A DNA stretch of 64,000 bases from an uncultured bacterium (GCA_947169285.1 CAMVPB010000005.1:545-64544), one strand, 5' to 3'; shown: positions 1 through 64,000, numbered from the stretch's first letter. Numbers and translations: made by a program. Notes: generated by a model from the sequence alone, not told the origin.

Positions 1-1644
<1,644 letters not shown>

Positions 1645-1882
1645 AAGAATTCTAAGGATACTCCTTAGTCACCGAAATCTTGTATGCGAAGCGTACAAGA
1701 TATCTAGGGGGTTATATATCTTGGATACCATGATATATTATTTAATAAGTAAATAAAATTATGACTTTATAGACTCTAAATGCGCTATATATTTTAGGCT
1801 ATTTAAGAAAGCCAATAAGGTTAAGCTTGACACAGCGTATCAAATGTGATATAATAAAACCAATTTTTAAGGGGGAATTTTA

Positions 1883-2599
1883 ATGATAATTCAAAGTTTA
1901 AATATGGACATGTTAATGCCAGATGATCAAATAGAATATGAAAAACAAAAAGAAGAAGAAAGACGCAAAAAATTAAAATCAGAAATGGAAGAAATTATAT
2001 GCGAAAAATTTTCTGATAAAGATTTAAGTGAAATACAACACTATAAGAAAGAAATATTTGATTATTTAGTTCTTAATGGTAATTTGGACTTAACAGATAA
2101 TACTTCAAAATTAGAAATTTTTATTAAAACTTGTTATAGAATATTAAGCAAAAAAGACGTTTCTTTAAATGAATATGTTTTATTACAATCTTTATCAAGA
2201 ACATCTAAAAATGAAGTGGCGGAGGAAATACAAAGACAATATAAAGAAGCTAAAGATATTGTAATTTCAGTTGCAACAGAAAAATGTATAGAACAAGGTG
2301 AAACAACTTTGGATGATGATTCTATTAATAAAACTGTTGATGAATTAGTTGAACAATACAAAACTGGAAATTTAGATGAAATTGGATTTAATGCTGTTTA
2401 TGAAAAATATAAAGATGAATCTAATGAAGTCAAAGCACTTATTTGTAAATCTTTAGGTTTTACTTCATTCGAGGAATTAGAAAGCAATAATTCACTTACT
2501 AACGCTATAGCAACAATTATATATTTAGAATCAAATACTGATTTAGGTTTAAATTCTCATTTGAGAGACACAAAATTAAAATTACAAAAAGTTAAATAA
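1883..2599 (+). CDS. Hypothetical acidic protein, 238 aa
   Basis: Long ORF preceded by an RBS (aagggggaa). Composition is glutamate/aspartate-rich, with no recognisable motif. Confidence 0.5.
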   Translation: MIIQSLNMDMLMPDDQIEYEKQKEEERRKKLKSEMEEIICEKFSDKDLSEIQHYKKEIFDYLVLNGNLDLTDNTSKLEIFIKTCYRILSKKDVSLNEYVLLQSLSRTSKNEVAEEIQRQYKEAKDIVISVATEKCIEQGETTLDDDSINKTVDELVEQYKTGNLDEIGFNAVYEKYKDESNEVKALICKSLGFTSFEELESNNSLTNAIATIIYLESNTDLGLNSHLRDTKLKLQKVK

Positions 2600-2651
2600 A
2601 AAATAGAAGTCACAGTTAACAATAAAAATTGTGACTTTTTAAATGGTAAAA

Positions 2652-2875
2652 TATACTCCCACAAAGAGCATGTTTTTTTACTTTTTTATATCAGGATAAG
2701 AGGTGCGGTATCGCAACACTAGAATTTAAAGATAAATTCTAGTGTTTTTGTGACACCACTTATTTTGCACTTGCAAAATTGCTCCCACAGAGCATTTTAG
2801 TTTAATGAATCTCTTTATTTAAAAGAAATAAATGCTCCCGTTTTTGATTTTTTTAGAAAATCTGTGGGAGCAAAT
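2652..2875 (+). repeat. Copy 1 of a ~220-bp interspersed structured noncoding repeat (the 220-bp repeat family)
   Basis: Aligns with 7316..7533 (inverted), 8566..8776 and 13237..13426. It contains the ctcccacaaagagc / gctcccacagagc / tctgtgggagc motifs and a hairpin acactagaattt...aaattctagtgt followed by a T-tract. Confidence 0.8.
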
Positions 2876-3107
2876 TTTCATTTAATTATCTCTTTTTTTA
2901 TCAATTTGAGAAATATTTAGACTAGTAAAAAACAAAAGATTGTGTTATATTGTATTTAGAAATGGTATTTATTAGTTGTTCTTTTAGATATAAGTGTTCA
3001 AAATAGGCTCTTGTATCGCACCATTATGGATTAAACAAACAACAAGTTTGTTTTTTTATTTGGTATAAAATTAACATTTTAGTAAATCATATTAGTGGAG
3101 GACTAAT

Positions 3108-3536
3108 ATGGGTGAAAATATAAATGCTTTAGATGAAATACACAAAGGATCATGCATGGGTTGTGACGCTATTAGTTTTGTTTTAGATAAAGTTGAAGAT
3201 AGAGAATTTAAAAGTGAACTTGAAAGTGAGTTTAATTTTTATAAATCTATTGAAAGTAGGGTAGACAAAATTTACTCAAAGTATGATGATGGGGAACCGC
3301 ATGAAACTGGAATTATGACTAAAGCTATGACTTGGTCAGGAATTGAAATGAAAACAATGAGTGATCATAGTAATTCTAAAATAGCTGAACTTTTGCTTCA
3401 AGGTGTTAACATGGGAATAATTGAGGGAAGAAGAATACTTAATAAAAAGAAAATAAATAACGAAGTAAGTAAAATAGTTTCAGAATATGTTGAAACACAA
3501 GAAAAATTTATGGAAACACTAAAAAGATATTTATAA
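3108..3536 (+). CDS. Hypothetical protein, 142 aa
   Basis: ORF with RBS (gtggaggact) upstream. No confident family assignment. Confidence 0.45.
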   Translation: MGENINALDEIHKGSCMGCDAISFVLDKVEDREFKSELESEFNFYKSIESRVDKIYSKYDDGEPHETGIMTKAMTWSGIEMKTMSDHSNSKIAELLLQGVNMGIIEGRRILNKKKINNEVSKIVSEYVETQEKFMETLKRYL

Positions 3537-3602
3537 TATCACTATAGAAAAGTGATATTTTATTTTTTTTAAAATATGTGTTAATATAATATTGGTGATA
3601 AT

Positions 3603-3962
3603 ATGAAAAAAGGTTTTACATTAGTTGAAGTATTAGTAGTAATAGTGCTTTTGTCAATAATAATTGCAATTGCCATCCCTTCTATATCAAAAATTAGAGA
3701 GAATATAATTGACAAAGAAGAACAAACACAAATAAAAGAAATTAAATCAGCAGCATCTTTTTATGCAAGAGATGAAAAAAAATCAAACTGTTGTATAACT
3801 GTTTCTGAATTAGTATCAAAAGGATATTTAAAAGGTAATGAAGAAAGTAAAGTAATTAATCCTAAAACTCATGAAGAAATAAATGTTAAAATTTATATAG
3901 ATAACAACAAAAAAATAACATATGATTATAGTGAAACTTGTGGAAATTGTGAAAACAATTAA
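3603..3962 (+). CDS. Prepilin-type N-terminal cleavage/methylation domain protein (type IV pilin/pseudopilin-like), 119 aa
   Basis: N-terminus MKKGFTLVEVLVVIVLLSIIIAIAIPS is the classic G|FTLxE prepilin leader plus hydrophobic helix. It is a lone gene with no pilus assembly neighbours. Confidence 0.6.
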   Translation: MKKGFTLVEVLVVIVLLSIIIAIAIPSISKIRENIIDKEEQTQIKEIKSAASFYARDEKKSNCCITVSELVSKGYLKGNEESKVINPKTHEEINVKIYIDNNKKITYDYSETCGNCENN

Positions 3963-4016
3963 TATTTAACTTGCTAATTATTAAATTTTATGTTATATTA
4001 CTATTGCTTTTGAAAT

Positions 4017-4092
4017 GGCGGTATTGGTGAAGTGGTAACACGGTAGATTGTGGCTCTATTATGCGTGGGTTCGATTCCCACATACCGCCCCA
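4017..4092 (+). tRNA. tRNA-His (anticodon GTG), with the extra G-1 and encoded CCA
   Basis: A cloverleaf was read by hand. Acceptor is GCGGTAT/ATACCGC with G-1 opposite C73. Anticodon stem is GTAGA/TCTAT and the loop TTGTGGC gives anticodon GTG. The T-arm is GTGGG-TTCGATT-CCCAC. Confidence 0.85.
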
Positions 4093-4248
4093 TATTGAAA
4101 TCCCGTCGAACTTTTATAGTTTGACTTGGCATATATAAGGTTTTTCGATAGAAAAACTTTTTTTGTTGTTTATAAAAGAGTGTTTAGTAATACTAAAAAC
4201 AAATAAATTATATAAAAAACATAAAATAATGGTATAATATTAATTAAT

Positions 4249-5166
4249 TTGGAGATGGAAACTATGTATAAGACAAATATTAATTTGAATTTATATAAAA
4301 CATTTTATGATGTAGCTAAATATGGTAGTATTTCAAAAGCAGCACAGTATGGATTTACATCACAACCTGCAATAAGTAAATCAATTAAAAAACTTGAAGA
4401 AGAACTTGGAGTTAAACTATTCTATAGAAATTTAAATGGAGTAGAATTAACAGATAAAGGTAAAGAACTATTATATTTTGTTGAAAAGTCATATAGTAAT
4501 TTAGTTATAGCAGAAAGAACTATGCTAGAAACTGAAAATCTTGAAAGAGGTAAACTATCTATTGGTATGCCATCTAATATTGGGTCATTTTACTTATTTG
4601 ATAAAATAATTAATTTTCATAAAAAGTATCCTAAAATAGAAATAACAATAATAACAGGTTCAACTTCACAATTAATTAATTTACTAGATTCTCACAAAGT
4701 TGATTTTGTTATAGATACTTCTCCAATTAATATAAAAAAGAATGATGAAATTAAAATAGCAAAGTTAGATGAAGTGAGTTATTGCTTTGTTGCTAAAAAT
4801 GAAAAATATAAGAATATAACTACATTAAGTGATTTAAAAGATAAACCTTTAATATTACCAATACCAGGAACAGCTAATAGAAAAGATTTAGATGAACTAT
4901 TAATAAATAAAAAAGTAGAAATAGAAAATGTTATAAATATACATACTAGTGAAATGATAATTTCAGCTGTGAAAAAAGATTTAGGAATAGGTTATATAAT
5001 TTATAATCTTATTGAAGATGATATTAAAAATAATGAATTAATAAAATTAGATATTAAAGAAGAATTACCGACTGTTCAAATAAATATTGTTTACAACAAA
5101 AATTTCTTAACAACTGCTCCTAAGAAATTTATTGAAGATTATATAGATAATAATTTCAAATTATAG
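4249..5166 (+). CDS. LysR-family transcriptional regulator (likely true start at the Met at 4264)
   Basis: N-terminal HTH region LNLYKTFYDVAKYGSISKAAQYGFTSQPAISKSIKKLEEELGVKLFYR is typical of LysR. The C-terminal substrate-binding portion is ~300 aa. A hairpin terminator follows at 5215..5250. Confidence 0.8.
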   Translation: MEMETMYKTNINLNLYKTFYDVAKYGSISKAAQYGFTSQPAISKSIKKLEEELGVKLFYRNLNGVELTDKGKELLYFVEKSYSNLVIAERTMLETENLERGKLSIGMPSNIGSFYLFDKIINFHKKYPKIEITIITGSTSQLINLLDSHKVDFVIDTSPINIKKNDEIKIAKLDEVSYCFVAKNEKYKNITTLSDLKDKPLILPIPGTANRKDLDELLINKKVEIENVINIHTSEMIISAVKKDLGIGYIIYNLIEDDIKNNELIKLDIKEELPTVQINIVYNKNFLTTAPKKFIEDYIDNNFKL

Positions 5167-5277
5167 AATCTATATTAAAAAGTTATACCTATAATTTAAA
5201 ATAATATAAAACATGAAAAACGGATATTTGTAAAAAATATCCGTTCATTTTATAATTTATTTGAAAGGAAGAAAATT

Positions 5278-6267
5278 ATGATTAAAAATTTAGGAACATT
5301 TAAAGATTTTTGCGATGGGACTTTAAAAACAGTTTTTGATGTTGGCAATAAAAAAATAATTGAAATGTCATTATTATTTAATAAAGCAGATAAAGATGTT
5401 GTATGTGTACCAACGCATCATTTCTGTAATTTAGGATGTAAGATGTGTCATTTAACTAATAAAGGATTAAATAAAAAAATGACTCCAATAAATTCAGAAG
5501 ACTTTATGGAATGTTTATATAAGTCACTAACAAAAGATAATATAAGGAAAACTGATAAAGATAAATTGCTCATATCATTTATGGGAGTGGGGGAACCTTT
5601 ATTAAATCTTAAATTAATAGAAGAAGTTTATAAAAATGAAAATATAATAAAAGAAAAATTGGGGTATAAAGATATAGGATATGCTATTGCGACTATGATG
5701 CCTAATGATAATATTTTAAAATTAAAAGAGATGGTTTGTAGATTAAATATACCACTTAAAGTTCATTTTTCATTGCATACTCCAATTGATAATGAAAGGC
5801 GTAATTTAATACCAAGCACAAACGTTTCTGTAGAGGATGCATTAGCCTATTTAGTTAATTATAGAAATAGTTTACAATCAAATAAAGAATTGATGGAAAA
5901 ATATATTAAATTACACACTACAAATGATCCGATTGAGATTCATTATACTTTAATCAAAGGAGTAAACGATCAAAAAGAGGAATTGGCTAAATTATGCGAA
6001 TTACTACATAAGTATAATATTCCAATTAAGTTTATTAGATTTAATCCAACACAAGATATGCAAAGAAGTGAAAATGAAGAAAAATGGGTCAATGAAATTT
6101 CTAATAGTGTGCCTGGACTTAGGATTAAAACATATTCTCCACCTGGTAAAGAAGTAGGTAGTTCTTGTGGTGAATTTACAAAACATTATTATCATGAAGA
6201 AATTGAAACTGAAGCTCAAAAAGAAGAATTTGAAAAATGGAAAGTAAAACATTTAGTGCTTGAATAG
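5278..6267 (+). CDS. Radical SAM enzyme of the RlmN/Cfr family (rRNA/tRNA adenine C2/C8 methyltransferase-like), 329 aa
   Basis: It has the CNLGCKMC CxxxCxxC cluster motif, an upstream Cys in VVCVPT and a C-terminal GSSCGEF. Blocks ISFMGVGEPLLNL, HFSLHTPIDNERRNLIP, IHYTLIKGVNDQ and IKFIRFNP parallel RlmN blocks, including both mechanistic cysteines. Confidence 0.7.
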   Translation: MIKNLGTFKDFCDGTLKTVFDVGNKKIIEMSLLFNKADKDVVCVPTHHFCNLGCKMCHLTNKGLNKKMTPINSEDFMECLYKSLTKDNIRKTDKDKLLISFMGVGEPLLNLKLIEEVYKNENIIKEKLGYKDIGYAIATMMPNDNILKLKEMVCRLNIPLKVHFSLHTPIDNERRNLIPSTNVSVEDALAYLVNYRNSLQSNKELMEKYIKLHTTNDPIEIHYTLIKGVNDQKEELAKLCELLHKYNIPIKFIRFNPTQDMQRSENEEKWVNEISNSVPGLRIKTYSPPGKEVGSSCGEFTKHYYHEEIETEAQKEEFEKWKVKHLVLE

Positions 6268-6281
6268 GAGGAAAAAATAAT

Positions 6282-6680
6282 ATGAATAAAGAATATATGG
6301 AAGTAAGAGAATTTCATAAAGCGTTTAATCATCCAGTTGCTGATAAGCCAACACAATTAACGTTTGAAAGGGCTAAAAAAAGATATTTGTGGATGCTAGA
6401 AGAAATAAATGAATTTATTGAAGCCGTTAAAAATAAAGATATAGTAGAACAAGCAGATGCAATGATAGATACAATTTATTTTGCCCTTGGAACTTTAGTG
6501 GAGATGGGAATTGAACCAGATGCTTTGTTTGAAATAGTTCAAAAAGCAAATATGAGTAAATTATTTCCTGATGGCAAACCTCATTATAATGAAATGGGAA
6601 AAGTAATTAAACCACAAAATTGGGAAGATCCGCATCCCAAATTAGAGCTAACCATAAAAAATATGAATAATTCTAATTAG
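6282..6680 (+). CDS. MazG-like all-alpha nucleoside triphosphate pyrophosphohydrolase family protein, 132 aa
   Basis: Acidic helix pattern LEEINEFIEAVKNKDIVEQADAMIDTIYFALG is typical of the MazG/HisE-like NTP-PPase fold. Confidence 0.5.
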   Translation: MNKEYMEVREFHKAFNHPVADKPTQLTFERAKKRYLWMLEEINEFIEAVKNKDIVEQADAMIDTIYFALGTLVEMGIEPDALFEIVQKANMSKLFPDGKPHYNEMGKVIKPQNWEDPHPKLELTIKNMNNSN

Positions 6681-6775
6681 AAAAGATATTATAAAAAAAT
6701 AAGATACTTTAATAAAAGATTTTAAGGATTGGTTTTATTTAAAAAGATACTAAAACATAGTATAATGTTATTGAG

Positions 6776-7297
6776 ATGAGCAATATGGAAACAATAGTAA
6801 TAAACAATAACAATTTGACTGATAAAGATATTAATGAATATGGTAAAAAAGTAAGAGCAGTTTTATTTGATGAAGAAAAAATATTAATATCTTGTTATGG
6901 TGGAGTTATATTATTGCCTGGTGGAAGTATTGATAAAAATGAAACTTCAGATCAAGCAATTGTAAGAGAATTAAAAGAAGAAACAGGTATTATATATAAT
7001 ATAAAAGACTTGAAAAAGTTACTAGTTGTTAAGCATTATCAACAAAATTATCTGACTAGAAATGAATCCATTAAAAATAGATTAATAAGCACTGAATATT
7101 ATATTGGAAAATATCAAGGAATTAATTTAGATGAAACTCACATGACAGATAAAGAATTAAAAGATAACTTTAATTTGAAATTAGTAAATATAAATGAATT
7201 ACAAAATTTATTAAATAAAATAACAAATAATCCAAGAAAAAATTTTTTTGATGAAGAAATAAGAGAAGTTATTCACACTTTAACTCTTAAAAAGTAA
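6776..7297 (+). CDS. NUDIX hydrolase, 173 aa
   Basis: Nudix box GGSIDKNETSDQAIVRELKEETGI fits Gx5Ex7REUxEExGU. Confidence 0.8.
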   Translation: MSNMETIVINNNNLTDKDINEYGKKVRAVLFDEEKILISCYGGVILLPGGSIDKNETSDQAIVRELKEETGIIYNIKDLKKLLVVKHYQQNYLTRNESIKNRLISTEYYIGKYQGINLDETHMTDKELKDNFNLKLVNINELQNLLNKITNNPRKNFFDEEIREVIHTLTLKK

Positions 7298-7315
7298 TAA
7301 CATTATAAAATAATA

Positions 7316-7533
7316 TGCTCCCACAGATTTTTTAAAAAAATCAAAAATGGGAGCATTTATTTCTTTTAAATAAAGAGAATAATTAAGTTAAAATGCTTTG
7401 TGGGAGCAATTTTGCAAGTGCAAAATAAGTGGTGTCATAAAAATATAGGTATTTCCTAGAAATATTTATATTTTGACACCTCATACTTATCCTGATATAA
7501 AAAAGTAATATTTTATGTATTCTATAGGAGCAA
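7316..7533 (-). repeat. Copy 2 of the 220-bp repeat family, inverted relative to copy 1
   Basis: The reverse complement aligns with 2652..2875 over about 190 bp (gacaccacttattttgcacttgcaaaattgctcccaca...aaatctgtgggagc). The internal hairpin has a different sequence but the same position and is followed by a T-tract. Confidence 0.8.
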
Positions 7534-7555
7534 AAAAATATTATTTAAAATCTTA

Positions 7556-7609
7556 TTGAAATTAATATTTGTTTTATATATAATATTAAGACATAAGGGA
7601 GGTTTTAGG
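7556..7609 (+). promoter_or_regulatory. Conserved promoter plus RBS module (TTGAAA-17-TATAAT ... acataagggagg), duplicated at 10518..10571
   Basis: Near-identical ~50-nt sequences precede two unrelated ORFs. The six-frame track reads them as a shared fake N-terminus MKLI.VL.IILRHKGGF. Confidence 0.6.
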
Positions 7610-8353
7610 ATGTTAAAATATTTGAATTATGATAATTATAACGTAGATGAAGAACTTTTAAAAATTGAAAATTGTGAAGAAGCAGAAATAGTATTAGAAC
7701 CAAGGAATAAAAAATGTTTATTTATTTTAGGGATGCTATTTGTAAATGGAGTTAAGATAAAGATCTTGAATGAAAATGATTTGAATCTTGAAGAAACAAA
7801 TAAATCATTTTCTATGATGCCATATGTATGGAGTAAAATAGGTGATAATAGTTTTCCAGCACCTGATTATTCTAATGTAAGAACCGAAATGGATAGAAGA
7901 GTAGAAAATGTTAAAAGAATGGGTTGTAAAGTAAATAGAATAGAAAACAATCCAATAGATAATAAAATATTTTTGATTTGTCCTGTAAGAAATGCTACTG
8001 AAGAACAAAGAAAATGGATTGAAAACTTTACTAAAGAGAAATATAACAACGGATATATAATTCATGCTCCACATCTTCATACAAGACAAACGGATTTGTT
8101 TGGCGGATATGCTATATGCAAACAAAATGCAGAGGCAGTAGCTACTTCTGAAGAAATTTACATATACTATGATCAATCAAGTACAGGTAGTGTATTTGAT
8201 TTAGGAGTGGCTTATGCATTACATAAACCATTAAAAGTATTAAATAAAGAAGAAATAGTTTTTAATGAAGATGATTTCATAGATAATATTGTAAAGACTT
8301 GGCCTTATAATTTAAAGACAAAAGTAAGAACTTTATCTAAAGAAAATATGTAA
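7610..8353 (+). CDS. Hypothetical protein with C-terminal nucleoside 2-deoxyribosyltransferase-like (NDT/Rcl-like) domain, ~247 aa from internal ATG
   Basis: Motifs KIFLICPVRNATEEQ and DQSSTGSVFDLGVAYALHKPLKV resemble the NDT-family GP-loop and DxGTxFExG(Y/A)A blocks. The start is placed after the conserved promoter/RBS module. Confidence 0.5.
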   Translation: MLKYLNYDNYNVDEELLKIENCEEAEIVLEPRNKKCLFILGMLFVNGVKIKILNENDLNLEETNKSFSMMPYVWSKIGDNSFPAPDYSNVRTEMDRRVENVKRMGCKVNRIENNPIDNKIFLICPVRNATEEQRKWIENFTKEKYNNGYIIHAPHLHTRQTDLFGGYAICKQNAEAVATSEEIYIYYDQSSTGSVFDLGVAYALHKPLKVLNKEEIVFNEDDFIDNIVKTWPYNLKTKVRTLSKENM

Positions 8354-8504
8354 AGAGAATCTGCACTTATGTTTTAAAAAATTGACTTTGCAAAATCAAA
8401 AAAATATGATAATATTAGTTCAGTTAGTAATATATACTACTATTTTAAAGCATTATCTTGTTGCTCTACACAATTAAGATACGTGCTATAATGTTATTAG
8501 CGAT

Positions 8505-8565
8505 TAGTTGTATTAGCAACTTTCTTTAAAAGCAATAAGTTTTAAATCATCTTATTTATTGCTTA
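8505..8565 (+). repeat. Short palindromic repeat (agttgtattagcaact ... gcaataag-N-cttatttattgc), second copy at 14497..14557
   Basis: Direct sequence similarity between the two loci. Both lie just downstream of a gene. Confidence 0.55.
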
Positions 8566-8776
8566 CTAAAGAGCGTGTTTTTTTAACTATTTATATGAGA
8601 GCTGCGGTATCACAACACTAGAATTTGTTTGTAAATTCTAGTGTTTTTGTGACATCAATCTTATTTTGCGCTTGCAAAATTGCTCCCTAGAAATAATGTA
8701 CTTAATATTTATTGCCTTAAATACTAATGAAAATTGTTCCCAAAATGTCATTTTTTTGAAAAATGCGAGGGAGTAA
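8566..8776 (+). repeat. Copy 3 of the 220-bp repeat family
   Basis: Shares aaagagcgtgttttttt, gcggtatcacaacactagaattt...aaattctagtgtttttgtgaca, ttgcgcttgcaaaattgctccc and a gagggag right end with copies 1 and 4. Confidence 0.75.
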
Positions 8777-8875
8777 CTTTTTAACTGCTTTCCAAAATAT
8801 TTGACTTATTTTTTTGTTTACAATCATAATAAATATACTTATAATATTTTTGTAAAAAGGTGTATTATGCAAAAA

Positions 8876-8970
8876 GATAATATGCTAAAGCGCTAAATAA
8901 AGAAATTATTTATTACACTGATTTAAAAGAAGAAAATTTAGAAACTCAAATTCGAAAAAAATTAGTCTAG
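8876..8970 (+). pseudogene. Remnant 3' end of an NDT-like gene (YAKALNKEIIYYTDLKEENLETQIRKKLV*), duplicate of 11545..11640
   Basis: About 90% nucleotide identity to the 3' end of the frameshifted NDT-like gene at 11292..11637. The following attttaaagagtgttatttgatattaaaggag junction is shared as well. Confidence 0.6.
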
Positions 8971-9008
8971 ATTTTAAAGAGTGTTATTTGATATTAAAGG
9001 AGAAAATT

Positions 9009-9752
9009 ATGATGAATGTAAACAAAGAATTAATTGAGTATGTAGAAAATAATATAAAACCCATATATGTAAACAACAATTATGCTGGTCATGGTTGGGA
9101 ACATATTCAAAATGTAATAAGTCGTAGTTTTGAGTTAATGGAAAAATTCAAGTTAGAAATTAACCCTAATATGGTTTATGTTATAGCAGCATATCATGAT
9201 ATTGGTTATAAAGAAAATCCTGAAAATCATGAACAAGTATCAAGTGAAATGTTTTTACAAAATAAAGAAATTCAACATTTTTTTAGTGAAGAAGAAAATA
9301 GAATAATTGCTGAAGCTATAGTAGATCATAGAGCAAGTTTAGAATATGAAGCAAGAAGTGTCTACGGAAAATTAGTTTCCTCTGCTGATAGAGCTATTGA
9401 TGTTAATAATATGTTAGAAAGGTCAATTTCTTTTCAATATGAAAAGCATAAATTAGAAAATCCAACGATTCAAGATATTATTGAATATTCTTATAAGAAA
9501 CTATCAAGTAAATATGGAAATGGTGGATATGCTAAAATGTATTTTCAAGATGATAAATATTTAGAATATTTAAAAAAAGTGAATTTATTATTTTCAGACA
9601 AAGAAGAATTTATTAAAGCAGAGATGAATATTATTGCTAATAATTCACAATTATTACAAAAAATATATGTGAATCCAGAATTGAGAACATTATTAGAAGA
9701 TAAAGAAAAGAACATAAGTACTAAAAGAGTATATATAAAAAATAAAAAATGA
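9009..9752 (+). CDS. HD-domain metal-dependent phosphohydrolase, ~247 aa
   Basis: H...HD signature (GHGWEHIQNV ... VIAAYHDIGY). Start ATG at 9009 after RBS aaaggag; the track's TTG start at 8988 is less likely. Confidence 0.65.
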   Translation: MMNVNKELIEYVENNIKPIYVNNNYAGHGWEHIQNVISRSFELMEKFKLEINPNMVYVIAAYHDIGYKENPENHEQVSSEMFLQNKEIQHFFSEEENRIIAEAIVDHRASLEYEARSVYGKLVSSADRAIDVNNMLERSISFQYEKHKLENPTIQDIIEYSYKKLSSKYGNGGYAKMYFQDDKYLEYLKKVNLLFSDKEEFIKAEMNIIANNSQLLQKIYVNPELRTLLEDKEKNISTKRVYIKNKK

Positions 9753-9798
9753 AAACATAAATTTATTGATTATGTTAGGGTAAATATAGGAGGATTTT

Positions 9799-10503
9799 AT
9801 GAAAAAAATAACAGAGTTATTTATGGCTTATAAAAACGATTTTGCTAATAGTAATTTAAAAGATAATGAATTAATAGAGTTTGTAATGCCTTTTAACTTT
9901 TCTGATTTAAGCGATGTTGTTAATGGAAATATATTTTTAAAAAGCTATAATCAAAAAATATCAATAAAAGAATCATTAGATTTATTAGATTTATCAATAA
10001 AAAATAATAATAGGATAAGAGTGTGGACTAGTCATGTTGACCCTGATTATTATTTGTTTTTATTATTTATATGTTTTTATGTAAAGAATAAGATTGAATG
10101 TTTAGAAGTCTTTTATTCTGATGAATACAAAAGTGAATGTACAAGTACCGGAATGATGACTTCAAAAGAATTAGATAAATTATCATTGATGGGTCATAAA
10201 ATAGAAAAAAATGAAATAGAAGAATATGCTAATAAATGGGAGTCTTTAATTCAAGATGGAAGTAAAATACATATTTTCGAGAATAATGAATTAATTGGTG
10301 TGCCATATGATTATATTTATGAACAAATAATAGATTTCATAAAAAAAGAAAACAAAGTTAAAGTTGTTGAAATAGTTTTTGAATTTTCAAAAAAATATAA
10401 TATTGATGTTGATTATTTAATAAAGCAACTAATAGAAGATAAAAAGATTAAAGTATTAGAAAGCAATGAAATATTTTCTAAAATCATTGTTGGATTAAGT
10501 TAA
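9799..10503 (+). CDS. Hypothetical protein, 234 aa
   Basis: ORF with RBS (taggagga). No recognisable motif. Confidence 0.45.
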   Translation: MKKITELFMAYKNDFANSNLKDNELIEFVMPFNFSDLSDVVNGNIFLKSYNQKISIKESLDLLDLSIKNNNRIRVWTSHVDPDYYLFLLFICFYVKNKIECLEVFYSDEYKSECTSTGMMTSKELDKLSLMGHKIEKNEIEEYANKWESLIQDGSKIHIFENNELIGVPYDYIYEQIIDFIKKENKVKVVEIVFEFSKKYNIDVDYLIKQLIEDKKIKVLESNEIFSKIIVGLS

Positions 10504-10571
10504 TCTTAAATGAAATTGTATTGAAATTAATAAAAGTGTTGTGTATAATATTGAGACATAAGGGAGGATTT

Positions 10572-11189
10572 ATGGATTTTATTAAAAAAAATGAGTCTTG
10601 TGAAAAATTTTATTCTGTTGACTATGATAAAGAGAAGTTAAATGAAATTTTAGAAAAGTTAAAAAACTATAATTATACGGCAATTGGTAAAGGCGAGATG
10701 GGTGGAGTAACTAATTGGCCTGCTACAGAGAAAAATATAAAAAGAAGAGTTACATCTTTCTTTAATGCTTGTATGCATGACCAAAATGCAACATTACATC
10801 CAGAGACAATAGTGCGTCATGATGATGACTATGTTTCATATGAATATTCTTATAATAAATTACCGGATCTATATGATTATATTGATTTAATTGTAAATAC
10901 ACAAAACCCTTTTAAACATAAAAGATTGTTTAAGAATTTTAGTGATGCTTATATTTGCTTTCACTGGGATCAAATAGTATTAGAAGGATTGCTAAATTAT
11001 GCAAATTCCCCAGAATTAACAAATCATAATTCTATAGAAAATAGTGAATCAAGTAAAGAAGAGTATGATTATAAAGGATTAAATGAATTATATATAGAGA
11101 CATTAAAATGTTTCAATTTCAATTTAATAGCAGTCAAAGAATATTTAAAAGAACCAAAATCAGTGAATGTTTTATCTTTAAAAAAATAA
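10572..11189 (+). CDS. Hypothetical protein, ~205 aa (start at internal ATG after the conserved promoter/RBS module)
   Basis: Preceded by the same TTGAAA-17-TATAAT ... taagggagg module as 7610. No recognisable family. Confidence 0.45.
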   Translation: MDFIKKNESCEKFYSVDYDKEKLNEILEKLKNYNYTAIGKGEMGGVTNWPATEKNIKRRVTSFFNACMHDQNATLHPETIVRHDDDYVSYEYSYNKLPDLYDYIDLIVNTQNPFKHKRLFKNFSDAYICFHWDQIVLEGLLNYANSPELTNHNSIENSESSKEEYDYKGLNELYIETLKCFNFNLIAVKEYLKEPKSVNVLSLKK

Positions 11190-11291
11190 ATTATTTGGTC
11201 ATAGTATAAAACAAAAACTATGGCTTTTTAATTGTTATATTAAAATTAGAATCATGATATAATAAAAAAGTAATTTGAAAGTTGGTGTGAA

Positions 11292-11637
11292 ATGAAAATA
11301 ATAACAGTTTGTGGAAGTTTAAGATTTTTTAAAGAAATGATGGAAATAACTGAAAAGAAGGAATTAGAGGGTAATTGTATGTTAGTTCCAATTTATAATC
11401 CTTTAAAACCAAATAAAGATAATTATAGTGAGAAAGGATGCACTTATGTTGGATAAGATGCATAAAGAAAGAATTAAACTATCTGATGCTATTTTAGTTG
11501 TTAATGTTAATAACTATATTGGTGATAGTACTAAAAGTGAAATAGAATATGCTAAATCATTAAATAAAGAAATTATTTATTACACTGATTTAAAAGAAGA
11601 AAGCTTAGAAACTAAAATTCGAAAAAAATTAGTTTAA
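11292..11637 (+). pseudogene. Frameshifted nucleoside 2-deoxyribosyltransferase-like gene (two overlapping ORFs 11292..11457 and 11428..11637)
   Basis: N-terminal part MKIITVCGSLRFFKEM... and C-terminal part LSDAILVVNVNNYIGDSTKSEIEYAKSLNKEIIYY together fit the NDT-family pattern but lie in different frames. Confidence 0.5.
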
Positions 11638-11677
11638 ATTTTAAAGAGAGTTATTTGATATTAAAGGAGGAATTGAT

Positions 11678-12277
11678 ATGAAATTAATTTTAACATCTAG
11701 AGTGTTCGGTGATGCTATTGCAACTGAAAAAGTATTAAATGAATTAAATATGGATATTTCAAAAGCAAAAATACTTTTAATAGCAACTCCAAGATTGCCT
11801 TATGAAGGGCCAGAAAGTTCTTTTGAAAGTTTAGTTTATTGGGGATTTAAAGAAGAAAACATCGTAATATTTGATCATAATAAAGCAGAAGAATATTGTA
11901 ATTTAGATATAGATATTATTTATGTTACAGGAGGAAACACTTTTACAGGTTTAAAATTACTTAAAGAATGCAGATTTGATAAAGAAATTATTAAATATAT
12001 AAATAATGGCGTAATCTATTTAGGAAAAAGTGCTGGTTCACATATAGTATCTAAAAATATTGAACATGTTATAGGATTTGATCCAAATGAAGTAGGGTTA
12101 ACTGACTTTGAAGGGTTAGGATTATTTAATGGAATATTAGTTTGTCATTATAGTGATGAAAGAAAACCATGTTATGATAGATTATTATCAGAAAAAAAGT
12201 ATCCTGTGTATACTTTAACTGACCAAGATATGATAGTGTATGATGATAGTTTAGTAAAAAAATTAAAAAAGTATTAA
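11678..12277 (+). CDS. Peptidase S51 (dipeptidase E-like) family protein, 199 aa
   Basis: IIYVTGGNTFTGLKLL ... GVIYLGKSAGSHIV matches the S51 GGNTF / SAGS serine motif. Confidence 0.55.
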   Translation: MKLILTSRVFGDAIATEKVLNELNMDISKAKILLIATPRLPYEGPESSFESLVYWGFKEENIVIFDHNKAEEYCNLDIDIIYVTGGNTFTGLKLLKECRFDKEIIKYINNGVIYLGKSAGSHIVSKNIEHVIGFDPNEVGLTDFEGLGLFNGILVCHYSDERKPCYDRLLSEKKYPVYTLTDQDMIVYDDSLVKKLKKY

Positions 12278-12367
12278 GAGAAGATTTTACAAATAAAAAT
12301 ATTTGTGTTAATATGTGATTAGAAAAATCTTATATTTTTCTTTATGAGTTTAGCAATAGTTAAATTA

Positions 12368-12403
12368 TTGCCCCAGAAGGAAATCCGCTCGAACTTTTCG
12401 AGC
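12368..12403 (+). other. Degenerate direct repeat of the tRNA-His 3' end plus downstream hairpin (att-like); gctcgaacttttcgagc is a perfect hairpin
   Basis: gccccaGAAGGaaatccGCtcgaactttt versus gccccaTATTGaaatccCGtcgaactttt at 4087..4114 matches at about 25 of 29 positions, in the same orientation. Confidence 0.55.
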
Positions 12404-12465
12404 TTATATACAACTAATTCAGAAATGGATTAGTTTTTGGTTGTTAGAAACTATCCTAAGAAAGG

Positions 12466-12732
12466 ATGGTATTTATGGTAAATATTATTAAGCAAGAAGT
12501 TGTTATTGAAGAATCATTAAAGAAGAAGTTAAAACTAATATGTGAGTTTTCAAATACTACTTTAAAAATAATAAATGGTAGTATAAGAAAAATTGAAAAT
12601 AATAATCAAATTAGAGAAATAACTGAAGAAAATAGGAATGGATTCGATTTAATAGAAAAAGCAGAAAAAGAAATAAAATATATGGAAGGCCACAAAAAAC
12701 GCTTACAAAATAAATTATTAGTCATAGTTTAA
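12466..12732 (+). CDS. Hypothetical protein, 88 aa
   Basis: ORF with upstream RBS (aggatgg). Lysine/glutamate-rich with a coiled-coil-like composition. Confidence 0.4.
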   Translation: MVFMVNIIKQEVVIEESLKKKLKLICEFSNTTLKIINGSIRKIENNNQIREITEENRNGFDLIEKAEKEIKYMEGHKKRLQNKLLVIV

Positions 12733-12827
12733 AATATAATAAAAACTATGACTTTTTAAATGGGATATACTTGACTTTTTAAGAAAAAAGCAGTATAATA
12801 TGGCCACATTTTAAGGAGGAAATTAGA

Positions 12828-13163
12828 ATGAGAACTCGTGTACCTGATAATCCACATCCAGTACCAATGCCGGATATGGATAATTTTAGCGAAGAAGAAA
12901 TAGATGATTTGTTAATAGACAATTTTTTAAAGAAATTAGAAGTTCATTCACATACGCCTAGAAATCCGCATCCAGTACCAATGCCGGATATGGATAATTT
13001 TAGCGAAGAAGAAATAGATGATTTGTTAATAGACAATTTTTTAAAGAAATTAGAAGTTCATTCACATGCGCCTAGAAATCCGCATCCAGTACCAATGCCA
13101 TCAATAGAAACAGATTATCAATCAAAAAAAGTTAAAAGAAGAATTAGAAGATTACTTAAATAG
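12828..13163 (+). CDS. Tandem-repeat protein (repeated 38-aa unit RNPHPVPMPDMDNFSEEEIDDLLIDNFLKKLEVHSH.P), 111 aa
   Basis: ORF with RBS (aaggagga). It contains a perfect 114-bp tandem duplication. Confidence 0.5.
   Translation: MRTRVPDNPHPVPMPDMDNFSEEEIDDLLIDNFLKKLEVHSHTPRNPHPVPMPDMDNFSEEEIDDLLIDNFLKKLEVHSHAPRNPHPVPMPSIETDYQSKKVKRRIRRLLK
12852..13103 (+). repeat. Tandem direct repeat, 114-bp unit x ~2.2, near-identical copies
   Basis: Units start at 12852, 12966 and 13080. Copies are identical except for single bases (acgcct versus gcgcct). Confidence 0.85.
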
Positions 13164-13236
13164 TTGTATGTTTTGACATGTAGCAAGGTTTGAAAAAAAT
13201 CTTGCTTTTGTTTGGGACTTAGATGATCAAAAATTT

Positions 13237-13426
13237 TTGCTCCCTCGAAAAGCATTTTTTATGCTATTTTTAATATCAGGATAAGAGGTGGTATCACATT
13301 ACTAAGATTTACCCATAAATCCTAATAATTTGTGACTCCAAACTTATATTTTATGTTTTTTTGACTCAAACGCTAACAACTTTTACTCCCAAAATGACTT
13401 TTTTTTGAAAAAGTTGAGGGAGCAAA
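13237..13426 (+). repeat. Copy 4 of the 220-bp repeat family (most diverged)
   Basis: ttgctccctcgaaaagcatttttt ... atatcaggataagaggtg ... a hairpin, then ttgtgac ... gttgagggagcaaaa. The end motifs co-vary (ccctcgaa/ttgaggg here versus cccacaaag/ctgtggg in copy 1). Confidence 0.7.
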
Positions 13427-13560
13427 AAATATAAATATAATAAAAATAATTGAAGAATTTTATAAAATGAATAGTAATTTTTTCAAATTATAAGATATAA
13501 CTTTAAATTTGACTTTAAGTCTCTGCTTTGATATAATATATAGCTATTAAGAGGGGGTTT

Positions 13561-14400
13561 ATGAGTGAAATTAATAAAGTTTTAAATGATGAATCAAAAA
13601 ATGATAAAGAACTAATTAAAGAGCTTAGTGTTTACGTTAAAAATCATAAGAATAAAAAGTTGCCAATAAATAAAGAATTTGTTAAAGGTATAATTGATAT
13701 ATCTTTGAGAAATAGTGAAGTTGACTTTAAAAAAATAGAATTTGTTAATGACATGAGTATTGGAGCTTCTTGGTTACCTGAAAGTATGGGGTTAGAATTT
13801 AATCTTACAGGAGCATTAAAATATGCTAGATTATTGAAAGATTATAGGTTTCATTCGAAAGTTGGTGATAACGATATATTTTTATATTATTCAGTTATAG
13901 AATTTGTAATTCATGAACTCACTCACGCAAGACAATATTACGTTAATTTGATAGAGAAAAACGAGGTTTATAATTCTTGTGAAGAATTAATTGAAAAAAA
14001 ATATGATGTATACCGAGTAAACCACGATAAAGTATTGATAGAAAGATATGCGCATTTAAGAGGTCATACGCTTGCATACGAGGTATTATCTTATATTTAT
14101 TCTATGGAGCAAATTCAAGAATTTAGAAGAATAATATATGTTTATTTGTTAATGGGATACAAAGTAAATCATAACGGGGATACTATTTCTGCTTTAGATA
14201 AATACAATGAATTAATGAAAGAAAACTCATTGCCAATAGTTAATATTGATTCTAATGATGATATGACATTATATGATAGACTTTATTTAGGACTTCCAAT
14301 AAGTACATTAGAATATCATAGATTAAAGCTCTTATATGCAGATATTTGGCATAATGATGACAAAACTCAAAGAGTAAAAACATTAATTAATAAATTATAA
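13561..14400 (+). CDS. Hypothetical protein with HExxH motif (IHELTHARQ), possible zinc metallopeptidase-like, 279 aa
   Basis: ORF with RBS (gagggggttt) and an HELTH motif. No further family assignment. Confidence 0.4.
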   Translation: MSEINKVLNDESKNDKELIKELSVYVKNHKNKKLPINKEFVKGIIDISLRNSEVDFKKIEFVNDMSIGASWLPESMGLEFNLTGALKYARLLKDYRFHSKVGDNDIFLYYSVIEFVIHELTHARQYYVNLIEKNEVYNSCEELIEKKYDVYRVNHDKVLIERYAHLRGHTLAYEVLSYIYSMEQIQEFRRIIYVYLLMGYKVNHNGDTISALDKYNELMKENSLPIVNIDSNDDMTLYDRLYLGLPISTLEYHRLKLLYADIWHNDDKTQRVKTLINKL

Positions 14401-14496
14401 AAGGATTTTAAAAAAGATATTGATTAACACAAACCAATATTTTTTCTTTTGAAAAGACTTTGACATTTATATAATTTATGATATTATGTTTATAGA

Positions 14497-14557
14497 AATT
14501 AGTTGTATTAACAACTTTCTTTAAAGATGGTAAGTTTTAAATCATCTTATTTGTTGC
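14497..14557 (+). repeat. Second copy of the short palindromic repeat seen at 8505..8565
   Basis: ttagttgtattaacaactttctttaaa...taagttttaaatcatcttatttgttgc, compared with 8505..8565. Confidence 0.55.
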
Positions 14558-14841
14558 CCAAATAAAAAAATAATGTCGCATAATGCGACTTTTTTTATTG
14601 GGGCTATAAATAAAATTATTCTTATAAAAAAGTGTTTTTGAATTATTTTGACTATAATATATATAGAGGAGACATAATATGAATAATGGAATAAAAAATG
14701 AAACTGAAATTGTTAATAGCATAAATGGCAAGAAGTTTAATGAATTAAATTAATAATTTTTGCTTTTAAATGTAAAATTTTTAAATCTTTAATATTTTTT
14801 TAATAAAAGATAGTAAAATTATTTTTGAAAGGAAGAAAAAT

Positions 14842-16596
14842 ATGAAAAGAATAACAAAAAATATAATTATGAGTATAGTATTAATTATATGTGTGATTGG
14901 AATGATACTTACAATTAATTATTATTCATCAAGTTCAAACAATAATGATGCTAGTGGTCAAATTCAAATGGGAGGGACTCCACCAGAGATGCCATCTGGT
15001 GAAAATGATAGTAATATGGGAACACCTCCAGAAAAGCCAGAAGGAAATGCAAACAGTGAATTTCAAAATACGCCTCCGGAGATGCCATCAAATGATAATT
15101 CGAATATGAAAACTCCACCGGAAATGTCACTTGAAAATAATACTGAATCATCGGTCTTAAAGTATCTTTTAATTGGTGGTATTAGTTTATTGGGAAGTTT
15201 AGATATATTATATTTAATATTATCTAAATTTAACAAAAGAACTTTAAAAGAAACTTTTTCATCATCTGATAAAATAGTAATATATTTTTTGGGAACAATT
15301 ATTTTAACTGGATGTTTAACTTTTGGAGTAAATCGTTTATCTAATAATATGATTTCATCAAATGCTAATCAAAATATGCCTGGTGGTGGAATGAATAGTA
15401 GGTCCGTTTCATATTCATCTCAAAAGGAAATAACAAGTGATGAAACAATAACAAATGGAAATTATACTTCATCATCATCTGATGAAAATGCAATTTTAGC
15501 TACTGGAGATATTGAAGTAAATATTTCTAATGTAACTGTCACAAAAACTGGAGACTCTGATGGAGGAGATTCTACAAGTTTTTATGGAACTAATTCTGGT
15601 GTACTTGCTAAAAGTGGGGCAAATGTAACAATAAAAAATGCTACTATTGAAACTAATGCAACTGGAGCTAACGGTGTATTTAGTTATGGTGGCTCTGCTA
15701 CTACAAGTAATTCAACAAGTGATGGAACAACTATAAATATAAGTGACTCAAAAATAACTACAACTAAAGATAACTCTGGAGGTATTATGACTACTGGTGG
15801 AGGTATTATGAATGCTACTAATCTAGAAATAAATACTGCAGGTACTTCTTCTGCAGCAATTAGATCTGATAGAGGAGGAGGCACTGTAAATGTTAATGGT
15901 GGAACTTATAAAACAACTGGACAAGGTTCACCAACCATTTATTCAACTGCAAATATTACAGTAAAAAATGCAACACTTGAAGCTACTGCATCAGAAGGAG
16001 TCGTTATCGAAGGAAAAAATAGTGTAGTATTAGATAGCTGTACTTTAACAGATACAAATAATAAATTAAATGGACAATCTACTACATATAAAAATATATT
16101 CTTATATCAATCAATGAGTGGAGATGCTGATACTGGAACTGCAGAGTTCACTGCCAAAAATAGTACAATCACTACAAATAAAGGTGACACTTTATATGTT
16201 ACAAATACAACTGCCTCTATAACTCTAGAAAATAACACTATAGTTAATAATGATTCTACTGGTAACTTTTTAAGAATTCAAAAAGATTCTTGGGGAAAAA
16301 GTGGTTCAAATGGCGGAGATGTAACGTTAAATCTCACAAATCAAAAAGCAATAGGCAATATAGTGGTTGACTCAATATCAACTTTAAAAATGACTGTTAA
16401 TGATAATTCTTATTATGAAGGCTCTATTAATAGTGATAATACAGCTAAATCAATCGCCATAGTATTAGATAAAACTTCTAAAATAAAATTAACTTCTAAT
16501 AGTTATGTAACATTGTTTGAAAATGCTGATTCAACTAATAGTAATATAGATTTTAATGGATATAAACTATATGTTAATGGTTCATCTATAAATTAA
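14842..16596 (+). CDS. Secreted/cell-surface repeat protein, 584 aa (N-terminal TM/signal, TPPEMP proline-rich repeats, Ser/Thr/Asn-rich beta-solenoid-like C-terminal region)
   Basis: Hydrophobic N-terminus with repeated GTPPEMPS / NTPPEMPS / KTPPEMS motifs. A second TM segment is followed by a long T/S/N/G-rich region with repeated NxT(I/V) patterns. Confidence 0.6.
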   Translation: MKRITKNIIMSIVLIICVIGMILTINYYSSSSNNNDASGQIQMGGTPPEMPSGENDSNMGTPPEKPEGNANSEFQNTPPEMPSNDNSNMKTPPEMSLENNTESSVLKYLLIGGISLLGSLDILYLILSKFNKRTLKETFSSSDKIVIYFLGTIILTGCLTFGVNRLSNNMISSNANQNMPGGGMNSRSVSYSSQKEITSDETITNGNYTSSSSDENAILATGDIEVNISNVTVTKTGDSDGGDSTSFYGTNSGVLAKSGANVTIKNATIETNATGANGVFSYGGSATTSNSTSDGTTINISDSKITTTKDNSGGIMTTGGGIMNATNLEINTAGTSSAAIRSDRGGGTVNVNGGTYKTTGQGSPTIYSTANITVKNATLEATASEGVVIEGKNSVVLDSCTLTDTNNKLNGQSTTYKNIFLYQSMSGDADTGTAEFTAKNSTITTNKGDTLYVTNTTASITLENNTIVNNDSTGNFLRIQKDSWGKSGSNGGDVTLNLTNQKAIGNIVVDSISTLKMTVNDNSYYEGSINSDNTAKSIAIVLDKTSKIKLTSNSYVTLFENADSTNSNIDFNGYKLYVNGSSIN

Positions 16597-16637
16597 GAAT
16601 TATGAAAATAATTCTTTTTTTGTGATAAACTATTTAT

Positions 16638-17117
16638 ATGAAGGTAATGCATAATTTAAAACCTATTTATAATGAAAATTCTAAAGTATTAATACTTGGC
16701 TCACTTCCTAGCGTTATTTCTCGTGAAAACAATTTTTATTATGCAAATAAAACGAATAGATTTTGGAAAATATTAGAAAGTATTTTTAATATTGAATTAA
16801 ATACAAATGAAGAAAAAGATAAATTTTTATTAAATAATTATATTGCTTTGTGGGATGTAATAGCTTCTTGTGATATAAAAGGTTCAAGTGATTTGTCTAT
16901 TAAAAATGTAAAAGCTAATAATATAGATTTGATTATTAATAAGAGTTCTATAAAACATATTTTTTGTACTGGCAAAGTTGCATATAATTTATTCAATAAA
17001 CACATAAAAACTAATATACCTGTTAGTTATTTATCAAGCCCATCAAGTGCAAATGCTAAGAAAAATTTAAATGATTTAATAAATGAATATAAAGTTATTA
17101 AAAAGTATTTAAAATAA
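16638..17117 (+). CDS. Mug/TDG-like member of the uracil-DNA glycosylase superfamily (possibly DNA-deoxyinosine glycosylase), 159 aa
   Basis: LILGSLPSVIS ... NRFWKIL ... SYLSSPSSAN parallel the Mug motifs GINPGL...NRFW...LPNPSGL. Confidence 0.55.
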   Translation: MKVMHNLKPIYNENSKVLILGSLPSVISRENNFYYANKTNRFWKILESIFNIELNTNEEKDKFLLNNYIALWDVIASCDIKGSSDLSIKNVKANNIDLIINKSSIKHIFCTGKVAYNLFNKHIKTNIPVSYLSSPSSANAKKNLNDLINEYKVIKKYLK

Positions 17118-17152
17118 TAAAATTTATTGATAAAATTAAAATAGAAAGGAAA

Positions 17153-17818
17153 GTGGATATGAAAAAATATTTAGCTGAATTTATCGGAACTTTAACACTA
17201 GTTTTATTTGGAACAGGAGTTGCAGTATTATCTGGTAACTTAGTTGCAACTTCACTTGCTTTTGGCCTTGCAATAGTAGCTTGTGCTTACGTTATAGGAG
17301 ATATTTCTGGTTGCCATGTTAACCCTGCTGTATCATTAAGTATGCTTTTAAGTAAAAAAATGACAGTTAAGGATTTCATTGGGTATGTTGCAGCACAAGT
17401 TTTAGGAGCATTTGCTGGTTCATTGCTTTTATATTTAATTCTTAAAAATTCTAATGTAGGTGTATTAAACTTAGGTGCTAATGGATATGGTGCTTTATCT
17501 GCCACAAATATTTCAATGTGGGTAGCATTAGTTACTGAAATAATTCTAACTTGCGTATTTGTTTACACAATATTGGGTGTTACAAGTGATGACAAGAAAT
17601 CAAATGTTGCAGGTATTGTAATAGGTTTAACTTTAATGTTTGTTCACTTATTTGGAATAAACTTAACTGGAACTTCTGTTAACCCAGCTCGTAGTTTAGC
17701 TCCTGCTGTTATTTTAGGCGGTAAGGCTTTATGCCAAGTTTGGGTATTTATAGTAGGACCATTTATCGGTTCAATAATCGCAACGCTTTTATTTAAATAT
17801 TTGAATAAAAGAAAATAA
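17153..17818 (+). CDS. MIP-family channel (aquaporin/glycerol facilitator), 221 aa
   Basis: Two NPA boxes (HVNPAVS and SVNPARS) in six hydrophobic segments. A hairpin terminator follows at 17827..17860. Confidence 0.85.
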   Translation: MDMKKYLAEFIGTLTLVLFGTGVAVLSGNLVATSLAFGLAIVACAYVIGDISGCHVNPAVSLSMLLSKKMTVKDFIGYVAAQVLGAFAGSLLLYLILKNSNVGVLNLGANGYGALSATNISMWVALVTEIILTCVFVYTILGVTSDDKKSNVAGIVIGLTLMFVHLFGINLTGTSVNPARSLAPAVILGGKALCQVWVFIVGPFIGSIIATLLFKYLNKRK

Positions 17819-17906
17819 TAATTTTAAAAAGATATTAGATTAATTTCTAATATCTTTTTTGCAATAATTTTTGTTTTTAAGTAAATAATAATATTAGGTG
17901 ATTTTA

Positions 17907-18653
17907 GTGGCTAATATACGCAGTAATATTTCTTTTGCTCTTGTAGATATTCCAGTTATCATGAATCCAATTATTAAAAACAATGATGCATCTTTTAATC
18001 AAATTCATGAGAAGTGTGGTAAAAGAGTATCTTATATAAAATATTGTCCTCATTGTAAAAAGAATATTAAAGAAAGTGAAATAATTAAAGGTTATCAATA
18101 TGAAGATAATGAATATGTTGTTTTTGATAAAGAAGAATTAAATAAGTTAAAACCTGAAAATGATCATGAAATAGAGATAATATCTTTTATTAGTATTAAA
18201 GATATAGATCCATATTATTTTGAAAAAAGTTATGTACTTGGTAGTACCGGAAAAGGTAAAAGTTATAATTTATTTTGTGAAGCTTTAAAGAAAAGTAAGT
18301 TAGTAGCTCTTTGTAAAACTGTTTTAAATGGTAAATTTTATTATTGCATTTTAAGATTTAATAAAAATAATATTATAATGACTACTTTATATTTTGAAGA
18401 AGAAATAAATATAGATAATGAAAAAAAGAAAGATATAAATATTAATAACAAAGAATTAAATCTTGCTATGAAATTAATTGATTCATTGAAAGGTAAATTT
18501 GAACCATCTAAATATAAAGATGAATATCAGGATAACATTAAAGATGCAATTAATTTAAAACTAGATGGTAAAACAATTAAAGGTAAAAAGAAAAAAGATA
18601 AAAAGCATATTAATGATTTAATGGAAGCTTTAGAAAAGAGTTTAAAAAAATGA
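17907..18653 (+). CDS. ku: Ku protein (NHEJ DNA end-binding); GTG start after RBS aggtga
   Basis: N-terminus ANIRSNISFALVDIPV matches the bacterial Ku start (SISFGLVNIPV). Length about 250 aa, with a lysine-rich C-terminal tail. Confidence 0.8.
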   Translation: MANIRSNISFALVDIPVIMNPIIKNNDASFNQIHEKCGKRVSYIKYCPHCKKNIKESEIIKGYQYEDNEYVVFDKEELNKLKPENDHEIEIISFISIKDIDPYYFEKSYVLGSTGKGKSYNLFCEALKKSKLVALCKTVLNGKFYYCILRFNKNNIIMTTLYFEEEINIDNEKKKDININNKELNLAMKLIDSLKGKFEPSKYKDEYQDNIKDAINLKLDGKTIKGKKKKDKKHINDLMEALEKSLKK

Positions 18654-28944: not shown

Positions 28945-29961
28945 ATGAAAAAGGAACAAGAAATAGGAAAAGAAGATAATAAAAAAGCAATAATAATTCT
29001 TTCAATTGCAATTGTTGTTGTTTTGGGGTTAATTATTTTAACGGCGCTTTTAAGTAAAAATGAAGAAGAAAAGAAATTAGATGATAATAATGGCACTCCA
29101 GTAAAAATTGATTTAAAAGATAAAGATTTATCAACCGAAACAAAAGAAGCTTCAAACGTTAAACAAGTTTCAAGTAAGATATATGTTGTTAAATATTTAG
29201 ATATTGATGGGGAGCAACTTGGAAAAACACAAAGGATTTCATCACTTGAAGATAGAGTTAATGAAAAGGCTCCTAGAATTGATGGTATGAGATTTGTGGA
29301 GTGGATTCAAAAATATGATGAAAATGAAGATGTATATTATTTTATAGCATCTTATAGACAAAATGTTGAAGCAGTTACAGAAGAAATTAAAGTAACACAC
29401 AAAACACCACCAACTTATAGTGCGACTGTAACACCAGTAGATAATGAAAACGCTGATAAACCAACATATGATGTCGATATTGAAGGAGAAGTTCCAGAAG
29501 CAGAGCTTGGAGAAGATGTATCAATATCAGAAGAATATGCTCATATTTTGGTGTTAAGATTTTATGCTCCAGAAGATGTAACAAAAGAACAAATAGAAAA
29601 TATGAAAGTAACTGTTCATGCTACTAATCCAAACGAAACAATTAATGAAGATCAATATTCATACAATGGAGAAGATACTAATAAATCTGGTAGAGAACTT
29701 CTAGATAGCACTGATGAAGAATATGAAAACGGAGTATTCTATTTTGATTATTATCAAGAAACAGATACTGGAACAAATACAACAATTGAAGTTTATTGGG
29801 GAAATGATCCTGATGCTAATGAAACGACTGAGCCAAAAGATGAATATGTTGAAGTGTATAATGTAAACATAGATAATGTAACTAATAGTCAAGAAACAGA
29901 AGAAAAGCCAGCAGAAGAATTAACGCCAGAGGAACCACAAGAAGATCAAGGACAAGAGTAA
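28945..29961 (+). CDS. Membrane-anchored acidic hypothetical protein, 338 aa
   Basis: Single N-terminal TM segment and a Glu/Asp/Thr-rich extracellular region. Confidence 0.45.
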   Translation: MKKEQEIGKEDNKKAIIILSIAIVVVLGLIILTALLSKNEEEKKLDDNNGTPVKIDLKDKDLSTETKEASNVKQVSSKIYVVKYLDIDGEQLGKTQRISSLEDRVNEKAPRIDGMRFVEWIQKYDENEDVYYFIASYRQNVEAVTEEIKVTHKTPPTYSATVTPVDNENADKPTYDVDIEGEVPEAELGEDVSISEEYAHILVLRFYAPEDVTKEQIENMKVTVHATNPNETINEDQYSYNGEDTNKSGRELLDSTDEEYENGVFYFDYYQETDTGTNTTIEVYWGNDPDANETTEPKDEYVEVYNVNIDNVTNSQETEEKPAEELTPEEPQEDQGQE

Positions 29962-30030
29962 TGTTCTTGTCTTTTTATTTTATATTTGATACAATGTATA
30001 TAGATGAAGAAAACTTCATATAATAAAAAG

Positions 30031-30107
30031 GACACACCTTAAAGAGTAGGTGTGCTCCGAGTTTTCGTTACACACTAGCCCTTGTTAAGGCTAGTGTGAT
30101 TTTTATT
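30031..30107 (+). ncRNA. Putative antisense RNA (type I antitoxin-like), copy 3
   Basis: Promoter aaacttcatataat. The terminator hairpin is again a different sequence (cacactagcccttgttaaggctagtgtg) plus T-tract. Confidence 0.4.
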
Positions 30108-30183
30108 TGGACAATAGTACTATAAATACTAGAGCAAACAAGAGGATGATTATTACAAAGTATGGGATTTCTTTTCTAGTCAT
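30103..30183 (-). CDS. Small hydrophobic peptide, 26 aa (MTRKEIPYFVIIILLFALVFIVLLSK), type I toxin-like paralogue
   Basis: Minus-strand ATG preceded by RBS ggaggtga. Minus-strand promoter TTGCAT-17-TAATAT retained at 30254..30282 with a diverged spacer. Confidence 0.55.
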   Translation of the reverse strand: MTRKEIPYFVIIILLFALVFIVLLSK

Positions 30184-30469
30184 AAATCATCACCTCCTCA
30201 AAATTTATAGTTTTAAGGAGCACACACTAACCTCTATTAAGATGTGTCTAAGTCATATTAACACAGTGAGTTTAGCTATGCAAATGCGTACTTTAAAGTT
30301 TTAATAATACAATAAATACATATAATTTAATTTCTGTTATATGTATTTTTTTAGTTTTAATTTATCAAATATTAAATATATACAAAATTTAATAATTTAC
30401 ACTGTAAATGTAAAATGTAAAACTAAAAAGTGCAGTTGATATATATATATATATATGGTATAATAGTCC

Positions 30470-31570
30470 ATGAAAGGTAGTGAAAATATGGAAGAAAAGA
30501 AAATGTCACCAATATTAATAGTTATACTATCAGTATTAGGTACATGTTTAGTAGGGTTTTGTGTATGGTATGGAGTAAACTATTTTAAAGATGATGTGGA
30601 GCCAGAAGGTCCAACCCCTGAAACTCCAGTTGAAGAACCAATAAACAATGTCACGGAAGATTATGTGGACGGAGAGTATCACACATACATTGTTTATTCA
30701 TCTAAAAACAGTGAAAACTATAAGAAAGTGGATTATAGCAAATTGTTTGTTTTAAAACCTTATGATGAAGCTGAAGAAGAAGTTTTAATAAGCGCTGATA
30801 ATGTAATTACTTTAAAGGGCTATCCTAATATTAAAGATAAATCATTAAAAGTAGATGAAAAAATAGTTTCTGCGTTAATTGATTCTGATTGTAGTGGTTC
30901 GATTTCAATTTATTACTTAACAGAATCTAAAAAACTATATTATGCTGATTTGTATTCAGATGAAGGCAATCATGAAGAGTTTAAAGCTAATTTAATTGAT
31001 ACTAATGTAGAAAAGATAGGATATGCAAATTTGAATAGATTTACTACTTGTGGTGGAAAAACTATTGCTTATAAAAAAGTTGGAGATGATAACAATTATA
31101 AGGCAATCGGATATTATGGTTTCGAACAAAAAAAGACAATCGTTGGGTCTAAAGATATGAAATATGAAAACTATGATGAAGCATTATACGATGGAGATTA
31201 TTCTAATATATTGGTATTATATAAGAACTATCCAAACAAAAAAATTGATGACAATTCAGTTATTTTAAAAGATTCAAAAGGAAAAGATTTATATATTAAG
31301 GGAGCATTTGTTAGTAGTGAGCAATATCAAAAGGAAAATAAGAATTATATATATTTCTTAGGTGAAGATGATTATTTATATCATTATCCATATGGATACT
31401 CTACTAAAAATGTAAAAGCAGTTAAATACAATGATTCAAAAGTTAAAAAAATAACACCTTCTAAAACGAAAGGCTGGGAACCTATTGTATTAACAATCGA
31501 ATATGAGAATGGTAAAACAGAAAAAATCAATGCAGATAGTTATGAAGGTTGTACTAATTTAGATTTATAA
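30470..31570 (+). CDS. Membrane-anchored hypothetical protein, 366 aa
   Basis: N-terminal TM segment (SPILIVILSVLGTCLVGFCVWYGV). No recognisable motif. Confidence 0.45.
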   Translation: MKGSENMEEKKMSPILIVILSVLGTCLVGFCVWYGVNYFKDDVEPEGPTPETPVEEPINNVTEDYVDGEYHTYIVYSSKNSENYKKVDYSKLFVLKPYDEAEEEVLISADNVITLKGYPNIKDKSLKVDEKIVSALIDSDCSGSISIYYLTESKKLYYADLYSDEGNHEEFKANLIDTNVEKIGYANLNRFTTCGGKTIAYKKVGDDNNYKAIGYYGFEQKKTIVGSKDMKYENYDEALYDGDYSNILVLYKNYPNKKIDDNSVILKDSKGKDLYIKGAFVSSEQYQKENKNYIYFLGEDDYLYHYPYGYSTKNVKAVKYNDSKVKKITPSKTKGWEPIVLTIEYENGKTEKINADSYEGCTNLDL

Positions 31571-31578
31571 GAGCATTC

Positions 31579-32262
31579 TTGCTCTTTTTTAATGATATAA
31601 AATTTGATATAATTAACTTGATGTATATGGAAGTTTTAATTGATGGAAAAAGTTATAAAGTTAATATAATTAGAAAGAATAATCGTAATACTTATCTTAG
31701 AGTTAAAAATGATTTACAAATATACATAACAACTAATTATTTAATGCCTAATTTTGGAATAGAAAAATTTATAAAAGAAAATATTCCATCAGTTAAAAAA
31801 ATGATTGATAGACAGATAAGAAAAAAAGAAAAAAATGAATCATTTTATTATTTAGGTAAAAAATATGATATAGTTATTTGTAATTCAATTAAAAAAGTTA
31901 CATTTGATGAAGATCATGTGTTTATAAATGATAAAAAGAAATTAGATAAATTTTTAAAAGATGAAACAATAAGAATATTTGAAGAAAGACTTAAAACTAA
32001 TTATGATAAGTTTGAAGAAAGGATACCTTATCCAATTCTTAAAATAAGAAAGATGAGAGCTAAATGGGGATATAATAGAAAACCTGGTAATGTAGTTATG
32101 CTTAATTCTGAATTAATAAAATATAGTATAGATGAAATTGATTATGTTATTGTTCATGAATTATGTCATTTTTTAGAGTTTAATCATTCAAGGAATTTTT
32201 GGAATTATGTTAAAAAATATAAACCGAATTATAAAGAAAATAGAAGAGTATTAAAGGAGTAA
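31579..32262 (+). CDS. M48/DUF45 (YgjP-like) zinc metallopeptidase family protein
   Basis: HExxH within VIVHELCHFLEFNHSRNFW near the C-terminus is typical of the WLM/DUF45 family. Confidence 0.55.
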   Translation: MLFFNDIKFDIINLMYMEVLIDGKSYKVNIIRKNNRNTYLRVKNDLQIYITTNYLMPNFGIEKFIKENIPSVKKMIDRQIRKKEKNESFYYLGKKYDIVICNSIKKVTFDEDHVFINDKKKLDKFLKDETIRIFEERLKTNYDKFEERIPYPILKIRKMRAKWGYNRKPGNVVMLNSELIKYSIDEIDYVIVHELCHFLEFNHSRNFWNYVKKYKPNYKENRRVLKE

Positions 32263-32265
32263 ATT

Positions 32266-33000
32266 ATGGTAATTGAAAGTGTTCAAAATGAAAAAATAAA
32301 ATATTTTAGAAAACTAAGAGAAACTAAATATATTAAAGAATACAAAGAATTTATAGTTGAAGGGGAACACCTTGTAGAAGAAGCTATTAAAAATGGATAT
32401 GCAAAGGAAATAATTTTATTAAATGGTAAAGATTATAATACTGATTTGAATAAAATATATGTATCTGATAATGTATTAAAAAGTATATCTTTATTAAAAA
32501 CTCCTCAATATATTATGGCCCTATGTAATGTAATAGACAATAAAGAAATAAAAGGAAGTAGATTATTACTTCTTGATAATGTATCTGATCCTGGTAATTT
32601 AGGAACTATTATAAGAAGTAGTGTTGCTTTTAATATAGATACAATTATATTAAGTGAAGATTCAGTTAATTTATATAATGACAAAGTAGTAAGATCATCA
32701 GAAGGTATGATATTTAATACTAACATAATTACCATGAATTTGAGTGATTCAATTAAAGAAATAAAAAATAAAGGTATAAAAGTATATGGGACAGATCTTA
32801 AAGGTAGTAAGTATTTACATGAATTTAATAAACCAACTTCTTTTGCTTTAATAGTAGGTAATGAAGGAATGGGTATGAAAAAAGAAATATTAGATTTATG
32901 TGATGAAAATATCAAAATAGAAATGAATAATAATTGTGAAAGTCTTAATGTAGGGGTTGCAACTTCTATTATTTTATATGAATGGAGTAATCATGAATAA
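32266..33000 (+). CDS. TrmH/SpoU-family RNA 2'-O-methyltransferase, 244 aa
   Basis: SpoU motifs LLLLDNVSDPGNLGTIIRSSVAF and IVGNEGMG. Confidence 0.75.
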   Translation: MVIESVQNEKIKYFRKLRETKYIKEYKEFIVEGEHLVEEAIKNGYAKEIILLNGKDYNTDLNKIYVSDNVLKSISLLKTPQYIMALCNVIDNKEIKGSRLLLLDNVSDPGNLGTIIRSSVAFNIDTIILSEDSVNLYNDKVVRSSEGMIFNTNIITMNLSDSIKEIKNKGIKVYGTDLKGSKYLHEFNKPTSFALIVGNEGMGMKKEILDLCDENIKIEMNNNCESLNVGVATSIILYEWSNHE

Positions 33001-33469
33001 GATAAAAGTAGGTGTAATAGTAAACACTCATGGTATTAAAGGTGAAATAAGAATAATAAGTAATTTTGATTATAAAGATAGAGTATTTAAAATAAATAAT
33101 ATTCTTTATACAGATGAAAATGAAGAGTTAAAAATAAACAGTTATAGAAAACATAAAAATTATGATATGATTACATTTAATAATATAAATGATATAAAAG
33201 ATGTATTAAAGTATAAAGGTAAATATGTTTATTTTGATAAAGATAAATTAGAATTGAATGATAATGAGTATTTAGATGATGATTTAATTGGATTAGATGT
33301 ATATTTTAATAATAACTTAATTGGTAAATTAGATGATATTGAAATAAATGGTAATAGAAAGTTATTCGTTATTAACAATAAATTAATACCATACAATGAT
33401 AATTTTATAGATAATATTGATATAACTAATAACAAAATAGTATTGAAAAATATAGAAGGTTTGATATAA
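32993..33469 (+). CDS. rimM: 16S rRNA processing protein RimM
   Basis: MNKIKVGVIVNTHGIKGEIRI is the RimM N-terminus. It lies in the conserved rimM-trmD-rplS arrangement. The track start at 32957 is likely too far upstream. Confidence 0.8.
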   Translation: MNKIKVGVIVNTHGIKGEIRIISNFDYKDRVFKINNILYTDENEELKINSYRKHKNYDMITFNNINDIKDVLKYKGKYVYFDKDKLELNDNEYLDDDLIGLDVYFNNNLIGKLDDIEINGNRKLFVINNKLIPYNDNFIDNIDITNNKIVLKNIEGLI

Positions 33470-33497
33470 TATATTTTAAAGAATTTTGGGGTGTAAT

Positions 33498-34160
33498 ATG
33501 AGAATAGATATTTTAACTCTTTTTCCTAGTATGTTTGATGGATTTTTAAATGAAAGTATTATTAAAAGGGCAAGAGAAAAAGGGCTAGTTGAAATTAACA
33601 TTATTAATATAAGAGATTTTACTCCATATAAGAATGGTCAAGTAGATGATTATGCTTTTGGAGGCGGAGCTGGGATGGTTTTAATGTGTGAACCAGTTTA
33701 TAATGCAATTAATAGTGTTAAAGATGGAAACTCCAAAATATTACTTACATCTCCAAGAGGAAATAAATTTAATCAAAAAAGGGCATTAGAATTAAAAAAT
33801 GAATCTCATTTAGTAATAGTGTGTGGTCATTATGAAGGATTTGATGAAAGAATTCTTAATTTTGTAGATGAAGAAATATCTATTGGGGATTATGTACTTA
33901 CTGGTGGCGAGATACCTTCAATGGTAATTACTGATGCAGTAACCAGATTAATAGATGGAGTTATAACAAAAGAATCATTAGATAATGAATCATTCAATGA
34001 TGAATTATTAGATTATCCAGTTTATACTAAACCAAGAGAATTTATGGGTATGGAAGTACCTGATGTATTATTAAGTGGTAATCATAAAAAGATAGATGAA
34101 TATAGGCAAAGTGAAAGAATAAGACTTACATCAAAATATAAAAATACTAAAGTGGAGTAG
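33498..34160 (+). CDS. trmD: tRNA (guanine37-N1)-methyltransferase TrmD
   Basis: MRIDILTLFPSMFDGFLNESIIKRA ... VCGHYEGFDERI ... LTGGEIPSMV are the TrmD SPOUT motifs. Confidence 0.9.
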   Translation: MRIDILTLFPSMFDGFLNESIIKRAREKGLVEINIINIRDFTPYKNGQVDDYAFGGGAGMVLMCEPVYNAINSVKDGNSKILLTSPRGNKFNQKRALELKNESHLVIVCGHYEGFDERILNFVDEEISIGDYVLTGGEIPSMVITDAVTRLIDGVITKESLDNESFNDELLDYPVYTKPREFMGMEVPDVLLSGNHKKIDEYRQSERIRLTSKYKNTKVE

Positions 34161-34163
34161 ATT

Positions 34164-34604
34164 ATGAAATATATATTAGACAATAAAAGCGATAAAGTAA
34201 AAAGTGTTACTGAAAATAAATTAAATGGTTTAGAAATAAAAACTAAAGGTGAAAATGTAATTGGTGCATCTAAAGTATTAATTGTTGATAGTGAATTAAA
34301 AGATTTATATATCAAAAATAAAATAAATAAGAAATTAGTTACCATATTAGCTAAAATGCAATATATATTGGATAGCGATGATAATGATACTACAAATGTA
34401 ACTTTAGTTTTAGGAGAAATAGATAGACTTAAAAGTATATTAATAAATAAATATAAAGAACATTTAAAAATAGAAGAATTTTCTTACTTATTAAAAAAAT
34501 TAATGATAATAGAAGAAGAGTTCAAATTAAAATATAATAGAAAACAAGTTTATAGAGAAATGTTGATGGAAGATTTAGATGAAATGATAGGGAAAGGCAG
34601 ATAG
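34164..34604 (+). CDS. Hypothetical protein, 146 aa
   Basis: ORF in the operon between trmD and rplS. Confidence 0.45.
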   Translation: MKYILDNKSDKVKSVTENKLNGLEIKTKGENVIGASKVLIVDSELKDLYIKNKINKKLVTILAKMQYILDSDDNDTTNVTLVLGEIDRLKSILINKYKEHLKIEEFSYLLKKLMIIEEEFKLKYNRKQVYREMLMEDLDEMIGKGR

Positions 34605-34728
34605 AAATTTGTCTTTTTTTGTTAAAGTACTTGTAAAAATAGTTTGTTTATGATAATATACCTTTGTTAATCCGCTTCTTATAATATGTATAAGTATGAT
34701 TAGAAAAACGCAGGAAGGAGTGAATATT

Positions 34729-35067
34729 ATGAATTTAATCGAAAAGATTAATGCACGTCAATTAAAAAGTGATGTTCCTGAATTTAGAGTAGGAGATACA
34801 GTTAGAGTTGATGTTAAAATTAAAGAAGGAAAAAGAGAAAGAATTCAAGCTTTTGAAGGTGTAGTAACATCTAGAAAAGGTGGAAGCGTTACTGAAACAT
34901 TTACAGTAAGAAAGAAAACTGGTAGTGTTGGAATTAATAGAGTATTTCCAGTACATAGTCCAGTAATTGAAAAAATCACCGTAGTTAAGAAGGGCAAAGT
35001 TAGAAGAGCTAAACTAAATTTCTTAAAAGGAATTAAAGGTGCATTTAAAATTAAAGAAAGAAATTAG
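34729..35067 (+). CDS. rplS: 50S ribosomal protein L19
   Basis: MNLIEKINARQLKSDVPEFRVGDTVRV... is the canonical L19. RBS aggaagga. Confidence 0.9.
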   Translation: MNLIEKINARQLKSDVPEFRVGDTVRVDVKIKEGKRERIQAFEGVVTSRKGGSVTETFTVRKKTGSVGINRVFPVHSPVIEKITVVKKGKVRRAKLNFLKGIKGAFKIKERN

Positions 35068-35099
35068 GTTTAACACCTAATTTTTATTTAGGAGATAAT

Positions 35100-35588
35100 A
35101 TGAATAAAAAGATAAAAGAAATAATGTCATATATAATAATTATAATTGTTGTAGTATTGATTAGATCATTTATAATAACTCCAGCTAGGGTTGATGGAGA
35201 AAGTATGGAAAACACTTTATACAATGGTGAAATAGTTTTATTTAATAAAATAGGTTTAAAGGTAAACGGTCTTAAAAGATTTGATATAGTTGTATTTAAA
35301 CAAGAAAAAGATTTACTTATTAAAAGAGTAATAGGCTTACCTGGTGAAACAGTTGAATATATTAATAATGAACTTTATGTAAATTATAAAAAAGTTGATG
35401 TGCCTTTTGAATTCGAATATACAAAAGATTTTAAATATCAAATACCTACTGATGAGTATTTTATTTTAGGTGATAATAGAGATAATTCAAAAGATAGTAG
35501 ATATTTTGGAGGCATAAAATTTAAGAATATAAAAGGTAAAGTTAATTTTATATTATTTCCATTTAATAGAATAGGTAAAGTTAAATAA
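35100..35588 (+). CDS. lepB: Signal peptidase I
   Basis: N-terminal TM segment, catalytic Ser in VDGESMENTL, and KRVIGLPGE...GDNRDNS boxes. Confidence 0.85.
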   Translation: MNKKIKEIMSYIIIIIVVVLIRSFIITPARVDGESMENTLYNGEIVLFNKIGLKVNGLKRFDIVVFKQEKDLLIKRVIGLPGETVEYINNELYVNYKKVDVPFEFEYTKDFKYQIPTDEYFILGDNRDNSKDSRYFGGIKFKNIKGKVNFILFPFNRIGKVK

Positions 35589-35644
35589 TAGTAACTTTGC
35601 CTTTTTAAATACGCCAATATATGATACAATTTTATTGATGTAGT

Positions 35645-36658
35645 ATGAAAAAGCGAATTGTTTGGATTGATATATTAAGAATGATTGGGGTTTTTGGCGT
35701 AATATTAATGCATGTAGTGGGTAATACAATTAACACATATGGAAATCTTTCTAAAACCGCTAATTACATTTATGTTTTTATTGGGATATTATTTCAATTT
35801 TCAGTACCATTATTTGTAATGATTAGTGGGATGATGTTTTTAGGCAAGAAAGATATTACTTTTAAAGAAATGTTTAAAAAATATATTATTAAAATAATAC
35901 TAATTATTTTAATAATTGGAACTTGCATGATATTAATGGAAGAAGTGTTTTTTAATAAAAATATATCAGTAAGTTTGATAAAAAGAGTATTTATTAGATT
36001 GATTACTGGAAATATATGGGCTCATATGTGGTATTTGTATTTAATATTGGGTTTATATTTAATAACACCCACTTTAGTTCTTATTACTAACAACATAAAG
36101 CAGCAGGATTATAAAATGTTACTAATTGTGTTATTTGTAATCACTGTATTATTATCAACTTTAAATAGAATATTTAGTATAAATATAGCTTTAAATACAA
36201 TAGGAATTTCTGGATATATTTTTTATTATTTTTATGGTTATTATTTATATAAATATGATATATCTAAAAAATATAAAGTTTTAAACTATATTCTATCGTT
36301 ATTTAGTTTTATATTTTTAATTTATTATGTAAATAAATATGCATCATTAAGTGCTTCATTTAGTTATACAACATTTATTCCTTTTATATTTGCTGGTTCG
36401 TGTATACTATTATTTAAAAATAAAGATATTAAATTAAAGATAAATAATTTAATTAATTCAATAGGAATATGTGGTCTTGGAATATATGTATTACATCAAT
36501 TTTTTATTAATATAATTTACAAACTATTAAAATTTAGATATATAGTATATCACCCATATACAGGCTTAGTTTTTTATACATTAATGATATTTATTATTTC
36601 CTATATAATTACATATCTTTTAAGAAAAATAAAAATAATAAGGAAGTATTTATTATAA
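35645..36658 (+). CDS. Acyltransferase family 3 integral membrane protein, 337 aa
   Basis: MKKRIVWIDILRMIGVFGVILMHV start is typical, with about 10 TM segments. Confidence 0.55.
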   Translation: MKKRIVWIDILRMIGVFGVILMHVVGNTINTYGNLSKTANYIYVFIGILFQFSVPLFVMISGMMFLGKKDITFKEMFKKYIIKIILIILIIGTCMILMEEVFFNKNISVSLIKRVFIRLITGNIWAHMWYLYLILGLYLITPTLVLITNNIKQQDYKMLLIVLFVITVLLSTLNRIFSINIALNTIGISGYIFYYFYGYYLYKYDISKKYKVLNYILSLFSFIFLIYYVNKYASLSASFSYTTFIPFIFAGSCILLFKNKDIKLKINNLINSIGICGLGIYVLHQFFINIIYKLLKFRYIVYHPYTGLVFYTLMIFIISYIITYLLRKIKIIRKYLL

Positions 36659-36659
36659 A

Positions 36660-37370
36660 CTATCTAGTTTGAATAAATTTTATACTTCCTTTTTCTTTTT
36701 TATTATTTAATAAATTACTCTCTTTTAATAAATGTTTGACTCTTTTAGCCGTTCCCTTATTCCCATCTACAATTTTTATGGTTTTAAAATATTTTTTAAT
36801 ATCATTTTTTATGATTGGATAATGAGTACATCCAAGTACTATAGAGTCTATATTACAATTTTTATATTTATTTAAATTATCATTTAATATTCTACTAATT
36901 CTCTTTTTATCATTGTTTTCTATTGCGTTAGCTAAACCCTCACAAGGCAATAAATATATATTTTGTTTTTCCTTTTTGTTTTTATTTATTAATTCTTTTG
37001 TTCTTTGTGATGATATTGTGTTAGGAGTAGCCATTAAAAGTATATTTTTATAATCATTGTCGCAAGCCACTTTAATAGCTGGTTCAACTCCAACAAATAA
37101 AATATTTGGATAATCTTTTCTTAATGTATTAATAAATTTAGTTGTAACTGTATTACAAGCAATTACTATTAATTTAACATTATATTTTAATAGTTCATTA
37201 ATAATATTGTGTACTATTTTATCTAATTCTTTCTTACTTTTTTCACCAAAAGGATTATTTTTTGAATCTGCATAATAAATATAGTCTTCATTGGGAAGAA
37301 TTCTTCTTATTTCTTTTAAAGTTGTTAATCCTCCAATTCCAGAGTCAAATATTCCAATACTTTTATTCAT
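36660..37370 (-). CDS. murI: Glutamate racemase
   Basis: IGIFDSGIGGLT ... IVIACNTVTT ... VLGCTHYP motifs. Confidence 0.85.
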   Translation of the reverse strand: MNKSIGIFDSGIGGLTTLKEIRRILPNEDYIYYADSKNNPFGEKSKKELDKIVHNIINELLKYNVKLIVIACNTVTTKFINTLRKDYPNILFVGVEPAIKVACDNDYKNILLMATPNTISSQRTKELINKNKKEKQNIYLLPCEGLANAIENNDKKRISRILNDNLNKYKNCNIDSIVLGCTHYPIIKNDIKKYFKTIKIVDGNKGTAKRVKHLLKESNLLNNKKEKGSIKFIQTR

Positions 37371-37423
37371 AATAAATATTATACATAATTTTTAAAATAA
37401 ATGCTATTTTATGCTATAATTAA

Positions 37424-37921
37424 ATGGGTGATATTATGAGCAAAATAAAAGAATTATTAAAAGATAAAAATAGTGTGTTAGTATTTGATGTAGATGGAGT
37501 ACTTGCATTATTAGAGTTTGGAGAATATAATCATTATTATGCCTCAGATGAAGATTGGGATAAGTTTGTAAATGAAAATAACAATTTATATACTACAGAT
37601 AAAGTAAGCAAAAAAATGCAAAAATTTTTAAATAGAGTTGATAAAAATAGAGTTTATGTTATAACAGCAATAGGAGTTAATAAAGAAGGGGAATACAAAA
37701 AAGAATATGTTGAAAAATATTATGGAATAAATTCAAACAATGTTTATTATGTAGATAGAAATACTAGTAAAATAGATAATCTTAATGAAATAAAAAATAA
37801 ACATCCAGAAATAGAAGATTATCAATTAATAATGATAGATGATACTCCTGATGTTCTTACAGAAATACAAAATAATACTAATTATTCAACAGCACATATA
37901 AGTTCATTTTTAGATATTTAG
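37424..37921 (+). CDS. HAD-like hydrolase/nucleotidase-like protein (likely start 37436)
   Basis: VLVFDVDGVLA DxDG motif of HAD phosphatases. Confidence 0.5.
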   Translation: MGDIMSKIKELLKDKNSVLVFDVDGVLALLEFGEYNHYYASDEDWDKFVNENNNLYTTDKVSKKMQKFLNRVDKNRVYVITAIGVNKEGEYKKEYVEKYYGINSNNVYYVDRNTSKIDNLNEIKNKHPEIEDYQLIMIDDTPDVLTEIQNNTNYSTAHISSFLDI

Positions 37922-37929
37922 GTGAAATT

Positions 37930-38265
37930 ATGGATCAAATATTTAATAAATTAGTTAGAGATAATATTCCAAATATTATTAAAAATAATGGTGAAGAATC
38001 AATTATAAGAATATTAGATGCTGCAGAATATAGAAAAGAATTGTATAAAAAGTTATTAGAAGAATGTAATGAAGTAATTAATTCAAAAAATAAAGGAGAA
38101 TTATTAGAAGAACTTGCAGATGTATTAGAAGTTATAAGATCTATTGCAAAATTAGAGAATAATGAATTGGATGATGTAATAGAAATATCGGATCAAAAAA
38201 AACTTAAACGCGGTGGTTTTGAAAAAAGAATATTTTTAGAAAAAACATATAAAAAGGAACAATAA
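37930..38265 (+). CDS. MazG-like nucleotide pyrophosphohydrolase family protein, 111 aa
   Basis: EECNEVINS...ELLEELADVLEVIRSIA acidic helix pattern of the MazG/HisE-like fold. Confidence 0.5.
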   Translation: MDQIFNKLVRDNIPNIIKNNGEESIIRILDAAEYRKELYKKLLEECNEVINSKNKGELLEELADVLEVIRSIAKLENNELDDVIEISDQKKLKRGGFEKRIFLEKTYKKEQ

Positions 38266-38594
38266 TGGAATATAGAAATTATTTAAATATATTTAATAGT
38301 AATTACAATTTTGCTGATTTGGGATATGCTGATGGGTATGCAGACTTACCTAGTGATGAAAAAACAATACTTTCACAATTATATGGTAAAATCAAAGAGG
38401 AAGAATTAGTCTATTCTCTAGATATGTATTTACAAGGATATGATTTAGGGAGTTGGTTAAGTCAAAATGCAGATACAATATATGATGAAGATGGGAATTT
38501 ATATGATAATATAAATCTTGATACATTATCATATAAAACACAAGCTAAACAATTAATAATTAATTATATAAAAAGTTATACAAAAAAGTACTAA
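38265..38594 (+). CDS. Hypothetical protein, 109 aa
   Basis: ORF overlapping the preceding stop, within a likely operon. Confidence 0.4.
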   Translation: MEYRNYLNIFNSNYNFADLGYADGYADLPSDEKTILSQLYGKIKEEELVYSLDMYLQGYDLGSWLSQNADTIYDEDGNLYDNINLDTLSYKTQAKQLIINYIKSYTKKY

Positions 38595-38603
38595 ATAAAC
38601 TGA

Positions 38604-39164
38604 TTGATTAATTTTATCAAGTATAAAATAAAAAATGAGGTGAATAATGTGACAACTTTAGATGAATACAAGGAATATTTAATAAATTATTATAGGTGGC
38701 CAATTGATAATAATGAAGATAGAAGAAAAGAAAGGGCAATCTATTTATCAGAACGATATTCAGATCAATATCTTCAAAAAATAATTGATGATACTTATAG
38801 TTTTATTAAAGATATATTTTTATCAGACACTATAAAAAAAGGATATTGTATGTTTGATGTAGATGAGAACCCTTCATCATATATAAAGCTTGCGATTCAT
38901 GGCGGTGGATTTTCAGACAATATTTATATAGATTCAGAAAAAAGATGTGTAAGTGAATATCTTTTAAAACGGATATTTGGAGAGTATTTAATTGTTGAAT
39001 TAAGAGAAAATGAGATAGAATATGAATCTGGTGATGATATTTTTGGAATAAGATGTGAATATTCTTTGTATATGCAAGGATTTCCTCAAAATGTAGATGA
39101 AATTAAAGAAAAACTGTTCGGAAAAAATAAAAAGTTAATAAAAGGAGTTGATCTGAGTGCTTGA
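38604..39164 (+). CDS. Hypothetical protein, 186 aa
   Basis: ORF within an operon. No recognisable motif. Confidence 0.4.
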   Translation: MINFIKYKIKNEVNNVTTLDEYKEYLINYYRWPIDNNEDRRKERAIYLSERYSDQYLQKIIDDTYSFIKDIFLSDTIKKGYCMFDVDENPSSYIKLAIHGGGFSDNIYIDSEKRCVSEYLLKRIFGEYLIVELRENEIEYESGDDIFGIRCEYSLYMQGFPQNVDEIKEKLFGKNKKLIKGVDLSA

Positions 39165-39408
39165 AAATAAAACTAATATAAACTGGTTGATTTCAATTTA
39201 ATTAAGAACACTCTTAAAACCTTATAAAATAAGGAAAAATGCAAAAATACATCTTGCATATTTTTAATAAAAATAGCTAAAAAATGATAAATATTATTAA
39301 AAATAGGTAAAAATCAGTGATTTTTTATTAAGAAGTTGCATGGTGATTACAAAAGTTAAGAACATATATGCAACAATATGTTATAATTAATTAAACAGGA
39401 GGGTTCAT

Positions 39409-40011
39409 ATGGAAAAAAGATATTTGTTAGATTTAGGAGATTTAATTAGTAATTTATTTCTCATATTAATGGAAAATGAAATTGATGTTGATAAAATTAC
39501 ATATAGTCAAATAGAACAATTTAGAGAAATTCTTGAAAAAGAAGCAGAGAATAATGAAATGAAATTATCATTTATATTAAGTAGAGATGAAACTGCAAAG
39601 TTCTTTAGTTACAATAGATCTACTTTTGAAAAACAAGATGATAATACAATTATAATAAAAGAAGGTGTAACACCAATTCATTTGATTTATGATTATAGAT
39701 CATCTTTACCTTTAGATGTTCTATTACTTATTATAAGTGATGAAGTTAGAACTAAAACCCTTAATATAATGGGATATGAAAAATTAAAAGAACCAGCAAC
39801 AAAAGATATTGAGTATTATATAAATAACTTAAAAGAATCAATTAATTCTTATGCATCAAAAATGGAATTTGAAAAATGTATAGAATTAAGAGAAAATTTG
39901 CGTAGACTTAATTTTATTCAAAATCTCATGAATCCAGCTCAAGAAGAAACAAAAAGTGAAAAAGGAAAAACTTATATAAAAATTAATAAAGATAAAAAAT
40001 CACAAGACTAG
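39409..40011 (+). CDS. Hypothetical protein with UVR-like motif, 200 aa
   Basis: FEKCIELRENLRRL resembles a UvrB/UvrC-type UVR motif. A hairpin terminator (agactagataaaactagtct) follows. Confidence 0.4.
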   Translation: MEKRYLLDLGDLISNLFLILMENEIDVDKITYSQIEQFREILEKEAENNEMKLSFILSRDETAKFFSYNRSTFEKQDDNTIIIKEGVTPIHLIYDYRSSLPLDVLLLIISDEVRTKTLNIMGYEKLKEPATKDIEYYINNLKESINSYASKMEFEKCIELRENLRRLNFIQNLMNPAQEETKSEKGKTYIKINKDKKSQD

Positions 40012-40054
40012 ATAAAACTAGTCTTTTTTATGTTATAATGTATTAAGTTAGGAG

Positions 40055-40918
40055 TTGATCCAAATGAATGAAAATAAAACTAATATAAATTGGTATCCAG
40101 GACATATGGCTAAAACTAAAAGAGAAATTAAAGAATTAATTGATACTATTGATATAGTAATATCTTTAGTTGATGCTAGAATTCCTATTAGTTCTTATAT
40201 TAAAGATTTAAATGAATTAATTAAAAATAAAAAAGTTATTATAGTATTTAATAAATATGATTTATGTGATAAAGATAAAACAGATAAATTTATTGAATAT
40301 TATGAAGGCAAATATTTTAAAGTAGTAACTTGTGATTCTAAAAATAGTAATGATTATAAAAAAATTGTTTCTACTTGCGAAGATGCAATGAAAGATATTA
40401 ATTTTAAAAGAAAAGAAAAAGGATTGTTACCTAAGAAAGCAAAATGTTTAATAATAGGAGTTCCTAATGTTGGAAAGAGTACTTTAATTAATAAAATAGT
40501 TGGTAAAAAAGTTGCCAACGTTGGTAATAAACCTGGTGTCACTAAGAATTTAAATACTCTTAGAATAAATGATAAAATTGATCTTGTGGATAGTCCAGGA
40601 ATATTATGGCCTAAGCTTGATAATGATGAAATTGCTTTAAATCTTGCTAGTATGGGAATTATTAAAGAAGAGATACTTCCCATTGATAAGGTTGCTGTTC
40701 ATATATTAAAAAAATTAAATGAATCATATAAAGATATACTTAATAAAGAATTAGGTATTAAAGAGTTTGAAATTGATGATATAGTTAATATGTATGAAAT
40801 AATCTCTAAATATAGAAATATCCCATTTAAAGATGGAGAAGCAGATTATGATAGAATAAGTTCTTTAATATTAAATCTTGTAAAAAATGAAACTATAAAA
40901 AATATAACTTTTGATTAA
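40055..40918 (+). CDS. rbgA: Ribosome biogenesis GTPase A (YlqF/RbgA)
   Basis: NWYPGHMAKTKRE start and a circularly permuted GTPase (DARIP ... GVPNVGKST). Confidence 0.8.
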   Translation: MIQMNENKTNINWYPGHMAKTKREIKELIDTIDIVISLVDARIPISSYIKDLNELIKNKKVIIVFNKYDLCDKDKTDKFIEYYEGKYFKVVTCDSKNSNDYKKIVSTCEDAMKDINFKRKEKGLLPKKAKCLIIGVPNVGKSTLINKIVGKKVANVGNKPGVTKNLNTLRINDKIDLVDSPGILWPKLDNDEIALNLASMGIIKEEILPIDKVAVHILKKLNESYKDILNKELGIKEFEIDDIVNMYEIISKYRNIPFKDGEADYDRISSLILNLVKNETIKNITFD

Positions 40919-40929
40919 AAGGAGTAAAT

Positions 40930-41733
40930 ATGGAAAAATTATTAGATAAACTTATAAATCTTGGCATAGAATACGGGACTAAATTATTAATAGCATTAAT
41001 TATTTTATTAATAGGAAATAGATTAATTAAATTATTAGATAAATTTTTAAAAAAAGAGCACAAATTTTCTAAAATAGATCCTAGTGTTAAAGATTTTATA
41101 GTTAGTTTTATTAATATTTCATTAAAAGTATTATTATTTATAACTATACTTAGTATTCTTGGGATACCAATGACTTCGCTAATAACAATCCTTGGTTCAG
41201 CTGCAGTTGCAATTGGTCTTGCTCTTCAAGGCGGACTTTCTAACTTAGCGGGTGGTTTAATGATACTTATATTTAAGCCGTTTAAAGTTGGGGATTATAT
41301 TGAGGCAAATGGTAAAGAAGGAACAGTAAAATCTATATCCTTATTTTATACATCAATTATAACTATTGATAATAAAGTTATACAACTTCCTAATGGTGGA
41401 CTTTCTAATACGCCAATTACAAATTATACAATGAATAAAAAAAGACTACTTGATGTCATAATATCAGTTTCTTATAAATCAAATATTGATAAAACTAAAA
41501 AAGTGATAATTGATACATTAAATAGTATTGATACAATATTAAAAGATGAATCAATTTTAGTAAGGCTTAAAACTCATAATTCATCATCGCTTGATTTTGT
41601 TGTAAGAGCCTGGGTAAATACACCTGATTATTGGAATACATATTATGAATTTATGGAGGAAGTTAAAAAGAATCTGGATAAAAATAAAATTGAAATACCT
41701 TATCCACAAATGGATGTGCACATTACAAAATAA
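40930..41733 (+). CDS. Small-conductance mechanosensitive channel (MscS family)
   Basis: TM segments followed by LSNLAGGLMILIFKPFKVGDYIE and a beta-domain. Confidence 0.75.
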   Translation: MEKLLDKLINLGIEYGTKLLIALIILLIGNRLIKLLDKFLKKEHKFSKIDPSVKDFIVSFINISLKVLLFITILSILGIPMTSLITILGSAAVAIGLALQGGLSNLAGGLMILIFKPFKVGDYIEANGKEGTVKSISLFYTSIITIDNKVIQLPNGGLSNTPITNYTMNKKRLLDVIISVSYKSNIDKTKKVIIDTLNSIDTILKDESILVRLKTHNSSSLDFVVRAWVNTPDYWNTYYEFMEEVKKNLDKNKIEIPYPQMDVHITK

Positions 41734-41812
41734 TGTGTTTTTATTTGTTTTAATTGACATTTGTTTACATTTGTGTTATAATTATACCAGTTTTTAAAGG
41801 GGGGGATTAAAA

Positions 41813-42451
41813 ATGAATAATTATAATAATAATTATATTCAAAAAAGAAATGCAGAAAAGAATTCTAAAATGATGGGAAAGGATATAGCTGAAGCTGAAC
41901 ATTATAAAGAAATAAAAAAAGTGATTAGTGAATGTGCAAATATAATCGCTAAAAAGTATGGATTTTCACAAAACACATGTGAAAGAATTATATCATTAAT
42001 TTATGAGGATAAGGGCGCAGTAACTGAATTACCATTAAGAATCAACTATGTTGTAAATATTTTAGAGAAATATGGTTATTCTTCAGAACAAGCTATTGAT
42101 GTTATTGATTCAAACTTTTCGCTAATAAAACAAAAACCACTTAGTTTATTACATAATTTAGCAATAGCTAATCAATATGGATTTGATGAAGAATTATTAA
42201 TTAATAATGCAAAATATTCAAATATTAATGAAAAAGAATTATATGCATTAATAGAACAATTAAAAGAAAATGGTTCTAATGTAACTTTAGAAAATGTATT
42301 AGAATTAAATGTTAAATTTAGAAACAATAGAAAAATGTCAAATCTTATAGAAAAACATCAATTAGAAAAAAGAAAACTTTATGTATATCTTACTCTATAT
42401 GAAAGAAATATGAATTGTGATATAAATAAAGATATAATATTAACTAAATAA
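41813..42451 (+). CDS. Hypothetical protein, 212 aa
   Basis: ORF with RBS (aagggggg). Confidence 0.45.
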
Positions 42452-42470
42452 GTGTGAAAACACTTATTTT

Positions 42471-43112
42471 TTGTTGTATAATAATTTTATGGAAATGTTG
42501 GGATTTGAAAAAAAATTATATAAAAAAGGATATAACTTAATAGGAGGTATTGATGAAGTTGGAAGAGGACCGTTAGTTGGACCGGTAGTCGCTGCTTGTG
42601 TTATACTTCCTAAAAATTTTTATCATGAAAGTATTAAAGATTCTAAAAAGTTATCTGAGAAAAAAAGAGAAGAATTGTATGATATCATTATGAACAATGC
42701 TATTGATGTTGGAATAGGTATTATAGATTCAAAAAGAATAGATGAAATAAATATATATGAAGCTACTAAAGAAGCTATGCTAACGGCAATTAATAATATG
42801 AAGCTAAAACCCGAATATTTATTAATTGATGCTATGAAATTAAATACTAATATTCCATATGAAGCAATTATAAAAGGCGATGCTAAAAGTGAGTCAATTG
42901 CTGCCGCTTCTATAATTGCAAAAGTTACAAGGGATAGAATGCTAATTGAACTAGATAAAGAGTATCCTATGTATAACTTTAAAAAAAATAAAGGCTATGG
43001 TACAAAAGAACATATAGAAGCAATTAATAAGTATGGAGTACTTGATAGTCATAGGAGAAGTTTCAAACCAGTAATGGATGTAATATTAAAAGAAAAAGTA
43101 GAACAAAAGTAG
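42471..43112 (+). CDS. rnhB: Ribonuclease HII
   Basis: [15 protein letters not shown] and DSKKLS motifs. Confidence 0.9.
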
Positions 43113-43149
43113 TTAGTATGTTATAATTTACTAGGAAAGAGGTTATATT

Positions 43150-44325
43150 ATGAAAATTTTAAGTATTAATGCAGGAAGTTCATCTTTAAAATACACTTTA
43201 TTTGAAATGCCAGAAGAAAAAGTTTTGGTTTCAGGTGTATTTGAAAGAATAGGCATGGATAAAAGTATGTATTCAATTAAAATAAATGGAGAAAAGCAAG
43301 TTATTGAAACCCCACTTAAAGATCATAAACAAGCTTTTGAAATTCTTATTAATGAACTTATTAAAAATAATATAGTAGAAAGTTTAGATGAAATAAAAGG
43401 GATAGGGCATAGAGTTGCTCATGGTGGATCTTATTTTGATAAAACAGTAGTTGTTGATGAAGATGTTATTTCTAAAATTGAAGAATTAATAGCTTTAGCT
43501 CCACTTCATAATGGACCAGCTGTAACTGGTATAAGAGCTGCACAATCTGTTATACCAAATGCAGTAAATACAGTTGTATTTGATACAGCATTTCATCAAA
43601 CAATGGATGAAGAGAACTATTTATATGCTGTTCCTTATGAATGGTGTAAAGATTACAAAATAAGAAGATATGGTATGCATGGTACATCTCATAAATATGT
43701 AGCTAGTTATGCTAATAAATTACTAGGAAGAATGGATACCAAATTAATTACTTGTCATATTGGTAATGGGGCAAGTATTTCAGCAGTTAAAGGTGGTAAA
43801 TGTATAAATACTTCAATGGGACTTACACCAAATGCGGGATTAATCATGGGAACACGTTCAGGTGATATTGATGCTTCAATAGTTCCTTATATGATGAAAC
43901 AAATGAATTTATCTCCTGATGAAATAGATACTATTTTAAATAAGAAAAGTGGTTTACTTGGAATAAGTGGAGTAAGTTCTGATTCAAGAGATATTGAAGA
44001 AGGTATTTATGCTGGTAATGAAAGATGTGTTTTAGCTCAAAAAATGTATGTAAGAAGAATAATAGATTATATAGCTAAATATTATGTTGAACTTGAAGGC
44101 TGTGATGCAATTATATTTACAGCAGGAGTTGGAGAAAATTCAATTCACACTAGAAAAGAAGTTGTTAATGGTTTATCTGTTTTAGGTGTAAGACTTAATG
44201 AAGAAGCAAATAATTGCAGAGGTAAAGTACAAAAAATATCAACAGATGATTCATCAATACCAGTATATGTAATACCAACTGATGAAGAATTAATGATAGC
44301 AAGAGACACATTTAATTTAATATAA
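43150..44325 (+). CDS. ackA: Acetate kinase
   Basis: ILSINAGSSSLKY start, HRVAHGG and TCHIGNGASI motifs. Confidence 0.9.
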   Translation: MKILSINAGSSSLKYTLFEMPEEKVLVSGVFERIGMDKSMYSIKINGEKQVIETPLKDHKQAFEILINELIKNNIVESLDEIKGIGHRVAHGGSYFDKTVVVDEDVISKIEELIALAPLHNGPAVTGIRAAQSVIPNAVNTVVFDTAFHQTMDEENYLYAVPYEWCKDYKIRRYGMHGTSHKYVASYANKLLGRMDTKLITCHIGNGASISAVKGGKCINTSMGLTPNAGLIMGTRSGDIDASIVPYMMKQMNLSPDEIDTILNKKSGLLGISGVSSDSRDIEEGIYAGNERCVLAQKMYVRRIIDYIAKYYVELEGCDAIIFTAGVGENSIHTRKEVVNGLSVLGVRLNEEANNCRGKVQKISTDDSSIPVYVIPTDEELMIARDTFNLI

Positions 44326-44353
44326 AAGATAAAGAAATAGAAAGGGTTAGTAA

Positions 44354-45316
44354 ATGATAACCATAAGTAAAAAAATATATAATGAAATAAAAAAATATAA
44401 TACTATTTACATTGCAAGACATATAGGACCAGATCCTGATGCGATGGGTAGTCAAATGGGATTAAAAGAATCTATTTCTATAACTTTTCCATCTAAAAAA
44501 GTTTATGCAGTTGGTTCTTCAGTTGCAAGATTTAAATATTTTGGAAAGCTGGATAAAGTAGATAAATATGATTATGAAAACTCACTTTTAATATGTGTAG
44601 ATGTACCAGATTTTAAAAGAATAGATATTCCATATATTGAAAGATTTAAAAATGTTATAAAAATTGATCATCATCCTATTGTAGATAAATTTGGCGAAAT
44701 TGAATGTGTTGATATTAATGCTACAAGTGCAGCAGAAGTTGTATTAAAAGTAATTAGTGATACTAAACTTAAGATGAATAAAAGAGTGGCTGAAAACTTA
44801 TTTATAGGCATTATGTCTGACTCAAATAGATTAATGTTTTCACCGGTGGGATATAAACAATTCTATTTAGTTTCACAACTTATATATAAATATAAATTAG
44901 ATATACAAGAATTATATTCAAAATTATATAAAAGACCTTTATCAGAAGTAAGACTTATGGGCTATATTGCATCTAACCTAAAAGTAACCAAAAACAAATT
45001 TGCTTTTATAGAATTAGAAGAAGATATAATAACATCTTTAAAAGCAGATGTATCAAGTGCATCTAATATGATAAATGAATTTAATAATATTGATGAAATT
45101 CTTGTGTGGATGTTTATTTCACGAGATGAAAAAAATGATATGTTTAGAATAAACATTAGGAGTAGAGGTCCATCTATCAATGAAATAGCTACTAAATATA
45201 ATGGTGGTGGTCACAAATATGCTTCAGGTGTTAGGACTAAAAGTAGAGAAGATATTGAATTAATTGAAAATGATCTTGATGAGTTATGTAAAAATTATTT
45301 AAAAGAAAACGAATAA
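44354..45316 (+). CDS. nrnA: DHH-family phosphoesterase (NrnA-like oligoribonuclease/pAp phosphatase)
   Basis: DHH motif IKIDHHPI and DHHA1 GGGH (NGGGHKYASG). Confidence 0.75.
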   Translation: MITISKKIYNEIKKYNTIYIARHIGPDPDAMGSQMGLKESISITFPSKKVYAVGSSVARFKYFGKLDKVDKYDYENSLLICVDVPDFKRIDIPYIERFKNVIKIDHHPIVDKFGEIECVDINATSAAEVVLKVISDTKLKMNKRVAENLFIGIMSDSNRLMFSPVGYKQFYLVSQLIYKYKLDIQELYSKLYKRPLSEVRLMGYIASNLKVTKNKFAFIELEEDIITSLKADVSSASNMINEFNNIDEILVWMFISRDEKNDMFRINIRSRGPSINEIATKYNGGGHKYASGVRTKSREDIELIENDLDELCKNYLKENE

Positions 45317-45388
45317 GGTCAAAGTGTTAAAAGATAATTAACAATTATCTTTTTTTGTGGTAAGATATTCTATGAAGGGAAGATTATT

Positions 45389-45910
45389 ATGACAAGCAAA
45401 AAAAAGACAATAAAAAAAGTTAATAAAAAGGTAGATAAAAAAGTTGAAGAAGAAAATGAAATGAAAAGTTTACTTAAAACAATTATTATTGTTTTGATTT
45501 CATTTTTGATATGCTATTTATTATTTTTATTAATGGGAAAAGCAGGTATGTTTGAAAAAGGATATGAGAAACCAAATAACGCTTCTAATGATTTCACATA
45601 TGATACAGCAATAATAGGTACCGTATTTAATAGACCAGAGAATGAGTATTATGTGGCATTTGATGAAGAAAATGGAAGCAAGTATTTTGAATCATTACTT
45701 GGCTTATATAAAGGGTCTTTACAAATTTACAAAGTTAATATGTCACTGGGTATTAATGCTAAATATAAGAGTGAAATAGGTAATAAGAAAGCTATTAGGC
45801 CAAACGAATTAAAAATAGCTACTCCAACTTTAATTAAAATTAAAAATGGTAGTATTGTTAAATATTTAGAGAGCATTAATGATATTGAATCTGAATTAAG
45901 TAATAATTAG
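45389..45910 (+). CDS. Hypothetical membrane-anchored protein, 173 aa
   Basis: Lysine-rich N-terminus followed by a TM helix. Confidence 0.45.
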   Translation: MTSKKKTIKKVNKKVDKKVEEENEMKSLLKTIIIVLISFLICYLLFLLMGKAGMFEKGYEKPNNASNDFTYDTAIIGTVFNRPENEYYVAFDEENGSKYFESLLGLYKGSLQIYKVNMSLGINAKYKSEIGNKKAIRPNELKIATPTLIKIKNGSIVKYLESINDIESELSNN

Positions 45911-45920
45911 TACATTTTAT

Positions 45921-46691
45921 ATGTACTTTTTATTTTGTAGTGATATAATAAATTTAAATTTATTTGAGGTGTATATGCAACAATATTTTGGTGAATCTAA
46001 AAAGGGGAATATAATTAATCTTAACAAAAAAGATTTTAATCATATAAAAAATGTTATGAGAATGAAAGGCTTTGAGGAAGTCTTTGTAGTAATGGATAAT
46101 AAAAGGTATTTGTGTTCTATGAATGAAGACTTAAAGAGTGTCACTATTAAAGAAGAATTACAAACTAAAATGAAAGCTAAAAAAAGAGAAATACTTTTAT
46201 ATGTGCCATTTTTACAAGATGAAAAAATGAGTCTAATATTTCAAAAAGGTACTGAACTTGGCGTAACTAAATTCATTGTTGTTGATTTTGAACATTCAAA
46301 ATACAAATTAGATATTGATAAAAAAACAAAAAAGCTAGAAAGATGGAATAAAATAATTGTTGAAGCATCTGAACAATCTTATAGAAATGATATACCAGTA
46401 TTAGAAAAATTTGTTAGTGTTGAAGAAATAAAGCCTGTAAAGGGAATGAATATTGTTTGTTCACTTGACACTTCTTGTGTAAAAATGATATCTGAAGTAA
46501 TAAATAGTGATACTTTATGTGATAAAATATCTATAGTATTTGGACCAGAAGGCGGTATATCCAAATCAGAAGAAGATATTATAGTTTCTCTTGGCTTTGA
46601 AAGAGTAAGCCTTGGTAAGAATGTACTTAGAACTGAAACAGCTGGGTTATATGTAATATCTATAATAAAATATCTTGAAGGATGTGAATAA
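45921..46691 (+). CDS. rsmE: 16S rRNA (uracil1498-N3)-methyltransferase RsmE family (possible start 45975)
   Basis: VFGPEGGISKSEEDI and the C-terminal RTETAG SPOUT motif. Confidence 0.7.
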   Translation: MYFLFCSDIINLNLFEVYMQQYFGESKKGNIINLNKKDFNHIKNVMRMKGFEEVFVVMDNKRYLCSMNEDLKSVTIKEELQTKMKAKKREILLYVPFLQDEKMSLIFQKGTELGVTKFIVVDFEHSKYKLDIDKKTKKLERWNKIIVEASEQSYRNDIPVLEKFVSVEEIKPVKGMNIVCSLDTSCVKMISEVINSDTLCDKISIVFGPEGGISKSEEDIIVSLGFERVSLGKNVLRTETAGLYVISIIKYLEGCE

Positions 46692-47346
46692 TATGGATAA
46701 TATAATTAATTTCTTATATGTATTCTTTAACGGAGATTTTTTTGTAGTCATAATTGTGGCTTTAATATTGATTTTGGCTGTAGTTTTATTTGGACTTGTT
46801 AAAACACAAAGAGAATATGAAAAATTATTAGAAGAAAAAGAATCTAAAAAAGAAGAAATAGAAAAAACTGAGAGTGTTGAAGAAAGTAATAAACTAGTAG
46901 AAGAAAACATAAATGAATCTTTAAAAGAAGAAAAAATTGTTAAAGAAAATGTTGAACCTATTTTAGAGATAGAAAATACTAAAGAAATTAATCCAATTGA
47001 AGCATATGAACTTGATGAAGAGGCTAATGCTGTTATAAGTACTAAAGAACTTGAAAGTATTGAAAAAGAAAGAGATGAGTTGTATGGTGCTGAAAACAAT
47101 GCAAAATTAATTGAAGAATATGAAACAGAACAAGAGAATAAAGCAATAATAAGTTATAGTGAATTACTTAAAAATGCCAATAGTTTAGAATTAGAATACA
47201 TTGAGAAGCCAAAAGAAGATGAGGAAGCACCAGTAGTTAAACAAGTCGAAGTAAAGCAATCCTTTAAAGGGGTTACCTATGTTGCTGAAGAAGAATATTT
47301 AAAACTATTAAAAGAATTGAGGAAGAATTTAACTTTAAATGGATAA
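46675..47346 (+). CDS. Hypothetical membrane-anchored Glu-rich protein, 223 aa
   Basis: N-terminal TM segment and a coiled-coil-like acidic region. Confidence 0.45.
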   Translation: MKDVNNMDNIINFLYVFFNGDFFVVIIVALILILAVVLFGLVKTQREYEKLLEEKESKKEEIEKTESVEESNKLVEENINESLKEEKIVKENVEPILEIENTKEINPIEAYELDEEANAVISTKELESIEKERDELYGAENNAKLIEEYETEQENKAIISYSELLKNANSLELEYIEKPKEDEEAPVVKQVEVKQSFKGVTYVAEEEYLKLLKELRKNLTLNG

Positions 47347-48589
47347 AACAGTATGTGTTAAAAATTTGGGTTGTAAAGTAAATGCTTATGAGTGTGAATT
47401 TATCATGAGCCTTTTTTTGAGTGAGGGATATAAAATAACAGATGAAAATGCTAGTGTATATGTAATAAATACTTGTACTGTTACTAATGAGGCTGATAAG
47501 AAAAGTAGAAAGACTATAAATAGTATAAAGAAACATAATCCAAATTCTGTTGTTATTGCAGTTGGATGTTATACTCAAAATTTATATAATACTAATAAAA
47601 ATATTGATATAAATGCAGATATTATTTTAGGTAATAAAGATAAAAGTAAAATAATTGAATATTTAAATGAGTATTTAAAGAATAAAGAAAAAATATCTAA
47701 ATTTTATGATGCCAAATATACTAAGTTTGAAGATATGGAAATAAATCATTTAGAAAGTCATACAAGAGCTTTTATTAAAATTCAAGATGGCTGTGATAAT
47801 TATTGCTCTTATTGTGTTATTCCATATGTAAGAGGAGATGTAAAAAGTAAAAATAAAGATAAAGTATTAGAAGAAGTAAAGTCTTTAGTTAATAATGGTT
47901 ATAAAGAAATAGTTTTAACTGGTATACATACTGGTAAATATGGAACTGATTTAAATAATTATAATTTATATAATCTTTTATTAGATTTAATTGAAATAGA
48001 TAAATTAAAAAGAATAAGGATAAGTTCAATAGAAATAGTTGAAGTAGATGATAGAATAATATCGCTTTTAAATAATCCTAAAATTGCTGATCATCTTCAT
48101 TTGCCTCTTCAAAGCGGCTGTGATAAGATTTTAAAATTAATGAATAGAAGATATGATAAAAAATATTATGAAGAAAGAATAAATTTAATAAGAAAAGCAA
48201 ACCCAAATATATCAATAACAACAGATGTTATAGTTGGTTTTTCCGGAGAAACAGAAGAAGATTTTAATGAAACTTATGAGTTTTGTAATCGTATAGGATT
48301 TTCTAAAATACATGTATTCCCATATTCTGATAGAGATGGAACAAAGTCTTCTATGATGGATAATAAAGTGGATGATTTAGTAAAAAAAGAAAGAGTAAAA
48401 AAATTAATTGAACTTTCTAATTTATTAGAAAAAGAATATAGGAATAAATTTAATAATAAAAAACTTGATGTTTTATTTGAAAGAAAAAAACTTTTAACAT
48501 ATACAGGTTATTCTTCAAATTATATTGAAGTTAAAAAAATAGGTTTTTATAAATTAAATAATATTTATAAAGTTAAATATAAATGTTAA
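47339..48589 (+). CDS. mtaB: MiaB-like tRNA methylthiotransferase (MtaB/YqeV type)
   Basis: MTTase N-terminal domain (VKNLGCKVNAYE) and radical SAM CDNYCSYC, without a C-terminal TRAM extension typical of MiaB proper. Confidence 0.75.
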   Translation: MDKTVCVKNLGCKVNAYECEFIMSLFLSEGYKITDENASVYVINTCTVTNEADKKSRKTINSIKKHNPNSVVIAVGCYTQNLYNTNKNIDINADIILGNKDKSKIIEYLNEYLKNKEKISKFYDAKYTKFEDMEINHLESHTRAFIKIQDGCDNYCSYCVIPYVRGDVKSKNKDKVLEEVKSLVNNGYKEIVLTGIHTGKYGTDLNNYNLYNLLLDLIEIDKLKRIRISSIEIVEVDDRIISLLNNPKIADHLHLPLQSGCDKILKLMNRRYDKKYYEERINLIRKANPNISITTDVIVGFSGETEEDFNETYEFCNRIGFSKIHVFPYSDRDGTKSSMMDNKVDDLVKKERVKKLIELSNLLEKEYRNKFNNKKLDVLFERKKLLTYTGYSSNYIEVKKIGFYKLNNIYKVKYKC

Positions 48590-48598
48590 AATATTCAT

Positions 48599-50746
48599 AT
48601 GAGTGATTATGTAATTGGTAAAATAATTAGAATTATATATGAAAATAATACTAACTCCTATAAAGTAGGAGTTTTTAAGGTTAAAGATTCTAGTGGAAAC
48701 TTAAAAGAATATATTAATCATTCAATATCTTTTGTTGGAAATTTTAATAATTTAAGTAATGAAGTATTTTATAAATTTTATGGTAATATTGTTGAACACC
48801 CTAAATATGGAGAACAATTAAATGTTAATAATTATGAGATATGTAACCCAACTGATGAAGAAGAAATTATATCATATTTAGGTAGCGGTTTATTTAAAGG
48901 AATAGGTATTAAAACTGCTGAAAAAATAGTTGATAAATATGGTAATAAAACTATTGAAACAATAAAAAAAGATCCTTATGCTCTTAGTAAAATAAATGGA
49001 ATAAGTGTTAAAACATCATTATATATTCATGAAAAATTAAATTCACTTACTTATGAAGAAGAATTAATATCTAATTTAACTAAAATGGGTTTTGGTGTTA
49101 ATGAAAGTGTTAAAATAGTAAAAACTTGCGCCTTAAATTTACCGGATATAATTAAAAATAATTTATATATTTTAACTAATATAATTGATTTTGATAAAGT
49201 TGATTCAATATATAAAAAATATAATGATCAAAATAGTGATTTAAGAGTAGAAAATGTTATAACTCATTCTATTAAAAACGTTTGTTATAAAACTGGTAAT
49301 ACTTTGGCAAGCATAGAAGAAGTTTATATTGAAGTATTAAAATATTTTGATAATGATTTTAAATTATCAAGTTTCAAAATATATTTAAAAAATCTAATTG
49401 AGCAATTTAAAATTTATGAGTTTGATAATTATTTAATGCTTAATTATTTTTATGATACAGAAGAATACATAGGAGAAAGAATTAATTTATATAATAGAAT
49501 AAAAATAAAAGAAAGCGTTTCTAAGATTAAAAAATATCTTAATAAATTTGAAAAGAAAAACAATATTATTTTAAATGATGATCAAAAAGAAGCGATAATT
49601 GAAAGTATTAATAATAATTTATTTATAATAACAGGTGGACCTGGTACAGGTAAAACAACTATTATAAAAGCTATAGTAGATTACTATGAAGATAAAAATT
49701 CTATTGCTTTATTAGCTCCGACTGGGAGAAGTGCTAAAAGAATGTCTTATTCAGTTGGGGTTAATGCTTCAACTATACATAAATTCTTAAAATGGGATAA
49801 AGAGACAAGTACATTTGGATTAAACGAATATAATCAAAGTAAGGCAAAAATAGTAATAATAGATGAATTTAGTATGGTAGATATATTCTTGTTTTCTTCA
49901 CTTTTGAAATCTTTAAAGGACACAGTAAAACTCATATTAGTTGGAGACGCTAATCAACTTCCTAGTATCAATCCAGGTGATGTTTTATATGATTTATTAA
50001 ATTCAAATAACATAAATAAAAAATATTTAACTCAAATATATAGAACTAATGAAAAATCTTTTATAAATATTTTAGCTAATAGAATTAAAAACAAAGAATT
50101 AATTGAAGATGCAAATGATTATAATGATTTTAGATTTATTGAATCATCTGATAATAATATAATCAATAATTTAAAAGTAATATGTGAGAGTATTAAAAAT
50201 AAAAAAATGTCACTAGATGAATTTCAAGTATTAGTTCCAATGTATAAAGGGATAAATGGAATTGATAATTTAAATAAAATAATGCAAAATATATTTAATC
50301 CAAATAACAATGATATAGAAGAGTTAATAATAGGTAACACTATTTATAGAGAAAATGATAAAGTCATACAATTAATAAATGATGTTGATAATAATGTATT
50401 TAATGGTGATATAGGATATATTGAGAGGGTAAATAGCTATCCTAAAAAAAGTATAATAATAAATTTTTCTTCTCATAAAGTAGAATATGAACAAAATGAT
50501 TTTGATAAATTTAATTTAGCATATGCAGTAAGTATACATAAGTCTCAAGGTAGTGAGTATGATAATGTTGTCGTAATTATTTCAAATTCTCATAAAAGAA
50601 TGTTTTATAATAAATTGATTTATACCGCTTGTACAAGAGCTAAAAAGAATTTAATTGTAGTAGGTCAAAAAGATAATTTTAATTATTCAATAATGTCAAA
50701 TTATTCTGAAAAACGTATTACTCATTTAAAAGAATTTATAAAATAG
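48599..50746 (+). CDS. recD2: RecD2-like ATP-dependent DNA helicase (SF1B)
   Basis: Walker A GGPGTGKTT, DEFSMVD, a helix-hairpin-helix region, and C-terminal VSIHKSQGSEYD. Confidence 0.85.
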   Translation: MSDYVIGKIIRIIYENNTNSYKVGVFKVKDSSGNLKEYINHSISFVGNFNNLSNEVFYKFYGNIVEHPKYGEQLNVNNYEICNPTDEEEIISYLGSGLFKGIGIKTAEKIVDKYGNKTIETIKKDPYALSKINGISVKTSLYIHEKLNSLTYEEELISNLTKMGFGVNESVKIVKTCALNLPDIIKNNLYILTNIIDFDKVDSIYKKYNDQNSDLRVENVITHSIKNVCYKTGNTLASIEEVYIEVLKYFDNDFKLSSFKIYLKNLIEQFKIYEFDNYLMLNYFYDTEEYIGERINLYNRIKIKESVSKIKKYLNKFEKKNNIILNDDQKEAIIESINNNLFIITGGPGTGKTTIIKAIVDYYEDKNSIALLAPTGRSAKRMSYSVGVNASTIHKFLKWDKETSTFGLNEYNQSKAKIVIIDEFSMVDIFLFSSLLKSLKDTVKLILVGDANQLPSINPGDVLYDLLNSNNINKKYLTQIYRTNEKSFINILANRIKNKELIEDANDYNDFRFIESSDNNIINNLKVICESIKNKKMSLDEFQVLVPMYKGINGIDNLNKIMQNIFNPNNNDIEELIIGNTIYRENDKVIQLINDVDNNVFNGDIGYIERVNSYPKKSIIINFSSHKVEYEQNDFDKFNLAYAVSIHKSQGSEYDNVVVIISNSHKRMFYNKLIYTACTRAKKNLIVVGQKDNFNYSIMSNYSEKRITHLKEFIK

Positions 50747-50805
50747 TATAAATTAATATTAATAAGTAAACACTAATAATAAGGAGAGTGATTACTATAA
50801 AATTT

Positions 50806-50928
50806 ATGGAAAATATGCTTTATCTAGGAATTGGAGTTGGAGTTGGATATGTTTGTACTAAGTATGATAAAGGTATAACAAAAACATATAATAAAATGAA
50901 AAATAAAATGATGAAAAAGAGTTCGTAA
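50806..50928 (+). CDS. Possible small protein, 40 aa (MENMLYLGIGVGVGYVCTKYDKG...)
   Basis: RBS aaggagag 9 nt upstream, one hydrophobic segment. Not in the track because it is under 60 aa. Confidence 0.3.
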   Translation: MENMLYLGIGVGVGYVCTKYDKGITKTYNKMKNKMMKKSS

Positions 50929-50987
50929 TAGGACTTTTTTTTAAAATTAAAGCATGATATAATTATAAATAGAATGGAGAGATAAAA

Positions 50988-52145
50988 ATGAAAAAAGAAA
51001 AAGAAAATATCTCAAAAACAAAAAAATTAGATGTAAGTAGATTGAATAATTTAATGAATGTGGGTAATAAAATATTAAAAATATTATATATTCTTTTAAT
51101 ATTTTTACTTGTGTATTTAGGTATAATTTTATTAAAAGAGTTCAACATTCTTTCTATAATATTAAAGATTATATCAGTTATAAGTCCATTATTTATAGGA
51201 TTTATAATAGCGTGGTTATTAAATCCATTAGTTAATAGACTAACAAATAAAGGATTAAACAGAACTGTTTCTGTTATATTGTTATATGCACTATTAATTA
51301 TAATCTTATATTTGTTTACGTTAATAGTTTTACCTGCTCTTGCTAATCAAATAAAGGATATAGTAGGAACTATTCCAACAATATTAAGTGATTTAAAATC
51401 ATGGGTAGAAGGTATATTTGATAAAATATCTGATATGAGTTTAGAAAACTTAGATACAACAAAAACTCATTTCTTTGATGCAATAGAGAAAATTGGAACA
51501 AATTTACAAACAAATTTACCGCAAACAGCTCTTAATATAATTTCTTCATTAGTAAGCGGAGTTGGAAAAATTTTATTAAGTTTCATAGTTGGATTTTATA
51601 TATTATTTAACTTTAATGAAGTATCAGATGGTTTTGTAAAGCTTCTTCCTAAAAAGTGGAGAAAAGATGCTAATATGTTACTTTCACAAGTTAGTACAAT
51701 GACTTATGATTATGTAAAAGGTACATTAGTTATTTCTCTTATACTTATGATTATTTCATTTATAGGATTTGCAATTATCGGATTAAAAGCGCCTTTATTA
51801 ATAGCAATGTTTTGTGCGATAACAAATTTAATTCCATATATTGGACCTTATATGGGTGCTGCAGTAGCTGGATTAGTTGGTTTTTCTCAATCAAATGTAA
51901 TAGGTATTTTAACTTTAGTATTTATATTAATAGTCCAAACTTTAGAAGGAAATTTCTTAACCCCATTATTTATGAGTAAAAAAATGAATCTACATCCAGT
52001 AACAATACTTATTTCATTATTAATATTTGGATATTTCTTTGGAATAATAGGTATGGTAATTGCTACACCATTGACAGCACTTTTAAAAATAGTATTTAAT
52101 TTCTTGGATCAAAAATTTAAATTCTTTGAGTACACAAAGGATTAA
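50988..52145 (+). CDS. AI-2E family transporter (PerM/YhhT-like)
   Basis: About 8 TM segments with the characteristic length and layout. A bidirectional hairpin terminator follows at 52158..52182. Confidence 0.7.
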   Translation: MKKEKENISKTKKLDVSRLNNLMNVGNKILKILYILLIFLLVYLGIILLKEFNILSIILKIISVISPLFIGFIIAWLLNPLVNRLTNKGLNRTVSVILLYALLIIILYLFTLIVLPALANQIKDIVGTIPTILSDLKSWVEGIFDKISDMSLENLDTTKTHFFDAIEKIGTNLQTNLPQTALNIISSLVSGVGKILLSFIVGFYILFNFNEVSDGFVKLLPKKWRKDANMLLSQVSTMTYDYVKGTLVISLILMIISFIGFAIIGLKAPLLIAMFCAITNLIPYIGPYMGAAVAGLVGFSQSNVIGILTLVFILIVQTLEGNFLTPLFMSKKMNLHPVTILISLLIFGYFFGIIGMVIATPLTALLKIVFNFLDQKFKFFEYTKD

Positions 52146-52185
52146 AACAAAATAAAAAAATCTCTGTGAAGGAGATTTTTTTTAT

Positions 52186-52392
52186 TTAGTCATGTAAATC
52201 ATGTAAAGGAGCAACTAATAAACCAATATTAATTAATCCAGCAACACCAACAAAAGTGTAAATAATTCTTGATAGAATTGAATCAACACCGAAGATTGCA
52301 CTTACTAGGTTAAAATCAAGAAGTCCAATTAGCCCCCAGTTAATTGCACCAATTATTGTAAATGCAAGTGCTACTCTTTGAAGAATTTTCAA
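52186..52392 (-). CDS. DUF378-family small membrane protein, 68 aa
   Basis: Two TM helices. AINWGLIGL...VGVAGL is the DUF378 pattern. Confidence 0.55.
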   Translation of the reverse strand: MKILQRVALAFTIIGAINWGLIGLLDFNLVSAIFGVDSILSRIIYTFVGVAGLINIGLLVAPLHDLHD

Positions 52393-52501
52393 CTTATAAT
52401 CCTCCTTCCTTATAACTATTAATAGTTTAAACTTTTTTAAGAAAAATATTCATAAATATGTATAAAAAAAATATAATTTATTGTAAATCAAAGGGAGGGT
52501 T

Positions 52502-53494
52502 ATGAAAAAAATATTTGTATTACTTGTAAGCATATGCTTAGTTATGTGTGGCTGTGGTTCTTATAACCAAGAAAAGGCAGTAAAAGATTTTAAAAATCTT
52601 GTAGATAATAATAAAAGTTATTATTTAGAAGGAAATATGTCAATTGTAAGTGGTGAAAAAAACTATACTTATGATGTTAGTGTTTCTTATATGCAAGGGA
52701 GTTATTATAAAGTTAATTTATTAAATACTGATAATTCACATGAACAAATAATTCTTAAAAATGATGAAGGTGTTTATGTTATAACACCAGATTTAAATAA
52801 GAGTTTTAAATTCCAAAGTGATTGGCCTAACAATAGTTCACAAGCTTATATTTTAGAAACAATACTTAATGATATTGAAAAAGATAGTTCAAGATCTTTT
52901 GAAGAAAAAGATGGAAAGTATTATATAACTAGTGGAGTTAATTATCCTAATAATAGTAACTTTAAAACACAAAAAGTAACATTTAATAAAAAAATGGAAC
53001 CAGAAAAAGTAGAAATATTAAGTACTGATGGAACTACTGGTATAACAATGAATTTTACTAAAATAGAATGGAGCAAAAAATTTGAAAAGGATTACTTTAC
53101 TTTAAATGCCAATATTAAAGAAGATTGTTGTAAGGAAACAAAAGAAACTGGAAGTATAGAAGATATAATATATCCGATGTATATTCCAGTAGGGACTAAA
53201 TTTCAAAATCAAGAAGTAGTTAAGTCAGATGGTTCTGAAAGAGTAATACTTACATTTGAAGGTGAAAAACCATTTATATTAGTAGAAGAATTATCAAATG
53301 CATCAAAAGAATTTGAAGTAACCTCTGCAACAGGGGATTTGGTCTTTTACGAAACAATACTTGGTGCTTTAACAGATACATCAGTTAGTTGGTCAAATGG
53401 TGGAAGAGATTATTATATAATTGGTCAAAATTTATCTAATGAAGAACTTTTACAAATAGCATCATCTACTGCATCAGTTGCAGTTGTTAAGTAG
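52502..53494 (+). CDS. Lipoprotein (LolA-like/DUF4367-like fold suspected), 330 aa
   Basis: Lipobox LVMCGCGS after a signal peptide. Confidence 0.5.
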   Translation: MKKIFVLLVSICLVMCGCGSYNQEKAVKDFKNLVDNNKSYYLEGNMSIVSGEKNYTYDVSVSYMQGSYYKVNLLNTDNSHEQIILKNDEGVYVITPDLNKSFKFQSDWPNNSSQAYILETILNDIEKDSSRSFEEKDGKYYITSGVNYPNNSNFKTQKVTFNKKMEPEKVEILSTDGTTGITMNFTKIEWSKKFEKDYFTLNANIKEDCCKETKETGSIEDIIYPMYIPVGTKFQNQEVVKSDGSERVILTFEGEKPFILVEELSNASKEFEVTSATGDLVFYETILGALTDTSVSWSNGGRDYYIIGQNLSNEELLQIASSTASVAVVK

Positions 53495-53551
53495 AATAAA
53501 AAATATTCTACTTTTTTTAATGTATGTTATAATTAAAATAGAGGTGAATAT

Positions 53552-54739
53552 ATGAGAGATGTAGGTACAGTTGTAAGGGGGATTAGAACAGGAGTTATCA
53601 AAGAAGGAGATAACTTAGCTGAGAGAGTTGTTGATTCAGTTTTAAAAGCAAGTGAATCTGAAAACTTTAAATTAGAAGATAGAGATATAATAGCAATTAC
53701 TGAAGCAGTAGTTGGTATTTCCGAAGGAAACTATGCAACTCTTGATCAAATTGCAAAAGATGTTAAAAATAAATTTAACACAAATGAAATAGGAATAGTA
53801 TTCCCAATATTAAGTCGTAATAGATTTGCAGTTTGTCTACAAGCATTTGCAAGAGCAATGGATAAATTAACTATATTACTTAGTTATCCTTCTGATGAAG
53901 TTGGAAATGATATTTTAGATAGAAATTTATTAAAAGAATATAATATTAATCCTTATAGTGATGTTATAAGTGAAAGTGAATATACTAAAAAATTCGGAAC
54001 ATTTAAACATATATTTACAGGTGTAAATATGGTTGATTTTTATAGAGATTTAGTTAAAAAAGAAAATTGTGAAGTTGAATTTGTATTTAGTAATAATCCA
54101 CTTACAATACTTGGATATACTAAAAATGTATTATGTGCAGATATTCATACAAGATTCGAAACAAAAGAACTTCTTAAAAATAATGGAGCAAATATAGTTC
54201 TTGGTATGGATGATATATTAACTTCATCAGTTGATGGAAGTGGATACAATTCAAAATACGGATTACTTGGAACAAATAGATCTACTGAAGATAAAGTAAA
54301 ATTATTCCCAGAAAACGGTCAAGTTTTAGTTGAAAAAGTTCAAAGTATGATAAAAGAAAAAACAGGTGCAACTGTTGAAGTGATGGTTTATGGAGATGGA
54401 GCATTTAAAGATCCAGTAGGAAAAATTTGGGAACTAGCTGACCCAGTTGTATCCCCAGCATATACTTCTGGTTTGGAAGGAAGTCCTAATGAATTAAAAC
54501 TTAAATACTTATCAGATAATAAATTTAAAGACTTAAAAGGTGAAGAATTAAATAATGCAATTAGAGAAGAAATTAAATCAAAAGATAAAGATTTAAAAGG
54601 TCAAATGGCAACTCAAGGTACAACTCCAAGAAGATATACAGATTTAATCGGTTCTCTATGTGATCTTACATCTGGATCAGGTGATAAAGGAACTCCAGTT
54701 GTATTAATTCAAAGATACTTTACTAATTATGGGGAGTGA
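53552..54739 (+). CDS. CofE-like (F420-0:gamma-glutamyl ligase family) protein, 395 aa
   Basis: N-terminal VIKEGDNLAERV...IIAITEAVVGISEGN and C-terminal GTPVVLIQRY parallel CofE-family blocks. The family assignment is tentative. Confidence 0.4.
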   Translation: MRDVGTVVRGIRTGVIKEGDNLAERVVDSVLKASESENFKLEDRDIIAITEAVVGISEGNYATLDQIAKDVKNKFNTNEIGIVFPILSRNRFAVCLQAFARAMDKLTILLSYPSDEVGNDILDRNLLKEYNINPYSDVISESEYTKKFGTFKHIFTGVNMVDFYRDLVKKENCEVEFVFSNNPLTILGYTKNVLCADIHTRFETKELLKNNGANIVLGMDDILTSSVDGSGYNSKYGLLGTNRSTEDKVKLFPENGQVLVEKVQSMIKEKTGATVEVMVYGDGAFKDPVGKIWELADPVVSPAYTSGLEGSPNELKLKYLSDNKFKDLKGEELNNAIREEIKSKDKDLKGQMATQGTTPRRYTDLIGSLCDLTSGSGDKGTPVVLIQRYFTNYGE

Positions 54740-54778
54740 TAACTTGTAAAAGTTATCATTTTTTTTTATAATGAATTT

Positions 54779-55960
54779 ATGGAAATATTAATAGAAAAAC
54801 TTGATAATGAAGGTAATGGTTTATCACATATAAATGGTAAAATTATTTTTATACCTAAATGTTTGGAAGGTGAACTCGTAGATATTGATATAGTAAAAGA
54901 AACTAAAAAGTATTATATTGGTAAACTTAATAAAATAATTATTCCTTCTAAAAAAAGAATAAATAGTCCTTGTAAATATTTTAATAAATGTAATGGATGT
55001 AACTTATTAAATATGAATTATGAAGATACTATAAGTTATAAAGAAAACAAAATTAAAGAGATATTTAAAAAGTATTTAAATTATAATTTAAATGTAAATG
55101 TTATTGAATGTGATAATTATTATAATTATAGAAATAAAGTTTTATTACATATTAAAGATAAATCTATTGGATTTATAAATGAAGATAAAATTACTAATAT
55201 TGATGAATGCAAAATAATAAATAATAATTTAAATAATACAATTAAATTTATTAAATCATTAAATATAATAAATGGTAAAGTTTTATTAAGAGTAAATTAT
55301 TTAAATGAAATATTAATATTAATAGATACAAAAGATAATATAAATTTTAATAAAGTTGGTTCCAATATAAAAGGCATTATATTAAATAATAAAGTTATAT
55401 ATGGACAAGATCATTTTATTGATACTGTTAATGATTTAAAATTTAAGGTAAGTTATAATTCTTTCTTTCAAGTAAATAAAGATGTAAATAGTAAATTATT
55501 TAATATAATAAAAGATAATATAAATGATAAAGATAATGTACTAGATTTATATTGTGGAGTAGGTACTTTAGGAATAAATGCATCTTTAAAAGCTAGTAGT
55601 GTTTTAGGAATAGATAACTTAGAAAGTAATATAAAAGATGCTAATGAAAATAAGAAATTAAATAATATAAAAAATATTGAATTTATTTATGGAGATGCAA
55701 GTATATTTCCTAAATATATAAATAAAAATATTGATGCAATTATAGTAGATCCTCCTAGAAATGGATTAAATAAATTTACACTTAAAAATATAATAGAATA
55801 TAAACCAAATAAAATAATATATGTATCATGTGATCCTTTTACATTAGTAAGAGATTTAAAGGAATTAATGAACATTTATAGTATGGATAAATACTATTTA
55901 TTAGATATGTTTCCTTTTACACATCACATCGAAAGCCTAATGGTTTTAGAAAGGAAATAA
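54779..55960 (+). CDS. 23S rRNA (uracil-C5)-methyltransferase RumA/RlmD family
   Basis: TRAM-like N-terminus, Cys cluster CKYFNKCNGC, SAM motif LDLYCGVGTLG, DPPRNG. Confidence 0.75.
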   Translation: MEILIEKLDNEGNGLSHINGKIIFIPKCLEGELVDIDIVKETKKYYIGKLNKIIIPSKKRINSPCKYFNKCNGCNLLNMNYEDTISYKENKIKEIFKKYLNYNLNVNVIECDNYYNYRNKVLLHIKDKSIGFINEDKITNIDECKIINNNLNNTIKFIKSLNIINGKVLLRVNYLNEILILIDTKDNINFNKVGSNIKGIILNNKVIYGQDHFIDTVNDLKFKVSYNSFFQVNKDVNSKLFNIIKDNINDKDNVLDLYCGVGTLGINASLKASSVLGIDNLESNIKDANENKKLNNIKNIEFIYGDASIFPKYINKNIDAIIVDPPRNGLNKFTLKNIIEYKPNKIIYVSCDPFTLVRDLKELMNIYSMDKYYLLDMFPFTHHIESLMVLERK

Positions 55961-55962
55961 CT

Positions 55963-57048
55963 ATGAATAGAGAAATAAATTGTATAGATTTAATAGAAAT
56001 TTTTTTGAATTATTCTATTCCTGATATTAAATTAGAAAAGGAAACTCCAAATATTAATTTTATATTTGGACAAGATGGTTTTAATTTATTTAAAAAAATT
56101 ATTAATGATGGTGAAAATAGACCACATCACTCAAATAAAACTGATTTAGATTTTTTAATTGAGCATTCTAATGATAACTGTTTAAGTATTCAAATAGATG
56201 ATGCAGAACATTTTTTTAAACATTTAACAACTATAACAAACGAGACAATAAAATTATTTGATGAATATGGTGATAAAATGAATCCTAGAGAAACAACTAG
56301 ATATTTACTTAGACGTATTTGGCTTCGTATGGGAATAAGTGATATTGAAAATATAGATTCTTTTTTAGAAAAACAACTGCAGTTTGTAAAGAATAGAACT
56401 TTTGATTCAATTGAGTCAAAAAATATAGGTACTTTTGATGGATATAATGTTTTAATGAAAACAAAATTAAATGATTTGTGGGATGAAACAACTAGAAGTA
56501 TGGTGTTTACTATTGAAAATTGTGGTGATGAATATGAATTACCTTATGTTTTATATGATATAGATGATGATAATAATTGCTATATATATGGTGTTCAAAA
56601 TAAAGGAATAAATAAAAGTAAAAAAATTGAAAGAAAGCTTTATAAATTAAACAAAGGTATTAATAACCCTAGTGTTCATCCAAGTAAAATTTGTGCTTTG
56701 TTATTATTTGTTGGGCAATTAAAAGCTAAAGGAATTTCAAAAATAATAGTACCTAGTATGCAAGTGTTATCATATCATTATCATGAATTATTGTCAGCAG
56801 AAGCAAAAAAGAATTACGAAGATATAAAAAAGCAATATATTCAACATCCTAATGATGATTATATTAAACATAGATATGATTATCTAAAGAATTGGTATGA
56901 TCATGTATATAAAAAGCAAGATATAATAAGTTATTTAAAAACAGAAGAACTCATGAATTTAATGTATAGGTTAACTGAACATGATACGAGTATAGAAATA
57001 ACTAATGATGTAAATATACAAGGAGATAGTTTAAATATTAAGTTATAG
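55963..57048 (+). CDS. Hypothetical protein, 361 aa
   Basis: ORF immediately after the preceding gene. Confidence 0.45.
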   Translation: MNREINCIDLIEIFLNYSIPDIKLEKETPNINFIFGQDGFNLFKKIINDGENRPHHSNKTDLDFLIEHSNDNCLSIQIDDAEHFFKHLTTITNETIKLFDEYGDKMNPRETTRYLLRRIWLRMGISDIENIDSFLEKQLQFVKNRTFDSIESKNIGTFDGYNVLMKTKLNDLWDETTRSMVFTIENCGDEYELPYVLYDIDDDNNCYIYGVQNKGINKSKKIERKLYKLNKGINNPSVHPSKICALLLFVGQLKAKGISKIIVPSMQVLSYHYHELLSAEAKKNYEDIKKQYIQHPNDDYIKHRYDYLKNWYDHVYKKQDIISYLKTEELMNLMYRLTEHDTSIEITNDVNIQGDSLNIKL

Positions 57049-57063
57049 TTTTTTGAAAGGGAA

Positions 57064-57756
57064 ATGATTGTGAAAAATATAAAAGATAAATTATTTGAAT
57101 TACAGGATAAAAAATATCGAGATTTTCAAATTAAATTAATTCCAAATATTAGTTCTAATAATATAATAGGGGTGCGTACTCCAGAACTTAGAAGTTATGC
57201 AAGAGAATTAGTTAAAAGTAATAATTATAAAATGTTTTTAGAAAATCTACCTCATAAATACTTTGATGAAAATCAATTACATGCTTTTATTATTTCACAG
57301 ATAAAAGATTATGATGAATGTATAAAGTATATAAATAAATTTTTACCATATGTAGATAACTGGGCAACTTGTGATCAAATGTCACCTAAAATATTTAAAA
57401 AACATAGTGACAAGCTATTAATTCAAATCAAAAAGTGGATTAAATCAAAAGAAACATATACTATTCGTTTTGGAATAGGTATGCTTATGCAATATTATTT
57501 AGATGATAATTTCAAAGTAGAATACTTAGAAATGGTTGCTAGTATTAAATCAAAAGAGTATTATGTAAATATGATGATAGCGTGGTATTTTGCAACAGCT
57601 TTGGCAAAGCAATATGATTTAACGATATCATTCATTGAAAATCAAAAACTTGATATATGGACACATAATAAAGCAATTCAAAAAGCTATAGAGAGTTATC
57701 GTATTGCAGATGAAAAGAAAGATTATTTAAAAAGTTTAAAAAGAAAAGAAAAATGA
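57064..57756 (+). CDS. DNA alkylation repair enzyme (AlkD-like HEAT-repeat) family protein
   Basis: Length and helical-repeat composition typical of the family. Assignment moderate. Confidence 0.5.
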   Translation: MIVKNIKDKLFELQDKKYRDFQIKLIPNISSNNIIGVRTPELRSYARELVKSNNYKMFLENLPHKYFDENQLHAFIISQIKDYDECIKYINKFLPYVDNWATCDQMSPKIFKKHSDKLLIQIKKWIKSKETYTIRFGIGMLMQYYLDDNFKVEYLEMVASIKSKEYYVNMMIAWYFATALAKQYDLTISFIENQKLDIWTHNKAIQKAIESYRIADEKKDYLKSLKRKEK

Positions 57757-57773
57757 TTATATAGGAGGATATT

Positions 57774-58262
57774 ATGGAAAAAATAGAAAGTTTTAAAGTG
57801 AATCATGAATTATTAAAAAGAGGAATATATGTATCTAGAAGAGACTATGATAATGATACAAATAAGGTAATAGCAACAACGTTTGATATTAGAATGAAAG
57901 AGCCAAATAAAGAGCCTGTAATGAATACAGCAGAATTACACACTATTGAACATTTGGGCGCAACTTTTCTAAGAAATCATGAAGTTTATAAAAAAGAAAC
58001 AATATACTTTGGACCAATGGGGTGTAGAACAGGATTTTATGCAATATTCAAAGGAGATTTAAATTCTACTGATATAATAGATATTATTAAAGAGATGTTT
58101 AAATTTATTTCAGAATATGAAGGAGATATTCCTGGAGCTGATGCAAAATCGTGTGGAAATTATTTGGATCAAAACTTACCATTCGCTAAATATGAAGCAA
58201 ATAAATTTTATAATGAAGTACTTTTGAATTTAAAAGAAGAAAACCTTATCTATCCAAATTAA
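57774..58262 (+). CDS. luxS: S-ribosylhomocysteine lyase
   Basis: HTIEHL metal-binding motif and CGN near the C-terminus. Confidence 0.85.
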   Translation: MEKIESFKVNHELLKRGIYVSRRDYDNDTNKVIATTFDIRMKEPNKEPVMNTAELHTIEHLGATFLRNHEVYKKETIYFGPMGCRTGFYAIFKGDLNSTDIIDIIKEMFKFISEYEGDIPGADAKSCGNYLDQNLPFAKYEANKFYNEVLLNLKEENLIYPN

Positions 58263-58317
58263 GCAAATACTATATAAATGTTGAAAGTTTAATTTAAATA
58301 ATAAGGAGAATCAAAAA

Positions 58318-58773
58318 ATGATAAATTTCATTTATAAGTTTAAAAAATTTATGTATAATAGATATGGTAGTGATGAGTTATCTAAAGCTTTATTTTATTT
58401 ATACATTTTACTAGTATTAGTTAATTTATTTGTTAGATTTAATATTATATTTTATATTGAACTAATACTAATGATTATAATATTATTAAGATATTTTTCT
58501 AAGAATATAAGTAAAAGAGAAAAAGAAAATATAATATTTTTAAAGAGCAAAACATTTATATTAAAACCATTTAAAAATATTATTAGAAATTTAAAAGATA
58601 AAAATAATGTATATAAAAAATGTCATAAATGTAAAACAATTTTAAAACTACCACTACCTAGTAAAATTGGATTTAAAATAGTTAAATGTCCAGAATGTAA
58701 TTATAGGAATAAGTTTTTGGTTTTAAGAAAACAAAAAATAAAAATAATAAGAAAAAAGAAAGGAAATGATTAA
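58318..58773 (+). CDS. Hypothetical small membrane protein with C-terminal zinc-ribbon (CHKC...CPEC)
   Basis: One TM segment followed by CxxC...CxxC. Confidence 0.4.
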   Translation: MINFIYKFKKFMYNRYGSDELSKALFYLYILLVLVNLFVRFNIIFYIELILMIIILLRYFSKNISKREKENIIFLKSKTFILKPFKNIIRNLKDKNNVYKKCHKCKTILKLPLPSKIGFKIVKCPECNYRNKFLVLRKQKIKIIRKKKGND

Positions 58774-59659
58774 TATGTCAAAAGTATATTTTACAAAAGA
58801 AATTACGCCTGAAAGCTTAATTAAAATTTATGAAGCTTTAGGAGTAGAATTGAAAGGTAAAGTAGGAGTTAAAGTTTCTACAGGAGAAGATGGAGCTAAA
58901 GGATATTTAAAAGCTGATTTGATTGGACCTTTTGTTAAAAAACTTAATGGTACAATATTAGAATGTAATACTGCATATCCAGGAGCTAGAAATAATTATG
59001 AAGATCATATAAAAGTTGCTGAAAAACATGGATTTACAACATTTGCAGATGTAGATATCATGGATAAAGATGGAGAATTTAAAATTCCTGTTAATAAGGG
59101 TAAACATCTTAAATATGATATTGTTGGTGAAAGTTTTAAAAACTATGATTCAATTGTAAATCTTGCTCATGGTAAAGGTCATGCAATGGGAGGATTTGGA
59201 GCAAATTTAAAAAATCAATCAATAGGTATCGCTTCAAGAAATGGAAAAGCATATATTCATAGTTGTGGACAAGATGAAAATCCAGATACAGCTTGGGGTA
59301 GACCTTATGAACAAATAGAATTTATTGAATCAATGACAGAAGCTGCAAAAGCAGTATCTGATTATTTGAAAGAGAATAATAAACAAATAGTTTATATAAC
59401 TGTAATGAATGCATTATCAGTTGATTGTGATTGTGACTGTAATCAAGGTGATCCTGTAATGGAAGATTTAGGCATAGTTGCTTCACTTGATCCAGTCGCT
59501 AATGATCAAGCATTTATAGATATGGTCTGGGCTTCAAAAGATGAAGGATCACATTTACTTAGAGAAAGAATTGATAGACAACTTGGAAGAAAAATACTTC
59601 CTTATGCAGAATCTTTAGGTCTAGGATCAACAAAATATGAACTAATTGAAATAAAATAA
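58766..59659 (+). CDS. DUF362 domain protein
   Basis: Conserved GxG/SVDCDCDCN region and length typical of DUF362. Confidence 0.5.
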   Translation: MINMSKVYFTKEITPESLIKIYEALGVELKGKVGVKVSTGEDGAKGYLKADLIGPFVKKLNGTILECNTAYPGARNNYEDHIKVAEKHGFTTFADVDIMDKDGEFKIPVNKGKHLKYDIVGESFKNYDSIVNLAHGKGHAMGGFGANLKNQSIGIASRNGKAYIHSCGQDENPDTAWGRPYEQIEFIESMTEAAKAVSDYLKENNKQIVYITVMNALSVDCDCDCNQGDPVMEDLGIVASLDPVANDQAFIDMVWASKDEGSHLLRERIDRQLGRKILPYAESLGLGSTKYELIEIK

Positions 59660-59717
59660 TAAAAAGTACTAGAAATTTGAATTTGCATTTGATATAATAC
59701 ATTTGCAAATTTGAAAT

Positions 59718-59794
59718 GGCGATGTAGCTCAGCTGGTTAGAGCGCACGGTTCATACCCGTGAGGTCGTGAGTTCGATCCCCACCGTCGCTACCA
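59718..59794 (+). tRNA. tRNA-Met (anticodon CAT), elongator type, CCA encoded
   Basis: Hand-folded cloverleaf. Acceptor GGCGATG/CGTCGCT, D-arm GCTC-AGCTGGTTA-GAGC, anticodon stem CACGG/CCGTG with loop TTCATAC, T-loop TTCGATC. Confidence 0.85.
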
Positions 59795-59806
59795 ATATGA
59801 TAAGAA

Positions 59807-59866
59807 GCTCGAACTTTTTTGTTTCGAGAGTAATAAATTGCTAACTAGAAATAGTTAGTTTTTTTG
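59807..59866 (+). terminator. Two hairpins after tRNA-Met: gctcgaa-ctttttgt-ttcgag, then ctaact-agaaat-agttag plus T-tract
   Basis: Inverted repeats read directly from the sequence. The first shares the tcgaactttt motif with 4105..4114 and 12390..12399. Confidence 0.6.
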
Positions 59867-59880
59867 TACTTTTAAAGAAA

Positions 59881-60180
59881 GTGAGAGTGATTATTATGTA
59901 TGAAAATATAACTAAACCTTTACAAATAAGTAAAGAATTAAACAATAAGATTGGTTTTATATGCCGGTTTGCTTGTGTTAAGTATGAATTAATACCAGGT
60001 AATATTATATTGGTTAATAATACTAATATTTGCTATGTAAGACCACATATATTAAAAGTTAAAGGAAATGATTATCTTATATTTGAAAACTCTGATATGG
60101 TCTTTAAAAATGGTTATAAAGAAAAAATAAGACTAATAGACTTAGAAACTGAACTAAAAAGCATTGACAACTCAAAATAA
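59881..60180 (+). CDS. Hypothetical protein, 99 aa (possible start 59896)
   Basis: ORF between tRNA-Met and the recombinase gene. Confidence 0.4.
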   Translation: MRVIIMYENITKPLQISKELNNKIGFICRFACVKYELIPGNIILVNNTNICYVRPHILKVKGNDYLIFENSDMVFKNGYKEKIRLIDLETELKSIDNSK

Positions 60181-60336
60181 ATGTTTATAATAAAGAATCA
60201 ATAAAAGAAGAAGTATCTTCGGAAATGGAGGTACATCATGATTAGACTGAAGAATCAGTTATTTAAAAATATTTATATAAGCGTTTTAAGAGGAGTTAAT
60301 GCCCTATGTCAGTAGGATGTTGACCCCTCTTTTTAA

Positions 60337-62235
<1,899 letters not shown>

Positions 62236-62350
62236 TCGAAGGCTCTAAAGAATTAGTCCACGGACTAATTGTATGCTCTGCGTACAATTATCCTAGGGGG
62301 TTAGAGTTTTTGACAATAATAAATTATTCAAAAAAGAAAGGGGATTTTAT

Positions 62351-63739
62351 ATGAGTGATTTATCTTATTCTTTACATTTAGGAAGTGATAAGAATAGAAA
62401 AAATATTTCTAGATCAAATAATAATTTAAGTAATACTACATCATTATCTAATAATGCTATTCAAAATAAAAGACAACTATCAAAAGTGGATAATCATAAT
62501 GCAAGAAAGTATGATAATGATACTGATAAAATATCTATATTGAAAGGTACTAATTCAGTATACAATGATGTTGAAAAATTATATAAAGATATATTTGATA
62601 AATCTAGAATAGAATATAACAAAAAACAAACTAGACCAAGTAGAATGATAGATAATTATTTTGATAAGATATCTAATGATGAAAAAAGAGATCTTGCTTG
62701 TGAAATAATAATTGAACTTGGAGATAAAGATTTTTGGGAAGATAAAGATACTTTCTATAAAGCAAAAATGGAAGAAGTTTTTGAAAAGCAAATATCAGAT
62801 TTAGAAAAATTGGTTCCTAATTTTAAAATAGCAAATGCAATAGTTCATTATGATGAAACTAGTCCACATTTACATATAGTAGGAGTTCCAATTAAAGAAG
62901 GAAATAAAAATGGTATGTCACTTCAAGTTGGTAAGTCTGATGTATTTACAAAAGAGTCATTAGCTGATATTCAATTGAATATGAGAGACTTGTGTATCCA
63001 AAAGTTTAACGAAGTATATCAAACTAATTATGAGTTAAAAGAGAAAGTATTAGGAAGAAATAAAGATATACATGTTATGGATATGGTAGACTATAAAGAA
63101 ACTATGAAAGAAATAGAAACAAATAGACAAAGTATTAAAAAGACAACTAATTCTATAAATGAAATAAAAGAACAATCAAAAGAAATAAAAAATATATTAG
63201 AAAGTTTAGATTCTAACTTATTAAATTATAAATTATCTAAAAGAGATAAATATAAAATAGAAAAGTATGTTAATGAAATGAATAAGTTAAATGAACAATA
63301 TGAAGAATTATTTAAAATATCTTCATCTATTCAAGCAATTAAAAGTAATAATGATGAATTAAAATCTAGTTATAAACATGAGAAATTTCAAAATACAGTT
63401 TTAACTAGTCAATTAATGAGTTTGCATGATAAAGTTAGTAATGAAAATGATAGAAATGCAATATTAGAATATAAACTCGAAGAAGCAAAAGATAATAAAT
63501 TATTATTTATTAAATCTTTAAGTGAAGCAATACATAATAATTCAAAAGATAAGTTTCCTAGAGAATTTGCTAAAAGATTATATGAGAAAAGAGTATTAAA
63601 TAGATCAGAATATAGATGTATTATTGATACTAATTTATCATTTTTCAATCCAAGTGAAGTAGAAGCAGTATTACATAAATTAAATCGAGAAGCAGAACAA
63701 GCAGCAGAAGAATTTTATAATATGCATAGTAGTTTATGA
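62351..63739 (+). CDS. MobV-family (Pre/Mob) plasmid recombination/mobilisation relaxase, 462 aa
   Basis: Motif VHYDETSPHLHIVGVP fits HxDE...PHxH. The C-terminal half is a long coiled coil. Confidence 0.65.
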   Translation: MSDLSYSLHLGSDKNRKNISRSNNNLSNTTSLSNNAIQNKRQLSKVDNHNARKYDNDTDKISILKGTNSVYNDVEKLYKDIFDKSRIEYNKKQTRPSRMIDNYFDKISNDEKRDLACEIIIELGDKDFWEDKDTFYKAKMEEVFEKQISDLEKLVPNFKIANAIVHYDETSPHLHIVGVPIKEGNKNGMSLQVGKSDVFTKESLADIQLNMRDLCIQKFNEVYQTNYELKEKVLGRNKDIHVMDMVDYKETMKEIETNRQSIKKTTNSINEIKEQSKEIKNILESLDSNLLNYKLSKRDKYKIEKYVNEMNKLNEQYEELFKISSSIQAIKSNNDELKSSYKHEKFQNTVLTSQLMSLHDKVSNENDRNAILEYKLEEAKDNKLLFIKSLSEAIHNNSKDKFPREFAKRLYEKRVLNRSEYRCIIDTNLSFFNPSEVEAVLHKLNREAEQAAEEFYNMHSSL

Positions 63740-63812
63740 TGTTTAATTTGACATATTGTATCAAATATGTTATAATATAATCACATTTTAAAAAGGGGGA
63801 GGAATATTTAAA

Positions 63813-64000: not shown

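Follow-up and report, generated by a model that had tools for sequence, protein, structure and literature searches.

What occupies the 508-bp spacer between a gene for a 338-aa hypothetical protein (28945-29961) and one for a 366-aa hypothetical protein (30470-31570), and why does a closely similar sequence occur twice more in the same stretch of DNA? The stretch as a whole, 64,000 nucleotides from an uncultured bacterium and hereafter called the window, has a G+C content of 24.8%, and its T-box leader and the strong GGAGG sites for ribosome binding are suggestive of a Gram-positive lineage with low G+C. The annotation track carries at this place an antisense ORF of 65 aa and not the 81-nt gene of a peptide on the other strand, a gene length that is expected to fall below common gene-caller limits. 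An earlier note made from the same sequence had taken the locus to be the third paralogous copy of a module consisting of a peptide gene and an antisense RNA. Judging from the architecture described here, we consider it probable that the module is a chromosomal multi-copy type I toxin-antitoxin-like system with a 3′-overlapping antitoxin, representing an undescribed family. Hence the peptide will be called the toxin and the plus-strand RNA the antitoxin, both terms being putative.

The proposed relationship among the copies was borne out. A profile of the three copies, searched against the window with nhmmer, recovered each of them with E = 1e-103 to 1e-111, and the three can be aligned over ~350 nt with a mean column identity of 85%, so that the third copy is real and far beyond chance; the same search gave no fourth copy in the window. 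The module measures roughly 320-420 nt, and its copies are located as follows:

23803-24120, both strands: copy 1 of the module, with hairpin 1 at 23865-23893, hairpin 2 at 23907-23935 and the 5′ element E5 at 24054-24085
24268-24588, both strands: copy 2 of the module, with hairpin 1 at 24331-24360, hairpin 2 at 24373-24404 and E5 at 24521-24553
29967-30352: copy 3, the third copy of the peptide/antisense module

Copies 1 and 2 form a tandem pair flanked by the genes for a phosphoketolase and for an aspartyl-tRNA synthetase, the latter preceded by a T-box. Copy 2 is the most diverged among the three, and copy 1 looks attenuated, having TGAGG as its Shine-Dalgarno sequence (SD) and a toxin terminator without a U-tract. 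A metagenome scan with a pattern taken from the coding part matched 10 contigs, and the further copies on metagenome contigs number 13, two contigs carrying two each, which together with the window gives a total of n=16. Among these 16, 14 are complete, and all counts for the ORF, the toxin promoter, the SD hairpin and the mRNA fold refer to these 14. A covariance model of the plus-strand RNA, run on 158 kb of sequence, returned the same 16 copies and no others. The longest invariant 18-mer was compared with 185,579 species genomes and gave, among the matches listed, two chance ones (an actinomycete MAG and Draconibacterium), while viral contigs scanned twice, including with this 18-mer, gave no match. 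Two proteins encoded in the window were looked up by exact sequence, and neither was on record.

On the minus strand of each copy in the window, a six-frame scan identified a short ORF:

30103-30183, minus strand: toxin ORF of copy 3, 26 aa, MTRKEIPYFVIIILLFALVFIVLLSK
23940-24020, minus strand: toxin ORF of copy 1, MARKDFSYFIIIILLFALVFIVLLSK
24408-24488, minus strand: toxin ORF of copy 2, MNKREKSYYFIIILLFILIFIVLIFK

All 14 complete copies retain the ORF with its ATG, an SD located 5-8 nt upstream and a TAA stop codon, the peptide being 24-26 aa long even in the very divergent copy L009b, which contains indels; an absence of the ORF from other copies, which would have spoken against the conserved peptide proposed earlier, was not seen. 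Copy 1 apart, the SD reads GGAGG or GGGAGG. The peptide consensus derived earlier from the three copies is nearly right, with K3-R4 and F10 of copy 2 falling outside the pattern. [quoted passage not shown] For copies with a 26-aa peptide, overall dN and dS are 0.18 and 0.46, with 0.39 and 0.65 in the charged N-terminus and 0.065 and 0.338 in the transmembrane part (codons 11-26), figures that are rough because the sequences are short and carry RNA-level constraints on top, and that point to a translated and constrained transmembrane helix. From this architecture we infer that the peptide would act as a toxin neutralised by RNA.

The ORF of the annotation track runs across the same region in the opposite direction:

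30107-30304, plus strand: 65-aa ORF with a TTG start, antisense to the toxin gene, annotation artefact

That this ORF is a real gene can be given hardly any credence. The frame is open and has a TTG start, but it covers, on the opposite strand, the promoter, 5′ UTR and coding sequence of the conserved peptide, and no homologue was found in the protein collection. Its counterparts are a frame of 43 aa from a different start in copy 1 and one of 23 aa in copy 2, and since neither length nor start is conserved between copies, it is an artefact, as had been suspected.

The plus strand is predicted to encode the antisense RNA as a gene in its own right, with promoter and terminator, and in copy 3 this gene consists of the following elements:

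29967-29995, plus strand: predicted antitoxin promoter, TTGTCT-17-TACAAT with TG one base upstream of the -10 box, from a promoter consensus scan
30003-30108, plus strand: predicted antitoxin RNA of ~105 nt, made up of a small 5′ hairpin, hairpin 1, a variable linker, hairpin 2 and a U-tract, its ends being deduced
30005-30018, plus strand: small 5′ hairpin, TGAAG-AAAA-CTTCA
30019-30024, plus strand: second conserved -10-like box, TATAAT, 25 nt downstream of the first -10 box
30030-30058, both strands: hairpin 1, on the plus strand the antitoxin 5′ hairpin and on the minus strand the intrinsic terminator and 3′ element of the toxin mRNA, with the U-tract at 30029-30022
30071-30108, plus strand: hairpin 2 with ATTTTTATTT, the antitoxin intrinsic terminator, listed by the scan with 10 pairs, 6 of them G-C

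The extended -10 box of this promoter (TGnTAnAAT) falls in the same alignment columns in 15 of the 16 copies, the exception being L009a, where TG abuts the hexamer, and the sequence upstream of it is unrelated among the genomic contexts, coming from different neighbouring genes. The predicted copy-3 RNA has a minimum free energy (MFE) of -37.6 kcal/mol, compared to -17.7 +/- 3.1 for shuffled sequences (z = -6.4), and over the 16 copies the three-hairpin fold pairs 95.7% of cells with 6 pairs changed on both sides, a score that 0/500 shuffles matched. The small 5′ hairpin is found in 16/16 copies, and in L013 and L009b it becomes GTAAG-GAAA-CTTAC, in which two adjacent pairs are swapped and the pairing is kept. 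The second -10-like box reads TATAAT, TAAAAT, TAGAAT, TACAAT or TATTAT, positions 1, 2, 5 and 6 being fixed and position 3 free, and it could provide an alternative start for a shorter antitoxin isoform. Hairpin 1 is paired in 95.6% of cells on the plus strand and in 91.4% as a local hairpin on the minus strand, where the scan lists the terminator at 30055-30032; in copy 3 it is separated from hairpin 2 by a linker of 12 nt.

In hairpin 2, double-sided changes that keep the pairing occur at 4/10 pairs among the 16 copies: pair 101-115 is AU in 6 copies, GC in 5 and UA in 4, pair 103-113 is CG in 9 and AU in 7, and pairs 97-119 and 102-114 have one double change each, although both hairpins are DNA palindromes and such covariation is therefore not assignable to one strand alone. 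When the hairpins are read on the plus strand, G-U cells outnumber A-C cells by 13 to 5, which favours the view that the plus-strand RNA itself is under folding constraint. According to the earlier note, the plus-strand terminator stems differ completely in sequence while keeping position and pairing; the pairing is indeed kept, but the difference was overstated. The basal 7 pairs (CACACTA/TAGTGTG) are the same in copies 1 and 3, between which a single compensated change of U-A to G-C is found, and the stem of copy 2 shows three compensated pairs and a bulge. The U-tract of hairpin 2 overlaps the stop codon and the last two codons of the toxin ORF. In this layout the two predicted RNAs are convergent, and the antitoxin would be perfectly complementary to the whole toxin 3′ UTR, ~83 nt from stop codon to terminator.

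The toxin mRNA in turn is predicted from these elements:

30283-30255, minus strand: toxin promoter, TTGCAT-17-TAATAT with TG one base upstream of the -10 box, by direct reading
30249-30024, minus strand: predicted toxin mRNA of ~225 nt, its ends placed from promoter and terminator
30220-30193, minus strand: hairpin of 10 pairs between anti-SD (CUCCUUAAAA) and SD (UUUUGAGGAG), hiding the ribosome-binding site

The promoter had been described as preserving its hexamers over a rewritten spacer, which holds for copy 3 and for the -10 box, whereas copies 1 and 2 read TTGCAG-17-TAATAT with another spacer, the extended -10 TG being common to all three. As TTGCA-N14-TGnTAATAT, its parts TTGCA and TGnTAATAT are found in nearly all 14 copies while the spacers vary freely, and the site lies below the threshold of the consensus promoter scan. 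The toxin mRNA has an MFE of -74.8 kcal/mol, compared to -42.8 +/- 4.1 for shuffles (z = -7.8). Its best-supported helix is the anti-SD/SD hairpin, which has the strongest covariation, 5/10 pairs being changed on both sides while 99.3% of cells are paired in the 14 copies. Hence the mRNA is predicted to contain SD-sequestering elements as known from type I systems, and the cost of opening the region from SD to AUG in the free full-length mRNA is predicted to be 7.5-13.4 kcal/mol. Compensatory change in this hairpin and in hairpin 2, together with promoters kept over variable spacers, supports selection on RNA structure and expression, in agreement with what the earlier note had argued.

These data bear on the reading that the locus is an intergenic repeat in which bidirectional terminators are combined with AT-rich sequence resembling promoters and the short ORF is incidental. 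Hairpins 1 and 2 are palindromic and would terminate in both directions, and in a genome of 25% G+C both short ORFs and promoter-like sites are common (the consensus scan found 56 such sites, compared to 50 expected). An incidental ORF would nevertheless have to keep its start, SD spacing and stop throughout the complete copies, the indel-bearing L009b included, and to show dN well below dS in its transmembrane part; moreover, the hairpin with the strongest covariation pairs the SD, which is purposeless without translation. We therefore regard this reading as very improbable.

Beyond the local hairpins, the type I-like module contains one further element in its toxin mRNA:

30248-30217, minus strand: E5, 5′ element of the toxin mRNA and inverted repeat of hairpin 1

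Being an inverted repeat of hairpin 1, E5 looks like the antitoxin hairpin and has its complement in the 3′ terminator of its own mRNA. This complementarity is absent from the earlier note. In the RNAalifold consensus, E5 is paired with the 3′ element over 28 pairs, a long-distance 5′-3′ closure of the kind known from hok/Sok-type control and predicted here. The helix pairs 95.4% of cells, with 7 pairs changed on both sides, a value that 0/500 shuffles reach, its covariation coming largely from the divergent L009b and related subtypes among 16 copies that are not independent, and inverted repeats being also open to homogenisation by recombination. The 3′ element is paired more completely with the 5′ element than with itself (95.4% compared to 91.4%), and the MFE fold holds 24-28 of the 5′-3′ pairs in 14/14 copies, at 7-17 kcal/mol better than the best local-only fold. 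Related copies trace a stepwise path of covariation at pair 76-242, which is C-G in L008, U-G in L014 and U-A in w2, and in L009b the partners have been rewritten together, GUGUGCUCC becoming UGCAUUCC on both sides.

In the predicted closed fold, the SD pairs with codons 11-14. When the 3′ UTR is made unavailable in folding, the SD enters the CUCC hairpin in 11/14 copies, and the mean cost of opening from SD to AUG goes from 10.2 to 12.2 kcal/mol, rising in 11/14 copies. Since the predictions have the ribosome-binding site hidden whether the mRNA is closed or bound by the antitoxin, any switch between these two states would be only modest. The possibility that 5′-3′ closure frees the ribosome-binding site was considered and rejected, since the SD then pairs with codons 11-14 and the opening energies are ~2 kcal/mol apart.

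It had also been asked whether the copies mark borders of mobile DNA, and this is not what their surroundings show. Neighbours in the window identified by Pfam are phosphoketolase, AspRS and SerRS, with TrmD farther downstream, all of them housekeeping genes, and at the other loci the start sequences of flanking ORFs resemble what we take to be FtsA, FtsZ, ribosomal protein S4, UppS, UvrC, TyrRS and NusA. No transposase or integrase domain was found in ten neighbouring proteins scanned, and the ORF list of the other loci suggests none. Neither blastn of the module nor tblastn of the peptide against phage and plasmid collections gave a match, where the low-complexity filter may mask matches of the peptide; thus no location inside or bordering a prophage, plasmid or integrative element, as would be typical of a toxin-antitoxin system stabilising mobile DNA, was detected. 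Presence and absence do vary among relatives. At the copy-3 site, the relative L003, whose downstream protein is 64% identical, has a spacer of 118 bp and lacks the module, and L008 and L011 have different module subtypes; the phosphoketolase/AspRS site carries two modules in the window and a single one in L014, while L011 has one module there together with an additional 274-aa gene. The contigs of two close relatives, L004 and L005, both start at a (TA)n repeat that follows closely downstream of the copy-3 site, and they are therefore uninformative on the presence of the module. Since occupancy varies among relatives, the modules turn over, yet they mark no recognisable mobile DNA.

An alternative reading is a small non-autonomous mobile element resembling a MITE, in which the internal inverted repeat formed by hairpin 1 and E5 represents the transposition ends and not an RNA function. 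The multiple copies, the empty site in L003 (118 bp compared to 508 bp here), the different subtypes at one site in different relatives, and a weak AT-rich inverted similarity at both ends of the inserted unit, seen by direct reading, are all in keeping with it. Several observations argue otherwise: no target-site duplication can be defined, the neighbouring proteins provide no transposase or integrase, and the two arms change together with RNA pairing kept. The inverted repeat itself was rejected as transposon ends, given that it is internal and that homology continues 60-150 nt past both arms, covering both promoters. Taken together, we attach very little probability indeed to this reading, bearing in mind that mobility and toxin-antitoxin function are compatible and not mutually exclusive.

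The housekeeping contexts have a second implication, for they would suit a gene that encodes a small membrane protein, is controlled by a cis-antisense RNA and does not belong to a toxin-antitoxin system, the peptide having a physiological role in the membrane and the RNA folds only tuning its level. A peptide that matches no toxin family, and modules that show no phage or plasmid link in the collections searched, could be understood in the same way. Set against this are several diverged copies per genome, including a tandem pair, the differing presence and absence at the same site among relatives, a ribosome-binding site predicted to be hidden in two redundant ways, and an almost purely hydrophobic peptide; according to Fozo 2010 as cited in PMC8594479, multiple copies, variable presence, a hidden ribosome-binding site and a hydrophobic peptide are the signatures for finding type I toxins. 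On this balance, a non-toxic membrane protein appears unlikely, and we return to the type I-like system as the preferred reading.

Can the module be assigned to any known family of such systems? Searched against Pfam and NCBIfam at E up to 10, the peptide matched no type I toxin family, and the RNAs had no match in Rfam at the gathering threshold, the matches at E up to 10 being chance-level ones to unrelated families. Rfam holds 13 families of type I antitoxin RNA, such as Sok (PMC8594479), and the module falls neither in these nor in the TxpA/BsrG protein family. In layout it matches the Gram-positive type I systems, for which 3′-side antisense RNAs, SD sequestration and 5′-3′ long-distance interactions have been described (PMC8594479; PMC8309996), and this match is counted for the type I reading. 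In Bacillus subtilis, bsrG/SR4, bsrE/SR5, yonT/SR6 and txpA/RatA likewise combine a small hydrophobic toxin with a convergent antisense RNA over the 3′ end of the toxin mRNA, the arrangement predicted here from coordinates. In the bsrG/SR4 type, SR4 binds the 3′ end, forms a duplex that is an RNase III substrate and triggers its cleavage, and also tightens SD sequestration from afar (PMC8309996; PMC3531473). Unlike these systems, to which it shows no sequence or profile similarity, the module encodes a peptide of 26 aa without a charged C-terminal tail, compared to toxins of 30-59 aa, and its copies lie among housekeeping genes, whereas the B. subtilis systems are prophage-borne. For the B. 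subtilis systems we know of no description of a 28-bp helix by which the 5′ end closes onto the antitoxin target site.

Other Gram-positive systems share further features. The sprG/SprF and sprA1/SprA1AS systems of Staphylococcus aureus are likewise multi-copy and chromosomal, with an antisense RNA over the 3′ end (PMC8309996; PMC8594479), but SprA1AS acts in trans via a non-overlapping 5′ domain, and there is no family match here. The par system (Fst/RNAII) of Enterococcus faecalis pAD1 likewise has convergent RNAs with a common terminator region and an SD in an intramolecular stem-loop, and first contact takes place at the terminator loops (PMC8309996). In par the interaction goes on to involve 5′ direct repeats, through which the two RNAs are complementary, while the 5′ elements here are alike and not complementary, and the Pfam and Rfam scans gave no Fst or RNAII family. 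For the Fst/Ldr superfamily as a whole (Fst, Lpt, SprA1) no profile match was obtained, and the APxxxG / PxxxGC motif occurs in none of the peptides. The CD-RCd pairs of Clostridioides difficile come from a low-G+C Gram-positive bacterium, as is suggested for the module, and likewise have hydrophobic toxins, cis-antisense antitoxins and paralogues (PMC7699646); they sit in prophages or other mobile elements and help maintain them, whereas no such genes or matches were found here.

The predicted closure invites comparison with Gram-negative families that have no sequence relation to the module. In hok/Sok of plasmid R1 and aapA1/IsoA1 of Helicobacter pylori, the full-length mRNA is closed by 5′-3′ pairing and translationally inert, SD sequestration being central (PMC8594479; PMC6733600; PMC5416894), and both features have their predicted counterpart here. 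In those systems the antisense RNA attaches to the 5′ portion of the mRNA, which becomes active once its 3′ end has been trimmed, whereas the antisense RNA here is on the 3′ side instead of over a 5′ leader and lies over the very sequence that forms the 3′ half of the closing helix; Hok/Gef gave no match in Pfam. As far as its sequence can tell, the module resembles the 3′-overlap type I systems and has a predicted closed mRNA in common with hok and aapA1, and is a member of none. It would thus represent a type I family recognised by neither protein nor RNA libraries and known only from metagenome contigs, whose 16 natural variants offer a ready mutational test of the RNA structures.

The elements described above can be assembled into a plausible mechanism. 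The minus strand would be transcribed into the ~225-nt mRNA for a 26-residue peptide that is nearly all transmembrane helix, and this mRNA would silence itself in two ways: either the upstream CUCC stretch or codons 11-14 (AUCAUCCUC) would pair with the ribosome-binding site, and the first ~30 nt would pair with the 3′ terminator hairpin of the same mRNA, closing the molecule. The plus strand would give rise to the convergent ~105-nt RNA from its own extended -10 promoter. This antitoxin would meet the 3′ UTR, probably first by loop-loop contacts of two complementary hairpins, and the resulting long duplex would be cut by RNase III. Given that the antitoxin target is also the partner of the mRNA 5′ end, its binding must open the closed mRNA; the 5′ end would be evicted from the 3′ element and exposed, and CUCC set free to lock the ribosome-binding site. 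Such displacement may tighten the hiding of the SD, an effect that the folding energies lead us to expect to be modest and that is itself uncertain.

We tentatively put forward a more specific version, possible though at present not the expected outcome, which may be called 5′-end mimicry. The first large hairpin of the antitoxin copies the 5′ end of the toxin mRNA, and both would compete for the toxin 3′ terminator hairpin. Closed by its 5′ end, the free mRNA would be a stable, sealed and inert message, and antitoxin binding would evict the 5′ end, CUCC would take the SD, and both ends of the mRNA would become exposed to nucleases. If true, this would explain, for a new toxin family, how a 3′-bound antisense RNA governs translation at a point 170 nt upstream. 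An effect of a 3′-bound antitoxin on translation at the 5′ end has been described for bsrG/SR4 (PMC8309996), and the closing helix would offer a concrete model for such control.

One accessory element lies beyond the toxin promoter:

30314-30352, plus strand: T2, AT-rich hairpin with a T-run, predicted accessory terminator (z = -3.5)

T2 was detected by the scan in 6/14 copies and is absent from copies 1 and 2, and its stems show a U-A to C-G exchange (ACATAT compared to ACACAT).

The limits of the third copy of the predicted type I toxin-antitoxin-like module can be drawn by comparison with a relative, L003, in which positions 480-640, set against 29962-30469 of the window, represent an empty site with a spacer of 118 bp. 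In this relative the upstream terminator passes directly to the ATTTACA...GTAAAAC stretch, which belongs to the promoter region of the downstream gene, and this comparison places the inserted unit at roughly 29980-30395 in the window. A weak inverted similarity was also seen between the ends of the inserted unit (29978-29995 and 30372-30390), where TATATTTGATA resembles the reverse complement TATATTTAATA; it may well be due to chance, given that the genome has 25% G+C.

The inserted unit and its surroundings involve the following features, listed together with a T-box leader.

Predicted elements and downstream genes (window coordinates unless a compared sequence is named)
30314-30352, plus strand: T2, an AT-rich predicted terminator beyond the toxin promoter
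30436-30464: promoter of the gene for a 366-aa membrane-anchored protein, TTGATA-17-TATAAT
30470-31570: member of the downstream paralogous family
L008 2012-2947; L011 2831-3805 and 9624-10448; L015 6508-7317: members of the same family in other compared sequences
24728-24880: T-box leader preceding the gene for aspartyl-tRNA synthetase (Rfam, 48 bits, E = 3.5e-9)

The accessory terminator T2 was found in six of 14 module copies, with a U-A to C-G exchange in its stem. It might stop a long antisense RNA that arises by read-through, or it might insulate the downstream gene. Directly downstream of the module, at five loci, lies a paralogous protein family whose N-terminal anchor (MEEKKxSPILIVIL...) is conserved while the bodies are variable, and the AT-rich stretch separating module and gene is likewise conserved. 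In the promoter of the 366-aa protein gene the spacer is filled by (TA)8, whereas the contig of a close relative (L005, 1-95), belonging to the same 90% protein cluster, carries (TA)13 and hence a 27 nt spacer; judged from these repeats, it looks like a phase-variable promoter.

Within the toxin ORF, the DNA of codons 11-15 (30139-30153), encoding I-I-I-L-L-F, is near-invariant even at synonymous sites. Since these codons are complementary to the region of the ribosome-binding site (SD), GAGGUGAUGAU pairing with AUCAUCCUC, they constitute a second, predicted anti-SD downstream of the SD. The longest invariant 18-mer of the module matched the genome collection only at L001 3105-3122 (an actinomycete MAG) and L002 1764-1781 (Draconibacterium mangrovi); neither shows further similarity to the module, and both were rejected as chance hits.

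The T-box leader is absent from the default Rfam scan because its score lies below the gathering score of 93. Copy 1 of the module (23803-24120) looks attenuated by its sequence: its SD reads TGAGG instead of GGAGG, leaving one mismatch in the anti-SD hairpin, and its toxin terminator has CCTACTCATT in place of the U-tract.
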